DNA of 64,000 bases from Bdellovibrionota bacterium (GTDB taxonomy: Bacteria; Bdellovibrionota_C; UBA2361; CALJRW01): NCBI GenBank assembly GCA_041740355.1, contig JBGSMD010000063.1, forward strand, positions 32,001 to 96,000, written 5' to 3'. Of this stretch, positions 1-64,000 are shown piece after piece. A program made the translations under genes and the position numbers. Each line of letters opens with the position of its first letter. The stretch's first letter is position 1. Under the pieces are notes generated by a model. The model was given only the letters and a program-made list of their open reading frames with translations, was not told the DNA's origin and ran no database searches.

Positions 1-743
1 TTAATTTTCCTTTGTTGATATGCTTCGTGAAGAACGATTAGTGGGTTGTAATTACTCTCGGCAAAGCTAGTTGGAATAAGTAAGTAATTTACGTTTGAAG
101 TTGAATGGGTCAAAAGATCGAAAGCTTCCAAAAGATTAAAAGTACGAATCTGAGCAACAGCAGTGGAAGCTCCTGAAGTAAGCAATAATTTTTCTAAATC
201 TTCGAATCGAATCTGTCGGTCATCATAAACAAGAAATGATGTTAAGTTCTGCTTGGCAATTTGGAATACTTGAGCAAGCTTTTGTATCTCAGCAAGGGTA
301 GAATAATTAAATTCCGAAATTAATGTTAGTGGAGACTTCGTTAAACCTTCTAATACAGATATCTCCTGATTCTTAAGAGCATATAAATTTAAAAGTTTAT
401 ATTGATGGTAGTGCGCTAACATCTCTTCTGTCGAACTCTCTCTCACTAATACATTACTTACAAATTCCTTAGCTGTTGAAAATTCAAGACGAAGAGTTTC
501 TCCGAGTAGGTTCGGAATTAAACTAACAATTATGCTATTTGAAGAGCAGGCCAAGAGTCCCGAAAGTACAATTGCTTCTAGATAATTCACAGCGCTCTGC
601 TCCAAATTGCTAGCAGATTTAATTTTGTTAATACGTGTGACTGCCTGATAAATTTTACTTAAAACAGTATAAGAATACTTATAAGGCTCGTAAACCGTGT
701 ATTGGTAATCTGATTGTGGATTGAAGCTAACTGGTAATGTCAT
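1..743 (-). CDS. Hypothetical protein, partial (runs off left edge; not in ORF track)
   Basis: ATG at 743; frame open to position 1 (MTLPVSFNPQSDYQY...HEAYQQRKI); no recognisable motif. Confidence 0.7.
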   Translation of the reverse strand, partial: MTLPVSFNPQSDYQYTVYEPYKYSYTVLSKIYQAVTRINKIKSASNLEQSAVNYLEAIVLSGLLACSSNSIIVSLIPNLLGETLRLEFSTAKEFVSNVLVRESSTEEMLAHYHQYKLLNLYALKNQEISVLEGLTKSPLTLISEFNYSTLAEIQKLAQVFQIAKQNLTSFLVYDDRQIRFEDLEKLLLTSGASTAVAQIRTFNLLEAFDLLTHSTSNVNYLLIPTSFAESNYNPLIVLHEAYQQRKI

Positions 744-858
744 GAAAATGCACTGTTAAATTGCTTTGTCGGTCTAGATCCTATACTATACGCCCGATGA
801 TATAGCTTTTTTCAAAACTTTTAAAGTTGCTATTCTTAGCACCAAAATTTTTGAAAAG

Positions 859-1079
859 ATGTACTAGTCAAGTTAAAAAATTAATTTTTTAAAAATTCAG
901 GCGACTAGTACATTAAGCACTCCGTGCTTCAGGCGACCCTTGGGGGTCGCTAAGGGTGAAATGTTTATAAAATAAACATTTCACCTGGGGAGAACAAATA
1001 TACTAAAACCCAAACAAACTAAAAATGGCGTAGGCATTTTACCAAGCTGTTCAAAATAAGTTAGTGGGTTTTAGTATAT
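859..1079. repeat. Composite palindromic intergenic element (family C plus a TA-ended inverted-repeat module)
   Basis: IR atgtactagtc 859-869 / 903-913; hairpins at 915-929, 932-951 and 954-986; 15-bp perfect IR atatactaaaaccca 998-1012 / 1065-1079; related to 13313-13427 and 51938-52044. Confidence 0.75.
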
Positions 1080-1121
1080 CTGAATCAGCAATTTTTTCTT
1101 TTGCATTCGATAAATTTAGAT

Positions 1122-1820
1122 ATGAATAATCCGCACCGTGCACGGTTACTTGGTGAATTACAGTACCGTCTAAACTACACATTTAAATCCCCTGAACTTT
1201 TAGAAGCAGCAATTACCCATCGCTCTGCAAAAAAATCTAACAAAGGACAAGATTACGAACAACTTGAGTTTATTGGTGATGCCGTCTTAGATTTAGCAGT
1301 TGCTCACCTCTTACTTAAAAATCATCCCAAAAAAAATGAAGGTGAATTATCTAAGATGCGTGCCGCCTTGGTTAACACTGAATCCTTAGCCCAAATATCA
1401 AGAGAATTATCTGTTGGCTTACTAATTAACATGAGCCAAAGTGAACAGAATAGTGGTGGTGCCGATAAAAATTCAATCCTAGCCGATGTTGTCGAAGCGC
1501 TGTTTGGTGCAATTTACTTTGAAGCTGGATTTAGCCGAACTTTTGAAGTTGTTAGACTAATCTTTGATGCACGGACACTCAAAGTGAAACCAAAAGATCC
1601 TAAAACTGAATTACAAGAGAAGCTTCATGCTCTCTCACTTCCCTCTCCAGAATATGTCGTGGAAGATTCCACTGGGCCAGACCACGCTCCAATTTTTTCA
1701 ACGGTAGTGAAAGTCAATGATGAAATTTGTGGACGAGGTTCTGGTAATTCCAAGAAAGCCTCGGAACAAGCGGCTGCCCTAGAAGCTTTAAAAAATATCG
1801 CGGAACAAAACAATGGATAA
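1122..1820 (+). CDS. rnc: Ribonuclease III
   Basis: EQLEFIGDAVL signature, ADVVEALFGAIY, C-terminal dsRBD (DPKTELQE...SKKASEQAAA); ATG 1122 preferred over TTG 1101. Confidence 0.97.
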   Translation: MNNPHRARLLGELQYRLNYTFKSPELLEAAITHRSAKKSNKGQDYEQLEFIGDAVLDLAVAHLLLKNHPKKNEGELSKMRAALVNTESLAQISRELSVGLLINMSQSEQNSGGADKNSILADVVEALFGAIYFEAGFSRTFEVVRLIFDARTLKVKPKDPKTELQEKLHALSLPSPEYVVEDSTGPDHAPIFSTVVKVNDEICGRGSGNSKKASEQAAALEALKNIAEQNNG

Positions 1821-3183
1821 TACTCAAAACACAATACCTTTAATCGCAATCGTTGGGCGCACTAATGTGGGCAAATCAACACTTTTTAACTTACTCTCCC
1901 ATCAAAATCTTGCTGTTGTTGCTGATCGCCCAGGTGTTACGAGAGATCGCAACTATGTTGTTTTAAACAACTATATCCGCCCCTTTTCTTTGGTTGATAC
2001 TGGTGGATTACTTGGTGAAGAAAATAATAAACTAGCTAATGCCGTTACCGAACAAACAGAAATCGCCATTCATGAAGCTGATTTAATTTTAGCAATCTTT
2101 GATGGAAAAAATGGAAGTCATCCCCTTGATTTAGAAGTAGTAGATCTACTTCGCCGCAGTAACAAGCCGGTCCTTTGGGTAGTTAATAAATGTGATGGTA
2201 AAGGTTATGAGACAAGAGCAACTGAATTTTATAATTTGGGACTAGAAGAGTTACATCTAATTAGTGCTGCCCATAATGATGGCATCCGTGATCTATTTAA
2301 AGCAATCTGGGACAAGCTATTTATCTTTGATCAGAAGGAACTAAAACCAGAAGAAGAAGACAACACAATTAAAGTAGCAATTTTGGGAAGACCTAATGCT
2401 GGTAAATCTACTTTAATCAACAAGCTTGTTGGTGAGCAACGGCAGATTACTTCCCCGATTGCAGGCACTACTAGAGATAGTGTTAACATCACTCTTACTC
2501 GCGATGGTCATGATTTTAAACTTATTGATACTGCGGGGCTTCGTAAGCAGCGAAACATTGGTAGCCAAACGATGGAGCAAATTTTCTCTTTTCGTACTCT
2601 AAAGTCACTTGCGGAATGTGATGTAGCAGTTCTAATGCTTGATGGAGAAGATGGAATACCCTCACATCAAGATGCCAAGATCGCTGATTTAATTCACCAA
2701 CGCGGCAAGGGTCTAGTAATTGTTGTTAATAAATGGGACGCCGTAGAGAAAGATCATCGTACTGTGAAAATCTACCAGGATGAGATTAAAAAGGTTTTAC
2801 AATTTTGTAGCTATGCTCCGATTGTCTTTACTTCGGCACTTACAGGGAAACGCTGTCCTTCGGTTCTGGAAGCGGTACAAAAAGTGTTTGAAGCAGGTAA
2901 ATTCCGTATAAAAACCAATGAAATTAATAACATCTTAGAAGCGGCTATCCAAAAAAACCCACCTCCAATCTATCGAGGACTCCCTGTAAAATTCTATTTT
3001 GCCACCCAAATTGACGGTAATCCTCCAACCTTTGTTTTATTTTTCAATAACCCTAAGCGAATTACTGAATCATATACCAGATATTTGAAGAATTATATTC
3101 GTGCCCAGCATCATTATGTAGGGTATGATATTAAAATCATTACAAGAAAACGTCGTAGTAAATACGAACAAGAGGGTAAGTAA
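1813..3183 (+). CDS. der: Ribosome biogenesis GTPase Der (EngA)
   Basis: Two tandem GTPase domains (GRTNVGKS/DTGG/NKCD and GRPNAGKS/DTAG/NKWD) plus KH-like C-terminus. Confidence 0.97.
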   Translation: MDNTQNTIPLIAIVGRTNVGKSTLFNLLSHQNLAVVADRPGVTRDRNYVVLNNYIRPFSLVDTGGLLGEENNKLANAVTEQTEIAIHEADLILAIFDGKNGSHPLDLEVVDLLRRSNKPVLWVVNKCDGKGYETRATEFYNLGLEELHLISAAHNDGIRDLFKAIWDKLFIFDQKELKPEEEDNTIKVAILGRPNAGKSTLINKLVGEQRQITSPIAGTTRDSVNITLTRDGHDFKLIDTAGLRKQRNIGSQTMEQIFSFRTLKSLAECDVAVLMLDGEDGIPSHQDAKIADLIHQRGKGLVIVVNKWDAVEKDHRTVKIYQDEIKKVLQFCSYAPIVFTSALTGKRCPSVLEAVQKVFEAGKFRIKTNEINNILEAAIQKNPPPIYRGLPVKFYFATQIDGNPPTFVLFFNNPKRITESYTRYLKNYIRAQHHYVGYDIKIITRKRRSKYEQEGK

Positions 3184-3212
3184 CCGTTAAACTCAAAAGT
3201 TCTGCGGTTATA

Positions 3213-3357
3213 ATATAGAAAGTCCAAAAAGTAATCTACTTAAGGAAATTACTTTGTGGGGCTTTTGTTACCCGAGGGATAATAAAATCATATAGTTATT
3301 ACTAAAGACAATTTACTCTATTTTATTAAGACGTAACTTATTTTTGGAATAACTATA
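3213..3357. repeat. Palindromic repeat family B, full copy
   Basis: atatagaaagtccaaaaagtaat...attactttgtggggc...aaaatcata...actata aligns with 19388-19536. Confidence 0.8.
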
Positions 3358-3408
3358 AAAACTTATTCCTGACTTCGGCTACGGCTCATTGGACAGAATA
3401 AGTTAAGC

Positions 3409-6348
3409 ATGACTGCAAATAAAAGTTTGGAAAAAATTCGAGAGATTCTTAATGCTCACCCCATCGATGATTATGTTCGTCCGGTGACAGTTAAACGTCT
3501 TAAACATCACGATTTTCAGAAACACCAAAATGAACGAATTAAAGCAGCTAAAACCTTAGCTGATAATATTTACAACCTTTCTAATCTTGAAAGGGTAATT
3601 GATCCTCAAGCCTATCAAAGCACTTTCAAAAGAAACCTTGCTGGCCGAACATCAGAAGACAATCAATTTATTCTTAAATATGCTCAAAAATATTTTAAAG
3701 AACACTTTGGTGAAGCCATTAAAAGAAATGGAGAAAGTCCGGAATTACTAGAACAGATCGTAAAAAGAACCGGTAAAGATAGTCGTACGAAATTTGAGGC
3801 CGCCATCTCTGGTTTTAATGCTCCATTCCTAGCACAAGCAATCTATAAAATAGATCTCTCCGAAGTAAAAGCATTGAGTTCGATTCTTAGTGAACTGGAA
3901 TCATTAGATTCAGAACATTTAAAAGAACTTCAAGTCGAGCTTAAATTGCTTCATTACCTAGAGCTTGCAGAATTATCAATGAAATTTCTAGATCCCAACA
4001 GACCAGATTTAAGATGTTTACAACTCCTGTTACAAAACAAATCGTTGGTAGAAATTGAAAAAATTATCAAGGTGATCGAAGATAATTACCTCCTGAAGGA
4101 AGGAGAAGATACTCCCGGTTTCAATATTTGGTTAGAAAAAAACTTTTCAGGATATGATCTTCAAGCAATCAAGCAAATCTTAAATGGATTAAACCTTAAT
4201 TTTATTGCAGAACAAATCAATTGGATTTTTAACAATAGTGAGAACCTTTGGGTTGACTTTGCCGGATTACAAACACAAAAGCTAGGTACATTAATATTAC
4301 ACGTTGAGCATAATCAAGGAGAAACTTCCCGACTAAACCGTGAAATTCGCCTGCGTCCCTTTATCCAATCAATTACATACTTCTTGAGTGCCCGCCAATT
4401 TAATAATTTAAATCAAATCCTAGAAAAGAACTATGGATTTCATTTAACTCTAGATTTCTACCTCCCAGCTGAGACAACTACACCACTAAGTAATTATCTC
4501 AAATTAGAAAAAGCACTAACTAGCATTGAATACAATGCCTCCATGAAGATGGAAGTTTGTTACTCTGATTATCGAAACTCCCTATACAACTTAACAAAGC
4601 AAGATAGCTCTTTTGATGTGCATCAACCTTTTAATTTGACATTAGCCAAATTGCTTTTTCTCTACATGCTACCGGCAGATCAGCTTTACTTACTAAAAAA
4701 TTCCTGTTTATCTAATTCGAAAAGTACCCTGATAGATCTTTTGCAGAAGCGTGTCTTACGTAAAACAAATAAATCCGACTATTCAAGCTTAATTGAATTA
4801 TTGAATTCAGGACTTGCCCAAAAATTGACTGAATTTGATATAGAGTTTCATTTTGATCAAATTTCCGAAAGTGATTTGCTCATTACAAAGTTAAAGTATT
4901 TAGCTGATGTAGAAAAAAAATTAATTGTTCTGATTGAAAATTTTGACATTAGCCCCGAAGAAAAAGCTGTTCTTTTAATAAATGAACTACAGAAGCTAAA
5001 TTACAAAGAATTAGTCGACATTGATCGTTTATTTCATTTTAAAAACGATTCCAGCTTACTTTTAAAGATTAAGCCTTTAATTTCTCCTGCTGCATTCTTA
5101 AAAATTCAAATTATCCTTTGTGGCTTTAACCCCAAAATCGAAGCCAAAAATCTTCTTGAAAATCACAATTGGCAGTCCTTATTACAAAGAACACCTTTAG
5201 AGATTGCCTTACTCGATGGAGAATTAAAAAAGACCCAGGGCACATCTTTATTGGAGTTGTTAGAAAAACAATCAATTGAAGGCGTTCCAAATGAAGTTCT
5301 ACTAGCTCCAGCCTTTTTTCCATTAGCCAGTCAATTCAAACAAAAAATCTTAGATACACAAGCCTGGAGTAACCTAGAAACAGACTATGTTTACAATAAT
5401 TTTAGAAAATCTCCGACAAGACTACAAGCTTTAGAAACTGCCTATAATTACTTATTTAGCAATCAAGAGGTATCCCAAGAATCAAGCTTTGGCTCTTGGA
5501 GAAACAGCTTTATTATCCAAGTACAACAAAAAAATATTAATAAAATAGAGTATACTACATTGCTCTCACTAGCCGAAGGTATTCCAATTACCTTAATACC
5601 AGATATTTTTAAAATTACAGCAAACAGTGAATTGGGAATCGAGGATCTTCATGAATTAAATTTAATCCTCCGAACTTATCGTCCAAACCTTAAGATCATT
5701 AAAATGCTTTATTTGATTTACGATGGACAATTAAGTTTACGAGAAAGAATTTACAAGTTTAAAGTCTTACCGAGAGATGAGAACCTTAGTCTTTTACTGC
5801 TTGATGGATATGATCCTGAAAAATTAGCCAGGGCATTTATTGAACAATTTAAGTCCGCTAATAAACTATCAATTGAATCTCTCTTCAATCAACTTAGTCC
5901 TAAACATTCTAGTCTGATTCCAGTTAAAGATAACTGGAAAGAAGAGATGTATCATCAACTTAGAATTCGCTACGAAATTTTTTCGGGAAGACGACTGATC
6001 ACTGACATTATGTCATTAATTAAAGATGACTCCGAATTAGAAACTGTCCGTAAAATTTGTGATTTTCTATATGGAGAAATGTCTACTAAGTGTTTTGCCT
6101 TACATCAGGCGATTCAATCAACAAATGCCGATCCTAAATTGATTGTAAAAAAACTACAAAATTTTAAACCATCACAAGTAGAACAGATGGATCACCTCTA
6201 TCTTAGTTATTATGGATTAAGTTTACTTGATGAGTTGGTTAAATTCTTTCCTGATGACGAAGATGATCGCTTTGCCGAAGATCTATTCGGGCGAAGTCAG
6301 GACTGGGAAAACCAAAAACTTAAACTTAAACTTGATTCTGAAAGTTAA
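3409..6348 (+). CDS. Large helical protein with degenerate annexin-like repeats
   Basis: C-terminal ALHQAIQSTNADPKLIVKKLQNFKPSQVEQMDHLYLSYYGLSLLDEL and internal LLQRTPLEIALL...QGTSLLELL and NKSLVEIEKI...LEKNFSGYD resemble annexin repeats. Confidence 0.55.
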   Translation: MTANKSLEKIREILNAHPIDDYVRPVTVKRLKHHDFQKHQNERIKAAKTLADNIYNLSNLERVIDPQAYQSTFKRNLAGRTSEDNQFILKYAQKYFKEHFGEAIKRNGESPELLEQIVKRTGKDSRTKFEAAISGFNAPFLAQAIYKIDLSEVKALSSILSELESLDSEHLKELQVELKLLHYLELAELSMKFLDPNRPDLRCLQLLLQNKSLVEIEKIIKVIEDNYLLKEGEDTPGFNIWLEKNFSGYDLQAIKQILNGLNLNFIAEQINWIFNNSENLWVDFAGLQTQKLGTLILHVEHNQGETSRLNREIRLRPFIQSITYFLSARQFNNLNQILEKNYGFHLTLDFYLPAETTTPLSNYLKLEKALTSIEYNASMKMEVCYSDYRNSLYNLTKQDSSFDVHQPFNLTLAKLLFLYMLPADQLYLLKNSCLSNSKSTLIDLLQKRVLRKTNKSDYSSLIELLNSGLAQKLTEFDIEFHFDQISESDLLITKLKYLADVEKKLIVLIENFDISPEEKAVLLINELQKLNYKELVDIDRLFHFKNDSSLLLKIKPLISPAAFLKIQIILCGFNPKIEAKNLLENHNWQSLLQRTPLEIALLDGELKKTQGTSLLELLEKQSIEGVPNEVLLAPAFFPLASQFKQKILDTQAWSNLETDYVYNNFRKSPTRLQALETAYNYLFSNQEVSQESSFGSWRNSFIIQVQQKNINKIEYTTLLSLAEGIPITLIPDIFKITANSELGIEDLHELNLILRTYRPNLKIIKMLYLIYDGQLSLRERIYKFKVLPRDENLSLLLLDGYDPEKLARAFIEQFKSANKLSIESLFNQLSPKHSSLIPVKDNWKEEMYHQLRIRYEIFSGRRLITDIMSLIKDDSELETVRKICDFLYGEMSTKCFALHQAIQSTNADPKLIVKKLQNFKPSQVEQMDHLYLSYYGLSLLDELVKFFPDDEDDRFAEDLFGRSQDWENQKLKLKLDSES

Positions 6349-6498
6349 ATCCTAGATGAAGCGAGTTTGAAAATGGATTTACCTTAAGGAAATTATCTTT
6401 TGAGGCACGAGATTAGCATTTAATATTGATTTTGGTGAAACCAATATTTATCAGCGTTGCAAATCCTATCGTTTAGACATTAATCATGCTCTAAGGAT

Positions 6499-6525
6499 TA
6501 AATTTATTATAGATAATGTCGATAA
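6499..6525 (+). promoter_or_regulatory. Sigma-28 (FliA)-like promoter
   Basis: TAAATTTA-N11-GTCGATAA about 40 nt upstream of 6566. Confidence 0.5.
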
Positions 6526-6565
6526 ACTCTTTTCATTTAGCTACAAATACCCTTAAAATGGCTTA

Positions 6566-6940
6566 TTGATGATCCATTATAAATACCACCAAAAAGCATT
6601 TTTTAGTCTTAGATTTTTTATCTATGTATTTTTTATTGGTTTTTTTGTGTACTGTGGTTTTTGGGTTGGTCGTTTCTATTATGACTACTACGCTATTCAT
6701 GATGCTGCAAGAAATATTTTTTTAGAAGCACATCGAAAGTCAGATGAGCAAATTCTTACTGCACTAAAAAAGACAATTAGTCTTCATGGTACGCCGATCT
6801 ATAATGAAGACATAAAAATAATTCGTAAGCCTGGCTTAATTAACTTGAAGATTGAGTATAGTGAATATCTCTTTATTGGCGAACTTCCCTTACATAAGTT
6901 TAATTTTTCAATTAATGAAACACGTCAGTTTAAAAAATGA
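6566..6940 (+). CDS. Small single-pass membrane protein (DUF4845-like)
   Basis: QKAFF followed by a hydrophobic N-terminal helix, YYDYYAI and a beta-rich C-terminus. Confidence 0.55.
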   Translation: MMIHYKYHQKAFFSLRFFIYVFFIGFFVYCGFWVGRFYYDYYAIHDAARNIFLEAHRKSDEQILTALKKTISLHGTPIYNEDIKIIRKPGLINLKIEYSEYLFIGELPLHKFNFSINETRQFKK

Positions 6941-8256
6941 TTTCTAATCATTTCTTGAAACTGATTGCCCCGATCTTCAAAATCTATAAATTGATCAAAG
7001 CTGGCAGCTCCTGGTGATAACAAGAACAATTGCTTTGTTGTAGATTTTAAGAGCCGAGCTTTCGTCCATGCTAGCTGAGTCGCCTCTATCAATTTCTCGG
7101 TGTAGAATTTGTTATTAACCGTTAACTCAGTAAAAACGGTTTTCCCAGTTATTGAATAACAAAAAACACTAATTTCAGGATGATTGTTTAGGTACTCAAT
7201 GATTAATTTCTGCGAAGTCCCTTTAGAATATCCCCCTACGAATAAACTGATTTGATAATTGGAATAGGCTTGTAAGGCAGCGATTACAGCTTCGGGTGCC
7301 GTGGAGATACTATCATCAACCGCTAGTAAGTTGTCTTGATCATAAAAAACTTCTAAACGATGAGGCAATCCTTGAAATGAATCAATAACGGATTGAATGG
7401 CAACTATTTGGTTTTTCCAGTTCAATCCAAATGAACTAGCTATATGTTCTAGAATTCCAACTGCTCCTTGCAAGGTTGCCTGCAAATGATCTGGGTAAAA
7501 ATAAGGATTATTAATTTTCAATTCACAGTTCTCTTCAAGTTTGATTATGTGATCCTTAATTAAATAATTAATTTGCTGATATTCCAAATCTGGACGTTCT
7601 TGATTTAAGAAGTTCGCCGTCTTTTGATTGAAGATAATAAACTGTTTGGCACCTTGGCTAATTCTTAATTTATCTTGATAATATTGAGATAAGGTCAAAT
7701 GCCAACTCAAATGTTCTGGGAAGATCGAAGTCAGTACGGCAACATTTGGTTCAATCTGTAAACTTGCCAGTTGGTAGCTAGATAATTCAATTACTGCTAC
7801 TTGGGCAACTTGATCAATTTGATCCATTAACGGTCGGCCAATGTTTCCAGCTAGTAAGACTTTAATTCCAATAGTCTCTAATAACTCTGCGAGTAATTTA
7901 CAAAAAGTACTTTTCCCTTTACTTCCTGTTACACAAATCTTAAATGACTGATGCTGGTCGAAGAATATTTGATTCGGAGAGAGAACCTTTGCTCCTTTAG
8001 CAAGAGCTTGCTGAATTTGCTCTTGGTAGAGGCTAACTCCGGGAGCCTTAAAAACAATATTATAAGCACTAATCGCACTAGATTCAATAAACCTACTAGG
8101 GAGGGGTAAGGGATCTTGAAACATCTTTTGATCACAATAAACGATCTCCGAAATTAACTTTTTATCAGCAAGATAATGAATCAAGGAAAGGTTTTCACGG
8201 CCTAGTCCATAGAAGCAAATTGAATGCTTATTTTTTATTAGTTCTAAGGTATTCAT
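6925..8256 (-). CDS. murD2: UDP-MurNAc-L-Ala glutamate ligase, MurD2-type
   Basis: GLGRE, VTGSKGKST P-loop, ELSSYQ, EHLSWH, LPHRLE, DDSISTAP, LLSPGAASFDQF; overlaps murL. Confidence 0.88.
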   Translation of the reverse strand: MNTLELIKNKHSICFYGLGRENLSLIHYLADKKLISEIVYCDQKMFQDPLPLPSRFIESSAISAYNIVFKAPGVSLYQEQIQQALAKGAKVLSPNQIFFDQHQSFKICVTGSKGKSTFCKLLAELLETIGIKVLLAGNIGRPLMDQIDQVAQVAVIELSSYQLASLQIEPNVAVLTSIFPEHLSWHLTLSQYYQDKLRISQGAKQFIIFNQKTANFLNQERPDLEYQQINYLIKDHIIKLEENCELKINNPYFYPDHLQATLQGAVGILEHIASSFGLNWKNQIVAIQSVIDSFQGLPHRLEVFYDQDNLLAVDDSISTAPEAVIAALQAYSNYQISLFVGGYSKGTSQKLIIEYLNNHPEISVFCYSITGKTVFTELTVNNKFYTEKLIEATQLAWTKARLLKSTTKQLFLLSPGAASFDQFIDFEDRGNQFQEMIRNHFLN

Positions 8257-9544
8257 CTATGATAATTTTAAACTTTGCCGGAATTAAATGCTCCCCTTCA
8301 AAATTAAATAAATCTAATTCTGAAGCAGGTAAGATCTGTTCTGTAATTGCTTGAACAACAAATAAACTTAAAAACTTTTGCTTTGCTACTAAAATTCGAA
8401 ATAACTCGCGACACTCGGCATACTCCCCAACACACTCCCAGGGTTTATTCTCTAACAATCCAGTTAAACGTTGAAATTCAACTAAGAGTTGTTCTTCGTC
8501 AAGTAAATTTCTCCCAAATATTTGTAGTAATTTTCGCTCCTCTAAAAAAGGTGCCAAACAAAGAAATACAAAACAACACTTGGGACACTTACCACACCAC
8601 TTTCCTGCTTGGTCACTCGTTATTTTCTTGGACTGATTACAGCTCACAAAAACGTCTAGGTATTCCTGATGCCTAGCCAATTGTTTAGCAATAGCTGCTT
8701 CAGAAAACTGACGTAATAGTGAAAAATATTCTAAATCGGAACAAATCTGCGTTTTAATAAATTTATTAAACTGCTCTTCAAAGTGAAACGACTTGCTGTA
8801 TTGATGATTTACTGCAGTTCCTAAATATTCCAAATTTGCCTCATTAGCAGATCGCTCATTTCCTAAGACAAGGTACTTCTTCTTGTAAATCAAAGCTGCA
8901 ACTACACATACCGCACCTAAAATTGCAGAGAATGGCACATGACCATTTAATGCACCTTGCTGATTAAGTATTAATAATTGCGGATCAATCTTTCTATGAA
9001 TCTCAACTAAGGATAAATTCTTTAACTTAGCAATCTCTTGAACTTGCGGATTCACACCAAGCGTTAATAAGAGTGGAGTTTCCTCCTTGATGATTTCCAG
9101 ACATAACATGGAATCTTTTCCACCACCCATCGGCAGAATTATTCCAGAGGAAGAACAATTTTCATAAGCAGTTAAACTTGAGAAAGAAGACACTGGAAAA
9201 TTAATTTTACTTCGAAGGTCGAGTTGATTGCGATAAGCAAACTCTTGTAATCCTAAGAAAAAGGTTTGATTAAAAAACTCTGCTTGCGTAGAATTTAAAT
9301 GAAAATTCTGATATTTAATAATTTCCGGTATTCCAACTTTGTAATAACTAATACCAAGAATTATATGCAGATAAGTTAAGCTAGTGACTAGTGTCGAAAG
9401 ATCAAGTTCACTTGTTGAAATTTTTGGAAAACATATTTCCTCTTGAAACAAATATTTGTCTAAAGAAAAATTAAATTTCACCCTGAGCGAATCAGAGCTA
9501 ATCTCAGTTTGATAATCAAGATATGAAAAGGTTTTAAACTGCAA
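8228..9544 (-). CDS. murL: UDP-MurNAc-L-Ala-L-Glu epimerase
   Basis: GISYYK, GGGKDS, NGHVPFSA, NERSA, VNHQYSKS, YFSLLR, WCGKCPKC, KPWECVG; adjacent to MurD. Confidence 0.88.
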   Translation of the reverse strand: MQFKTFSYLDYQTEISSDSLRVKFNFSLDKYLFQEEICFPKISTSELDLSTLVTSLTYLHIILGISYYKVGIPEIIKYQNFHLNSTQAEFFNQTFFLGLQEFAYRNQLDLRSKINFPVSSFSSLTAYENCSSSGIILPMGGGKDSMLCLEIIKEETPLLLTLGVNPQVQEIAKLKNLSLVEIHRKIDPQLLILNQQGALNGHVPFSAILGAVCVVAALIYKKKYLVLGNERSANEANLEYLGTAVNHQYSKSFHFEEQFNKFIKTQICSDLEYFSLLRQFSEAAIAKQLARHQEYLDVFVSCNQSKKITSDQAGKWCGKCPKCCFVFLCLAPFLEERKLLQIFGRNLLDEEQLLVEFQRLTGLLENKPWECVGEYAECRELFRILVAKQKFLSLFVVQAITEQILPASELDLFNFEGEHLIPAKFKIIIDEYLRTNKK

Positions 9545-9687
9545 AGTAATAGCTATTAATAGACCAAATAATTTTATGCTAAATCAGCAAGTATGTAAAA
9601 AACAACTACAGTCAGTATTTTCTGTTTCCGCCAACACTTGGAAGGCTACTTATATCCTTAAACAGTTAATTTTGGTAAAATCTAATT

Positions 9688-10506
9688 ATGTTCAAATATC
9701 CCGATTCAAGTGGAGGCATTATGCCCAAAAGCGCAACTTCTACGGATATTCAAAAAATTAGCGATCTCTTAACTCATTATGGAATAAAAACTTACGACGA
9801 TTTCAACTGCCGACAACCTCTATTGGGCAAAGCCTTGGGACTAGACCCACAAGAATCTTACAGTGTTAAAAAAACTATCGCCCGCCTAAGACTATTTCAA
9901 ATCGAACAAGGGATCCAGTTACTCTCCAATACACCAAAGGAATATTTATGCTCAATAATTTTCAATAGAGATAATTTCAATACCAATTACATCGATTCGC
10001 GAGCTTTAGGAAAAGACATTGCGAAAGAAAATCTAGTCATCATGGTCGAAGCTTACCTTCAAAAACATGAAATCACGAATCTAGATCAACTCACAAAAAT
10101 ACATACAAAACTATCCACTGCTTTGGGGCTTCCAAAAGAAGAACGCCGCTCGGGCAAGTCAATCTCGATAGCTTTACTGAAACTTTGCGCCGAAGCTAAT
10201 AACTACCTACTTCCACCTACATTACCAAGCGAATATAGCCCGATTAGTGACCGTTCAAAAAAACTAGCATCTTTTTATTTTGATCCGAATATATTGGGAC
10301 AATTTGCGGAAACAAACCGGGAATTAGCCTTAGTTAAGTATCTTTTGGCTTATCGAATCAATTTTATTTCTGATTTAAATAAAAAACATTCTGCGCTAGG
10401 GTTTTTCTTGGGCCTCTCGGTAGAAGACAGGCGGAATAGAGCCAAACTAGTTGTCGCTCTAAAAGAAAAGTTTAATAATATAGCAAAGCGTTTGGAATTA
10501 GAATAA
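9688..10506 (+). CDS. Hypothetical protein with three internal repeats
   Basis: Three copies of about Lxx(Y/H)xIxxxxD(L/F)...LxxxLGLxxE. Confidence 0.7.
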   Translation: MFKYPDSSGGIMPKSATSTDIQKISDLLTHYGIKTYDDFNCRQPLLGKALGLDPQESYSVKKTIARLRLFQIEQGIQLLSNTPKEYLCSIIFNRDNFNTNYIDSRALGKDIAKENLVIMVEAYLQKHEITNLDQLTKIHTKLSTALGLPKEERRSGKSISIALLKLCAEANNYLLPPTLPSEYSPISDRSKKLASFYFDPNILGQFAETNRELALVKYLLAYRINFISDLNKKHSALGFFLGLSVEDRRNRAKLVVALKEKFNNIAKRLELE

Positions 10507-10578
10507 GTACTAACTTATTCCTTTTCATATTAAGAATTTAAGGCTAGTTTATTGTAAATTATATTCATACCAACAGTA

Positions 10579-11307
10579 GTGTACTTAGAAATAGAATTTA
10601 AATTTTTCATTGCAAATCCCCAACCTTCTTTTCTTGATGATTTAAAAAGTTGTCCCCAAAACAATATACTTTCCCAACATCTTTTTAGTCTTGAGAAGAG
10701 TAAAGAGATTCTAGTTCCTAAAGCAATCGAGCTTAGCGGAGATCCTCAGCTAAATAATGTTGGAGGGGAACTAAAAGGTCGCGTTAGAAGCATCACCCAT
10801 AATGGATTAAAAAAATACATCCTCGGACTAAAAGGTCCAAAAAATGAAAAATTTAAAGAATTAGATATTGTTTCCAAACCTGAATTTGAAGTGGAAATGC
10901 CTGAGTCTGATTTTAGTCTTTTAAAATCCCAAGCAGATTACGGAAATATTGTTAAAAATAGAACAAATGTTCCCTGTTCGGTAAGATATCAAGATCAAAC
11001 ACATCAATTTATTGTAGAATTTGATAATATTTTGGAAGTAAATGGAACTTCTTTGAAATCAAATTTTTTAATAGCAGAAATAGAAATCCCAGAGATAAAT
11101 TCTACTCACCTAATTCAAGTAGTTCGATCTGGGGACATAACTCTACACTTCTCTAATAAAAGTTACGATTTTAGAAAGTTAAATCCAGTAGAGGTTGCTG
11201 TTAATTGCTTAGAAGATTATTCTGACTTAATGGCAAGTCGTAAATTAGTAAATAGTATCGGACCAGAGGGTCCAAGTGAACATTTAAAAAAATATTTTAA
11301 TGAATAA
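10579..11307 (+). CDS. CYTH (triphosphate tunnel metalloenzyme) domain protein
   Basis: N-terminal EIEFKF (ExExK), RVR, LGLKGP, EFEVE, KNR, AEIE. Confidence 0.75.
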   Translation: MYLEIEFKFFIANPQPSFLDDLKSCPQNNILSQHLFSLEKSKEILVPKAIELSGDPQLNNVGGELKGRVRSITHNGLKKYILGLKGPKNEKFKELDIVSKPEFEVEMPESDFSLLKSQADYGNIVKNRTNVPCSVRYQDQTHQFIVEFDNILEVNGTSLKSNFLIAEIEIPEINSTHLIQVVRSGDITLHFSNKSYDFRKLNPVEVAVNCLEDYSDLMASRKLVNSIGPEGPSEHLKKYFNE

Positions 11308-12376
11308 GAATATAGAACTCCTAAATAAAGCGGGCCAATCTATTTGGTATGACAACCTCTCTAAAGACATTCTTGTAAATGGGACTCTTGCTTCCTTAAT
11401 TGCTGAAGGCCTAAGCGGATTAACTAGTAACCCAGCGATCTTTGAACAATCGATTGCTAAGACTAATACTTATCTCTCCGAAATATCTGAACTCAAAAAG
11501 AAAGGACTTCCCGCCTCAGAAATTTGCGATCAGTTGATGATCAGTGATGTCGCGAGTGCCGCTGATTTATTATTACCAACTTATCAAGCTTCTGGTGGAC
11601 TTGATGGATACGCAAGCTTAGAAGTTTCCCCACTCTTAGCTGATAACACTTTAGAAACAATTTTAGCTGCCAAAAATTTTTGGAAAAAATTGAATCGTCC
11701 GAATATAATGATTAAAGTTCCTGCTACTCCTGCTGGAATTTCGGCGATTGAAGATTTAATTGCCTTTGGAATAAACATTAACGTAACATTAATCTTCTCG
11801 CCCCAAATCTACAAAAATGTTATTAACGCCTATCTTGGTGGTCTAGAAAAGAGACTGGAACAGGGACTTGATATATCCAAAGTCCATTCCGTCGCCAGCT
11901 TTTTCATCTCGCGAGTAGATACTTGGTTTGAAAATCAACTAGCAAAAATCCCGACTCTTAATAATTTAGTTGGACAGGTGGGTATTGCCAATGGACTCAA
12001 AGCCTATCAAGTATTTACAGAGAACTTTAGTACTGACCAATACCTTGATTTACAAACAAAGGGTGCTAATGTTCAAAAAATCCTTTGGGCATCTACTGGT
12101 GTAAAGAATAAAACGCTAAATCCCTTACTTTATGTTCAAGAATTACCAACTAATATTAGCGTGGCGACTCACCCACCAGCTCTAATTGATACTATTTTAA
12201 AGGCCGATCAATTTAAATTAACACCAGCAACTTTTGATTTTGAAGATGTGTTTGAGCAATTGGCTAATGCTTCTATAAGCACGGATCAAATGTATCGAGA
12301 ACTGTTACTAGAGGGTGTTGATAAATTTAAAGACTCCTTTAACCAATTGATTCAAGCAATAGAAAAGGCTGCTTAG
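11300..12376 (+). CDS. tal: Transaldolase (large type)
   Basis: GQSIWYDN, GLTSNPAIF, NIMIKVPAT (catalytic Lys), NVTLIFS, SVASFFISRVD, LWASTGVK. Confidence 0.95.
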   Translation: MNKNIELLNKAGQSIWYDNLSKDILVNGTLASLIAEGLSGLTSNPAIFEQSIAKTNTYLSEISELKKKGLPASEICDQLMISDVASAADLLLPTYQASGGLDGYASLEVSPLLADNTLETILAAKNFWKKLNRPNIMIKVPATPAGISAIEDLIAFGININVTLIFSPQIYKNVINAYLGGLEKRLEQGLDISKVHSVASFFISRVDTWFENQLAKIPTLNNLVGQVGIANGLKAYQVFTENFSTDQYLDLQTKGANVQKILWASTGVKNKTLNPLLYVQELPTNISVATHPPALIDTILKADQFKLTPATFDFEDVFEQLANASISTDQMYRELLLEGVDKFKDSFNQLIQAIEKAA

Positions 12377-12408
12377 GGATTCTAATGTTTTAAAATTGAG
12401 TCTTCAGA

Positions 12409-13227
12409 CTAAATAAATAGGAGTAAGCTAACAGCCATCACGCCCATCCCTGCCACTAAGCCATAAATGGCTAGGTGATGTTCCCCATACTCTTTTGCTG
12501 CCGGCAATAATTCATCTAAAGAAATAAAAATCATAATTCCGGCAACAACTGCAAAGAGTATCCCAATGAAACTTGGGTTTGCACCAATGTAGGGCATTAA
12601 AATCAGATAACAGAGTAGCGCGCCACAAGGCTCCGCCAATCCAGAGACAGTAGAATACCAAAATGCTTTCTTTCTGCTACCTGTTGCCTGATAAATTGGT
12701 ACAGAAACAGCAATACCTTCGGGAATATTATGGATGGCAATTGCCATAGCAATCATTAGTCCAACTTGAGGATTATCAAGAGTCGCAATAAAGGTCGCCA
12801 TGCCTTCAGGAAAGTTATGTAAACTAAGTGCTAAGGCACAAAATAACCCCATCCTCATTAGTCTTCTGGCTGGAGCAGTTGTATCAGTTAGCTCCTCAAC
12901 ACTATGAGGCTCATGAGGATTTTCCACATCAGGAATCAAACGATCAATAAATGCTGTTAGTAAAATACCAAAGAAAAATGCGATTACGGCATAATCAGAT
13001 CCCAACGACTTGCCATACTCCGCAATTAAAATATCCTTCCCTTTTACTAGTATCTCAGCGAAAGAGACATAAATCATCACCCCAGCAGAAAATCCGAGAG
13101 CAACGGACAAAAATCTTTTATTGGTAGAATTAGCAAGAAAGGCAATGGCACTACCGACTGAGGTACAGAGCCCTGCAAATAAAGTAACTAAAAAGGCGAA
13201 GGCAATTTGATTAAATGTATATTCCAT
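12409..13227 (-). CDS. zupT: ZIP-family zinc transporter
   Basis: LHNFPEG and IHNIPEG motifs, FSAGVMIY, DELLP, about 8 TM helices. Confidence 0.95.
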   Translation of the reverse strand: MEYTFNQIAFAFLVTLFAGLCTSVGSAIAFLANSTNKRFLSVALGFSAGVMIYVSFAEILVKGKDILIAEYGKSLGSDYAVIAFFFGILLTAFIDRLIPDVENPHEPHSVEELTDTTAPARRLMRMGLFCALALSLHNFPEGMATFIATLDNPQVGLMIAMAIAIHNIPEGIAVSVPIYQATGSRKKAFWYSTVSGLAEPCGALLCYLILMPYIGANPSFIGILFAVVAGIMIFISLDELLPAAKEYGEHHLAIYGLVAGMGVMAVSLLLFI

Positions 13228-13281
13228 ATTTTAGATTTAGACTTAATTGAAAGTTTTGTCAGGTGTATACTGGATAACATT

Positions 13282-13427
13282 GAAAATTACTTTTTGTCAT
13301 AACTATAAAATAAGTCGCCTAAGAGATATTAAGTGCGAAGCACTTGTAGCGACCCTAAGTGGCCGCTCAGGCGTAAATGCATATTTTATAGGCATTTTAT
13401 CTGGGGAAAACAAATATACTAAAACAT
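13282..13427. repeat. Family B half plus family C element
   Basis: gaaaattactttttgtcataactata followed by agtcgcc...ttaagtgcgaagcacttgtagcgaccc...ggggaaaacaaatatactaaaac. Confidence 0.75.
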
Positions 13428-13539
13428 CAAAGCAAATTTTGATTATTTGGCAAAAGATTTCTTTAAACATTTATGAACTACTAGCTTGGGGAGCCCCTCT
13501 TTTAATAACCTTAAAGTAGGATTGCTCAGTAAGCAAAAA

Positions 13540-15138
13540 TTATGACGCTAATTCTAACTCTAATGGCAAAAATAAATGCTGTTTCGGCGGACGCCCCACT
13601 GATAGTGCTAACATATTATCAATTAAATTTTGATGACTCCAGTTGCTTTGCTCTAGCATCACTTTTTTTACTTCTTTCGGGAAGGCTGCAAATTGTTGGT
13701 AGCAATAAGCACTTTCGCTTTGATACTCAGATGCTCGAAGATTTAAATCAATCACATTGTCAGTAGTTAAAGGACGAATACCATCAAATCGATATTTCCA
13801 AATATCTAGAAATTGTGGATGTTGGTCTTTTAAATATTCAGGAAATTGTTCGCGATGACTCTTGGAGAGTTCAACAAACATCACGCACTCTCTTAGATGG
13901 GAGTAAATTGTATGTTTCATCGTACCGATACGCAGGCTTGAGGCCGCAGCTAAGCTGACAGGAAAAGTTTCATCACTACAATTAATTGCTCTCACAACTG
14001 TTGTTAGCGATTGAAATGCGGATCCCAGTTCATCTCTAGCAATTGCAATATCAGAACTATTTAAGTTAGTGAGGACATGCATTTTTGCCTCATGACCTAA
14101 ACCCATATTCGGGTAGAGGATATTGGTTAACTGTGCTTGGATTTTAAAAACATCTTTAGCGCTTTGTAAAAAACGGACATCGCCAGATGTTTGTCCAACT
14201 TGAAATAAAGCAACCCCCATGGAGTTACAACAATCAACAAAGTTAGAGGCATTTTCTTTAATAATTCTGAATAATGGATTTCGTATTTGATCACTGGCAG
14301 GAAATAGTTGTCTCCTTAAATCTGTATCAAAGTTAAAAGGGCGAAGAGGAGCCAATAATGAGTAGATCTCAGGATAATCTTTCATTCCATGTTGTATAAA
14401 TAGCTCAATTCTGGAAGCGACCATAGTCTGTGATAAGCATGCTTGCAAAATTCTTGCATCAGGACTTATATCCAGCCTAAGTTTTTGATAGTACTGATCA
14501 AAAGGATCTAATGCTTGACAGGCAGTTAAATAATTTTTCTTTCGAAAACAATCATAAGCTAATTCAATTGCTTTTTTGAGCATTGGAATGAAGGGGGGAT
14601 TAATTAAATCTTTCAGTTTATCTAGTGAAAAATTAGCTGGCTTTTCAGTTTCAATATTTGTTGCAGGAAAAAGTCTCTTTAAGTCTTGAGCTAAATACTC
14701 CCGAACTAAAAACAAAGGATGGCTTTGAGGTACTTCCGCTGTCTTGGAAAGATAAAATTCAGTCTGATTAAAATATCCCTGATGATAGTTCACTTCTGCA
14801 AGTACTATATTGAAATCTCTTTTATTTTTTAAAGTTGAACATTCTAAACAGGCATGAGTCCAACTCTCAGCTTGTTCAAATTGGTTAAAAATAATTTTCA
14901 GTCTTATATAATTCACTAATGCTTCGCTTTTTTCATTAGGAATACTTTTAGTTATTTGGTCGATCTCTTTTCTTGTTAGGTTGGCATGCGGTTGAATTCC
15001 AAGCTCTAATTCTAAGAGAAACTTCTTTTCCCTTAAGTTATCAAGATCGGCATTAAGAATTGAAGTCCTAGGCAAAGCTGCACTGGAGATGGATGATGGG
15101 ATAATGATGGACTGACCGATGTTAACTTCTTCTGGCAT
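13540..15138 (-). CDS. Hypothetical helical (TPR-like) protein
   Basis: 532-aa ORF; LAEVNYHQGYFNQTEFYL and MGVALFQVG segments are TPR-like. Confidence 0.65.
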   Translation of the reverse strand: MPEEVNIGQSIIIPSSISSAALPRTSILNADLDNLREKKFLLELELGIQPHANLTRKEIDQITKSIPNEKSEALVNYIRLKIIFNQFEQAESWTHACLECSTLKNKRDFNIVLAEVNYHQGYFNQTEFYLSKTAEVPQSHPLFLVREYLAQDLKRLFPATNIETEKPANFSLDKLKDLINPPFIPMLKKAIELAYDCFRKKNYLTACQALDPFDQYYQKLRLDISPDARILQACLSQTMVASRIELFIQHGMKDYPEIYSLLAPLRPFNFDTDLRRQLFPASDQIRNPLFRIIKENASNFVDCCNSMGVALFQVGQTSGDVRFLQSAKDVFKIQAQLTNILYPNMGLGHEAKMHVLTNLNSSDIAIARDELGSAFQSLTTVVRAINCSDETFPVSLAAASSLRIGTMKHTIYSHLRECVMFVELSKSHREQFPEYLKDQHPQFLDIWKYRFDGIRPLTTDNVIDLNLRASEYQSESAYCYQQFAAFPKEVKKVMLEQSNWSHQNLIDNMLALSVGRPPKQHLFLPLELELAS

Positions 15139-15155
15139 TTATCATTTACTACAGT

Positions 15156-15292
15156 TAAACCCTCCATTGAACATTTTTGAAAATATCAAATATAATATAG
15201 GAGGGTTTGGTTTCTACGGCAAAAAATGGCTAGGCCATTATTTTGCTCGCTCACCATGATTCATTTTTTGTCAAAAATGAATCATGGTGGTT
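15156..15292. repeat. Family A structured element, short variant
   Basis: taaaccctcc...ggagggtttggtttctacggcaaaa...ttttgctcgctcacc then stem atgattcattttt/aaaaatgaatcat then ggtgg; related to the 51685 and 58860 copies. Confidence 0.7.
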
Positions 15293-15405
15293 TTAAATTT
15301 ACTGTAGTTGATTTTGTGCCTTACGCAAATGTTTTTTTGGGCTAGTAAGCCCTTGTTGAGCCAACAAGGGCAGATGTATCTAAATCAGCTAAATTTAGAA
15401 AAGTT

Positions 15406-15431
15406 TGGAGGAGAGTGAGGGATTCGAACCC
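15406..15431 (-). repeat. Duplicated 3' end of tRNA-Ser(GCT)
   Basis: 26-bp exact copy tggaggagagtgagggattcgaaccc of 15503-15528. Confidence 0.9.
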
Positions 15432-15502
15432 CTAACGGGGTTTCCCGAATCGCCCAAACTTTAACGGCAATAATTTTTTGCAAGCAAAAAATTAAACCTT
15501 AA

Positions 15503-15592
15503 TGGAGGAGAGTGAGGGATTCGAACCCTCGGTACAGTTTCCCGTACACTCGCTTAGCAGGCGAGTGCCTTCAGCCACTCGGCCAACTCTCC
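15503..15592 (-). tRNA. tRNA-Ser(GCT)
   Basis: GGAGAGTTGGCCGAGTGG...CTCGC-CT-GCT-AA-GCGAG, long variable arm, GGTTCGAATCC, encoded CCA. Confidence 0.97.
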
Positions 15593-15646
15593 ATAGTTAT
15601 TATAGATTTTTAGTACTAAAAATCAGAAATTGTATTCCACAAAAAC

Positions 15647-15734
15647 TGGAGGAGAGGGACGGATTCGAACCCCCGAAGCCTTGCGACTTGCCGGTTTTCA
15701 AGACCGGTGCCTTCAACCACTCGGCCACCTCTCC
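15647..15734 (-). tRNA. tRNA-Ser(TGA), copy 1
   Basis: GGAGAGGTGGCCGAGTGG...CCGGT-CT-TGA-AA-ACCGG, long variable arm, encoded CCA. Confidence 0.95.
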
Positions 15735-15865
15735 TTATAATTAATTGTAGATTTTTTTGACTGATTAATCAGAAATTCTTATCTATGCCAATCTGCCCTG
15801 AATAATCTTTGTAAAATTATTCAGGAGTACCCACCTTTGTTTTTTACGTAAGCAAAAACCAAAAA

Positions 15866-15953
15866 TGGAGGAGAGGGACGGATTCGAACCCCCGAAGCCT
15901 TGCGACTTGCCGGTTTTCAAGACCGGTGCCTTCAACCACTCGGCCACCTCTCC
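15866..15953 (-). tRNA. tRNA-Ser(TGA), copy 2
   Basis: Identical to 15647-15734. Confidence 0.95.
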
Positions 15954-16080
15954 TCAGTTTGGTGAGTTGAAATTATAAAATAATCACTTTAAATGCAAGT
16001 ATTTCAGAAATTTAGCAGTAAAAAAGATCCGTTTTTTGCATTTATCCCTAAATTCTGTTAGAAATGCCAACCTGAATTGT

Positions 16081-16154
16081 GCGCTTTTAGCTCAGCTGGA
16101 TAGAGCGTCTGACTACGAATCAGAAGGTCGGTGGTTCGAATCCTCCAAGGCGCA
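16081..16154 (+). tRNA. tRNA-Arg(ACG)
   Basis: GCGCTTTTAGCTCAGCTGGATAGAGC, TCTGA-CT-ACG-AA-TCAGA, GGTTCGAATCC; CCA not encoded. Confidence 0.96.
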
Positions 16155-16177
16155 TTTTTTTATCTTCAATCTATCTA

Positions 16178-16253
16178 TTGGAGGATTCGAACCATAAAAA
16201 AACACTGCGAATCCTTTTTTCGAGAATCGAAAAAATCCTCCAAGGCGCATTTT
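16178..16253. repeat. Inverted copy of tRNA-Arg T-arm plus direct copy of its 3' end
   Basis: 16178-16194 is the reverse complement of 16132-16148; 16234-16253 equals 16139-16158. Confidence 0.9.
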
Positions 16254-16554
16254 CAATCTTTCGCTGAATAAAGAAAATAATATTAACACTTAGACATCAC
16301 TTTGAAGGATATTTCTTAAAACTACTCTCCAGATTTGCTAGTTTTTGGCAATCAAGGATTATAGCTTTTAATAATTTGCTATCTTTTTACATTCACAATC
16401 GGCATATGAAGAAACTATCAATTATCTTAATATGTTGAATATTTAAAAATACTCATTCTTTGAAGAGTATAGTAAAATCAAGGATGAATTTCGAAAAAAC
16501 TTTTTCGGAATTCCTGTTAGGTTGACTATCTTTGTTGTTTTTAGGCATTCAATC

Positions 16555-18057
16555 CTAGTTTTCCCCTTTCGCTAGTTCTGCAGCAACAACTGGAGTTGCA
16601 AAAGAAGTACCCTCAATTGGATTAGGTTTTTTTCCGCGAATATTAACAAAAGTAGATCTATTTTGTTTTAGAATTAAAGCATTATGCGCCAACTTAATTC
16701 GTATATAATGATTATTAGAATTATTCTCTAAAGCATGTTTAATTGCTATCAAGTCGTAATGACCTTCTTTCAAACCAGCTTTTACTAAAACTTGAGTTAA
16801 TTCTTTTTCCGAAAGGGAAGCATTCTTAGATTGATCATTAATTTGTACAGTAAGCTCCGGTGGTACAACTTTAACTGCGTGCGCAGGTGTTGTCTGCATT
16901 CGCTTGCCAGTTATAATCCATATCTTTGGATTAGCTCCCTCCTCGAAAGCTACATAATAATCCTTATTGGAATACTTACTAGAAGGAATTAAATTTTCTG
17001 TACTTACTTCAGTAACGAGATCTGCACCGAACATTAAATCTGCTGGACGATAAATACCTGTTTTCAAATCAAGACTTTGGTACTGCTTGGCTAATTTTCG
17101 GAGTGTTTCTTGTTCGCAAGCTTGTTGTACTTTCTCCAAAAATTCATCTGGTACTGATGCTAATTCTAAGTATTTTCCCTTAGAGGTAGTTTTTGTCCAT
17201 CTTAGATGAGTTTCGTTATTATCCAACAAACTCATACCACCATTAACAATCTGTGGCTGAATACTAATAGGTCGCCATTCAGTGACCAAAGAATTATCCC
17301 CACTAGCTGGATGTTTTTCACCATGCGAATCCAAGCCACCGACAACTACTGTTCCCGTACCTAAAGTTAATAGATTCAAATAATCACGCCCCATGTTACC
17401 CGCGGCCACAACTGGAATAGTACCACTTCTGGCTAATGCTTCTAGCCTACGAACATTCTTAACTGTATTTGCAATATTGCCTGGAAAATCTGGCTCATTA
17501 TTCGGAAGTGCTTCCAATCGATCTAAGACTTTTGCACTAAGAGATTTAACATTGTCAGAAGTAACCTCCAGACCTATACGCTTGGATAATTCATGAAAAC
17601 TAAGGTAAATACTAATCGAAATATTAATCACCTTAGTGTCTTTTGGAATAGCCTTGATACTATCTACCCCACCATCGAGTGCTACAGCCTTAGCACCATT
17701 GATCTTAACGATGGTAGAGACAAGATCTCCGTGTGAAATATCAGGAAAAGAATCTTGATCCACATCCATCATGTGACTTTTATCTTTTTGAGAAGATTGA
17801 TTGAAGGAAAGTACTGGCGAAGTTTTAAAGTGATCAACGACTACGACTTTGGAGTTATTTGTTTTTTGTAAACCACAACTGCACATTAGAATGGAAGACA
17901 GCAACATTAGTCTTTGATTCAAGGGAGATGTTAGGGCAACGCTTGGTAGCAAGGGGCACTTTTCCAGCGGAGAGCTAGATAATTTGAAATTTATTTGCTT
18001 GCTTAAGTCAGAAATCACAATCGTTATGTTATTAAATATTAGAAACTGGCGAGGCAA
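16555..18057 (-). CDS. S8 (subtilisin-like) serine peptidase, probable lipoprotein
   Basis: VVVVD, SHGDLV, VAAGN and GTSFATPVVA catalytic motifs; lipobox-like LMCSC; true start probably near 17907-17922. Confidence 0.8.
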   Translation of the reverse strand: MPRQFLIFNNITIVISDLSKQINFKLSSSPLEKCPLLPSVALTSPLNQRLMLLSSILMCSCGLQKTNNSKVVVVDHFKTSPVLSFNQSSQKDKSHMMDVDQDSFPDISHGDLVSTIVKINGAKAVALDGGVDSIKAIPKDTKVINISISIYLSFHELSKRIGLEVTSDNVKSLSAKVLDRLEALPNNEPDFPGNIANTVKNVRRLEALARSGTIPVVAAGNMGRDYLNLLTLGTGTVVVGGLDSHGEKHPASGDNSLVTEWRPISIQPQIVNGGMSLLDNNETHLRWTKTTSKGKYLELASVPDEFLEKVQQACEQETLRKLAKQYQSLDLKTGIYRPADLMFGADLVTEVSTENLIPSSKYSNKDYYVAFEEGANPKIWIITGKRMQTTPAHAVKVVPPELTVQINDQSKNASLSEKELTQVLVKAGLKEGHYDLIAIKHALENNSNNHYIRIKLAHNALILKQNRSTFVNIRGKKPNPIEGTSFATPVVAAELAKGEN

Positions 18058-18227
18058 ATTATACTTTATTTTACCTCTTAAGCTAGTCCTTCCATTTCTG
18101 TCTTTTTTAATTATTTTTAGATAAAACTAAATATTATTAAATCTTTGCATAAGCAACAATCTCGTCGTATACTTTCGCGCCTAAGTTATAAAATTGTAAG
18201 CTAGTAATTTTCATCTCCAAATAATTA

Positions 18228-19139
18228 ATGTTCCCCGACAAACATCCCAGAAGTATTGATAATCAGTTAAAAACTGTTCCCCTGACAAATAATATTGCCA
18301 CCCATTCGCAGCTCGCACCAATTTGGAAAGAAGAAGATGTCGGTCTTCGGTATGATGTAATGAGTAGAATTCCTTGGTATGAAATGGTCAACCGACAGCT
18401 AATTTCCTTTGCTAAAATTGAAGAAGGTCACCGAGTAATTGATATTGGATGTGGGACAGCATCTGCCACTAGACTTATTGCCGAAGTTGTCGGTCCAAAC
18501 GGGGCCGTAATTGGAATTGATCCCTCCTCAGAAATGCTGGGACAGGCAAAAGCGAACTGCCAAGATTTTCCGCAAGTACGCTTTAGACAAGGTCTCGCCG
18601 AAAATTTAAGTACAACATTAGCAGATGTTAATTTTCGACCAGATCGAATAGTTGCTTTCAATGCTATCCACCTTGTTTCTGACGCTTGGAAAATGATCCT
18701 TTCCGCCTCAATTCAACTTCACGAAAATAGTATTTTCGCATTCTCGACAGCCTTTTCTAATCAAGCAGTTGATTCACGAGAAGAATTTCAAAAATTGAAA
18801 AAAGTATTCGATAAAATTACAAGCACAGCGAGAAAAGAGTATCCCCAAGAAATGGAAGGATTTAAAAAAAGGTCGACTGCCAGAATTTTAAATATTGCTC
18901 AATTATCGCACTCACTTGAAGCTGCCAGTCTTCATCAAATCAAAAAAGAATTAATACCAATAATTATCTCTAGCGATGACTTGGCTGTATTCCTAACAGT
19001 GCCTGGAGTAATCGATCAGATTCTACCAACTGCTATTCCAACTCTAGTCAGAAAGGCGCTAATCAAACATGCTATCATGGAAGCAGATGTTGAATCCTTT
19101 AATCGCAACTGGCTCTTGATGAGTGGTACTAAAAAATAA
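18228..19139 (+). CDS. Class I SAM-dependent methyltransferase (UbiE-like)
   Basis: VIDIGCGTA, IGIDPSSEML, GLAENL. Confidence 0.85.
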   Translation: MFPDKHPRSIDNQLKTVPLTNNIATHSQLAPIWKEEDVGLRYDVMSRIPWYEMVNRQLISFAKIEEGHRVIDIGCGTASATRLIAEVVGPNGAVIGIDPSSEMLGQAKANCQDFPQVRFRQGLAENLSTTLADVNFRPDRIVAFNAIHLVSDAWKMILSASIQLHENSIFAFSTAFSNQAVDSREEFQKLKKVFDKITSTARKEYPQEMEGFKKRSTARILNIAQLSHSLEAASLHQIKKELIPIIISSDDLAVFLTVPGVIDQILPTAIPTLVRKALIKHAIMEADVESFNRNWLLMSGTKK

Positions 19140-19387
19140 GCTGAGTTTAAAGCTAGACATTTGTTAAAAATTTTATCTCATTTTAACCTCCAGCTGATAG
19201 ATAAATAGACACAAATCATTATTTCCTCTGCAAAACACTTTTTTTGCTGATTTGGCTACTTTCTTCTATTGTATACAAGGCAACACTTAAAAATTACTTT
19301 TTTAATTCAAATCGCTTAGTAGATCTTAATAAGTAACTTTGAAGCGATTCCGAGGAGAGAGAGAGCGCTAAGTCTTTAGAATTTAAT

Positions 19388-19633
19388 ATATAGAAAGTCC
19401 AAAAAGTAATTTACGTAAGAAAATTACTTTTTGGGGCGTTCTATCCCCCGCAAGCGTTATAAAATCATACGGTTATGACAAAAAAGCAAATTAATCTATA
19501 TACTTTTTACGTAATTTATTTTTTGTCATCACTATAATACTGGAGAAAACAAATTTACTAAAATCCAAAATAAGAAAATACGATCAAGATTTTCTAAAGT
19601 AAAAGCAGTTAGGATTAAAGGATTTTAGTAGAT
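19388..19633. repeat. Family B full copy followed by family C tail and inverted-repeat module
   Basis: Matches 3213-3357; then ggagaaaacaaatttactaaaatcc...ggattttagta. Confidence 0.75.
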
Positions 19634-19646
19634 CGAGACAACCAGA

Positions 19647-20975
19647 TTGTACTTTGAATCGTCTACAAATAAACAATCAAAATCTCAATTTTACCGTCAG
19701 ATTTTTAAAGTGAAATTTAATAAAGAATCTATTCTCCAACTTATTCGTAAACCTAAGTTTATTTTTGCTAGTATTTTTTTAATAATAGTATTTCTATATT
19801 ATGGATATAGTTCTTCCCCCTCAGTAACTCTATTTAAAACAGCAGAAATCTCACGTGGAAATTTAATAATTTCGGTAAGTGCTACTGGTACTTTAGAGCC
19901 AGAAGAAGTAATTGATGTTGGCGCTCAAGTTGCTGGACAGATTATTAAATTTGGAACAGGCCTTGATGGCAAAACTGTCGACTATGGTTCAATCGTGGAG
20001 GCTGGTGCAGTTTTAGCACAAATTGATGATTCGGTTTATCAAGCAGAAGTCAGCTCGGCCGACGCACAACTAAAAAGAGCTTCGGCCGATCTGCTTCAAG
20101 CACAAGCAAAACAAAAATTATCTGAACAAGAATGGAAGCGGGCGCAGTTACTTGGACCATCTGATGCTTTAAGCAAATCAAGCTACCAAACCTATCAAGC
20201 CAATTTTGAAGTAGCCACAGCCAGTGTCACAGTTGGTGAGGCGGCAATTATTCAAGCTCAGGCAAGCCTGACAAAAGCAGAACGCAATTTAGGATTTACG
20301 ACAATTAAATCCCCAGTTAAGGGAGTAATTATAGATCGTCGTGTAAATATCGGACAAACTGTTGTTTCTAATTTGAATGCCCCAAGTCTTTTCTTACTAG
20401 CGAAAGATCTTAAAAAAATGCAACTCTGGATTGCTGTAAATGAAGCTGATATTGGGAAAATTACTCCTGGTCAGTTGGTTAACTTTACTGTTGATACTTT
20501 TCCCGAAGAACAGTTTGAGGGCATAGTCCGGAAGATTCGTTTAAATGCTAGTATGACTCAAAATGTTGTGACTTATGTTGTGGAAGTAGATACGGACAAT
20601 TCTAGTGGTCAACTCCTACCCTACCTTACTGCAAATGCTCAATTTCAAATTAGTAACCATCAGAATGTATTACTGATACCGAATTCGGCTCTCCGTTGGA
20701 CACCAAGAGAAGAATTAATTGCTTCAAAGTACTTGGAAGAATATTTAGCGTTCAAGAAGGACTCCCAGAGAAAAATTATCTGGACGACCGAGGGTAGTTT
20801 TGTTCGGCCAATTAAAGTGAAGTTTGTAGGTACTGATAATATCATGAGTGAAATTGAAGGAGCAGATCTAACTGAAGGAACAAAAATTGTAACTGGTGAA
20901 GAGATCCAAGATGACTCGATGCAAGCTGCCAGTAAAAATCCTTTTGCTCCACAAATGCCAAGTAGAAAAAGATAA
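19647..20975 (+). CDS. Efflux periplasmic adaptor (MacA-like)
   Basis: SATGTLEP, VGAQVAGQI, IKSPVKGVI, VNEADIGKI; N-terminal TM anchor. Confidence 0.92.
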   Translation: MYFESSTNKQSKSQFYRQIFKVKFNKESILQLIRKPKFIFASIFLIIVFLYYGYSSSPSVTLFKTAEISRGNLIISVSATGTLEPEEVIDVGAQVAGQIIKFGTGLDGKTVDYGSIVEAGAVLAQIDDSVYQAEVSSADAQLKRASADLLQAQAKQKLSEQEWKRAQLLGPSDALSKSSYQTYQANFEVATASVTVGEAAIIQAQASLTKAERNLGFTTIKSPVKGVIIDRRVNIGQTVVSNLNAPSLFLLAKDLKKMQLWIAVNEADIGKITPGQLVNFTVDTFPEEQFEGIVRKIRLNASMTQNVVTYVVEVDTDNSSGQLLPYLTANAQFQISNHQNVLLIPNSALRWTPREELIASKYLEEYLAFKKDSQRKIIWTTEGSFVRPIKVKFVGTDNIMSEIEGADLTEGTKIVTGEEIQDDSMQAASKNPFAPQMPSRKR

Positions 20976-20986
20976 GTTGAGTCGCT

Positions 20987-21670
20987 ATGAGCCTAATTGA
21001 ATTAAAAGATATTCATAAAATCTATCAAATGGGCGAGATTGAGGTTCCGGTCTTAAGAGGATTATCATTAAATATCGATCAAGGTGAAATGGTTGCCTTG
21101 ATGGGCAGTTCGGGCTCTGGAAAAAGCACCTTAATGAATATTTTAGGATGCTTGGATCGGCCAACTTCGGGTAAGTATTGTTTAGATGGTGCAGATATTA
21201 CTGATTACTCCAATGATCAACGGGCTAATTTAAGAAATAAAAAAATTGGCTTTGTGTTTCAGAATTTTAATTTGCTTCCCAGAACAAGTGCTCTGGAAAA
21301 TGTAATTATGCCATTAGCCTACTCCGATGAAGTCATCTCGAAAGAAGAAGAAATTGAGAAAGCAAAAAAAATCCTAATTCGAGTGGGATTAGGCGATCGC
21401 TTAGATCACTACACTTCGCAACTCTCTGGTGGCCAACAACAGCGCGTTGCTATTGCCCGAGCATTGATTAATAACCCTCCGGTGCTATTTGCCGATGAAC
21501 CAACTGGAAACCTCGACTCTAAGACAACAGCTGAAGTTCTCGAAATGTTTAAGGAGCTTCATGAAAAAGACCGAATAACAATCATTATTGTAACTCACGA
21601 AGTAGAAGTCGCCTCACATACTGAAAAAATTATTCGTCTTAAAGATGGTCAAATTGAGGAGCAAGATTAA
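20987..21670 (+). CDS. ABC transporter ATP-binding protein (MacB/LolD type)
   Basis: [32 protein letters not shown]. Confidence 0.95.
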
Positions 21671-23034
21671 TGAAGACTGCTCGTTTGCTTTTAACATCGA
21701 TGACGGGATTGCGCCGAAACCTACTTCGAGCAACGCTCACCACATTGGGAATTATGATTGGTGTAGCCGCAGTAATTGCCATGGTTGAGATTGGTCAAGG
21801 GTCAGCCAAGGTTGTGGCAAAAACAATTTCCTCCATGGGTTCTAACACCTTATTAATTATTCCTGGCACTGCGGCGAGTGGTGGTGTTAGCTTTGGAGCT
21901 GGAAGTGTCATGACCCTTACACCTCAGGACGCCGAAGCATTAATTCGCGAAGCAACAACACTTCGCGCTGTCGCACCGATCGTGAGGACCAGAGGACAAG
22001 TTGTTTATGGAAATAAGAACTGGGTTCCCTCTTCTGTCACGGGAACCACTCCAACCTATCTCCAAGTTCAAAACTGGGAAGGATTAACTGCTGGTGAAAT
22101 GTTTACAGAACAAGATGTTCGAAATGCTAGTAAGGTCTGTGTGATTGGCGCAACTATTGTAAAAGAATTATTTGATGGGGAATCTCCCATTGGCAAAGAC
22201 CTTCGGGTACAAAATGTAGCGCTAAAGGTTGTGGGAGTCTTAAGTAGTAAAGGTGCCAACATGATGGGTATGGACCAAGATGATATTATTCTTGCTCCTT
22301 GGACAACAATAAAATCAAGAATCTCAGGAACATCAACAGCCAATACAAGTCAGGCAACAGTATCTACTAATACAGTTAATTCGATTAGCAATCTTTACCC
22401 CTCCACTGGTCTTGCCCTTTATCCGGCTGTTTCTGAAAATCAAACTGCGAATACTCCCTTAACGACAAAGTTAATTAATATTGACCAAATTATGACTTCC
22501 GCAAAATCCGCAGAAGATATTCCTGTCGCAATAGATCAGATTAATGAAATTATTCGCAATCGTCATAATCTGCGGACCGGTGAGGAAAATGATTTTAGTG
22601 TTCGTGATATGAGTCAAATGATTAAAGCTATGACTTCCACTACTGCTCTGATGACAAAACTTCTTCTTTGCGTTGCTATGATTTCATTACTTGTGGGTGG
22701 AGTTGGAATCATGAATATTATGTTGGTTTCAGTAACAGAAAGAACTAGGGAGATTGGCCTAAGGATGGCAGTTGGAGCAAGAGCTAAAGATATTCTTCTG
22801 CAATTTTTAGCAGAGGCAATTGTTCTCTGTTTACTTGGTGGTGCAATTGGAATTGCCTTTGGAAGAATTATTTCTATTTTAATTACGACTTTTCTGCAAT
22901 GGCCAACACAAATGTCCGTGCCAGCAATCCTTGCTGCTGTAATAGTATCAGCTAGCGTTGGGATTATTTTTGGATTTTACCCAGCATGGAAAGCTTCTAA
23001 ATTAGATCCAATTGAGGCTTTAAGATATGAATAG
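21670..23034 (+). CDS. ABC transporter permease (MacB/FtsX type)
   Basis: GGVGIMNIMLVSVTERTREIGLRMAVGA, LDPIEALRYE. Confidence 0.95.
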   Translation: MKTARLLLTSMTGLRRNLLRATLTTLGIMIGVAAVIAMVEIGQGSAKVVAKTISSMGSNTLLIIPGTAASGGVSFGAGSVMTLTPQDAEALIREATTLRAVAPIVRTRGQVVYGNKNWVPSSVTGTTPTYLQVQNWEGLTAGEMFTEQDVRNASKVCVIGATIVKELFDGESPIGKDLRVQNVALKVVGVLSSKGANMMGMDQDDIILAPWTTIKSRISGTSTANTSQATVSTNTVNSISNLYPSTGLALYPAVSENQTANTPLTTKLINIDQIMTSAKSAEDIPVAIDQINEIIRNRHNLRTGEENDFSVRDMSQMIKAMTSTTALMTKLLLCVAMISLLVGGVGIMNIMLVSVTERTREIGLRMAVGARAKDILLQFLAEAIVLCLLGGAIGIAFGRIISILITTFLQWPTQMSVPAILAAVIVSASVGIIFGFYPAWKASKLDPIEALRYE

Positions 23035-24421
23035 ATTGTTATTACTTACTCTGATTTTCATTACCAGTTGTACCGTTGGTCCAAATTTTAAGTTACCAGA
23101 AATTTCTGAGTCTGACACTTGGGCAACAATATCTAACAATCAACTTTCACAAACAAACACGACACTAACTTTTCAACATAATTGGTGGGAAAGTTATCAC
23201 GATCCAATTTTAAGCTCTTTAATTAATCGAGCCAAAGATTCTAATTTAGATCTAAAACAAGCAGTATCTAAAATTAGACAAGCTAGGGCGTCTCGAACAA
23301 CGATAGCTTCCAGTCTTTTCCCAAGTATTAATTCATCAGCAACATTTCAAGAAAGTGATTCTGACTTTAATGCGACTTCTAATAATTCAGGTTTATTCCA
23401 AGCAGGACTAGATGCCTCCTGGGAGTTAGATATTTTTGGAGGGATCCGTCGTAATATTGAATCCGCTGATGCTGAAATTATTGTTCAAGTTGAGAATCGC
23501 AATGACTTGATTGTAACGCTGACTTCCGAAGTAGCACTTAACTATTTAAGCTTAAGAGGCTTTCAACAAGAGCTAGTAATTACAAATCTAAATTTAGCTG
23601 CTCAAAAAAAATCAGTTGATGTTACTGAAAAACTTTTTAATGCTGGATTTACTGGGAAATTAGATTATCTAAATGCTACGGCCCAACTAGCTACAACGGA
23701 GTCACAAGTCCCAAGCCTCGAAGCAAATATTCAAAAAACTATCTACACCCTTAGTGTTTTATTAGGATTAGAACCTGAAGTTTTAAATGCCGAACTTTTA
23801 CCACTTGGCACGATTCCTTCGGTTCCCGCAGAAATCGCAGTGGGACTTCCTTCTGAATTATTGAGACGTCGGCCTGACATTCGACAAGCTGAAGCAAGGC
23901 TTCATTCCGCAACTGCAAAAATTGGAGTAGCTGTTGCCGATCTATTTCCAAAGTTTACTTTAAATGGCTCAATAAATGTTCAGGCAAATTCCGCCTCTAA
24001 TCTAACGGCTGGAGATAATAGCTTTTGGTCTTTTGGGCCAGGAGTAAGTCTCCCTATTTTTAATGCTGGAAAATTAAGAGCAAATGTAAAAATTCAAGAA
24101 GAAATACAAGAACAAGCTTTAATTGAATATGAAAAAACTATTTTAAAAGCTCTTAAAGAAACTAATAGTGCATTAGTTGATTATCAACGAGAACAAGAGA
24201 GTCGTCTTACCTTGGAACAAGCAGTCAACGCTAATTTACAAGCAGTGGAGATAGCACAAGAACTCTATCGAACTGGACAAACCGATTTTCTAAACGTGCT
24301 TGTTACACAGAGATCACTATACTCTACGCAATCAGCTTTGATTCAAAGCACCAGGACCATTGCAACAAATTTAGTAGCTATTTATAAAGCCCTCGGTGGT
24401 GGCTGGGAAACGGGGAAATAA
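23027..24421 (+). CDS. Outer membrane efflux lipoprotein (NodT/OprM/TolC family)
   Basis: Lipobox ITSC, SWELDIFG, LLRRRPDI, YKALGGGW. Confidence 0.95.
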   Translation: MNRLLLLTLIFITSCTVGPNFKLPEISESDTWATISNNQLSQTNTTLTFQHNWWESYHDPILSSLINRAKDSNLDLKQAVSKIRQARASRTTIASSLFPSINSSATFQESDSDFNATSNNSGLFQAGLDASWELDIFGGIRRNIESADAEIIVQVENRNDLIVTLTSEVALNYLSLRGFQQELVITNLNLAAQKKSVDVTEKLFNAGFTGKLDYLNATAQLATTESQVPSLEANIQKTIYTLSVLLGLEPEVLNAELLPLGTIPSVPAEIAVGLPSELLRRRPDIRQAEARLHSATAKIGVAVADLFPKFTLNGSINVQANSASNLTAGDNSFWSFGPGVSLPIFNAGKLRANVKIQEEIQEQALIEYEKTILKALKETNSALVDYQREQESRLTLEQAVNANLQAVEIAQELYRTGQTDFLNVLVTQRSLYSTQSALIQSTRTIATNLVAIYKALGGGWETGK

Positions 24422-24491
24422 TTTTCTTTCCTTTTTGAATCTGAGGAAATAAACTACATTTTTTGCCTAGCTAACAAAGATTAAATTAAAA

Positions 24492-25463
24492 TTAATCTCT
24501 GGAAACAGAAATTACATTTCGTGGTAAATACTTAGATGTCCAAGAACGTGTGATCGGACTTCCGGCTGGACCTTCCGTCACTTCTAAAGTTATTTCAATA
24601 GCTCTTATTTCCTGCCATTGTTGACTAGACGTAAATGACGAGAAGATTGTTCCATCTTGCATCTCAACTCGAACCTGAAAATCGGTGATATTATTAGCAA
24701 TATTCATAAAGAAACTAGGGTCATTGGAATCCACTAACTGTAAGATGTTAGTTGTAGTATCGAGCTGAATTCTCCATTCTTCCAATAGGTAAACAGAAGC
24801 ATTAGCAGCTGAAAAATTATGTTGCCAGTTTCCACTACTGGCAGTCTTGAAAATACGGTATTGGTTGACCCCGGCAGATACTGACAAATTTTCTACGCTT
24901 TCAAAAGTTAAATATTCGCCAACAAGACTAGATGCGTCGAAAATATAGGCTTTTGCTTCTCCACTATCTTCGCCGGCTAAGTATGCCCCCCAAACATTAA
25001 AGTTATTGGCATTGACACTATGACCACAAGCCCCTGGCAATGGGGTCAGATTAGTGCTGACGTAAGAAAAGAATAAATTTCGGTCGGCACTAGTAGCTGT
25101 TAAATTTTGACATAATAATAAAACTTCTTCTAATAAATTTCTTCTTAAAGTTAAAACGTCTGGTGCTCCGCTAGCACCATTTTGTAATAGGAGTGCTGGG
25201 AAAACTGCTGGTAAATTTGCACCTAACAAACGTACCTCCGACGAAATCACGTCGAAAACTCCGCGTAATTCCTGATTGGCCCGAACATTCACTACGTCTT
25301 TGGCGTAAAGCTTTTTGAATGAAATAATTGAAGACAAAACTATCGAGCTGACCACTACTAAGATCGAGGTTGAAACTAAAATCTCGACTAAAGTCATCCC
25401 TTTAATTGAGTTTCGTGAGCACGCTTTCCACTTCATAAACTTCTTTACTATCATAAGTGACAA
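24492..25463 (-). CDS. Type IV minor pilin (PilW-like)
   Basis: Prepilin motif KG|MTLVEILV; start probably 25436. Confidence 0.85.
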   Translation of the reverse strand: MSLMIVKKFMKWKACSRNSIKGMTLVEILVSTSILVVVSSIVLSSIISFKKLYAKDVVNVRANQELRGVFDVISSEVRLLGANLPAVFPALLLQNGASGAPDVLTLRRNLLEEVLLLCQNLTATSADRNLFFSYVSTNLTPLPGACGHSVNANNFNVWGAYLAGEDSGEAKAYIFDASSLVGEYLTFESVENLSVSAGVNQYRIFKTASSGNWQHNFSAANASVYLLEEWRIQLDTTTNILQLVDSNDPSFFMNIANNITDFQVRVEMQDGTIFSSFTSSQQWQEIRAIEITLEVTEGPAGSPITRSWTSKYLPRNVISVSRD

Positions 25464-25827
25464 CTACTTTTAAATGTCTTGTTTCGCTAGTTGCTGTTGG
25501 AGGGCAATATGTCATATTACTACAATAAGTTACCACAACTTGATAAGTCCTAGCACCAAAAGTGATATTGATCGGTGCGTTAGAGGTAACAGTTGAAGGC
25601 ATAGTTGTTGTATTCTCCAATCTCATTTGGTCAAAAACTTGTTGTGCCGCAATCTGAGCTTCTGATTTAATTTCACCCAGTCTTAACATACTATTTGCTT
25701 GCATTACAGAAGTACTAAAAGTTGCCGAAACAATTCCAATAATTATTAAAGCAACCAATACTTCAATTAAGCTAAATCCTGAAGCACTGTTAAAATTTCT
25801 CCCTAAAAACTTTTGTTTTAAATTCAT
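25402..25827 (-). CDS. Type IV minor pilin (PilV-like)
   Basis: SG|FSLIEVLVAL. Confidence 0.88.
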   Translation of the reverse strand: MNLKQKFLGRNFNSASGFSLIEVLVALIIIGIVSATFSTSVMQANSMLRLGEIKSEAQIAAQQVFDQMRLENTTTMPSTVTSNAPINITFGARTYQVVVTYCSNMTYCPPTATSETRHLKVVVTYDSKEVYEVESVLTKLN

Positions 25828-25860
25828 AACAATTAATTAATTACGTTTAGGGCTGCTTCG

Positions 25861-26316
25861 TTATGAGGCAGAAATTCCTCCACCTAGAAAGATTTCAATC
25901 TTCTTAGTAAGTCCAGTCGTATCAGTAATATAAAATTCTTCATTATTTGGAAAACCACGAGAGTCAATACAAACTGACCAAGTGGTCGTGGTAAAAGTTG
26001 CCCCCACTGGTAAATCAAAGGTTAAACGTTGATCGTCGACCCAAGCATCTGCGGAATCACATGATTTGCGATAACTAGCAACAACCTGCGAATTACCGTT
26101 GGGAATAAGTTGATAAGCTACTAAATTAGCAATTGATTTAGCCTTAGCTAATTTATAAACACTAAGGACTTGATCCGTTGCAGATTGAGTTGGGGATACT
26201 AAATCTTTTAAATTCAAAACAGCGATCAACGATAAAATTCCAACTAGAGACATTACTACAAGAAGCTCGGCTACAGAAAATGCTTTAACTTGTAAAAATC
26301 TATCTAACATACTCAT
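25861..26316 (-). CDS. Type IV minor pilin (FimT/GspH-like)
   Basis: KA|FSVAELLVV; C-terminal IDSRG...IEIFLGG. Confidence 0.82.
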   Translation of the reverse strand: MSMLDRFLQVKAFSVAELLVVMSLVGILSLIAVLNLKDLVSPTQSATDQVLSVYKLAKAKSIANLVAYQLIPNGNSQVVASYRKSCDSADAWVDDQRLTFDLPVGATFTTTTWSVCIDSRGFPNNEEFYITDTTGLTKKIEIFLGGGISAS

Positions 26317-26318
26317 TT

Positions 26319-26345
26319 ATATCGGCCTAAAGCAGGATAACTTTA
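26319..26345 (-). promoter_or_regulatory. Sigma-28 (FliA)-like promoter
   Basis: Minus strand TAAAGTTA-N11-GCCGATAT, near consensus. Confidence 0.7.
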
Positions 26346-26531
26346 ATTTTTAGCCCTTAAGTGCGAAAACCACCTCGAACGTACTTTTTAAAAAATTACT
26401 TGGAATTACAATCAATTAAGATACTCTATAGTATGTTTTATTTGCTAAAAATAGCTTATTTTTCGCATACTCATACTAATTTAATCAACTTCATGATTTT
26501 TATCCAGAGAACGGGTGTCATTTGAGCGAAA

Positions 26532-27602
26532 CTAACCTTTTCCAGCAAGCGTACCACAGGCAGCACTAATATCAGCACCTCCCGAGTATCTTCTAACCAC
26601 AGGCTGTTTTAAGTAAATATTCAGAGAATCTCGAAATACATTCATTTCTTCCTCAGTTGGTCTCTGGTAACGATTTGTAGCATCCGTTACTTCAATTAAA
26701 TCCAATCTAACTTGGGTGTCACCAATTAACTCCCCCAAAGCTTTTGCATCCTCCTCGTAAATGTTTTCACCACTAATGCAGACATATGCGAGCATAATTC
26801 TTTCCTTACGCTTCAGGGAATAACGTCTAGCCGCCGCAATAATTTCTTTAATTGGTGTTCTTGCCGCAACTGGTACTAAGCGCTGGCGCTTTTCATCCGT
26901 TGATGCACCGATACTAATTGACAGTCGAAATGGTCGCTCTTCGTCTATAAAGCGATTAATCTTATCTAACACTCCAACAGTACTTATTGTGATCGCCTTG
27001 GAACTAATTGCATTTAGTACTGGATAGCAAAGTAGTTCAGCCGAACGGAGAACATTTTCATAATTTAAAAATGGCTCACCCATTCCCATAAATACAGCTC
27101 CCGTGACAGTGCGTCCAGAAGCTTCGGCAATCTTTCGTGCTTGTTGCAGTTGATCTACTATTTCCCAACTTTTTAAGTTTCGTTGTTTTGGCATTCTTGC
27201 CGTTGCACAGAATGTACAAGCCATAACACAACCAACTTGCGAGGAAAGACAAACAGTAACGGAATTTTCTTTATGTAATGGAATAATTACTGTTTCCACG
27301 TTTAGGTCATCAGTAGTCTTAAAAAGTAGTTTTTGAAAACCATCAAGCTCAGAGGTAACTATCTTCACTAATTGCAATGATGGTAATTTTTCTAACTCAG
27401 AGGCTCGCTGATTACTTATGATTCCAACCTTCGCCCATTCTTGGGGATCTAAATGATACCTACCAAGCACCGCGCCCAATAAACGTGCCCCATTTTTTTG
27501 ATTAATACCAAATTTTTCTAAATTTTCTAAAAAAATCTTAGGTGCGTAGTCACGAGGATCTAATAAGTTAGGATTATTATTAATTTTTAAAGCAGAAGAC
27601 AT
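26532..27602 (-). CDS. rlmN: RlmN/Cfr-family radical SAM RNA methyltransferase
   Basis: CLSSQVGCVMACTFCAT, FMGMGEP, ISTVG, DISAACG; divergent N-terminus, may be a paralogue. Confidence 0.8.
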   Translation of the reverse strand: MSSALKINNNPNLLDPRDYAPKIFLENLEKFGINQKNGARLLGAVLGRYHLDPQEWAKVGIISNQRASELEKLPSLQLVKIVTSELDGFQKLLFKTTDDLNVETVIIPLHKENSVTVCLSSQVGCVMACTFCATARMPKQRNLKSWEIVDQLQQARKIAEASGRTVTGAVFMGMGEPFLNYENVLRSAELLCYPVLNAISSKAITISTVGVLDKINRFIDEERPFRLSISIGASTDEKRQRLVPVAARTPIKEIIAAARRYSLKRKERIMLAYVCISGENIYEEDAKALGELIGDTQVRLDLIEVTDATNRYQRPTEEEMNVFRDSLNIYLKQPVVRRYSGGADISAACGTLAGKG

Positions 27603-27788
27603 AATTAATACTGAACAACTTCGATGAATTGATTAGCGCGACTTTGAATTTGTACTAGTCACTATTGATTGCAAATATTAAATTATAGGAACTTAGAGTT
27701 ACTGGCAAGCAAAGGGTGAACTTGAGTAAAATAAAAAACTTGGTATCCTCTGACAAGAGAGTTAATTTTGTTGTAAGTTGTTTGATTA

Positions 27789-29468
27789 ATGCCAAGTCCA
27801 GTTCCAAATAGTGGTTCCCCTGAAGATCGAGGCACAAACTCGGCTGAACCTACTAAGATCGAAACAAAAGAGATACAGCTTTATCCAACAGTCGTTAAGT
27901 TACAGATTCCGACAAATATTTTTGAAGCTAGTGCTTGGGGCAATATCGCTATTAATCACTTCAATTATGATACGACTGCCTGTGAGCTAATTCACAGAGC
28001 CGAAAGTCAATTGCCGGCACTGACAGAACTTGGTGAGCATTTTTATGAAGTAATTAACCGATCAACTTACCAATTAAACAATATTAACGACAAAGAATGG
28101 TTGCGTTTTTTAGCTGCTGGACCAAACACGTTATTAACAAATACCTCCAATCAAGATACTGTTAATCCTGTAGATGTTGCTTACGCAAATATATTATTCT
28201 CTGCTAGTTGTCTTTGCAAAGCAGACGCTGTCCAAGACCATAGCTCTAATATTTACCAACGTTGGCGAGAAGCTGGTTTTGTTACCTGTGCTCATGCCAT
28301 TATTCAACTACACGAGTCTGTGAGATTTGATTCGATAGTGGGCCCAATGCCTGTAGTACAACTGAAAGAGAAGTTATTGGCTTTAGAAAGTGAGCACCCT
28401 GGTAGATCGCTGCGCTTAGAGCGCGCGGTAGATGAACTGATTCAAAGTTTTGACACGAGTACTGACCACCTTGCTAATATTATCAAGGAGCATGGTACTA
28501 TTGGGGATAAAATCTTCTCACTATCATCAGAGACAGTTACAAAAAACTTTGAAATTACTCGTCAGAACCACCAAATTTTTGGAACACTACAAGATCAAAT
28601 TAGGGCTCAAACTACTCGGGACTCTTGGATTAATGCCGATGATCATCTGCCAAAGCTTGTGAATGCTGAAGGTGGACATTTATCATGTTTCCCTGATGCC
28701 ATCTTTCGAAGTGAGCACTTAAGAAAAGCCGCAATTGGGATGATTTGTGAAATCAATAAACAAGCAGATCAGATTATTTTGATGGGGACACGTTGGGTAG
28801 ATCCGCTAGTTAAATCTGATTTGCAAAAACGCTCCGCTCAGGATCTTGTTAATTTGATCCATTACTGGTTGGAAGATACAGATCCTAACATTACCTTAAA
28901 ATCACTCATGAACTTAACAGCAGAATCTGAATTGCTTAACGGTGTCTATACTTTTTTTAAACATTTAAAAAATAGTCATGCTAATTCTCGCGCCTCTCTC
29001 CAATTAAATATCAATCCAGATCTTACTAATCATTTTGACAAGGAAAAAGTTGTAATTATTGGTGATAATGAATGGACTAGTTTTTTTCATAATAATAAAT
29101 ATGTTTCGATTTATTTAACAAACACCAGTGCCGAAAATAAACTTGATTTCTCTCGTCCTATTAGCGAGAACTCTGGTGTTAGTTATGTTAAAGCTGCAGT
29201 TTATAATGTGGCAAATGAACCCGATCGGGGCTGTGGTGCCTGGAAAAGTTGCTATGTTTCTGGACCTGGACTTCATCAAGTAATTTCATCTGTTAAGTGG
29301 GAAAATTTTACCGAACAATTCCATCATTTTACACGCACAGGATCAATTCAAAAGGACCAGCCACATTCTGATCGCCTTCACAATCATTACGTTTTTATCC
29401 ATCATCATGAACCTGAACGGAAAAGAGTAGCCCGAATGCAACCTAAAAATCGCTTTGTAAACACCTAA
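27789..29468 (+). CDS. Hypothetical protein
   Basis: 559-aa ORF with Pro/Ser-rich N-terminus; no recognised family. Confidence 0.7.
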   Translation: MPSPVPNSGSPEDRGTNSAEPTKIETKEIQLYPTVVKLQIPTNIFEASAWGNIAINHFNYDTTACELIHRAESQLPALTELGEHFYEVINRSTYQLNNINDKEWLRFLAAGPNTLLTNTSNQDTVNPVDVAYANILFSASCLCKADAVQDHSSNIYQRWREAGFVTCAHAIIQLHESVRFDSIVGPMPVVQLKEKLLALESEHPGRSLRLERAVDELIQSFDTSTDHLANIIKEHGTIGDKIFSLSSETVTKNFEITRQNHQIFGTLQDQIRAQTTRDSWINADDHLPKLVNAEGGHLSCFPDAIFRSEHLRKAAIGMICEINKQADQIILMGTRWVDPLVKSDLQKRSAQDLVNLIHYWLEDTDPNITLKSLMNLTAESELLNGVYTFFKHLKNSHANSRASLQLNINPDLTNHFDKEKVVIIGDNEWTSFFHNNKYVSIYLTNTSAENKLDFSRPISENSGVSYVKAAVYNVANEPDRGCGAWKSCYVSGPGLHQVISSVKWENFTEQFHHFTRTGSIQKDQPHSDRLHNHYVFIHHHEPERKRVARMQPKNRFVNT

Positions 29469-29629
29469 CTGTTAATTAACAATATTTTAACCTAGTCCCT
29501 TAAGGGTAGCTTTAAGCCCTTTCACCATTGTACTAAACGAAATTAAAAACTAACTCTCAATGTCGTCTAGTATTTGGATGTCGATCGGGCTATTTTGAAA
29601 AACAACTCTAGATCGGATAAAGTCCTCTC

Positions 29630-30163
29630 GTGCCCAATCATAAGCTCCATCGTAATTTTAATATTATCCTGCTCTGTCCGATCGTGGTTGCTTGTCTTTA
29701 TTATTACCTACAGATTGATCTTCGGATGCTTGGAATACTAACACTTGCCTTTATCTATGCTACTTTTTTTGCGCACCCGGACTTGGACTTAGCGAACCAA
29801 ATTAAGCTTTTTTCTTTCACTGGAATATTTACCCTACCATTTAGGATTTTTTATGCTCCCTTCATTAAGCACCGTAGCAAAATCAGTCATAGTCTCCTCT
29901 GGGGAACTCCCAGCAGAATACTTGCTCTAGTACTTTTTGCTCTTCTAATAACTTTTCTCTATCTCTGCTATCAGAAACTTGGCTCTACTGGTCTTCATAA
30001 AAACGACTTGGCAACAATCTGGCAAAAGGTATTAATCATTGCCAAAGTCGCTGGTGTAAGTTCTTGGCAGCTGGCTATTCAACATCAAACTGAAATTTTC
30101 TTTGCTATAGCTGGGTTTTATTTAGCAGATCTAGGGCACTTGCTACTCGATAAATTACGATAG
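29630..30163 (+). CDS. DUF2227-like putative metal-binding membrane protein
   Basis: N-terminal H..H, PDLD, HRSKISHSLLWG, GHLLLD. Confidence 0.75.
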   Translation: MPNHKLHRNFNIILLCPIVVACLYYYLQIDLRMLGILTLAFIYATFFAHPDLDLANQIKLFSFTGIFTLPFRIFYAPFIKHRSKISHSLLWGTPSRILALVLFALLITFLYLCYQKLGSTGLHKNDLATIWQKVLIIAKVAGVSSWQLAIQHQTEIFFAIAGFYLADLGHLLLDKLR

Positions 30164-30212
30164 TCAAAAAAAGATCTAGGAGATTCCAAAAAATAATGAT
30201 ACTTATATCAGA

Positions 30213-31148
30213 ATGCCGATTGCCTTTAGCCCGCAAACTGCTGGTTTTACTTATCCTGATGAATTCTTGGGGGCAAATCTACCGCGTCCAGCTTACCACT
30301 TAGAAGCGTCTGCTTTCCAGCCGCAACCAAGTCAAAATCAACAATCCTGTTGTCCAAGTTATATTTTTCAAAACATCCTTACTTTCGAATCCCTTCCTGC
30401 TATTGATTTAGAACAAGAACACAAGATTAGATTAATCGTGCCAACCGAAAAGATTACTTTCACAGGTCATCAATCTTATGGCCAAATTGAAATTATCGGA
30501 CAAGTTCATACTATTTATAATGAGGACACTCCAACCCTCAAGAAAATTGGAATCTGTCAGGAACAAGTCCTGCTTCATCTTCAAGCTAGAGCAACACAAA
30601 CAATTTTCGTTGAGGGACTTTGGAAAGATTTTCCCGCCCAGACCTACTCTCAAAGTCAATTTTCAGAATTTTGTTTCTACTTACTACCGAATGAGCATGC
30701 CAAAAATCATCAGCCACAAAACTTCAGCGGATTTATCAAAAACCTATTTCAGAACTTTCAGCCAGGTGCAGAATTTACTGAAGAACAAAAACTTTACTTG
30801 GGATTAATTGGAGCTCCTTATATTTACGCAATTTGTAATCCACAAGTTAGTTTAATGAAAACTATCTCATCTGAAGATGATTTGAGAATTCCTAAGCTGA
30901 TTGAACAGCATAAAAACAACTCAGAGACGGTTCATTTTTTACGTTTTGAATTACGAGAATACCTCGCGCTTCAAGAGGCAAAGAATTATCTAGAACGAAA
31001 CCCAGGGACTAGAGTTTCCATTGTCTACGGAAGCAGTCATGAGTTTCTCCCTCAGGCAGATAAGGTATTTCGTCAAAACACTCCAATAATTACCACCGTT
31101 AAATGGAGCTCGCTAGAAAACAAGCTAGGGTGGGACAATGCCGCCTAG
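30213..31148 (+). CDS. Hypothetical protein, possible TraB/TIKI/EreA/ChaN-superfamily fold
   Basis: Ordered motifs IGQVH, IFVEG, LRE, IVYGSSH. Confidence 0.5.
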   Translation: MPIAFSPQTAGFTYPDEFLGANLPRPAYHLEASAFQPQPSQNQQSCCPSYIFQNILTFESLPAIDLEQEHKIRLIVPTEKITFTGHQSYGQIEIIGQVHTIYNEDTPTLKKIGICQEQVLLHLQARATQTIFVEGLWKDFPAQTYSQSQFSEFCFYLLPNEHAKNHQPQNFSGFIKNLFQNFQPGAEFTEEQKLYLGLIGAPYIYAICNPQVSLMKTISSEDDLRIPKLIEQHKNNSETVHFLRFELREYLALQEAKNYLERNPGTRVSIVYGSSHEFLPQADKVFRQNTPIITTVKWSSLENKLGWDNAA

Positions 31149-31181
31149 TTTTAAGTAATCCGTTAAAAGTGAATTTCAGCT

Positions 31182-31210
31182 GACAACCTTTCCGACACTC
31201 CAGTCGTCTA
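31182..31210 (+). promoter_or_regulatory. ECF-type promoter, probably autoregulatory
   Basis: GACAAC-N17-CGTCTA immediately upstream of the ECF sigma gene. Confidence 0.6.
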
Positions 31211-31228
31211 GTAAAATGAAGTCAATAC

Positions 31229-31690
31229 ATGAACTATAATCAACTGGTCGAAGAGCATTACGAAGCGGTATATAGATTTTGTTATTATTTTATGGGTTCT
31301 AAGCAAGATGCTGAAGACCTGACTCAAGAAGTCTTCATAAAAGCTAATAAAAAACTATCAACACTGCAATCAGAGTCCTCAGCTAAAAGCTGGTTACTTC
31401 AGATTGCCCGCAACAAGTGTATCGACCGGAAACGTTGGTGGAAAAGACTCTTTGCTTTAAAGGAGCAAGTTGGTGCAATCCAACTACAGAGCAGTCACTC
31501 TCCAGATATGAAAATCATGTTGGAGAAAGCACTGAACTTGCTTTCTGCTAGGCAAAAAGAAGTTTTCATTTGTAGACATTTTATGGACTACAGCACAGAA
31601 CAAACCGCGGAGCTTCTAGGAATTAATTCCGGGAGTGTAAAATCTCACCTGAGTCGCGCAATTGAAAAAATGAGTAAGGAATTGGAATAA
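31229..31690 (+). CDS. ECF RNA polymerase sigma factor
   Basis: DAEDLTQEVF, SWLLQIARNKCID, region 4 TAELLGINSGSVKSHLSRA. Confidence 0.93.
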   Translation: MNYNQLVEEHYEAVYRFCYYFMGSKQDAEDLTQEVFIKANKKLSTLQSESSAKSWLLQIARNKCIDRKRWWKRLFALKEQVGAIQLQSSHSPDMKIMLEKALNLLSARQKEVFICRHFMDYSTEQTAELLGINSGSVKSHLSRAIEKMSKELE

Positions 31691-31695
31691 ATTAG

Positions 31696-32061
31696 ATGGA
31701 TAATGAATTAAAAGAGATTTGGAAAAATCATTTAAGTCCGAAAAAGCTAGAGCAACTAGAAATAGAATTAGCTGACGTAAAACACATTACTGTTCCAGTA
31801 AATCTAAAAGTTAAACTTACTAACATTAAACGACCTAACTATTCTTTTCGCTATTCAGCTCTTGCACTTTCTGCGACTTGTATATTGATGTTGGTAATTT
31901 TTAATTTTAAACCTCAGGAAAATTATCAGGCAAGTTTAAGTTCCCCAAGAAACTCTTCGGAAAAAACAGAGCTTGATTCATTACTTAATTTCTATCTGGA
32001 AGATGACAATTTTAACTTTACACTTAGCGAGCTAAGTATTTTAGACGAAGAGGAACAATGA
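31696..32061 (+). CDS. Putative single-pass anti-sigma factor
   Basis: Directly after the ECF sigma; one central TM helix. Confidence 0.65.
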   Translation: MDNELKEIWKNHLSPKKLEQLEIELADVKHITVPVNLKVKLTNIKRPNYSFRYSALALSATCILMLVIFNFKPQENYQASLSSPRNSSEKTELDSLLNFYLEDDNFNFTLSELSILDEEEQ

Positions 32062-32507
32062 AAAAACTAATCCTAATTTTAATAGTGCTACTGACAATGG
32101 CTCCATTTGCCTTCGCTGAAGATTGGAACCGCAAGGGACCTCCAAAATTTGAGGGCAAATTTGATCCTGAGGATAAAGAAATTTATGCTCTGATGAAAGA
32201 TAAACATCAAGACATGATGAAAGAGATGGAGCAAATGATGGAAGAGCGAAAAAAACTAGGGGAGCTACTACGAAATCCAGAGACAAGTGATGAACAGATT
32301 CGTACACAATCTAAAGTTATTAACGATCAAATGCTAGCGATTAATAACAAAAGAACTGATGACATACTAAGCCTTAGAAAGAAACTTCCACCGGAAAAAT
32401 TTAAAAAGCTCTTAGATCGCTTTGATGAAAAAAGAGATGAAATGCGTGATAAATTTAAAGGTAAATTTGATCGCTTTGGTAAAAATTCTCATTCCAAAAA
32501 CAATTAA
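32058..32507 (+). CDS. Periplasmic Spy/CpxP/heavy-metal-sensor family protein
   Basis: Signal peptide ending AFA, Met-rich helical hairpin, LRKKLPPEK (LTxxQ-like). Confidence 0.7.
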   Translation: MKKLILILIVLLTMAPFAFAEDWNRKGPPKFEGKFDPEDKEIYALMKDKHQDMMKEMEQMMEERKKLGELLRNPETSDEQIRTQSKVINDQMLAINNKRTDDILSLRKKLPPEKFKKLLDRFDEKRDEMRDKFKGKFDRFGKNSHSKNN

Positions 32508-32521
32508 TCATACCTTCCCTG

Positions 32522-32546
32522 AGGTAGGGCTTTGCCCTACCTTCTT
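32522..32546 (+). terminator. Putative intrinsic terminator
   Basis: aggtagggc-ttt-gccctacct hairpin just after the stop codon. Confidence 0.55.
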
Positions 32547-32642
32547 CCACTAAATCCTTAATAATTTATAATTATTTTCTTGTAACTAACTAATCAGACA
32601 AAACACTTATCTTTACATCTCGACTAAAAGTATCTTAGAATT

Positions 32643-32698
32643 TAGTTATCGTAACTCCAAAAAGTAATTTCCGTTGGGAATTATTTTTTGTCATAACT
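32643..32698. repeat. Family B hairpin copy
   Basis: agttat...ccaaaaagtaatttcc-gtt-gggaattattttttgtcataact. Confidence 0.7.
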
Positions 32699-32731
32699 TT
32701 AAATCAAGCCTAAACTTCTTCAAAGAGATCA

Positions 32732-33508
32732 ATGTTAAGATTCCCAAAAATATTTTTTATACTTATTAGTATTTTATTAATTAGCATAATCTCTATCGGT
32801 TGTGGTGGTATTGGTAAATTATTAAAAGCGGATCCTGCTCCACCTTCAGGATTTATTGAAAATCCAGAACATTTAAAAGAATGGCGTGACCATGCACCTT
32901 TTCATGGTATTTGGTTTCAAGACAAAGAAAAATTTGATAAGACCAGAAGCAAATTTAAAACTATTTACTTTGCACCTGTTACAACTGATTTTCTGCAAGA
33001 GCAAGGTTGGTGGAGCTCATTAAACACCGTAGACTTTGAGGCCTATCAAAAAGAATTGCAGATGCTGGCTGATTATACAAAAAAATCCATGGACAAAGCA
33101 TTTGAGAATGATCCTAACAAGGTTCAAACTGTAGTTCAAACTCCAGGAGAAGATACCATTGTCTATAAAATTGCGATTGTCGAAGTAGTTGCAACCAAAG
33201 CTCACATTAATGCCATTGGATCTGTTTTAGGCGCCGTTGTTCCTGGCGGTGGATTAGTTAAGTCTTCTGCTAAAGGTAGTATTGCCATTGAAGTAAAAGT
33301 TTATGATGGTGAGAGTAATGAACTAATGATTACCTGGGCGGATCGCGAGCAAGATCCAAGTACTATTTTTAGCTTAGCTGACTTTAGTTGTTTTGATCAT
33401 TCCAAAAAGAGTATTGATAACTGGGCGGAGCAGCTTGTGAAGCTTCACAACACCACAACAAAAGATCGCGTGGAAGACTCTTCTCCCTTCACTATTTTGC
33501 CTTATTAA
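32732..33508 (+). CDS. DUF3313-like lipoprotein
   Basis: Lipobox SIGC, SGFI, GSIAIEVKVYDG, IDNWAEQ. Confidence 0.7.
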   Translation: MLRFPKIFFILISILLISIISIGCGGIGKLLKADPAPPSGFIENPEHLKEWRDHAPFHGIWFQDKEKFDKTRSKFKTIYFAPVTTDFLQEQGWWSSLNTVDFEAYQKELQMLADYTKKSMDKAFENDPNKVQTVVQTPGEDTIVYKIAIVEVVATKAHINAIGSVLGAVVPGGGLVKSSAKGSIAIEVKVYDGESNELMITWADREQDPSTIFSLADFSCFDHSKKSIDNWAEQLVKLHNTTTKDRVEDSSPFTILPY

Positions 33509-33683
33509 CTTTTGAATCGAATCAGAGTAATAGCAACTCCTTGTACTTAAGTTGGGACCGATAAACCTCACGAAATTTATATCTTTAACCACGGTTCTAT
33601 TTTTTTTGATATTAACTACAGGCCACTAAATAGTTTGAGTTTTAAAAATTAGCTTTTAAATAGCTCCCTAAATAAATTAATTG

Positions 33684-33727
33684 AATAGAGGTTAGTCACT
33701 TTTGTTAATGACTAACCTCTATTTTTT
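33684..33727. terminator. Probable bidirectional terminator
   Basis: 15-bp stem aatagaggttagtca / tgactaacctctatt between convergent genes, with T run. Confidence 0.65.
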
Positions 33728-33759
33728 ATAATTAGTGGTCTCTAAACCACTAAAATTAA

Positions 33760-34473
33760 TTAACGGAAAAGCTTAGTTAGTTTTTCAGCATAATTACTAG
33801 AATCAGGAGAAACTCGACCTTCTAATAATGCTACTCGATCAACTTTCATTCCATAATAGGAATCAAGATCAGCTTGTTCTTTTCCAATTTTGCTTCCACC
33901 AATTGCTGCACCAGCAAATAATCCTTCAGTTCTTGTGAATGCAATTACCTTAGCAGTCTCTGTATCAACACTACTATCATAATTACCTGCTACTGCACTA
34001 AGATCCGTTCCAAGTACAAAGTCACCATTCTTTAAAGACTGAACAGCATCCTTGTTCATTAGAAATAAAACAACATCAGTTGATTTAGCGCCTACTTGTA
34101 AACCAATATTTCCTTGATTCAAGGATAGAACTGCTGGTTGACTCCACTTAGCATCAGCATTCTTACAACTTACTAGTCCAACACCATGGGCACCACCAAC
34201 TACTACTGCAGCTGTTACTACATTTGGCAAAACGGCAACACATAGTGCGTCATTTTGTATTTTCATAGGAACTTCTTTTGACTCTCCTTTGATAATTGCA
34301 GCATATACTTCTGCAGACTGATCAATCATTTTATGAAAGTGTACCAAATCTTTAATCTCTTCTTTTTTGATTTCTGCAACTTCTTCCTTGCTTACTTTTT
34401 CATGCTGTTCAGCAAAAGTAACTATTGGAAAAATTAGGGTGATTGATAAAATCAATCCAGTTATTTTATTCAT
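33760..34473 (-). CDS. Lipid-binding SYLF (Ysc84) domain protein, exported
   Basis: VGGAHGVGLVSC, WSQP, GLQVGAKSTDVV, GLFAG; signal peptide from ATG 34473 (the ORF-track start lies in the MITE end). Confidence 0.88.
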   Translation of the reverse strand: MNKITGLILSITLIFPIVTFAEQHEKVSKEEVAEIKKEEIKDLVHFHKMIDQSAEVYAAIIKGESKEVPMKIQNDALCVAVLPNVVTAAVVVGGAHGVGLVSCKNADAKWSQPAVLSLNQGNIGLQVGAKSTDVVLFLMNKDAVQSLKNGDFVLGTDLSAVAGNYDSSVDTETAKVIAFTRTEGLFAGAAIGGSKIGKEQADLDSYYGMKVDRVALLEGRVSPDSSNYAEKLTKLFR

Positions 34474-34540
34474 GATATAGGCCTTATTTATTATTAAATT
34501 TCTTGAATCACCAATTAATTCCCAGTTGCTCTTGAACGCT

Positions 34541-34792
34541 CTAGCCCGCATTGTTCATCAGTGCACGTAGCGAGGCAAGGAAGTTTGGTTTCAGTTTGGA
34601 CTAAAAAATGCGCAGTGAGACCGAGGTCTCGCGAGCATATTTTCGTTCAAAATGGAATCAAAATTCATTGCCGCAGTAGTGCCATATCGATGACACACTA
34701 TAATCTTAAACAACTTCTAAATCTCTTGTAAGTCATCGAGATTAGAAAGAAATTTTATTTCTTTCTAATCACTGATGAATTATGCGAGCTAG
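34541..34792. mobile_element. MITE-like element with CTAG-ended terminal inverted repeats
   Basis: TIR ctagcccgcattgttcatcagtg 34541-34563 vs cactgatgaattatgcgagctag 34770-34792 (20/23 match); nested internal hairpins; no ORF. Confidence 0.7.
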
Positions 34793-35032
34793 TTAAGAAT
34801 GCACAACAGTCACTAAGGACATGATAATTAAAAATAATTTCCTGAGTTAACTTTTAAAAATTAGCTGAAGTTCTATTATTTCTTGACCTACTATAATTTC
34901 TATCTTTAGTTTGCTTTATGACCTTCATCATAGGATAGGCTATTAATACTGGCTTAATCGGTCTTGCCTTTAATGAATATTGGGGGTTAATATCCTTTTT
35001 GGTTGTTTTAAACGTTATTGATCAGTAATTAA

Positions 35033-35611
35033 ATGAATAAACTAACTCGTTGTACTTGGGTCGGGACCGATAAGCCTCATTATGAAAAATACCATGACGA
35101 AGAATGGGGAGTTTCTGTGTATGACGATCGGAAATTATTTGAATTTTTGATACTAGAGAGTGCCCAAGCAGGACTTAACTGGGAAACAATTCTTAAGCGA
35201 AGGACTGGCTATAAAAAGGCTTTCTGTAATTTTGACCCTAAAAAAGTTTCTAAACTTAGCGACCATCAATTAGAGAAACTTCTCTTAAACCCTGAAATTA
35301 TACGTAATCGACTGAAGGTTTTTTCAACACGAAAAAACGCCTTAGTTTTCCTAGAAATCCAAAAAGAATTTGGCTCATTTAGCAATTATCTCTGGGCGTT
35401 CGTAAATAATCGAAAAGTTATTAATAAATGGAAGAATCTAGCCGATGCTCCAACTGAGTCTAAGGAAAGCCAGGCTATATCAAAGGATCTAAAGAAGCGC
35501 GGCATGACTTTTGTTGGTTCAACAATTATTTATGCTTATATGCAAGCAGTAGGTTTAGTAAACGATCATGTTACTGAATGCCATTGCTACAAGCGTTGTT
35601 GTAAACAGTAA
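35033..35611 (+). CDS. tag: DNA-3-methyladenine glycosylase I
   Basis: RCTW, YHDEEWG, LESAQAGL, IIRNRLK, QAVGLVNDH...C. Confidence 0.96.
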   Translation: MNKLTRCTWVGTDKPHYEKYHDEEWGVSVYDDRKLFEFLILESAQAGLNWETILKRRTGYKKAFCNFDPKKVSKLSDHQLEKLLLNPEIIRNRLKVFSTRKNALVFLEIQKEFGSFSNYLWAFVNNRKVINKWKNLADAPTESKESQAISKDLKKRGMTFVGSTIIYAYMQAVGLVNDHVTECHCYKRCCKQ

Positions 35612-35614
35612 GCT

Positions 35615-36250
35615 ATGGAAAAAGTCATTTTACTTCATGGAATCTTACTGCATGATTACAACATGTCTTCTTTAGCAAAATATCTAAAAAATAACGGCTA
35701 TGAAGTTCTAAATATTTGCTACCCTTCACGTCGGTGTCCCATAAAAGATCTAACTCAGATTGTTAAAAGTAAAATTCTCGCTGATTTTCAGTCCGATCAA
35801 AAAATTAACTTAGTTGGATTTTCCATGGGAGGTCTAATTTGGCGTTCGATCTTAGCTGAAATGCAACCTAAAAATCTTGGTCGGTTAGTGATGATAGCTA
35901 CTCCTAACCAAGGTAGTGAAGTCGCTGATGCTCTACACTTAAATCCATTTATTAGATTCCTTTTTGGTCCAGCAATTAGCGATTTGCGAACGACCGCCGC
36001 CGATCAAATTCCTAGCATTAATAATCCACAATTAGAGTTTGGAATAATTGCTGGAAACATTCCTACCTCGCCACTTTTTAGCCGATATTTCACGGAAGAA
36101 AACGATGGCAAAGTTTCAGTTGAGAGTTCGCATCACTTAGGAGAAAAAGACCATATTGTTTTGCCATTCGATCACACATTTGCACCATTTAACAAAAAAG
36201 TTCAGCAACAAACTCTACATTTCCTAAAAAACGGCAATTTTCAACATTAA
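35615..36250 (+). CDS. Alpha/beta hydrolase (lipase/esterase-like)
   Basis: LLHG, GFSMGG nucleophile elbow, TPNQGS, NDGKVSV, His near C-terminus. Confidence 0.9.
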   Translation: MEKVILLHGILLHDYNMSSLAKYLKNNGYEVLNICYPSRRCPIKDLTQIVKSKILADFQSDQKINLVGFSMGGLIWRSILAEMQPKNLGRLVMIATPNQGSEVADALHLNPFIRFLFGPAISDLRTTAADQIPSINNPQLEFGIIAGNIPTSPLFSRYFTEENDGKVSVESSHHLGEKDHIVLPFDHTFAPFNKKVQQQTLHFLKNGNFQH

Positions 36251-36308
36251 TTCTGACCATAGACTTGATATATTTGTAGATTAATTTAAAAATGCGACTT
36301 CAAATTAT

Positions 36309-36398
36309 GGAGAGGTGGCCGAGTGGTTGAAGGCGCAAGCCTGGAAAGTTTGTATACTAGAAATGGTATCGGGGGTTCGAATCCCCCTCTCTCCTCCA
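36309..36398 (+). tRNA. tRNA-Ser(GGA)
   Basis: GGAGAGGTGGCCGAGTGG...CAAGC-CT-GGA-AA-GTTTG, long variable arm, encoded CCA. Confidence 0.97.
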
Positions 36399-36632
36399 TT
36401 AACTATTCACTACGTGAATAGTTAATGGAGCGCGCCGAAGCTCCGTAGGAGCGAAGGTGGGCTGATTGAATACAAAAATTTCATAGCCACGGCGTAGTCC
36501 GTCTTTGCGGAGCAAAGACGTAACGAAGACGGGCTGTTTGCGATCAAGTTATTTTACTCCAGCAGTGATTGAAACGAGCAAGTGATTTTTGTAGCCATAA
36601 CGCAGTTCTTCTTTGTGAAGCAAAGACGAAAC
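36394..36632. repeat. tRNA-linked palindromic cluster (CGAAG/CGTAG hairpins)
   Basis: 17-bp perfect stem 36394-36430; gccgaagctccgtaggagcgaaggt; tagccacggcgtagtccgtctttgc...gcaaagacg with a degenerate copy near 36592. Confidence 0.7.
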
Positions 36633-36673
36633 CAAAACAATTGATACTTACACAAAATTATTTACAGGCTCCT

Positions 36674-38365
36674 TTATAGGACTGGTACATCCCCAGCACT
36701 AGCAGGAGTTTCATTATCACCAATATTGTTTGTATTACCATAACCGATACTACCAAACTCACCGCTACCCCAACACCTAACACTACCGGTATCCAGTAAT
36801 ACACATGTATGAATACCTCCGGCGGCTAGTTGAACCACGGTGCCACCGACATTTACATTTCCGACACTTGCTGGAGTTTCATTGTCACCAATATTATTAG
36901 TATTGCCATAGCCAAGCTGACCATTTAAGCCTCGGCCCCAACACCTAACATTTCCCGTATCTAGTAATGCACAGGTTTTCTTAAAACCAGTAGCTATCTG
37001 AACTACGGTGCCTCCGACATTTACATTTCCGACATTGGCTGGAGTTTCATTGTCACCAATATTATTAGTATTTCCATAACCAAGCTCCCCATCCGAACCT
37101 TCGCCCCAGCATCTTACATTTCCCGTATCTAGTAATGCACAGGTGTGATTCCCTGAAGCGGCCAATTGAACTACATTGCCACCAATATTCACAGCCTCAT
37201 AGATAAGAGGTCCAATAATGTCATAAGTGCCCCCATGGCCAAGTTGGCCATAATAACCATCCCCCCAACACTTAACATTTCCTGAATTAACCAAGGCACA
37301 TGTATGATTACTTCCTGCTACTATTTGAGTTACAGTTTCATTTTCAAAATTGTAATCTTGAATAATAACAGACTCAAAGTTAGCAGGAGCTTCATCGTCT
37401 CCAACATTAGTAGTATTTCCGTTGCCCAGTTGGCCATTTCGTCCATAACCCCAACATTTAACTTGTCCAGTATTTAAAAGTGCACAGGTATGATTTGAGC
37501 CAGCAGAGATTTGAGTAACAGTCCCGCCAACATTAACATCTCCAGCATTGGCAGGTGTTTCAAAGTATCCAACAGAAGCAGTACTACCATATCCAAGTAC
37601 ACCATAGTTACCACTCCCCCAACACCTAACTTTACCTGTGTCAAGTAGGGCACAGGTATGACCCCCTCCAGTAGCGATATCAACGACATTCCCGCCAACA
37701 ATTACATCCCCAACGCTTGCTGGTGTTTCATCATCTCCAATATTATAATGTACAGGAACAGTTGCATATCCAAGTTTACCAATAAACCCCTCACCCCAAC
37801 ATCTAACTGCTCCAGTATCTAGTAGAACACAAGTATGACTAAATCCTGCCGATATTTTTTGAACATCTAAAGGTATATTACATAAGTTAGAACAAGCATC
37901 GTCATTAATATTATTTCCATCATCACACTGTTCTCCAGACTGCTTGACTCCATCTCCACAAATAGGCGTTGTGCATATATTAGTACAGGAGTCCTCATTG
38001 ATCGTATTCCCATCATCACACTGTTCAGCAATATCAACATCAACTACACCATTCCCACAGGTATGATTACAAGCAACCAGTCCTGAGACATGAAGCTTCT
38101 GCATTTTTTTTGATTGATTATTATATTTATTAATTCCGGTTGAGGCGAACAACTTCTTAAAATTAGAACTTAGCTTCTTATAGGTAATAAATTTCTTTTT
38201 TTGAATCTTCCCTGGCTTCCAAGAACCATTAACGTTTTTACAAACATAATTTATACCATCCTTTTCAACGTTTACCGTCTGGGCAAAAGCCGCCCCGGAG
38301 AATAAAAATAGGCAGACTAGCAAAGATGAGAAGATAAATTGAAATGAGTTTTTCATATGGATCAT
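36674..38365 (-). CDS. Secreted RCC1/BLIP-II beta-propeller protein with Myxococcus-type Cys-rich repeats, paralogue 1
   Basis: Signal peptide (AFA), two CGxGV...EQCDDGN repeats, seven HTCALLDTGxVRCWG...GQLG-type repeats. Confidence 0.9.
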   Translation of the reverse strand: MIHMKNSFQFIFSSLLVCLFLFSGAAFAQTVNVEKDGINYVCKNVNGSWKPGKIQKKKFITYKKLSSNFKKLFASTGINKYNNQSKKMQKLHVSGLVACNHTCGNGVVDVDIAEQCDDGNTINEDSCTNICTTPICGDGVKQSGEQCDDGNNINDDACSNLCNIPLDVQKISAGFSHTCVLLDTGAVRCWGEGFIGKLGYATVPVHYNIGDDETPASVGDVIVGGNVVDIATGGGHTCALLDTGKVRCWGSGNYGVLGYGSTASVGYFETPANAGDVNVGGTVTQISAGSNHTCALLNTGQVKCWGYGRNGQLGNGNTTNVGDDEAPANFESVIIQDYNFENETVTQIVAGSNHTCALVNSGNVKCWGDGYYGQLGHGGTYDIIGPLIYEAVNIGGNVVQLAASGNHTCALLDTGNVRCWGEGSDGELGYGNTNNIGDNETPANVGNVNVGGTVVQIATGFKKTCALLDTGNVRCWGRGLNGQLGYGNTNNIGDNETPASVGNVNVGGTVVQLAAGGIHTCVLLDTGSVRCWGSGEFGSIGYGNTNNIGDNETPASAGDVPVL

Positions 38366-38439
38366 TAAAAAAAGGATTAACTAACTTGTTAGGACTCGGA
38401 TCTTCTTGTTTAATCATTAAATAATACGGCGGCAGATAA

Positions 38440-38467
38440 CTATCGACTCTTAAAGACTTAAACTTTA
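38440..38467 (-). promoter_or_regulatory. Sigma-28-like promoter
   Basis: TAAAGTTT-N12-GTCGATAG; conserved upstream of the second paralogue. Confidence 0.6.
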
Positions 38468-38676
38468 GAAATAATAATTAATGATTAGTTTGGATGAGAC
38501 AACTAAGATTTGAGATTCAAGGTAAATCTCGAAACTCTAAGTGACTTTATTCACGGTTAAAAGCTGTGTCCTGACTAAATCAGACTATTTAGTTCCTAAA
38601 AATTGCAGTTCGAAAATGGTGCCTTATAAAATAAATTTTCAAGCTACAAAATTAATATGGGACTCAAGTATCATAA

Positions 38677-38710
38677 GAAGTCTAATAGATTCTAAAAACT
38701 ATTAGACTTC
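38677..38710 (-). terminator. Hairpin downstream of RCC1 paralogue 2
   Basis: 12-bp stem gaagtctaatag / ctattagacttc. Confidence 0.5.
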
Positions 38711-38731
38711 CAACTAATAATTTCTAGTTAC

Positions 38732-40402
38732 TTACAATACTGGCACATCGCCTGCACTAGCCGGCGTTTCGTCATCACCTATATCGTTGATATTACCATA
38801 TCCAAGATTACCCTCATCCCCATATCCCCAACATCTTACAGCACCAGTATCTAGAAGTGCACAAGTATGACTAACAATATAAGAAATTCTAGCATTTGAA
38901 GTAGTTATTTGAGTAACAGTGCCACCAACATTAATATCACCAACGCTAGCTGGAACCTCATTGTCTCCAATCGTTGTAAAATTTCCATAACCAAGTTGAC
39001 CAGAACCTCCAAAACCCCAACACTTCACGGCACCAGTATCAAGTAGTGCGCAAGTGTGAGTTTTACCCGCAGATATTTGGGTTACCGTACCGCCAACATC
39101 AACGTTATCAATACTTGCAGGTGTTTCATTGTCACCAACACTATATATATTACCGTAACCAAGTTGGCCCTCTTCGGCATATCCCCAACATTTTACTGCT
39201 CCAGTAGCTAAAAGCGCACAAGTATGATTATTGCCAGCAGATATTTGAGTTACTGTACCACCAACATTTATATCACCAACATTAGCTGGAGCCTCATTAT
39301 CTCCAATAGTTTCAACATTTCCATAACCAAGTTGACCAGAACCTCCAAACCCCCAACACCTAACGGCACCATTATCAAGTAGTGCGCAAGTGTGACCACT
39401 GCCCACAGATATTTGAGTTACAGTACCGCCAACATCAACGTTACCAATACTAGCAGGTGTTTCATTGTCACCAATACTATTTGTATTACCGTAACCAAGT
39501 CGGCCATTTCCTCCATCGCCCCAACATTTTACAGCTCCAGTATCTAAAAGGGCGCAAGTATGCTTTCTACCAGCCGATATTTGAGTTACCGTACCGCCAA
39601 CATCAACGTTACCAATACTAGCAGGTGTTTCATTGTCACCAATACTATTTGTATTACCGTAACCAAGTCGGCCATTTCCTCCATCGCCCCAACATCTTAC
39701 TGCTCCAGTATCTAAGAGTGCGCATGTATGTTCTTCTCCCGCTGATACTTGAGTTATAGTACCACCTACATTCACATCTCCAACACTAGTTGGAGTTTCG
39801 TTATCTCCAATATTGATTACATTAGCATATCCAAGTTGACCAGAACCTCCATAGCCCCAACATTTAACATTACCAGTCTCCACAAGGGCACAGGTATGCG
39901 CACCACCAGCGACTATTTCCAAGACTTTGTATAGACAAGTATTCGGACAAGTATCATCATCGTTACTATTCCCATCATCGCATTGTTCATCAGACTGGAC
40001 AATTCCATCACCACATTCTGGAAAATTACAAGAATTAGTACATAAGTCTGTGCTAACTAAATTCCCATCATCACACTGCTCACCCATGGATACGTCTAAT
40101 ATTGTGTTTCCACAGGTATGACTACACGCAACTAACCCAGCTATATGCAGGTTCTTCATTTTTAGTGATTGCTTATTATATTTTTTTAAGGCAGTAGCTA
40201 CATATAATTTCTTTAGATCTGATTGTAGTTTCTTGAAAGTTATAAATTTCTTTTTCTGGATTTTACCAGGTTTCCATGAGCCTTTAATTTGACTGCAAAC
40301 AAACGTTTGTCCATCTTTAGTAACGGTAACTGTCTGTGCAAAAACTGAAGATGATAAACAAAAGAATACACAAGCGGATAATAATGAAAGCCTAATTTTC
40401 AT
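38732..40402 (-). CDS. Secreted RCC1/BLIP-II beta-propeller protein with Cys-rich repeats, paralogue 2
   Basis: Same architecture as paralogue 1; 168-bp internal repeat period. Confidence 0.9.
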   Translation of the reverse strand: MKIRLSLLSACVFFCLSSSVFAQTVTVTKDGQTFVCSQIKGSWKPGKIQKKKFITFKKLQSDLKKLYVATALKKYNKQSLKMKNLHIAGLVACSHTCGNTILDVSMGEQCDDGNLVSTDLCTNSCNFPECGDGIVQSDEQCDDGNSNDDDTCPNTCLYKVLEIVAGGAHTCALVETGNVKCWGYGGSGQLGYANVINIGDNETPTSVGDVNVGGTITQVSAGEEHTCALLDTGAVRCWGDGGNGRLGYGNTNSIGDNETPASIGNVDVGGTVTQISAGRKHTCALLDTGAVKCWGDGGNGRLGYGNTNSIGDNETPASIGNVDVGGTVTQISVGSGHTCALLDNGAVRCWGFGGSGQLGYGNVETIGDNEAPANVGDINVGGTVTQISAGNNHTCALLATGAVKCWGYAEEGQLGYGNIYSVGDNETPASIDNVDVGGTVTQISAGKTHTCALLDTGAVKCWGFGGSGQLGYGNFTTIGDNEVPASVGDINVGGTVTQITTSNARISYIVSHTCALLDTGAVRCWGYGDEGNLGYGNINDIGDDETPASAGDVPVL

Positions 40403-40473
40403 AAATTTTTCTCAAATTTGAAGTGCTAAAAAATCGCACTTATTAATCGTTAAATAATACGGCAGGTAGATAA

Positions 40474-40501
40474 CTATCGGATCACCAAGTCTTAGACTTT
40501 A
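40474..40501 (-). promoter_or_regulatory. Sigma-28-like promoter
   Basis: TAAAGTCT-N12-TCCGATAG within a duplicated upstream block. Confidence 0.6.
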
Positions 40502-40687
40502 GAAAAGATAATTAATGATTAGATTGGATGAAGGAAAGAAGATTAAAGCTTCTTAGATACCAAGAAGAGTAACAAGCACTCCTTAAACTGTCCTGAAAGT
40601 TAAGAATATGAAGTAAACAACCGAGTCTACTTCAGGCTTTAACTCCACACCTAACAATCTAATATTACTAATTAAAATGATTTATGA

Positions 40688-41104
40688 TTGAATAAGTGTA
40701 TAATAAACTATACACTTAACTCAATGAAAAGATCTCTTCCTTCTCATCTTAACACAACTAACCTCGCAATTATCCGATGTCTCTACCTAAGCGACTTCCC
40801 AGTTCCACTTCGTGAAATCGCTTATCGAACTAATCTTCAGATTAGAACTGTACAACTGATCTTAGAAAAATTTTTGAAAGAAAAAATTGTTCGAAAAAAA
40901 CGGAAAGGGCAACGGACTTCCTATACTATTAATAAAGAAGATCCCTACATTATTTTGCTTAACGAATTTATCGAGAAGCAAAATATGATGGAACTAAATC
41001 TGGCATCTCAAGAATATTCTGAAAGAGCTACTAATGCTCTACCCAATATTGTCAAAATGTATGAATTAGTAACTAGAGGTAAGAGAGATTATGAATCTAG
41101 ATGA
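40688..41104 (+). CDS. Winged-HTH protein (putative antitoxin or regulator)
   Basis: LREIAYRTNLQIRTVQLILEKF helix-turn-helix plus wing; overlaps the NTase gene. Confidence 0.75.
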   Translation: MNKCIINYTLNSMKRSLPSHLNTTNLAIIRCLYLSDFPVPLREIAYRTNLQIRTVQLILEKFLKEKIVRKKRKGQRTSYTINKEDPYIILLNEFIEKQNMMELNLASQEYSERATNALPNIVKMYELVTRGKRDYESR

Positions 41105-41726
41105 TATTTTTGAATATGCTGTTAAAGAACTACATGAGCGTAAATGTAAATTTGCCGTTGCTGGCGGAATAACTTCGTCTGTCTATCGCAGCGAAGTTAG
41201 ATTAACGATGGATGCAGACATACTGATCTATTCTGGAAGCGACTCTCAAAAAATTGCTGAAGAAATTTTAAACAAAATAAATTATTCTGTTTCTTCTGCA
41301 ACGATTGCTAATCTTTCCCCCGCTCCGCGAATGAATAAGAAATCTCTACCAACCCTGATTATTGTTGGCCGACCTAAAGATAAGGGAGATATTGGACTAG
41401 ATTTCATTCTCCCTGATATGCCGTGGTTCCCAAAGGCAATAAGTCGCGCGCAAGATAATTTAATTGATTTTGGGTTTGGAAAAATCCCCTGTTTAACAAT
41501 TGAAGATTTTATTATTTCTAAGTTATTTGCTTATCAACTAGCTCCCAAGAGAATCAAAGATCTAGACGATCTAACTTCTGTCTTTCAAAAAAAATCAAAG
41601 CTAGATCTTTCCTATCTTTGCGCTGAGTTAGAAAGATTAAAGATTGGAATACCAAAAGAACTCTATCAAATCGCACCGAAGGCACTACGAGTTCTTAGTA
41701 AAAGAATGAAGATCTCCTCTAAATGA
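41091..41726 (+). CDS. Pol-beta-superfamily nucleotidyltransferase (AbiEii/DUF6036-like)
   Basis: VAGG...RLTMDADIL, LDF, EDFIISKL, RIKDLDDL. Confidence 0.75.
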   Translation: MNLDDIFEYAVKELHERKCKFAVAGGITSSVYRSEVRLTMDADILIYSGSDSQKIAEEILNKINYSVSSATIANLSPAPRMNKKSLPTLIIVGRPKDKGDIGLDFILPDMPWFPKAISRAQDNLIDFGFGKIPCLTIEDFIISKLFAYQLAPKRIKDLDDLTSVFQKKSKLDLSYLCAELERLKIGIPKELYQIAPKALRVLSKRMKISSK

Positions 41727-41727
41727 A

Positions 41728-41955
41728 CTATCTATCCTTATAGAGTTCCCTCTCCAAGCTCTCCGCCACCTTTAAAATATCAGGCGAATAAGTTTTCGCT
41801 TTAACCGCAGCTTTAATGGCAGCAATCTTAGCTTTTCTTTCAGGAGTTAATTCAGGAGTAAAGCTAACTTCAATTTCTTCAACAAGTTTAGGAATTAAAG
41901 ATCTAGCATTAGACGAAGTGATACTTTGTGGAGATTTTTTTGCGGTGTTTTTCAT
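41728..41955 (-). CDS. flgM: FlgM-like anti-sigma-28 factor
   Basis: ERKAKIAAIKAAVKAKTYSPDILKVAESL matches the FlgM C-terminal motif; ATG 41955 gives 75 aa. Confidence 0.65.
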   Translation of the reverse strand: MKNTAKKSPQSITSSNARSLIPKLVEEIEVSFTPELTPERKAKIAAIKAAVKAKTYSPDILKVAESLERELYKDR

Positions 41956-42158
41956 TTTCTTTTTATAAGGCACAAGTTGACTAAGTTTCTTCAAATAGTT
42001 AGCTATAAATTTACTGACGCAAATAAAAATATTGCCTTCAATAAATGTTATGCTTAGATTTTGCTGACCTGTAACCCTATCTGAACACAAGAATAACACT
42101 TGGGGCCCAAAGCCCCAAGCTATAACCATTTGAAAAAGTGAAAAAAACCTGTAATTTA

Positions 42159-42186
42159 CTATCGGTGCAATAATTAGCTAGCTTGA
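42159..42186 (-). promoter_or_regulatory. Sigma-28-like promoter upstream of the flgM-like gene
   Basis: TCAAGCTA-N12-ACCGATAG. Confidence 0.45.
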
Positions 42187-42233
42187 GTACTTTTTTAGAT
42201 ATTTTATATTTCTTTTAACCACCTAATATTACA

Positions 42234-42698
42234 ATGAAAATAAAATTAATCTGTGGTTTTAAGTTAAAACAGGAAGAACTGTTTCAATTAGAACAATCAT
42301 ATCTAAAACGTCTTAAAAACGAGTATCGGCTAGAGATTGTCGAGGTCCCTTACACAAAGAATCAGTCTGCTGATGAGATTAAGAGCCGACATCCAGCGGA
42401 ACTACTCGCCAAATCCTCACCATCAGCCTTTAAAGTGCTTTTAGCGGAAGATGGCAAATCAATGACTACCAATCAACTAGCAAGTATAGTTGATGAGAAG
42501 AAGCTAACTGGCCTAAATGAGTTACATTTTTTTATTGGTGGGCCATACGGAATTGCCAAAGATGCTTATCCTTTGTTTAATTTAAAATTAAACATTTCGT
42601 TAATGACATTCACCGCAGAATTTTGTAGGTTGATCATCATTGAACAAATTTATCGCTTGCAATGTATCAGTTTAGGCGTTCCGTATCATAAAGAGTAA
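42234..42698 (+). CDS. rlmH: 23S rRNA pseudouridine-1915 methyltransferase
   Basis: YLKRL, FFIGGPYG, SLMTF, EQIYR...PYHKE. Confidence 0.9.
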   Translation: MKIKLICGFKLKQEELFQLEQSYLKRLKNEYRLEIVEVPYTKNQSADEIKSRHPAELLAKSSPSAFKVLLAEDGKSMTTNQLASIVDEKKLTGLNELHFFIGGPYGIAKDAYPLFNLKLNISLMTFTAEFCRLIIIEQIYRLQCISLGVPYHKE

Positions 42699-42702
42699 AC
42701 AT

Positions 42703-43164
42703 ATGTCAGCAAAAACAAAGCCTACAAACTTAGTACTAAAGTCGATTACCGGGGATAAAGATCCTGTTCGACTTATTGAAGATTTTATTCAAGACCTGGG
42801 CTTTGATGCCGAAGAATGTTTAAACATTCGTAGCGCTGAGACTTGTCGTTGGGTTGTTCCTCTTAATGATGAAGTTCAATTAGAGCTACTCCTAGAAAAC
42901 ATTAAACAAGTCTTTGGAACTATTCTTTACATGGGTGTTAACCTAACAACTGTTCCTTTAAAAGATACTCAAAATTTTTTAATTCATGCTCTGGAAACTG
43001 CTGACTCCTTAATTGGAGTTAAGGTCAGCGTTGTTGGTCATTTCTTGGTATTAAGTAGCACTGCTAATCTACATGATAAAAACATCTCCGATATTAATTA
43101 TCAAATGACAGAATTGTTACAACAAAGCGCTTGGTATCAAGGTGCCCTAACAAATAACGATTAG
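42703..43164 (+). CDS. Hypothetical protein, YbjN/CesT chaperone-like fold
   Basis: Small acidic alpha/beta protein; VPLKDTQNFLIHALE pattern. Confidence 0.45.
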   Translation: MSAKTKPTNLVLKSITGDKDPVRLIEDFIQDLGFDAEECLNIRSAETCRWVVPLNDEVQLELLLENIKQVFGTILYMGVNLTTVPLKDTQNFLIHALETADSLIGVKVSVVGHFLVLSSTANLHDKNISDINYQMTELLQQSAWYQGALTNND

Positions 43165-43925
43165 TAACACCGCAAAAAAAACTTATTTAATTCTTTAATA
43201 TAAAAATCAGTATTCAGATGATGAATATTATGTCCCGCATCAGACGCAATTATTAGCTTTGAATCAGGAATTATTTTCTTTACCTCTCTCGCAATCCCTA
43301 CGAACTTGGAATCTTTTTCACCATTAACCAGGGCTACTGGGCAAGTAATCTTACTTAAATCTTCCCAGTAACTTGGCATCTTTCCAGGAGAAAGATCTTC
43401 TAGAATTTTGGCTATTTGAATTGGATCATGTTCAAGTTTTTCAGAAACTATATTTTTTTGCATTTCTTCACTTAGGGCAAAAATTGGATTTTGATACCAA
43501 CTCTTAAGGAATTCTTCAAATCCAGAATCTCGAATCTGATCAGCGAGGTGTCGATCTAAGATTAATCTTTCTTCTCTTTCTTTAGAATCAGCTATCCCAG
43601 GATTCAAGCTTTCTAAAAACAAACCGGAATAAGTCTTAGGAGATTTTAAATACAAACCTAATGCAAGTCTTGCTCCTAGTGAATAACCTACTAGAATTTT
43701 TTGCTTAGAGGGAATTGTTAGAAGTTGATCGTTCAAGGAATTTAAAAAGTCTTGATATTCTATCGCTTCACTAGTTGGAACCTCAGAGAATAGGTCAACT
43801 GAGTAAACAGCATAAGGTACATTAAGATTTTTGATGATATCAGCAAAATCTTCGGTCTTACTTAAGAAACCGGGAATAAAGATTATTCCCGTTGAGTGCT
43901 GATTGGCGAGATGCTTAATTAGCAT
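43161..43925 (-). CDS. menH: SHCHC synthase MenH
   Basis: GYSLGARLAL, ESLNPG, WYQNPIF, GEKDSKF, AGHNIH; next to menD. Confidence 0.9.
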   Translation of the reverse strand: MLIKHLANQHSTGIIFIPGFLSKTEDFADIIKNLNVPYAVYSVDLFSEVPTSEAIEYQDFLNSLNDQLLTIPSKQKILVGYSLGARLALGLYLKSPKTYSGLFLESLNPGIADSKEREERLILDRHLADQIRDSGFEEFLKSWYQNPIFALSEEMQKNIVSEKLEHDPIQIAKILEDLSPGKMPSYWEDLSKITCPVALVNGEKDSKFVGIAREVKKIIPDSKLIIASDAGHNIHHLNTDFYIKELNKFFLRCY

Positions 43926-45637
43926 TGCTGGAAAAATTCACTAGCTTGTAATCCATTGGTCACAATTTCTGTAAACGTGCTGGAGTTTGTTTGCTTAATT
44001 TTAGATAATCTTGCTTCTAGCTCACTTAAACTCTGAACTCGTGCGAAATCTAATTTAAAAGATTCGGCTATCTTTAGATAATCAAAATTATGAGTGTTAG
44101 TTAGCAAGGAATTAACGACAGGTTCCTTCAGTAAATTAAATACTGCTCCCCCTGAATTATTAACTAAGACTAAATGAAACTTATCCTTAGGTAAGAGAGA
44201 AAGAGCTGTTAAATCATGATTTAAAGCTTGGTCCCCAATAAACAAATAGGTTACTTGATCACTAGCATCTCTGGCTCCCAGAGCGGAGGAAAGAACACCA
44301 TCAATTCCCACACACCCGCGATTAGATCGAACCGTAATGTTTTTATCTTTAAATTCAGCAAAAAATTCTAATTCACGAAAGATTAGACTAGAAGAATGGT
44401 AAACCAAGGAATTAGCAGGAATACTTTTAATGAGATGATAAATTGCAGAAGCTTCTTGATACTCACTTGCAAAATCTAACTTAGATTTCTCTGATTGCTC
44501 TGCTTCTTTTTTGTGCCAATTATCTGAATATTTAGCATCCTCTTTTACTAATAACTTGTATTCTAAAGCCTTAGTATAATCAGCAAGGCTTACAAAAAAG
44601 TGATAATCAAAGTTAATCAATTCATTTTCAACAGCATCTTGTCTTTGATTTGATTCTGAAAATAAATACTTGGGACATTCTTGCTTTGATAAAAACTTCC
44701 TCAAGTTTTCAGAGACTATTCTATCTCCAAAATATAGAATTAAATCCGGATTAAAATCATCAGAAATATCTTTTAAATATAAGTTATAAAGTGATAAAGC
44801 TTGTGATCTGCCGCGTAAGTTAGAATCAATATCAGCAAGGATTGGCGCTTTGATTTTTTGAGCTAATTGATTCAATGTTTGCGCATTTGCCGGCGTTTGC
44901 GGTCCAGCAATAATTAATGTTTTTTTAGATAGGCTTAAATCATTGGCTAGCAGATCGAGCGAACCTAAATCAGGAACTGGCTGATAATTAATAAATGTTC
45001 GAAATGGCCTTTTTCTTGCTGCCCAAGTAGTCAGAATATTTCTTTGTTCAGACGATACTTGATTAAAATCAAAGGAGTCTAAAGTATAAGGTTTACGGTA
45101 AACAAGATTTAAATGAACAGGCCCAGCTGGTAAAGTCTTGGCTGTCTGAACTAGTTGATCCAAATTAGCTAACAGCGCATCAGCAGAAAACTCATCTGAC
45201 AAAGCTGGTAGATTTAAATTTAACTTAGAAAATTCCTGGTAAAAATTTACTTGATTTACAGTTTGATTAGCACGAGAGTTTTGTAATTCCCAAGGCCGGT
45301 CACAAGTAATAATAATTAAAGGAGCCTGATCATAAAAAGCTTCCATCACTCCCGGTAATAAATTCCCTAGTGCTGTTCCTGAAGTAACTAATAAAACAAC
45401 AGGATGCTTAGTTGTCTTGGCAAAAGCCTTTGCCCAAAAAGCTAATTGTCTTTCATCATTAAAAAGTTTGATATTGGTTTTGGGGTGTTGGTGGATGGCA
45501 TTAAGTAGGGGTAACATCCGCGCGCCTGGAGCAACCGCATATTGTGTAACATCTAAGCGGTACAGTTCTTCCACAATTAGCCTACTCGCTAAGTCTTGAA
45601 ACCCTTTTAAATCAGTAAATAATTTTTGTTCTAACAT
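43919..45637 (-). CDS. menD: SEPHCHC synthase MenD
   Basis: APGAR, DER, TSGTA, DRPWEL...ANQT, NRGCVGIDG, GD...HD, NNSGGAVF. Confidence 0.93.
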   Translation of the reverse strand: MLEQKLFTDLKGFQDLASRLIVEELYRLDVTQYAVAPGARMLPLLNAIHQHPKTNIKLFNDERQLAFWAKAFAKTTKHPVVLLVTSGTALGNLLPGVMEAFYDQAPLIIITCDRPWELQNSRANQTVNQVNFYQEFSKLNLNLPALSDEFSADALLANLDQLVQTAKTLPAGPVHLNLVYRKPYTLDSFDFNQVSSEQRNILTTWAARKRPFRTFINYQPVPDLGSLDLLANDLSLSKKTLIIAGPQTPANAQTLNQLAQKIKAPILADIDSNLRGRSQALSLYNLYLKDISDDFNPDLILYFGDRIVSENLRKFLSKQECPKYLFSESNQRQDAVENELINFDYHFFVSLADYTKALEYKLLVKEDAKYSDNWHKKEAEQSEKSKLDFASEYQEASAIYHLIKSIPANSLVYHSSSLIFRELEFFAEFKDKNITVRSNRGCVGIDGVLSSALGARDASDQVTYLFIGDQALNHDLTALSLLPKDKFHLVLVNNSGGAVFNLLKEPVVNSLLTNTHNFDYLKIAESFKLDFARVQSLSELEARLSKIKQTNSSTFTEIVTNGLQASEFFQQC

Positions 45638-47715
45638 TACTCTTTTAATTTGTCTGCAATTTGCACAATTCCATTTAAGCCTGAACGTTTAAAGACTTTC
45701 TCTTTAAGATCATTCTTAGGCTTTTTATTCCTCATGTTAAAGGAAGTAATATAATCCTCATCTATTGGGTCAATCTCAAAATCATATTTTGTTTCACCGA
45801 TTTCATTCCCCGATATTACTTCTACTGGAATATCTTCCACAAATCTACTCGGTGCCCGATAATAGCCGCCGTAACCGAAACTGGACATGGCTGAGGCCAT
45901 ACTGCGCTGCTGGGCGTAGGTTAAAAAGAGTTGTTCCCTGGCTCGGGTGATTCCCACGTAACAAAGCCTTCTTTCTTCATCAATAGAATTTTCATCAATG
46001 GAACGACTGTGAGGGACTAGCCCTTCTTCTAGTCCAGTAAAAAATACTACAGGAAATTCTAGTCCCTTAGCCATGTGCAAAGTCATGAGTGATACAAAAT
46101 TTGCTTCATTATCCTCCACGTTACCATTACTTTGATCAACTGCTGTCATTAAAGCGACGTGATCCAAAAATTCAGCCAATGAATCTTCTTTAGCAGAAAA
46201 TCCTTCCGCCACGGCAACTAATTCGGCAATATTTTCTTTGCGATCCTGATCTTTATCATCATCAGTTAAATTTAATTCGAGGTACTTAGTTTTCTCAAGG
46301 ATATCACGAACATTTTCTGCGACTGTTATTTGATCTTTGCGATCTTGCCAACTCTTAAGCATAATCACAAAATCAAGTAACTTGCGATTAGTGATATCAG
46401 CTTTCAATAAATACTCCCAAGCCGAAAGTCCTTGGATCTCTGCTTGATCAATAATGTTCTGTAAAGTTTGTGCTCCAATCCCACGTCGTGGAACATTGAT
46501 AATTCGGATTAATGCTTGCGTGTCTGAAGGATTATGGATTAAACGTAAGTAAGCTAAGATGTCTTTTACTTCTTTGCGTTCATAGAACTTAAAGCCACCA
46601 AAGATCTTAAATGGAATCTTCGCTCGAAGAAATGCTTCCTCTAATGCTCGTGACTGCGCGTTGGTACGGTAAAACACAGCATAGTCTTTAAAGCTACGTC
46701 CCTCAGTCATCAAATCTTCAATTTGCCTAACTACAAAATTAGCTTCTTCACTTTCATTATAAAAACTTTTAAATTCGATTAGTGCACCGTCGTTAGAGTC
46801 GGTCCAAAGCTTCTTCGCCTTGCGGTGCATGTTTTTAGAGATAATACCATGTGCCGCATCAAGAATATTCTTAGTAGAGCGATAGTTTTGCTCTAATTTT
46901 ATAGTCACAGTATTTGGATAATCTTTTTCAAAAGATAAAATATTAGTTATATCTGCACCACGAAAAGCATAAATTGACTGGTCGTCATCTCCTACTACCA
47001 ATAAATTATTTTTAGGTTGAGCTAGGTGTTGAATGATATCGTATTGAATTTTATTAGTATCTTGAAACTCATCCACTAAGATAAACTGTAATTGATTCTG
47101 ATAGAGTCGGCGGACATCGGGATGATTATTTAAAAGTTTCAAGCAGTTAAAAATTAAATCCGAAAAATCCATGGCATTATTTTGCATTAATGCTTTCTGG
47201 TAGGCATCGTAAACATCTGCTACATTATTTTTCTTATCTGCGTAATCAGGCTGGAACTCTTCAGGACCAATAAATTTATTCTTTAAGCTATCAATGACAT
47301 TTAAGTAATAACTCGGTGTGACTTTATTATTATTTAAGCCCAACTTTTTTAGAATTTGCTTCATCAGGCTTTGGCCATCATTGGTGTCATAGATCACAAA
47401 TCCAGTTTTATAGCCCAATAATGGAGCGTGCCGACGAAGAATTCGCAGAGACATGGAATGAAAAGTTGAAATCCAAAGTTGCTTCGACTGGGGACCCAAT
47501 AAATTCTCCAACCTCTCGCGCATTTCATTGGTAGCCTTATTAGTGAAAGTTACGGCCAAGATTCGATCTGGGCTAACACCATGTCGATTTACTAAATTCG
47601 CAACTCGATTAGTTAGGACTCTAGTTTTGCCAGTTCCAGCACCTGCTAGAATTAGGATTGGCCCGAGGTGATGATCTACTGCTTTTTGTTGTTCGGGATT
47701 AAGAGAGGTGGACAA
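45637..47715 (-). CDS. uvrD: UvrD/PcrA ATP-dependent DNA helicase
   Basis: AGAGTGKT, VDEFQD, GDDDQSIYAFRGA, NYRST, YRTNAQS, TLHMAKGLEF, EERRLCYVGITRA. Confidence 0.95.
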   Translation of the reverse strand: MSTSLNPEQQKAVDHHLGPILILAGAGTGKTRVLTNRVANLVNRHGVSPDRILAVTFTNKATNEMRERLENLLGPQSKQLWISTFHSMSLRILRRHAPLLGYKTGFVIYDTNDGQSLMKQILKKLGLNNNKVTPSYYLNVIDSLKNKFIGPEEFQPDYADKKNNVADVYDAYQKALMQNNAMDFSDLIFNCLKLLNNHPDVRRLYQNQLQFILVDEFQDTNKIQYDIIQHLAQPKNNLLVVGDDDQSIYAFRGADITNILSFEKDYPNTVTIKLEQNYRSTKNILDAAHGIISKNMHRKAKKLWTDSNDGALIEFKSFYNESEEANFVVRQIEDLMTEGRSFKDYAVFYRTNAQSRALEEAFLRAKIPFKIFGGFKFYERKEVKDILAYLRLIHNPSDTQALIRIINVPRRGIGAQTLQNIIDQAEIQGLSAWEYLLKADITNRKLLDFVIMLKSWQDRKDQITVAENVRDILEKTKYLELNLTDDDKDQDRKENIAELVAVAEGFSAKEDSLAEFLDHVALMTAVDQSNGNVEDNEANFVSLMTLHMAKGLEFPVVFFTGLEEGLVPHSRSIDENSIDEERRLCYVGITRAREQLFLTYAQQRSMASAMSSFGYGGYYRAPSRFVEDIPVEVISGNEIGETKYDFEIDPIDEDYITSFNMRNKKPKNDLKEKVFKRSGLNGIVQIADKLKE

Positions 47716-47848
47716 AATCTTGCTCGTTATTTAAAAATTTCTTTTTAGCCTAATAAGATAACTTAATTTACCCCATCTAGTAAATGTTATCGCAATTTAA
47801 GCCAAAAAGTTCAGTTAAGAGTAAGAGTTTGAAGCTTTTTTAAAAGTA

Positions 47849-48025
47849 CTAAAAGGTTCTCTTTGCAACCTTCTGAAAAGCCAAGGATCTCTTTACACAT
47901 AATGGATCACTGTAATCGGAAAAGTGCTGGCTTTTTAAGTCCTGCACAAAAAGGATTACTAAGTAAACTAAAGTGCCAAGCAGCGCTAAAGTGTCTAGGC
48001 TAAAGATTGTAGTTAAGTATGTCAT
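47849..48025 (-). CDS. Small membrane protein (58 aa)
   Basis: ATG 48025 with GAGG RBS just upstream; one TM helix. Confidence 0.6.
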   Translation of the reverse strand: MTYLTTIFSLDTLALLGTLVYLVILFVQDLKSQHFSDYSDPLCVKRSLAFQKVAKRTF

Positions 48026-48047
48026 GTTAAAACCTCGTCTAAAATTA

Positions 48048-48085
48048 TAAACCCTCCGCAGATGAAATTTGCGGAGGGTGAGTGT
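48048..48085. repeat. Family A left-end fragment
   Basis: taaaccctccgcagatgaaatttgcggagggtgagtgt, near-identical to 51685-51722. Confidence 0.85.
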
Positions 48086-48309
48086 CACCTGAGTCTTGTT
48101 CTCAGGTTCTAGGATATTTCTATATCAAAGCTTTATGTCTTTCAAGTATATTTCTATGTTTTAGTTAAATTCTATAAAAATGTTCTAATGCACGATCTCC
48201 CTGAGAACTTAGCAATAGAAATTAGTGAGTATTTTAAGGTAGTTATGAATTCTTGTAATTTAAGCACAATATCATAAGATACAAGCTCTTAACTTAATAC
48301 TCAGTTCGC

Positions 48310-49569
48310 ATGAAGAATAACTTATCAATTTGGTTCATTCGCCTCAGGTGGTTTGCCTTCATAGCGCAGATTATTATCCTTGCTTCAACGGTTTTATTTT
48401 TTAAGGTTGAAGTTAACTGGCAAAAGATTGCCCTAATCTTATCCGCACTTCCCCTTTCCAATATCATCACAACCCAATTTCTAGTTAAAAAATTTTCGGC
48501 CCAAGCAATTACTATTTGTTTAATTTTTTTAGATACTATTATTTTATCGGCAATTCTTTATTTGTCTGGCGGACCTGCTAATCCTTTTACGATTGTATTT
48601 CTACTGCACCTAGTTCTAACTGCAGTCTTACTCGATGAGCGTTGGACTTGGGTTATGGCACTCACAACCTGTGCCGCTTATGTCTTTTTATTTTTCTTCT
48701 CTCCAGAGACTGGAAGCGATCATCAACATCATCATGGATCTTCAAACTCTTTTTCCTTACATTTATATGGAATGCTATTTGCTTTTATTACCGTAGCAGT
48801 TCTTGTTGCTTATTTTCTAAATAAGATTATTACCGAACTTCGGTTAAAAGAATTGCGACTTCAAAAACTGGAACAGTTAGCTGTAAATAGCCAACGTTTA
48901 GCATCATTAGTAACTATAACAGCAGGAACCGCTCACGAACTAGGAACTCCATTAAGTACTATTGCCGTAGTCTGTAAGGAGTTAGAACTAGAGCTCAAAA
49001 ATCTAAATCCCTCGCCAGAAATTTTAGAAGATCTGCATTTAATTCAGCAAGAAGTGGGTCGTTGCAAAGATTACCTGTCAAATTTATCAGAGAAAACTGG
49101 CGATCTTACGGGAGAAACTCATCAAAGTATTTCGGCAAGAGATTTAATAAGTCAGATTATTGCTCCACTTTATAACAAAAACCATCGATTTGAAATTGAA
49201 GGTTCAGCAGATCATATTTTAAATTTAATCCCTGTGAAATCCCTAACAATTGCTATTAGAGCTCTAGTTAAAAATTCTCTAGATGCTTCAAGTGGGAGTA
49301 TTAAGAATGTTACCATTCGCCATCAAATAATTAATAATTATAATCAAATCGAAATCATAGACTTTGGCTTGGGGATGGATCCGGAAACATTAGAAATGAT
49401 TGGGGAACCATTTTTCTCTCAAAAAGATAGCAAAGATGGTTTGGGTTTAGGAGTTTATTTATCAAAACTTGTTGCCAACCAAATTGGTGGAGAGCTAACT
49501 TTCACTTCTACAATATCCCAAGGCACTTGTGCTAAATTTCGATTTCCAGTAATTCCCTGTAAAGCATGA
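48310..49569 (+). CDS. regB: RegB/PrrB-family sensor histidine kinase with His-rich loop
   Basis: IRLRW, SGGPANPF, HLYGM, TAHELGTPL H-box, GEPFFS, GLGLG; loop DHQHHH. Confidence 0.85.
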   Translation: MKNNLSIWFIRLRWFAFIAQIIILASTVLFFKVEVNWQKIALILSALPLSNIITTQFLVKKFSAQAITICLIFLDTIILSAILYLSGGPANPFTIVFLLHLVLTAVLLDERWTWVMALTTCAAYVFLFFFSPETGSDHQHHHGSSNSFSLHLYGMLFAFITVAVLVAYFLNKIITELRLKELRLQKLEQLAVNSQRLASLVTITAGTAHELGTPLSTIAVVCKELELELKNLNPSPEILEDLHLIQQEVGRCKDYLSNLSEKTGDLTGETHQSISARDLISQIIAPLYNKNHRFEIEGSADHILNLIPVKSLTIAIRALVKNSLDASSGSIKNVTIRHQIINNYNQIEIIDFGLGMDPETLEMIGEPFFSQKDSKDGLGLGVYLSKLVANQIGGELTFTSTISQGTCAKFRFPVIPCKA

Positions 49570-50105
49570 CCGCCAAGAACCTACGAAATACAATCTTAAC
49601 TATTGATGATGATGGAATTTTTCGTGATCGATTAACCAAAGCTTTTGCTAAAAGAGGGTTAATCGCTGAGCAGGCAGAAAATAGTACGGAAGCATTAAAG
49701 AAAATTAAAGAATTAAATCCAGACTTAATTGTTCTCGATCTGAAGCTTGGTAATGAATCAGGGTTAGATTTAATTACTGAAATCCTAGTTCTCTGCCCCA
49801 AAACTAAAATTGTGATGCTTACTGGATATGGCACAATCGGCACGACGGTTGAGGCAATGAAAAAAGGTGTGGTAAATTATTTAACAAAACCAGTTGATGC
49901 TGATACAATCTTAGCTGCTTTTCTAGGAGAGATAAAAGTTAATTCTACAACAGGAATTCCCCCACTCCACCAAATAGAATGGGACTATATTCAAAAAATC
50001 ATTGAGCAGTGCGAAGGTAATATTACGAAAGCATCTAAGTTATTGGGATTACACAGGCGCTCATTGCAAAGAAAAATGAAAAAAAGTCCTGGCTCCCTAA
50101 AATAA
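49566..50105 (+). CDS. regA: RegA/PrrA-family response regulator
   Basis: Receiver domain plus IEWDYIQKII...GNITKASKLLGLHRRSLQRK. Confidence 0.9.
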   Translation: MTAKNLRNTILTIDDDGIFRDRLTKAFAKRGLIAEQAENSTEALKKIKELNPDLIVLDLKLGNESGLDLITEILVLCPKTKIVMLTGYGTIGTTVEAMKKGVVNYLTKPVDADTILAAFLGEIKVNSTTGIPPLHQIEWDYIQKIIEQCEGNITKASKLLGLHRRSLQRKMKKSPGSLK

Positions 50106-50130
50106 CTTATTGTTAGTAGTTGAATTAAGC

Positions 50131-50153
50131 TGCGACAATCTGTCGCGTTGACT
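50131..50153 (+). promoter_or_regulatory. RegA/PrrA binding site abutting a -35 element
   Basis: tGCGAC-aatct-GTCGC palindrome followed by TTGACT. Confidence 0.75.
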
Positions 50154-50261
50154 TTAAAGTTCCCCTTAGGCATATCTACGACTCAGAATACATACAACCA
50201 ATGTCCTCTAGAGGGATTATCCATTGGTTTAACTAATACAAACTTTTTAAGTATTTAAATA

Positions 50262-50702
50262 ATGAAAAATAAATTATTCCCTGTTATGTCGGCAGCACTT
50301 CTTAGCTTACTTTTTCTTTCCGCCTGCGGAGGAAGTAGCTCCAATGATAAAAGTGTCATAATCGAAGGGGATCTAAATCAAGGGGCAAGCTCTGACCATA
50401 AGTTATTCAAACATTCCGAAGGTGAGCACATTGGAGAAGTTGAAATCTGTGCCTTAGGTGAATGTTCGACCACTAATACTGAAGGAGAATGGGGTTTTGC
50501 GACTTCGGAGGATCTAAACGGCAATGAAGTTTCTTTTAAATTTACGGGTCATGGCATTGATACGACAACAATCGTAAAAATTCCAGATGCTGAAGAAAAT
50601 GTATTAATCAAATTTGTGCATAGTGCCAATGTTGTGACTATTGCTGAAATGTTAGTTGATGGACAGGAAGATCATTCTAATCATGACCACGCTCACGAAT
50701 AG
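50262..50702 (+). CDS. His-rich lipoprotein
   Basis: Lipobox LSAC; C-terminal DHSNHDHAHE. Confidence 0.8.
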   Translation: MKNKLFPVMSAALLSLLFLSACGGSSSNDKSVIIEGDLNQGASSDHKLFKHSEGEHIGEVEICALGECSTTNTEGEWGFATSEDLNGNEVSFKFTGHGIDTTTIVKIPDAEENVLIKFVHSANVVTIAEMLVDGQEDHSNHDHAHE

Positions 50703-51687
50703 TTCTACAATGAAAAAATTTGTTCTGGGTATCTTTTTTACTTCCTTGTTATTCGCAACTAGCGCTTGGGCTTGCGACCCTTGCGCAATATTTAATGCCG
50801 CTAGGCTTGATGGACATGAGCCCAACAGTTGGCGAGTTTCACTAGGAGAGCAGTATACTAATTTTAAAAAAGGGAAAAGTTACCCAGAAAATTCCTTTCG
50901 CAATAAGGAGTTGGTTAAAGGATTTAGTAATACCCAGTTTGCTCTGTCCTATGATTTTAGTGAAGTTTTAGGACTACAACTAAGTATTCCCTTAATCTCT
51001 CGCTATGTTGAAGAAATCAAAGACTATCAAACTTCCAACAATTGGGATGCCGGCCTTGGTGATATTAGTCTAATAGCTTCTTACTCCCCAGTTCATATTA
51101 AAAAGTTAGACTGGACAGTGCTAACTGGTGTTTCTGCTGGAATAAAATTACCGACTGGAGACACAGGTGTATTAGAAGAAATTAGTGCTGACCCAGATGC
51201 GCAAGTAAAAGCTCAGTTTTTAAAGCACCACCCAGTTGGCTCTACCTCTGGTGGACGCGCCTTAACTTATGGATCAGGATCTTATGATTATATCATGGGA
51301 GCAAACAATTTACTTCGATATCAAAACTTTTTATTACTAAGCAATATTCAATATACGATCCGCACTGAAGGTGATTTTAATTACGAATTTGATAATGATT
51401 TAATTTGGGCCGTACTTCCAGCCTACTATCTTTTATTAGAACATGACTACACTGTGGCTAGTGGTCTAGGCCTTTCTGGCGAACATAAAGGTAAAGATCG
51501 ATTAGCTGGTAGCGAACTTGATGGTTCAGATATTTCTAATATCTACTTAGGACCTGAGTTAATCTTAAGCTTTAAAGGTAAATATTCTGCACAAATTGGA
51601 TTTGATTTTCGGGTCTCCAATAAAGATCGCGAAGCCGATATTGTGCCGGAGAATAGAGTACGAGCCAGTTTGGCTTATCGTTTTTAA
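50656..51687 (+). CDS. Outer-membrane beta-barrel transporter (SphA/MetA-pathway-like) with N-terminal CxxC
   Basis: Signal peptide AWA|CDPC, GLGDISL, GIKLPTG, GSGSYD, terminal YRF; start probably ATG 50710. Confidence 0.75.
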   Translation: MMDRKIILIMTTLTNSSTMKKFVLGIFFTSLLFATSAWACDPCAIFNAARLDGHEPNSWRVSLGEQYTNFKKGKSYPENSFRNKELVKGFSNTQFALSYDFSEVLGLQLSIPLISRYVEEIKDYQTSNNWDAGLGDISLIASYSPVHIKKLDWTVLTGVSAGIKLPTGDTGVLEEISADPDAQVKAQFLKHHPVGSTSGGRALTYGSGSYDYIMGANNLLRYQNFLLLSNIQYTIRTEGDFNYEFDNDLIWAVLPAYYLLLEHDYTVASGLGLSGEHKGKDRLAGSELDGSDISNIYLGPELILSFKGKYSAQIGFDFRVSNKDREADIVPENRVRASLAYRF

Positions 51688-51919
51688 ACTCTCCACAGAT
51701 GAAATTTGCGGAGGGCGAGCGTAGTCTTAGCTTGTTTATCGGACGTAGCATTTGCGAAGTCTGAAACCAAGTTACGCCGTAGAAGACAAAACTGATACTC
51801 ACCGCTCTTTGTGCATTCGGTTTAGTATTATTTTCTCCGGCAAAACCCTTTTTGCAACAGGATTTTACTCGCTCACTTTGCTTTTCATTTTTTCTCAAAA
51901 ATGAAAAGCGGTGAGTATA
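51685..51919. repeat. Family A structured element, full copy (MITE or ncRNA candidate)
   Basis: Colinear with 58860-59118; multiple stems; 12-bp long-range IR atactcaccgct / agcggtgagtat. Confidence 0.85.
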
Positions 51920-51937
51920 TAGTATCGTTTTCAATCT

Positions 51938-52328
51938 AGTCGCTTGGTATATTAAATGCGTAGCACTTGTAGCGACCCTAGGGGGGTGCTTAGGTTAAAA
52001 TGCTTATTGCATAAGCATTTTAACTTGGGAAAACAAATATACTATAGTCATCCCAATAAATAATTTCCGCTAGGAAATTATAAAACAGATCATGACTATA
52101 GAAGCGACCAGCGGGAGCCAAAAGATAAATAGTAAACCCAACTTTAAAAAACAGAGTTAAACCATCGGTTTATCTATAAACTTAGATCCTTAAATTACTT
52201 CAGGGTAAAAAAAATAAGGGTCAGCAAAAGTCTTAGTTAATCTATTTATCGGAAATCTATTTTTGGGTTTACTATATAATCCGAGATACGCAAAAAGTAA
52301 TTCCCAATGGAAATTACTTTTTGGGCTC
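51938..52328. repeat. Mosaic of family C, family B and inverted-repeat modules
   Basis: Family C 51938-52044; tatagtcat / atgactata 52043-52100; atagtaaaccca / tgggtttactat about 52129-52275; family B hairpin 52291-52324. Confidence 0.75.
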
Positions 52329-52334
52329 ACTATA

Positions 52335-53222
52335 CTAAAAAATAACTGCTGGATCACGTCGATAAACACGCTCTTGTTCTAATAAATAATTTTCATCTCC
52401 AGCTAGGTTAACAATCTGACGCATGACATCGCGATATTCTGATTTCTGATCACTGCTTAATAAAAAAAGATTTTGTCTTAGCTTAGACTGAGACTCTCTG
52501 TTGTAAGTGATTTGCTGTCTTATTTGCTCTAACTTTTCAATTCTTTCAGCTTTATCCATCGTCATCAAATCGACAATACCATCAATCAGGATTCCTGCCG
52601 CTTTAGCCGTAGATTCTTGTAATTCTCTTCTTTGAAGAAAACTACCAATCTCTTTTGAGTACTCTTCTCTTAGTTGTTTTGTGTTTGAACCAAATGCTTC
52701 GAGTGGAATGACTAAAGTATATCTTTCTGATAAATCAGAAAATGCCGTTAATAATTTATTTATTTCAAGTAAATTATTATAAATTAATTTTTTTAGTTCA
52801 CCAGCAATACTGGCATCCATTAACATTATCTCAGAAATTTCAATTAATTTTTCTGGATTAGAAGTCGCTCTTTGAATACTCTTAGCAATCTCTTCAAAGT
52901 CATTTCTACTTAATAGATCCTTTAAACGCTGAGCCTCAGCGGGACTATCTGCAATAACTTCTAAAATTAATTTTAAGTTTTCGGGGTCCATTTTTCGTAA
53001 ACTCTCTCCGCGATTATTGGTAAGATAAGTGACAGCTTCACGTAAATTATCAAAATTTCTGTTAAGATTCTGTAAAGTTTCCTCAGTCGTCTTACGATCA
53101 ACCACAGTAAAATGATCCTTGGCATTTGTTAATTCGCGCACTAAGTTATTAAGCCCATCCTGCTGGATAATATCGCGTGGATTTAGAGTAGGGTTTCTTT
53201 CTTGTTGGATCGGATTTGGCAT
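52335..53222 (-). CDS. Hypothetical coiled-coil protein
   Basis: 295-aa helical ORF. Confidence 0.7.
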   Translation of the reverse strand: MPNPIQQERNPTLNPRDIIQQDGLNNLVRELTNAKDHFTVVDRKTTEETLQNLNRNFDNLREAVTYLTNNRGESLRKMDPENLKLILEVIADSPAEAQRLKDLLSRNDFEEIAKSIQRATSNPEKLIEISEIMLMDASIAGELKKLIYNNLLEINKLLTAFSDLSERYTLVIPLEAFGSNTKQLREEYSKEIGSFLQRRELQESTAKAAGILIDGIVDLMTMDKAERIEKLEQIRQQITYNRESQSKLRQNLFLLSSDQKSEYRDVMRQIVNLAGDENYLLEQERVYRRDPAVIF

Positions 53223-53358
53223 AGAGTTAGTGGGGCAAGAGTATACTTAGAATTACTATCACCATTTGTTAACAAATTGCTTCAGCTTAGGAATTAAACA
53301 AGAGCCAGCAAATATCTAGGATATACAGATACTTATAGCGTTTAGAAACTCTACAAGC

Positions 53359-54111
53359 TTACTTTTTGAGTTCTTTAGTTGGTAGGAGCTTTTGACTAAG
53401 GCCATCTAATTCCTTATTAAGGCCAGTCGGAGTTAATAAATCTTTATTCAGTAGGATAAATAATTTCTCAGAAAGCTCTACCAAACTTTGTTTCTGTAAT
53501 ATGTCTAGGCCCAGATGAGCGGTCTCTTGTCCCACATCTTTGTGGTTCAATCGAAGTAGAATTTGAAACTGCCCAACTCTAGTTAGCAGTCTTTTTGATG
53601 CTTGATACTGCTCAGCAATTGTTTTTCCAGAGCAAGCAGTTAAGCCAATTAAATTATCATCAACTTTTCCTAAACGTCCAAGCTCACGTTCGTCACCTAC
53701 TCCACCGCCCCATTCTTCTACGGCAAAAGTAACCGCTAAACTTTTTTCCGGTAGCGGCGCATTGCGATCTTTGTTTTTGGCAATTGTCGCCCCAAACATA
53801 TAACCATCGCGCGTACTATGGCCAACAGCTCTCCATGATACAAGAAATGGAGAAACACAGAACCAACCCTTTCCTTGCTTTTCAATCGAAAGAAAAAACT
53901 CCCAAAGCGAATTGAATTCATCTTTTAACATTTGAAAATGCTCTGACCAAAGAGCATAGTTTAAACTTAGATCCTCTTGCATGTTTTTTAAACGTTGCTC
54001 TTCGGAGACATTCATCATGTCTAAAAGATTAGCAAACTCTTGTGTTGGAGATCGACGGCGAGTGAGATTTTTTATACTATTAATTAGATCTTTGGTTTTT
54101 GATTCACTCAT
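53359..54111 (-). CDS. Hypothetical protein
   Basis: 250-aa ORF with ATG start. Confidence 0.7.
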   Translation of the reverse strand: MSESKTKDLINSIKNLTRRRSPTQEFANLLDMMNVSEEQRLKNMQEDLSLNYALWSEHFQMLKDEFNSLWEFFLSIEKQGKGWFCVSPFLVSWRAVGHSTRDGYMFGATIAKNKDRNAPLPEKSLAVTFAVEEWGGGVGDERELGRLGKVDDNLIGLTACSGKTIAEQYQASKRLLTRVGQFQILLRLNHKDVGQETAHLGLDILQKQSLVELSEKLFILLNKDLLTPTGLNKELDGLSQKLLPTKELKK

Positions 54112-54264
54112 AAATTATATCTTGCTGCTGGTCTATGTCTAGGAATGAAAGTCCTTATAATCTTATAACAAGAGTGCCATTATTTTACTAGTTAAGCTAT
54201 CTTATGGTGCCAAGGATTGGCTCAAATTCATATTGCTTAATATCTACAAATTGCTAATCTAATA

Positions 54265-54621
54265 TTGCCTCCACTCTACTGGGCTCTGATTATGATGAGA
54301 ATTACTACTGGTTTACTAGACTTCGCCGATACTTGCTTTGGAGCAAAAGCTCATCGTGAGTTTGATCAAAAAATTTCCGAATTAAAAAAAGCATTTCCAG
54401 AGCCTTTCTCGATTGAAAGACGTAGGGAAGATGGAGAAACATTCATTCGAATTCAATTTGCTGAGCCTCACGATTCCAAAATAGATCTTGTTGAACTTGA
54501 AAAACAAATTAGAAAAGCAACGGGTAGCCTACCGGTTAGATTCGTATTTACTAGCTATCGTTCTATTTCTAAATTATTTGCAGAACTCGCAGCGCTAGCT
54601 CAAGATCCTAAACCTAATTAA
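54265..54621 (+). CDS. Hypothetical protein
   Basis: About 110-118 aa ORF filling the gap before convergent parE. Confidence 0.6.
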   Translation: MPPLYWALIMMRITTGLLDFADTCFGAKAHREFDQKISELKKAFPEPFSIERRREDGETFIRIQFAEPHDSKIDLVELEKQIRKATGSLPVRFVFTSYRSISKLFAELAALAQDPKPN

Positions 54622-54624
54622 GAC

Positions 54625-56550
54625 TTAAAGATCTACCTCTAACCGATGTGCATTCTCCTGAATTAATTGAAATCGATCTCCTGTTTCCTTACCCAGTAAA
54701 CTTTCTAAGGAAGCATTAACTTCAAATTCATCAACAATATCAATCTGCAACAAGCTTCTTGTCTTTGGATCCAAAGTCGTAGACCAAAGTGTACTTGGAT
54801 TCATCTCCCCTAGACCTTTAAAGCGAGTAACTGTAATTTTACGACTAGCAAACTTCTTTACCAACTTCTCTTTATCTTGGTCATTATAAGTCCAATGAGT
54901 TTCTTCTTTATTACCCACGCCTAACTTTACTCGGTAAAGAGGTGGTAATCCTAAATAAACATGGCCATTCTCAACAAGCTTCTTCATGTATTTATAAAAG
55001 AAAGCCATCAGTAATGTAGCAATGTGCATTCCATCCGAATCAGCATCGGTTAAAATAATAACTTTGGAATATCTTAATTTTTTCAAATCAAGACTCTCAC
55101 CCATTCCACAACCTAGCACCGCGACAAGATCCATTAGCTCAATATTAGCTGTCACTTTATTACTAGCCGAAGCTACCGTATTCATCACTTTGCCGCGTAA
55201 TGGAAAAATAGCTTGAGTTTTACGATCTCGTCCTTGCTTAGCAGAACCACCCGCCGAATCTCCTTCCACGATAAATAATTCAGACTTATTTGCCTGAGTA
55301 CTAGAGCAATCGGCTAATTTTCCCGGTAAATTTAATCGTCTAGCTGCACCAATTTTTCTGGAGACACTTTGTGATGCCTGACGCGCAGCTTGTCGGGCAC
55401 GCGCAGACAATGTAATTCTTTCAATAATTTGATTAGCTACAGCCGGCTGTGAGTTAAGAATGTTTTCTAAACTCCGAGCAACATTTTCCACCGGGGCTGT
55501 GACTTCCACATTATTTAACTTATCTTTAGTCTGTCCTTGAAACTGTAATTGAGCAACAGAACCAGGAACATTAATGGAAACAATAGCAATTAATCCTTCG
55601 CGAAAATCATCTCCGGTTAATTTAATTCCTTTTAGTTTTACATCATGAACATTAATGTAATTACGAATAGCCTTTGACAAACCATTCTTAAAGCCATCTT
55701 CATGACTTCCACCCTGAGGCGTAGGAATTCCATTCACAAAAGAAAGAATCTTACTCTGAGTTGATTCCGTCCAAGCAAAAGCTAACTCCACTTTGATACT
55801 TTGATTACTATCAAAATAAAAACTTTCCTTACTAATGGAAGTCATCTTATAACGCTCTAAAAGCATATCTAAATATGCTTTTACGCCATCTTGAAAACAA
55901 TAGGTTTTAACTGTAGCTGCGAGATTATCTTTATAAATAATTTTAAGCCCTTTATTTAAAAAGGCTTTAACTTCCACTAGATGCTCAATTTCAGAACTAG
56001 CAAATTTAGTTAATTTAAAAATTTCAGAATCAGCTTGAAAGTAAATTTTTGTTCCCGTTCTTTTAGTGGCAGTTCCTTTTTGCAACTTCGTCAAAGGCTT
56101 ACCTCGACTATACTCTTGAGTCCAAACAAAACCATCGCGAGCAACTTCAGCAATCAATTTAGAGGAAAGAGCATTAACCACCGAGGAGCCAACTCCATGT
56201 AATCCACCAGCAGAGGCATAGCTATCGTCGGAAAATTTACCCCCGGCATGAAGTGTTGTTAAAATAATTTCCAGTGCTGGCTTTTTCATTTTTGGGTGGA
56301 TATCAACGGGGATACCACGTCCATTATCAGCAATGCTGATACCTTGAGCATCTCGATCTAGCTCCACGATGATTTCAGTTGCATGTCCATTCATCGCTTC
56401 ATCAATTGAGTTGTCAAGAATTTCTTTTACTAAGTGATGTAAACCAACAGAGTCAGTTCCACCAACATACATACCAGGTCGGTGCCTCACTGGATCTAAG
56501 CCTTCTAAAACATCAATACTGGAAGCGCTATAATTTTTACTTTTTGTCAT
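54625..56550 (-). CDS. parE: Type IIA topoisomerase subunit B (topoisomerase IV-like)
   Basis: RPGMY, EILDNSIDE, GGLHGVG, EGDSAGG, PLRGK, DADSDG, RFKGLGEM; 641 aa. Confidence 0.9.
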   Translation of the reverse strand: MTKSKNYSASSIDVLEGLDPVRHRPGMYVGGTDSVGLHHLVKEILDNSIDEAMNGHATEIIVELDRDAQGISIADNGRGIPVDIHPKMKKPALEIILTTLHAGGKFSDDSYASAGGLHGVGSSVVNALSSKLIAEVARDGFVWTQEYSRGKPLTKLQKGTATKRTGTKIYFQADSEIFKLTKFASSEIEHLVEVKAFLNKGLKIIYKDNLAATVKTYCFQDGVKAYLDMLLERYKMTSISKESFYFDSNQSIKVELAFAWTESTQSKILSFVNGIPTPQGGSHEDGFKNGLSKAIRNYINVHDVKLKGIKLTGDDFREGLIAIVSINVPGSVAQLQFQGQTKDKLNNVEVTAPVENVARSLENILNSQPAVANQIIERITLSARARQAARQASQSVSRKIGAARRLNLPGKLADCSSTQANKSELFIVEGDSAGGSAKQGRDRKTQAIFPLRGKVMNTVASASNKVTANIELMDLVAVLGCGMGESLDLKKLRYSKVIILTDADSDGMHIATLLMAFFYKYMKKLVENGHVYLGLPPLYRVKLGVGNKEETHWTYNDQDKEKLVKKFASRKITVTRFKGLGEMNPSTLWSTTLDPKTRSLLQIDIVDEFEVNASLESLLGKETGDRFQLIQENAHRLEVDL

Positions 56551-56582
56551 ATCTATTTTTAATACTCTTACTAATTTGAAGC

Positions 56583-58841
56583 TTAATCTTCAATTCCTAC
56601 AACTTCTGATTTCACAGGTAATTTATTTCCCTTCAACCCACGACCAGTTTTCTTAATTTCTTTCAAACTGATCTTTTTATTTTTTAGATCTTTCATTACC
56701 AAGGTGATCTCGCGATCCTTACTCCAAGATACTGCTAAAGCTAATGAGTCTCCTTTCTTAAAACCCATTAAGCTGATTCCTACAGCCGGAGCATTTCGTT
56801 CTTGGACTTCATTCTTATTAATAGTTATGGCGTATCCTTCTCTGGAAATTAAGCTGATCAACTTATCTGGCTCAATGATTGTTCTGAGTTGATCTTCCCC
56901 TTTTAATTTCATGATTCGTTTACCATTACGTTTCACATCGGCTAAACCTTCAATTTTTGTTTGGAATCCTAAGCCATTAGAACTAATTAGAATAAATTCT
57001 TGTCCTTCGGCCAGATAGAACTGGTAATCATTAATATGTCCTAAATCTAAATCAGATAATAATCCGTAGCTGGAAACAATCTTTTCCCCATCTTTAAACT
57101 TCAGGTGTTTCTGAATTGGATCTCCATACCCGCTAGAAGAAGGGAAATCTGTCACAGCCATGCTGTAAACATTTCCTAAGCTAGTAAAGAATACAACTCG
57201 GTCAAGTGTATTTAGTGGATGAGCGACCAATAAAGAATCACCTTCTCGTAAGCGACTAACTACAGGGTCATTTCCTTGACGAATTCGTTTAATCCAACCA
57301 TCCGTACTAACTAAGGCAAAGACTTCTTCTTTGACAACAAAGTCATCAGCTTGAATTTCAAACTGGACGTGATCTTTCAGGATTTGAGATTTACGGTTAT
57401 CACCAAATTCTTTAGCAACATGTTCTAAGTCAGCTTTAACTGTTTCGGCAATTTTCTTAGCACTATCAAGGATTTTTTGAATCTCTGCTAATCTTTTTAA
57501 TTTCTCTTTTTGCTCAGCACGAATCTCTTCGATGTTAGTCCTAGAAAGTTGATAAATCCTTAAGTCAACAATTGAGAAAGATTGAATTTCTGTTAACTTA
57601 AAATGCGCCCGTAATTTTTCTGCAGCATCTGACCTTCCATCACTGCGGCGAACAATCTGAATAGCTTTATCTAGGTCAGCAAAAATCAAGACAAAACCTT
57701 CCAGGATGTGTAGCCGTGCTAGTAAATTTTTCTTTTCAAATTCCAATCGACGACGAACAATGCCTTTTCTAAAATCAAGGAAATGTTGCAACATTAACTT
57801 GAGCGACATTGGCATTGGCACAGTCACTTTATTTTTATCAGGTGCCAGTGCTGTTAAGTTCACATTAAAGTTCTGCTCTAGTGGAGTATTCTTAAACAGA
57901 TAGGCCATAACGTTTTGGACGTCTGAGTCAGCTTGCAACTCAAGTACTACACGGACATCGGTAGTTGACTCATCACGAATATCCACTAACTGTGGGACTT
58001 TGCGATTTATAATTAAATCAGCAATTTTTTCAACCAACTGAGATTTGTTAACCATGTAAGGAACACTTGTAATCACAATCTGTTTCTTGCCTCGGTTTTC
58101 TTTTTCCTCTTTCCAATCGGCACGCATCTTAATTGGACCACGTCCTGTTTCGTAAATCTCTTCTAGCTCTTTTTTAGTGTTGAGAATCTGACAGCCTGTT
58201 GGAAAGTCGGGACCTTTTAATGCTGCGACTAACTTAGAATTAGGCACTTCCGAATCTTCTAATTGTAATAATAAGGCCTTAACAACATCTCTTAAATTAT
58301 GTGGTGGAATACTTGTTGCCATACCAACAGCAATTCCAGTAGCGCCATTTACCAATAAGTTTGGTAATCGACTTGGCATGACCACTGGCTCTTTCTTAGA
58401 GGCATCGAAGGTATCACGAAAATCAACTGTTTCTTGATCGATCTCTCCCAATACTTCTAAGGCAATTGGAAGCAATTTAGCTTCAGTGTAACGATATGCT
58501 GCTGCTGAATCTCCATCCATCGATCCAAAATTACCTTGCCCATCAACTAGGCAGTAACGCATGCTAAAATCTTGCGCCATGCGAACCATCGCTTCGTAAC
58601 AGGCAACGTCTCCGTGTGGATGATAGTTACCAAGAACTTGCCCAACAATTGTTGCTGACTTTTTATAACTAGAAGTTGGTTTCAGATTTAAGTCGTGCAA
58701 CATGGCATAAAGAATTCTTCTTTGAACAGGTTTAAGCCCATCACGAACATCGGGAAGTGCTCGCCCGGAGACAACACTAAGTGCGTAGGTCAGGTAACGA
58801 TCCTGTGCTTCCTGTCGAAAAGGTGTGCTAATAATAGTCAT
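56583..58841 (-). CDS. parC: Type IIA topoisomerase subunit A (topoisomerase IV-like)
   Basis: [29 protein letters not shown] active site; true start ATG 58841 (the upstream 58 codons fall in a family A repeat). Confidence 0.9.
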
Positions 58842-58859
58842 ATACTGCTTGGAATTGAA

Positions 58860-59118
58860 TAAACCCTCCGCAGATAACTTGCGGAGGGCGAGCGTAATCT
58901 TGGCTTTTTTACCAGACGTAGCATTTGCGAAGTCTGAAGCCAAGTTGCTCCGTAGAAGATAAAACCAATACTCACCGCTGATTTGCGTAGGGTTTGGTAG
59001 TATTTTCTTCAGCAAAATCTGTCTCCCTCTTTCGCCAAAGCTTCAGAGGACAATTCGCCAGGATTTTGCTCGTTCACCTTACTTTCATTTTTTATAAAAA
59101 ATGAAAAGCGGTGAGCAT
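58860..59118. repeat. Family A structured element, full copy with nested hairpin
   Basis: Colinear with 51685-51919; extra hairpin tgtctccctctttcgccaaagcttcagaggaca at 59020-59052. Confidence 0.85.
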
Positions 59119-59297
59119 CTTATAATAATATCAGATAGTTATAGCGAGGGTGAGCTCAAGCTTTAATTTTATGATGATCTTAATTTAAACAAGAAGACCT
59201 GTTCCGTAAAGGGGGTCTTACAAATAGTCTTAATTTCTCAAAAAACACTGCTACTTCATAATTTGAAAATACTAGCCATGTAGGTTAGTTTAGCCCT

Positions 59298-59789
59298 ATG
59301 ACATTTTCCAGAACGGATGAAAAATACCAGACTTTAGAGACTCACCTAAGCCAGGATCAGTATTTAATGGTACATCTAAACCCTACTTACCCTGGTGTTT
59401 TAATACCAGAGAATTTTCTTGCTTCACCAACTCTTACACTAAAGTTAAGTTATAATTTTCAAGGAGTTACCGTTATCACCCCAGAATTAATTACGGCAGA
59501 ACTTATGTTTAATGGTAAACATTTTTCCTGCCGAATTCCACTGGCAGCGATTTGGGGTTGCACAACTATTGCTGAGAAAAACTTCATTTGGCCAGAAAGT
59601 CTTTCAGCAAATTCCTATGAGAGTTTAGCCACAGAAATGGAAAGTATTAAAAAACCTAAGTTAGCTGTTAATAAACAAGAAGATATTTCTACACCCTCTT
59701 CTAATCTTAAGAAAATTGAATCTGATCCCAAGCAGGAGGAACCAGTAGCAGAAAATAAAAAACGTCCAAACCTCACTCGAATTAAATAA
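59298..59789 (+). CDS. sspB: ClpXP adaptor SspB-like protein
   Basis: MVHLNP..PGVLIP, LMFNG...CRIPLAAIW, C-terminal RPNLTRIK ClpX-binding tail. Confidence 0.8.
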   Translation: MTFSRTDEKYQTLETHLSQDQYLMVHLNPTYPGVLIPENFLASPTLTLKLSYNFQGVTVITPELITAELMFNGKHFSCRIPLAAIWGCTTIAEKNFIWPESLSANSYESLATEMESIKKPKLAVNKQEDISTPSSNLKKIESDPKQEEPVAENKKRPNLTRIK

Positions 59790-59814
59790 CCAATAGAAGA
59801 TAGCTGTTGAAGAA

Positions 59815-62151
59815 ATGATTAATTTAAAAGTTTTGATTGGCTCAACTAAGATTAATTATAATCTTATATCTTTAATTCTAGCTCTTACTTGTGTCCATCT
59901 GAGCATTTCACAAATAATTTCTAGTGAACCAATAAGTGGCTGGGACACTCCAGGGCATCTCTACTTAACATATAAGATGCAAGAATTCTTAGGATTAGGA
60001 ACCTGGTTTGGCTATGATTCAAGCTGGTTCTCAGGCACAGCTCTCTTTGTGCTGTATCCACCACTAACATATATATTAATTAACATATTACATCTTATAA
60101 CTTTCTCTTCTGATCTAACTTATAGTTTTAACCTATTTATTTACCTTCAAGCTCAATTATTAGTAATAATTTTTTACTGGATAACAAAATATATTTTAGG
60201 TGTCGAATATCGGAAATATGTGATGTTGGTGCTCACCTTAATGTTACATACAAACATTATCTATTCGACCCACTTTATAGGATTAGCAGGATTATTTTAC
60301 GCAGGCTTTCTATCAAATTGTACAGGGCTAATTCTATTCTTGCTGCTATTTGCACAAATCAGAAAACTGGAATTAAACATTATTAGCTCCTCTTATACTT
60401 CAATATTAATATTGAGCTTGATTTTACTTAACCATATAATCTCAGCAATATTTACTTTAATATTTATATCAATTTACTTAGCCCTTCAGGGAAATTCAAG
60501 GGTAGCGAAAAAATGGTTTGCTGTTATCGCAGTCGCTTCGCTGGTTGCTTCCCCTTATTACTGGATATTTATTGCCAATCTAGAATTTTCATCCTCAGAA
60601 GCTATCGGGCTTCACGGATCTTTTCCCGATCCCTTATTAGTCCTCTTTCCAAATCTTAATATTGAACATTTTGTGAATATGTTTAATGCCGAATTTAGCG
60701 ATACCTTCAGTTTTTTTAACTATAAAATCGAGTTGCCATTAATCATCAGTCAATTTCCATATTATGCGCTGATTGCTTTTTATTTTGGAATTAAAGGAAG
60801 TCTTCTAATTGTTAAAAGTCAAAAAAAACTACTGGGGTTTCTTTTTACAATTACTATCCTCTTCATATTCTTACCTCGCGCTTACTTAACAAACCTAACT
60901 AGCCTGACAATCCACTACTATCGCTTTACTGGCCTGCTGAGTTTCATGTTTATTTTTATAATTGCCTCTGGGATTAAACATTCTGACTACACACATAGCA
61001 ATTTGAAAAAAATACTCGGAGGTATATTTCTTGCTCTGATTTTACTACTAACAACGTCGTATCAGATGCTTTTCATTAGTGATTCTAGACATCAAGAATT
61101 TAAGCTACACCTGAGCGATTATCAAGGATATCAAAACCTAGATAAGGTTGCTAAATACCTTAAAGAGAACAATCTAACTGCAGGTGTTGCAATTGAGCAA
61201 AGCTATAATTTCCTCCTACAAGTCGGTTCCCTTCATGCCGTTTCATATCTTTTCCCGCATAAGTATAAAATCCCAATCAAGACTGGACTACTAGCTGAGT
61301 CAGCTTATTACTCGTCATTAATTAATCCCACTTTAGGTCTTCAAACAAATCACATGGTTTGGGGAAGTAAAGAATTATACCTTTTTAACTATTTTAATAA
61401 CCCAAAAAAAAATCCGAATTTATTTATTGAGAAGCTAAGGCTTTTAGGAGTAAAAGTATTAATCACAACAGATCGGGACAGCTTCAAAAAAATTAAAACC
61501 CTAACTCTTCAAAATCGTTTTCTAGTACTAAATAAAAAGATTGCTAATTATGCTATATTTGTTTTGCCAGAGTTGTCCCTAAAGAAAACCAACTCAATCA
61601 AGCCCCGATATCTATTTTTTGATTCAAAAGAATTAGCATTCAAAATGTTTTTTAGAGACTGGTTTGCTTATGATTCAACGATTAATTTTAACCTAGTATA
61701 CGATTACTTCAATTTGACTCAAAAAGATCCTAGCTTATTAAGTCAATTTTCAGGATTAGTCTTTTCCGCTGAGAATACAAATTCTTGTCTTAAGAATTAC
61801 GAAAAGCTGAAGAGCTTGCAAGGTGATCTGAATGAAAAGTTAATCCCCTTAATTGATCAACAAAACCAGCAGCAAGAAAACCCAGCAATCCAAAAGCATA
61901 AGAGAGACTTTTATGATTTAGATATTATTTTCTTGGGTAAGAAGTGTTTTAAAGATCCGAACTGGAAAGTTAAGTGGATTAAAACAAATAATCCAGAAGA
62001 GAGAATGGCAAAACTAACAAAACTAGTTCAAAAAAATAAGCTAAAAATTCTCGTTAATAATAGACTGATTAATACGGAAGATACGTTTAGCCCACTAAAT
62101 GGTAATAATTCATTTATCCAAACCCCGTTTTTTACTCTAAAGGTTAGGTAG
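59815..62151 (+). CDS. Multi-pass membrane protein, GT-C glycosyltransferase-like (PTPS-related domain)
   Basis: GWDTPGH...WFSG..LFVLYPPL loop after TM1, more than 10 TM helices, YYRF, GLLAES. Confidence 0.7.
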   Translation: MINLKVLIGSTKINYNLISLILALTCVHLSISQIISSEPISGWDTPGHLYLTYKMQEFLGLGTWFGYDSSWFSGTALFVLYPPLTYILINILHLITFSSDLTYSFNLFIYLQAQLLVIIFYWITKYILGVEYRKYVMLVLTLMLHTNIIYSTHFIGLAGLFYAGFLSNCTGLILFLLLFAQIRKLELNIISSSYTSILILSLILLNHIISAIFTLIFISIYLALQGNSRVAKKWFAVIAVASLVASPYYWIFIANLEFSSSEAIGLHGSFPDPLLVLFPNLNIEHFVNMFNAEFSDTFSFFNYKIELPLIISQFPYYALIAFYFGIKGSLLIVKSQKKLLGFLFTITILFIFLPRAYLTNLTSLTIHYYRFTGLLSFMFIFIIASGIKHSDYTHSNLKKILGGIFLALILLLTTSYQMLFISDSRHQEFKLHLSDYQGYQNLDKVAKYLKENNLTAGVAIEQSYNFLLQVGSLHAVSYLFPHKYKIPIKTGLLAESAYYSSLINPTLGLQTNHMVWGSKELYLFNYFNNPKKNPNLFIEKLRLLGVKVLITTDRDSFKKIKTLTLQNRFLVLNKKIANYAIFVLPELSLKKTNSIKPRYLFFDSKELAFKMFFRDWFAYDSTINFNLVYDYFNLTQKDPSLLSQFSGLVFSAENTNSCLKNYEKLKSLQGDLNEKLIPLIDQQNQQQENPAIQKHKRDFYDLDIIFLGKKCFKDPNWKVKWIKTNNPEERMAKLTKLVQKNKLKILVNNRLINTEDTFSPLNGNNSFIQTPFFTLKVR

Positions 62152-62154
62152 TAG

Positions 62155-62313
62155 CTAGTTATAATTCATTTTATCTGCTGTAAATTTTAATTTTTGTGAG
62201 CTAGCTCTTCCCATAGCAGTTACGGCAACGATGGTTACGATAGCGATTAACGCAACAAGTAGTCCATACTCAACTAATGATGCCCCTTTTTTATTTTTAT
62301 TTATTTTTTTCAT
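62155..62313 (-). CDS. flp: Flp/Fap (type IVb/Tad) pilin, 52 aa (not in ORF track)
   Basis: MKKINKNKKG|ASLVEYGLLVALIAIVTIVAVTAMG...: Gly at -1, Glu at +5, Tyr at +6. Confidence 0.9.
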   Translation of the reverse strand: MKKINKNKKGASLVEYGLLVALIAIVTIVAVTAMGRASSQKLKFTADKMNYN

Positions 62314-62364
62314 ATTCTTCTTTATTGGGTTTCCCCGTTAAATACGCCTGATTGATAAATCTAG

Positions 62365-62961
62365 TTAAATATCTAATTTTTTGCAATTAAGATGGAAATT
62401 ATTAGGTAAATCTACAGTTAGTGTAAACTGATATGCGCCTGCTACTGCTATATTTAATTTAATATTCTGACTGTTTTCGCCATTGAAAAGTGTAAAATCT
62501 TGATTCAAAGTAAGATTAGATCCCTCTTGTTCGAATCCAAATACAAAAGGGCTAGTCCAATCTTGATCTGCGATTTTAAATTCATACTCTCCGGGAATTA
62601 AGGGTAATACTACTCGATAGTTATTCCCGCCAACTGGCAAAAGCTGATTATAAGCTCCCGCTTTCCAATTCTCAATTCGATTAACACGAAGAAACACATT
62701 ACGATCAATACTTTTTATTGGATTATTAGCACTATTTTCTTGCGTAATTGGATTAAAATAAACTACAACGGCCAATAATAAGATTACAAGAAAAATTATC
62801 CCTCCAAAAATCTTGGCATAAGATTCCATCTTTTTCCTAAACCTATATTGTTCTGCGAATTTTTTTAAATTAGCAGTGCTTCTTGATCGAACCGAATCTT
62901 GAATAACATCGCCCAGACCTAATTGATCCTGTCTTTTAAACGTTCTTTTATTAAATATCAT
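62365..62961 (-). CDS. Membrane-anchored protein with a pullulanase X25/SusE-like carbohydrate-binding domain
   Basis: One TM helix, then VFLR...NW...GEYEFKIADQDW...FG...GAYQFTL. Confidence 0.6.
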   Translation of the reverse strand: MIFNKRTFKRQDQLGLGDVIQDSVRSRSTANLKKFAEQYRFRKKMESYAKIFGGIIFLVILLLAVVVYFNPITQENSANNPIKSIDRNVFLRVNRIENWKAGAYNQLLPVGGNNYRVVLPLIPGEYEFKIADQDWTSPFVFGFEQEGSNLTLNQDFTLFNGENSQNIKLNIAVAGAYQFTLTVDLPNNFHLNCKKLDI

Positions 62962-63273
62962 AACTAGCTAAGTTTATCAGATAACGAATTAGAATTACAG
63001 ATAAGATCTACTGTAAAGTATCAAATATTATCGGTTTATTCGTTACAAGCTAATCACAACAACCACAGGGCCCCTAATGAAAGGGATCAGAATGACCTGA
63101 TTATTCAATCCATTTGAATTATCTTTACAATTAGAAAATGGATTAATTCGATACAAACGTTATGAATTGTTAGCACTCTGGTTTAGGTGTATATTTATAT
63201 TTGGTTGGTTTGTGCAACCTATCGATTAGAACATATTAAAAAAGACAAACGGACCCAATCAGCAATCTTAGTA

Positions 63274-64000
63274 ATGAACCTACTGCAAAAACTCTCCTCC
63301 CGTGAAAACTTTTTAGCAATCCTTGATATTTTAAAAAGTAAAAAAAAATCAAAATCTTGGATTCTACAATCTGCCCCGATTGAAAAATCAATATCGCTTG
63401 CTTGGTGTATTTATAACCAAGACTTACTTATCAAGTATTATTTAAAAAACTTAAGAAATCATTCCTATCGCCCACAAGTAAGAATTAAAATGACTATTTT
63501 TATAGATAAACAAAGGATTATCTATAATATTAACTGGGTTGATAAAATTATGGACTATGCCCTGACTAAACTACTTTTTGATGTCAGTGCGGAATTTTTC
63601 TCCGATCAATTATTTTCCTATCGCCAAGGATTTTCTAATAAAAAAGCAGTAAAAAGCCTCTGTAAATATATCAAGAATAATCAAGGCTCAGAGATCTACA
63701 TTGCCAAACGAGATATTAAATCATACTTCGATAATATTAATAGCGGGATTTTAACCTCACAAATTAAGGAGAAATGTGGCGAGCAAGATTCCTTTTTTTG
63801 GAAACTTTTAAGTAGTTTCTTACAACCAGAATATTATGATCCGGAGCTAGATCTTCAGGAGCAACTACTTCTAGGAATACCAACTGGATCTTGCATCTCT
63901 AACTTTGCTGCGAATTTTTATTTGCACGACCTTGATCATTTAGCTGTAAACAATTTAGACTTTTATGTTCGCTATGGAGACGATATAATTTTTGCTGATC
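63274..64000 (+). CDS. Reverse transcriptase, group II-like or unclassified, partial (not in ORF track)
   Basis: Frame open from ATG 63274 (GTG 63187 possible) to the edge: YRPQ, RIIYNINWVDKIM, FSYRQG, AKRDIKSYFDNI, GIPTGSCISNFAANFYL..LD, YVRYGDDIIF. Confidence 0.92.
   Translation, partial: MNLLQKLSSRENFLAILDILKSKKKSKSWILQSAPIEKSISLAWCIYNQDLLIKYYLKNLRNHSYRPQVRIKMTIFIDKQRIIYNINWVDKIMDYALTKLLFDVSAEFFSDQLFSYRQGFSNKKAVKSLCKYIKNNQGSEIYIAKRDIKSYFDNINSGILTSQIKEKCGEQDSFFWKLLSSFLQPEYYDPELDLQEQLLLGIPTGSCISNFAANFYLHDLDHLAVNNLDFYVRYGDDIIFAD

Follow-up and report, generated by a model that had tools for sequence, protein, structure and literature searches.

A reverse transcriptase gene at the end of the window

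The window analyzed here, a single stretch of 64,000 nucleotides from a Bdellovibrionota bacterium, closes inside a reverse transcriptase (RT) gene. The open frame (63187/63274..>64000, + strand) exits the window end, and the 5′ part of the RT gene P0001 (63274..64000, + strand; 242 codons) is the only part of the module described below that lies within the window. With the downstream DNA added, the whole gene encodes 443 aa and occupies positions 2274-3605 (+ strand) of the locus L002, which corresponds to G000:C63:93001-112000, where G000 is the source genome; a window position equals the L002 position plus 61000. The ATG at 63274 is backed as the RT start because the two closest homologs open with the same MNLL. 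An initial annotation had read a series of RT motifs in this frame, and the translation contains every one of these strings in the order given: LSSRENF, YRPQ, RIIYNINWVDKIM, FSYRQG, KRDIKSYFDNI, GIPTGS, and YGDD. It had also placed the C-terminus and any partner genes outside the window, and this proved right: the RT continues for 605 nt beyond the window end without an early stop or frameshift, and conserved partners and a structured RNA follow directly downstream.

Even the 242-codon window fragment matches Pfam RVT_1 with 51 bits (cut-off 29.6; E 1.4e-13), and the full 443-aa protein does so at 1.2e-19 over residues 78-301. Among 157 aligned family members, D147, D236, and D237 are invariant (157/157), K79 is kept in 156, and R81 in 154; read from its conserved residues, P0001 appears to be catalytically intact. 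The residue five positions after D147, which we take to be the usual RT steric gate, is Gly in 72, Thr in 49, and aromatic in 14 of the 157 members.

The distance from the RT start to the divergent upstream gene (62365..62961, minus strand) is exactly the 312 nt originally reported, as set by ORF coordinates (62962..63273, no strand assigned), and this spacer presumably contains the operon promoter. In the sister species, G001, a different gene lies upstream at a distance of about 44 nt from the RT, and the G000 spacer is not conserved there, which speaks against there being a conserved RNA upstream of the RT at the window locus; an RNA within the 312-nt spacer was rejected on this ground.

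The absence of an intron had been proposed from the absence of a GTGCG intron end in the spacer, and GTGCG is indeed missing from both of its strands. The fullest case for a group II intron RT, functional or decayed, comes from the protein itself: the best match to a profile of a solved structure is the GsI-IIC group II intron RT (1.2e-31, 113 bits), and the group II RT/maturase model TIGR04416 aligns over residues 54-366. However, this alignment scores 107.4 bits against a cut-off of 300, the GIIM maturase domain is absent from P0001 (Pfam gives RVT_1 only), and an Rfam search of the first 9 kb of the locus (L002 1-9000, E≤10) found no group II intron domains, domains V/VI included, returning only two chance-level matches to unrelated families. 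Neighboring genes are intact and overlap that of the RT, and the three copies in the source genome are 30-36% identical rather than near-identical. With no intron RNA, no GIIM domain, a subthreshold TIGR04416 score, and no GTGCG, the intron reading was rejected as extremely unlikely, and P0001 is, to judge from its sequence, a real, intact, stand-alone RT without an intron.

A conserved three-gene operon

P0001 opens an operon of three overlapping genes, the other two encoding a 744-aa membrane protein and a 576-aa PLD protein; together with the RNA described below, the module spans 5.4 kb. Gene order could be read at 16 loci of the RT family. One of these lies on a marine contig; the other 15 come from 12 of 124 genomes from the phylum, and three of them are the paralogous copies in G000. 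A multi-helix membrane gene directly follows the RT at all 16. Wherever a locus extends far enough (13 of 13), a third gene comes next, its product having a hydrophobic segment at the N-terminus, and a 14th locus has a cut piece of it; the gene is PLD-like at 12 of these 13, a PLD domain being undetectable in the third gene of L015. The genes overlap by 4-53 nt, and in a 150-row RT tree the operon loci lie dispersed over the two halves. The operons of G000 and G001 share 71% identity in the RT, 58% in the membrane protein, and 61% in the PLD protein.

The membrane protein P0002 (744 aa; L002 3553-5787, + strand), delineated by ORF, AF2 and Foldseek, has no match in Pfam, NCBIfam, or PADLOC, and a word-based homolog search recovered its G001 ortholog only. 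Its AF2 model reaches a pLDDT of ~80-90 over residues 1-450, and Foldseek returned 41 matches at E≤0.001 (best 2e-6), including MATE, WzxE, and MurJ; the matches listed all belong to the MOP superfamily, apart from one untitled entry. Target-normalized TM-scores are mostly 0.54-0.68 over ~440 columns, with four chains at 0.36-0.48. The first ~450 residues of P0002 are thus modeled as a 12-helix MOP-superfamily transporter fold of the kind seen in MATE, Wzx, and MurJ. An additional C-terminal domain of ~290 aa has no look-alike, and an ESM Atlas search with it gave no usable match. We propose that P0002 is an inner-membrane protein with its C-terminal domain in the cytoplasm. Membrane proteins of the family share no more than 10-28% identity; Met1 aside, the sole position that never varies is an acidic residue in membrane helix 1, where MATE transporters have their coupling residue. 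A complex prediction for the RT with the P0002 C-terminal domain scored 0.00, which speaks neither for nor against binding.

The third protein, P0003 (576 aa; L002 5784-7514, + strand; ORF, Pfam, AF2), matches Pfam PLDc_2 at 2.4e-16, and its AF2 model (pLDDT 82.6) matches PLD-superfamily folds with E down to 2.7e-13. Of its two HKD motifs, the first has H265 and K267 invariant in 12 of 12 aligned partners, and in the second H445 and N462 are each kept in at least 90% of rows. With these two motifs and a predicted bilobed fold, P0003 is placed in the PLD superfamily; the DrmC models of PADLOC also match it. The N-terminus resembles a signal peptide (MKSK..., a hydrophobic run, LHA|E), and a hydrophobic N-terminal segment recurs in 12 of 12 aligned PLD partners. 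We therefore propose that the catalytic part of P0003 lies outside the cytoplasm, the protein being either exported or anchored.

Structured RNA elements beside the operon

A structured, noncoding element of ~140 nt (L002 7518-7657, + strand) begins 4 nt past the PLD gene and was delineated by conservation, predicted pairs, and the covariance model R1. Between G000 and G001 this clade 1 element is 85% identical, against 62-71% for the genes, and 8 of its 32 predicted pairs are compensatory. R1 finds three matches in the 124 genomes, each adjoining a triad. A second RT clade carries a different element of ~200 nt directly upstream of the RT, with 46 pairs, 9 compensatory and none broken, present as a single copy adjoining the RT. 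In both elements the ends pair as a terminal stem of 9-11 bp. The clade 1 element has no Rfam match and no tRNA match, and a tRNA or tmRNA identity was rejected accordingly; a repeat or mobile element was likewise rejected, the downstream element being single-copy in G000 and G001. At the C11 paralog the RNA lies upstream of the RT on the opposite strand, which means that it does not simply belong to the operon's transcript.

The RNA elements are supported in two clades, by three copies and two copies, respectively, and models R1 and R2 find no match at the other 11 family loci. Across the 124 genomes the two models recover only their training copies, plus one weak R2 match (E 0.006) in a genome that lacks the RT. 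An inverted-repeat scan places terminal-stem candidates at 10 of 15 loci; of 339 control windows, 19% also have one, so that the enrichment is modest and suggestive only, and promoter and terminator scans around the elements gave no signal above shuffles. In the main texts of the literature searched, whose supplements might list members under another label, we did not find the combination of RT, MOP-fold protein, and PLD; the conserved RT/membrane/PLD operon with its small RNA is apparently undescribed.

The extent and lineage of the RT family

At its 15 places in the 12 genomes, the family profile scores 200-511 bits over the full length of the RT, whereas the remaining RTs in the 124 genomes score at most 127 bits, over palm and fingers only. 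A metagenome scan from which 80 loci were kept contained one family member at 500 bits, the other 79 being RTs of other kinds at 140 bits or less. Because this gap separates the family from all other RTs in both genomes and metagenome loci, the family is best read as a lineage of its own. An exhaustive search returned at least 110 cluster representatives (50% identity clusters) at E≤1e-30, and nearly all of the matches listed at that threshold are ~400-490 aa long; at E≤1e-10 the homologs number more than 1000.

Narrower searches gave narrower results. A word-based search with the RT found two close relatives only; another, for longer and fused forms, RT-membrane fusions included, found none, which is weak evidence of their absence. 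A scan of genome contigs had the G001 contig as its sole match, and a sequencing-run search located the locus in three DNA contig runs of one study and listed no RNA or raw-read run with it. Viral contigs held no family RT and one partial RT from outside the family, while plasmid and phage collections gave partial matches to intron and retron RTs, none covering 80% of the query. The source genome holds three paralogous RT copies (30-36% identity), and a family-profile scan did not find the module in G002, a species belonging to the family of G000. Given its presence in 12 of 124 genomes, the negative result in G002, and these three paralogs, the module is accessory, patchy over relatives and multi-copy in some genomes.

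The initial annotation had anticipated a poorly characterized RT class, and this assessment stands: models of defense RTs give no specific match, PADLOC, NCBIfam, and Pfam hold no model specific for the family, and P0001 did not fall within a well-characterized clade with its canonical partners. The closest candidate is UG26 (class 2 UG/Abi, "DRT other"), of which P0001 would be an ordinary member acting alone, its downstream genes being incidental. RT_UG26 is the top PADLOC match of P0001 (6.3e-33, 112 bits, model positions 68-390 of 398) and matches 33 of the 33 members scanned, at best with 1.2e-42. Yet the model is nonspecific: unrelated multi-copy RTs of G009 score 128 bits, against 77-112 bits for the family; the control genomes E. 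coli and B. thetaiotaomicron also yield matches; a generic RT model does as well on P0001 (111.8 bits); and 6 of 10 further members have no UG26 match at E≤1e-25. UG26 membership was rejected for this reason. The main text of a survey of these RTs records a Vsr-like (YcjD) endonuclease as partner in 9 of 35 UG26 members (PMC9226505), a partner that is only partly defining since most members lack one; ORF maps of all 16 loci showed no Vsr-like gene, and neither did the Pfam-scanned neighbors at some of them. The downstream genes, with the membrane gene kept at 16 of 16 loci, are therefore not incidental, and we regard a solitary UG26 enzyme as very unlikely.

A possible function at the cell envelope

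Taken together, these components suggest a four-part module comprising a cytoplasmic RT, an adjacent small RNA, a MOP-fold protein of the inner membrane, and an exported two-HKD PLD. By analogy with retrons, DRT2, DRT3, and DRT9, the RT might be templated or primed by the adjacent RNA and synthesize a DNA or DNA–RNA product. This product, or a signal derived from it, could then pass through or act on the MOP-like protein, because the RT would sit inside and the PLD outside, with the membrane protein as the sole conserved link between them. In the periplasm, the PLD may cut or transfer phosphodiester bonds, whether in the exported product, in envelope lipids, or in nucleic acid. Our tentative reading, to which we give slightly less than an even chance, is therefore of a new RT and RNA system whose output passes via the membrane protein to a periplasmic phosphodiesterase, most likely with a role in conflict, for instance in phage defense. 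The stricter proposal, in which the RT copies its private RNA into DNA or a mixed polymer, the MOP-fold protein exports it, and the PLD trims or attaches it outside, we consider doubtful; we know of no precedent for a 12-helix MOP transporter moving nucleic acid.

The same parts could be arranged as a guard without any export, much as in a retron: the RT and its cDNA would hold the membrane protein and the PLD inactive until phage interference released them, with envelope damage and abortive infection as the outcome. Retrons combine an RT with an end-paired structured RNA and neighboring effector genes, as this module would. Its distribution is also patchy and multi-copy, its partner proteins are evolving more quickly than the RT, as the comparison of G000 with G001 shows, and the membrane proteins have diverged widely across the family. 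Known defense systems use PLD and membrane effectors, too, as illustrated by the DrmC models that match P0003. Such a guard must nevertheless accommodate a P0002 that is predicted to have the complete 12-helix fold of a working transporter, with an invariant acidic residue in its first helix, unlike small pore-forming effectors. If the PLD is exported ahead of the trigger, moreover, a cytoplasmic RT–cDNA complex could not directly sequester it. Nor do the neighbors help: the 20 neighbor proteins scanned with Pfam, a small sample, are of housekeeping or envelope type, with no defense genes among them, and a defense-island signal is absent from this set. A guard of this kind is possible, if on the unlikely side.

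Envelope-type neighbors also bear on a further proposal, in which the polymerase makes a nucleotide-containing or phosphodiester-linked product that the MOP protein flips or exports and a PLD transferase then trims or attaches on the outside, the RNA serving as template or regulator. The scheme can be likened to the way envelope polymers are made in the cytoplasm, flipped by Wzx or MurJ, and coupled in the periplasm. The genes overlap, and their order (polymerase, MOP-fold protein, putatively periplasmic PLD) is strictly maintained; GT-C-type glycosyltransferases lie near two loci (PMT_2 at L047, GT87 at L013), SdrD-B surface-repeat proteins near L047 and L054, and a Flp pilin is encoded in the window. 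Gly or Thr at the steric gate may also relax sugar selectivity, as RT biochemistry would lead one to expect. Against this, the scheme has no precedent, neighbor content differs from locus to locus, and presence in 12 of 124 genomes fits a housekeeping role poorly, leaving an envelope or secretion pathway quite unlikely.

To our knowledge, nearly all bacterial RT lineages with fixed partners have proved mechanistically unexpected, retrons, DRT2, DRT9, and AbiK among them. The present lineage is large and captured by no curated model, and it couples an RT and a private RNA to two proteins that would act at or beyond the inner membrane, a pairing that we did not find in the literature searched. 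If a product or signal truly crosses the membrane, reverse transcription would have a tie to the cell envelope that is new to biology; if the module is a defense system, it would add a new effector logic. Should the export proposal hold, it would be the first RT-driven pathway of export or surface modification, and the first nucleic-acid cargo of a MOP-superfamily transporter. The compactness of the module makes heterologous testing straightforward.

Comparison with known systems

The closest resemblance of P0001 in fingers and palm is to group II intron RTs; the lack of intron RNA it shares with the G2L RTs. Introns carry YADD and G2L4 carries YIDD at the position of YGDD in P0001, and G2L4 structures match at 3e-16 with 62 bits, as opposed to 113 bits for the intron RT. 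The context also differs: G2L RTs are described alongside queuosine-pathway genes, in the part of that account consulted (PMC8632793), rather than in an operon with MOP-fold and PLD genes. UG/Abi RTs (UG26, DRT9/UG28, UG17, DRT2, and DRT3) are likewise intron-less and ~400-500 aa long, and the UG26 model has weak full-length similarity to P0001, but no UG/Abi model is specific for it and the partner set is different. The main text of PMC9226505 describes noncoding RNA 5′ (UG2, UG28) or 3′ (UG3 and UG8) of the genes and membrane partners for some UG/Abi RTs; the words "PLD" and "phospholipase" are absent from that main text. In the literature searched, we did not find MOP or PLD families in an operon with an RT, nor a 12-helix MOP-fold protein or exported PLD as a retron effector.

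Retrons, whose layout is an RT, a structured RNA (msr-msd), and an effector, share with the module a stand-alone RT, conserved non-RT partner genes, and an accessory distribution, and in two clades also an adjacent structured RNA with predicted end pairing, whose position and strand vary. Their RTs are nonetheless distant and some 120 aa shorter, P0001 having a conserved C-terminal region: the St85 model scores 34.4 bits against a cut-off of 235, PADLOC retron models reach at most 42 bits, and retron structures match at 1e-11 to 1e-7 only. The retron RNA, moreover, precedes the RT, whereas that of the window locus comes after the last gene. For the partners, the likenesses lie in the predicted folds. 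MOP transporters such as MATE, Wzx, and MurJ share the fold of the P0002 membrane domain, although P0002 has no sequence-family match and has its C-terminal domain in addition, and PLD enzymes—Nuc/NucT, DrmC, PLD3, and the cardiolipin synthases—share with P0003 the two-lobed HKD fold.

The reverse transcriptase and the intron question

The reverse transcriptase (RT) motif strings that the initial annotation had read near the end of the window are all present in the translation of the plus-strand frame 63187/63274..>64000, which is open at the window end and matches Pfam RVT_1 (1.4e-13). For reading the downstream DNA, 19 kb around the window end were taken as locus L002 (contig C63, 93001-112000, where the window spans 32001-96000). 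There the frame runs on with no early stop or frameshift, yielding an uninterrupted gene of 443 aa (P0001; L002 2274-3605, +) with RVT_1 at residues 78-301. ATG 63274 as the start fits the two nearest homologues (71% and 52% identical), which begin in the same way. The divergent upstream gene does end 312 nt before this start, and GTGCG, the intron 5′ end sought earlier, is absent from both strands of the spacer. In the sister species G001 the spacer is not conserved, and a different gene stops ~44 nt before the RT.

The suggestion of a non-intron RT is well borne out. No group II intron family was found in L002 1-9000 by an Rfam search at a permissive E<=10, which returned two chance-level matches to unrelated families; Pfam detected no maturase domain in P0001; the NCBIfam group II RT/maturase model scored 107 bits against a cut-off of 300; and the genes adjoining the RT gene are intact and overlap it. 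As far as these searches reach, they rule out a group II intron RT. That P0001 is a remnant of such an intron is highly improbable in view of the missing RNA family, the missing maturase domain and the low score, even with a group II intron RT, GsI-IIC, as its nearest PDB sequence by profile (1.2e-31, palm and fingers only). Also near are Cas6-RT-Cas1 and a 499-aa RNA-dependent DNA polymerase (9ioa, 2.4e-27), with G2L4, Drt2, retron RTs and AbiK much weaker.

By its residues, the RT appears to be a catalytically intact cytoplasmic polymerase. Across 157 aligned RTs, D147, D236 and D237 are invariant, while 156 carry K79 and 154 carry R81. Motif RT4 reads G-x-P-T/S-G and RT5 reads R-Y/F-G-D-D, with the glycine in 123/157. 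RTs usually carry an aromatic steric gate. At this position the family has Gly (72) or Thr (49) and an aromatic residue in only 14, the preceding residue being invariantly Tyr or Phe; going by general RT biochemistry, this may relax sugar selectivity.

Placement among known RT classes

The best PADLOC model for P0001 was RT_UG26 (112.1 bits), and a generic RT model came level with it at 111.8; next were a CRISPR-associated RT, UG17 and Drt9. UG26 matched all 33 members scanned, at best only 1.2e-42, and four of ten more distant members at E<=1e-25. Over 124 genomes of the phylum, the same model gave 128 bits to unrelated multi-copy RTs of G009 versus 77-112 bits for the family, and it also matched in E. 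coli and Bacteroides controls. Such a match is therefore no proof of membership; the assignment was rejected because the model is non-specific, and we give UG26 membership very little credence. The G009 RTs number at least seven copies of ~442 aa with identical scores, on several contigs (e.g. loci L031 and L134) of a 1.9-Mb genome, presumably a proliferating group II intron. Context points the same way for UG26 and G2L RTs alike. In the available text of PMC9226505, UG26 is a 35-member class 2 group sometimes adjoining a Vsr-like endonuclease, and in that of PMC8632793, G2L RTs sit among queuosine genes; both contexts, as described there, are unlike an operon of RT, membrane protein and phospholipase D (PLD) protein.

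An operon of three genes

Partner genes had been expected beyond the window, and two lie directly downstream, overlapping: P0002 (L002 3553-5787, 744 aa, 53 nt overlap with the RT gene) and P0003 (L002 5784-7514, 576 aa, 4 nt overlap with P0002). P0002 has no match in Pfam, NCBIfam or PADLOC, and its look-alikes by protein language model fall in Wzx/polysaccharide-synthesis, MatE and MurJ clusters. An AlphaFold2 model from 13 family sequences is confident over residues 1-450 (pLDDT about 80-90) and poor over the C-terminal ~290. Against the PDB it gave 41 Foldseek matches at E<=0.001; with one untitled entry set aside, every listed match is a MOP member (MATE transporters, the WzxE flippase, MurJ and others). 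Most chains reached a target-normalised TM-score of 0.54-0.68 across about 440 columns, and four scored 0.36-0.48. By predicted structure P0002 is a transporter-fold membrane protein, and it has a predicted cytoplasmic tail. Besides Met1, the sole invariant residue among the 13 P0002-type proteins is Glu57 in the first membrane helix.

P0003 is a predicted extracytoplasmic PLD enzyme, with a signal-peptide-like N-terminal segment in its sequence and PLDc_2 at residues 377-486 (2.4e-16); the nearest named models are the nuclease NucT and DISARM DrmC. Twelve partners were aligned. All have an N-terminal hydrophobic segment, and the alignment shows two HKD motifs, in which H265 and K267 never vary and H445 and N462 each occur in at least 90% of rows. 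Its AlphaFold2 model (pLDDT 82.6) matches two-lobed PLD-superfamily structures with E down to 2.7e-13—bacterial PLD, PPK1 C-terminal lobes, vaccinia F13, PLD1/2, PLD3 and phosphatidylserine synthase—a modelled fold that by itself cannot tell a lipid from a nucleic-acid substrate.

The source genome holds three copies of this triad, on contigs C63 (the P0001 locus), C11 and C16, at paralogue identities of 30-36% (RT), 29-31% (membrane protein) and 35-36% (PLD); in the C16 copy the RT and PLD genes are divergently oriented. G001 has one, at 71%, 58% and 61% identity, respectively. A family profile of 33 sequences found 15 full-length RTs (200-511 bits) in 12 of the 124 genomes, and the next match, at 127 bits, and all below it cover fingers and palm only. 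One of 80 metagenome loci kept was a member (500 bits), the other 79 scoring at most 140 bits. No triad RT was found in the 91%-complete genome of G002, which belongs to the same bacterial family, nor any member in plasmid, phage or IMG/VR collections. In an exhaustive profile search 1039 cluster representatives passed E<=1e-10 and 110 of these passed E<=1e-30; the best 150 matches are nearly all about 400-490 aa. Among weaker matches, P0143 (834 aa) consists of two RT domains fused in tandem, each with YADD.

Gene order is a trait of the family. The 16 loci read are the 15 genomic places and the metagenome member. A membrane gene (8-11 segments, 670-820 aa) directly follows the RT at 16/16 of them, two of these genes being cut by a contig end, and a third gene of 530-720 aa with one N-terminal hydrophobic segment is present at all 13 loci reaching far enough, a 14th being cut. 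It is PLD-like in 12 of the 13, the exception being L015, without a Pfam match. That gene (G012; L015 4932-6524, -; 530 aa) has a possible lipoprotein signal and no detected PLD domain, and lacks the second HKD motif in the alignment. In an RT FastTree (150 rows after dropping seven duplicates) the loci whose context is known are spread through both halves, so the operon probably accompanies the whole set.

Structured RNAs beside the operon

Four nucleotides past the PLD stop begins a structured RNA element (L002 7518-7657), seen as a block 85% identical between the source genome and G001 and 93% identical in its 3′ 86 nt, with the genes at 71% (RT), 62% (membrane) and 64% (PLD) DNA identity. 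It occurs once in each of the two genomes, matches nothing in Rfam and no tRNA, and folds at z = -3.0. A third copy, reached through a weak nhmmer match, adjoins the C11 triad (L011 4695-4843); it lies about 280 nt upstream of the RT and on the other strand. On the strand of this copy, 117 nt downstream of it, lies a 385-aa gene (L011 3420-4577, -) that has about two membrane segments, matches nothing in Pfam and might be linked to the element.

RNAalifold on the three sequences predicted 32 pairs, eight with compensatory changes, three of these in a 10-bp terminal stem (AAGAGUUGGG/CCCAACUCUU against AUGCUGGGCA/UGCCCAGCAU). In this structure, derived from the same alignment on which it was scored, 91.7% of cells pair versus 32-51% with partners slid, and none of 500 shuffles reached the observed covariation. 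One never-varying G-U pair and several others favour the strand as given. The covariance model R1 matched only the three known sites, among 16 loci and in all 124 genomes; at L012, L047, L048 and L054 it found nothing real, even without filters.

A distant RT clade (G010 and G094) shares a different element of ~200 nt, on the RT strand directly upstream (L052 8030-8221; L028 about 880-1075). An 11-bp stem closes it; of the 46 pairs predicted, nine are compensatory and none is broken. Its model R2 matched once in each genome, with a single weak match elsewhere (E 0.006). Long-range inverted repeats adjoin the RT or PLD at 10/15 loci versus 66/339 control windows, and several such regions fold much more stably than shuffled sequences (z -2.7 to -8.8; one -0.2); as further RNAs they are suggestive only. 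For instance, a nearly perfect 155-nt hairpin directly after the G051 PLD gene (L016 9672-9826, +; z -8.8) could be an RNA of that clade, or a terminator.

A possible mechanism and its relatives

The operon is tightly coupled, and two of its clades have a private structured RNA. The RT may copy the adjacent RNA or be primed by it, as happens in retrons and as the RNAs accompanying UG2, UG28 and UG3+UG8 RTs (described in PMC9226505) would suggest. Because the RT would lie inside the cytoplasm and the PLD outside it, the membrane protein would have to carry a product or signal between them. A patchy, multi-copy distribution and fast-evolving partners fit a conflict-system role, and a coupled RT, membrane and periplasm mechanism of that kind is the reading we tentatively prefer, at somewhat less than an even chance. 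The retron analogy would also accommodate a retron-like guard working without export, which we think unlikely, the predicted exported PLD standing against it.

Features of a working transporter, a pre-exported enzyme and non-defence neighbourhoods fit instead an export or envelope pathway outside defence, to which we give a low probability. Twenty neighbouring proteins scanned with Pfam were housekeeping or envelope proteins, with five unmatched and no recognised defence protein among them; examples are LeuRS, KAS III, a menaquinone enzyme, a thermolysin-like protease, a CRP-type regulator, an ABC ATPase, phosphatases, SdrD-B repeat proteins and two GT-C-type glycosyltransferases. Shortly before the RT start come adjacent genes for a 52-aa Flp-type pilin-like protein (window 62155-62313, -) and for a membrane-anchored protein of 198 aa that weakly resembles pullulanase X25 (62365-62961, -; E 0.002). 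A 778-aa polytopic membrane protein without a Pfam match (window 59815-62151, +; L013 1-2087, -, in G001; 72% identity) lies within ~3 kb of the triad in both species, on opposite sides, so rearrangement has taken place here; it is separated from the PLD gene in G001 by a GT87-like glycosyltransferase. Large surface proteins with SdrD-B repeats are encoded next to the G082 triad (L047 13458-17999, -) and on both sides of the triad of the marine contig (L054 4923-7517, -, and 13417-14730, +).

Full-text searches of the main articles in the literature yielded no account of an RT combined with a MOP-fold protein and a PLD enzyme. The association of an RT with an RNA and partner proteins is of a kind already known; what appears to be new is the lineage of this RT, its set of partners and the location of the output at the envelope.
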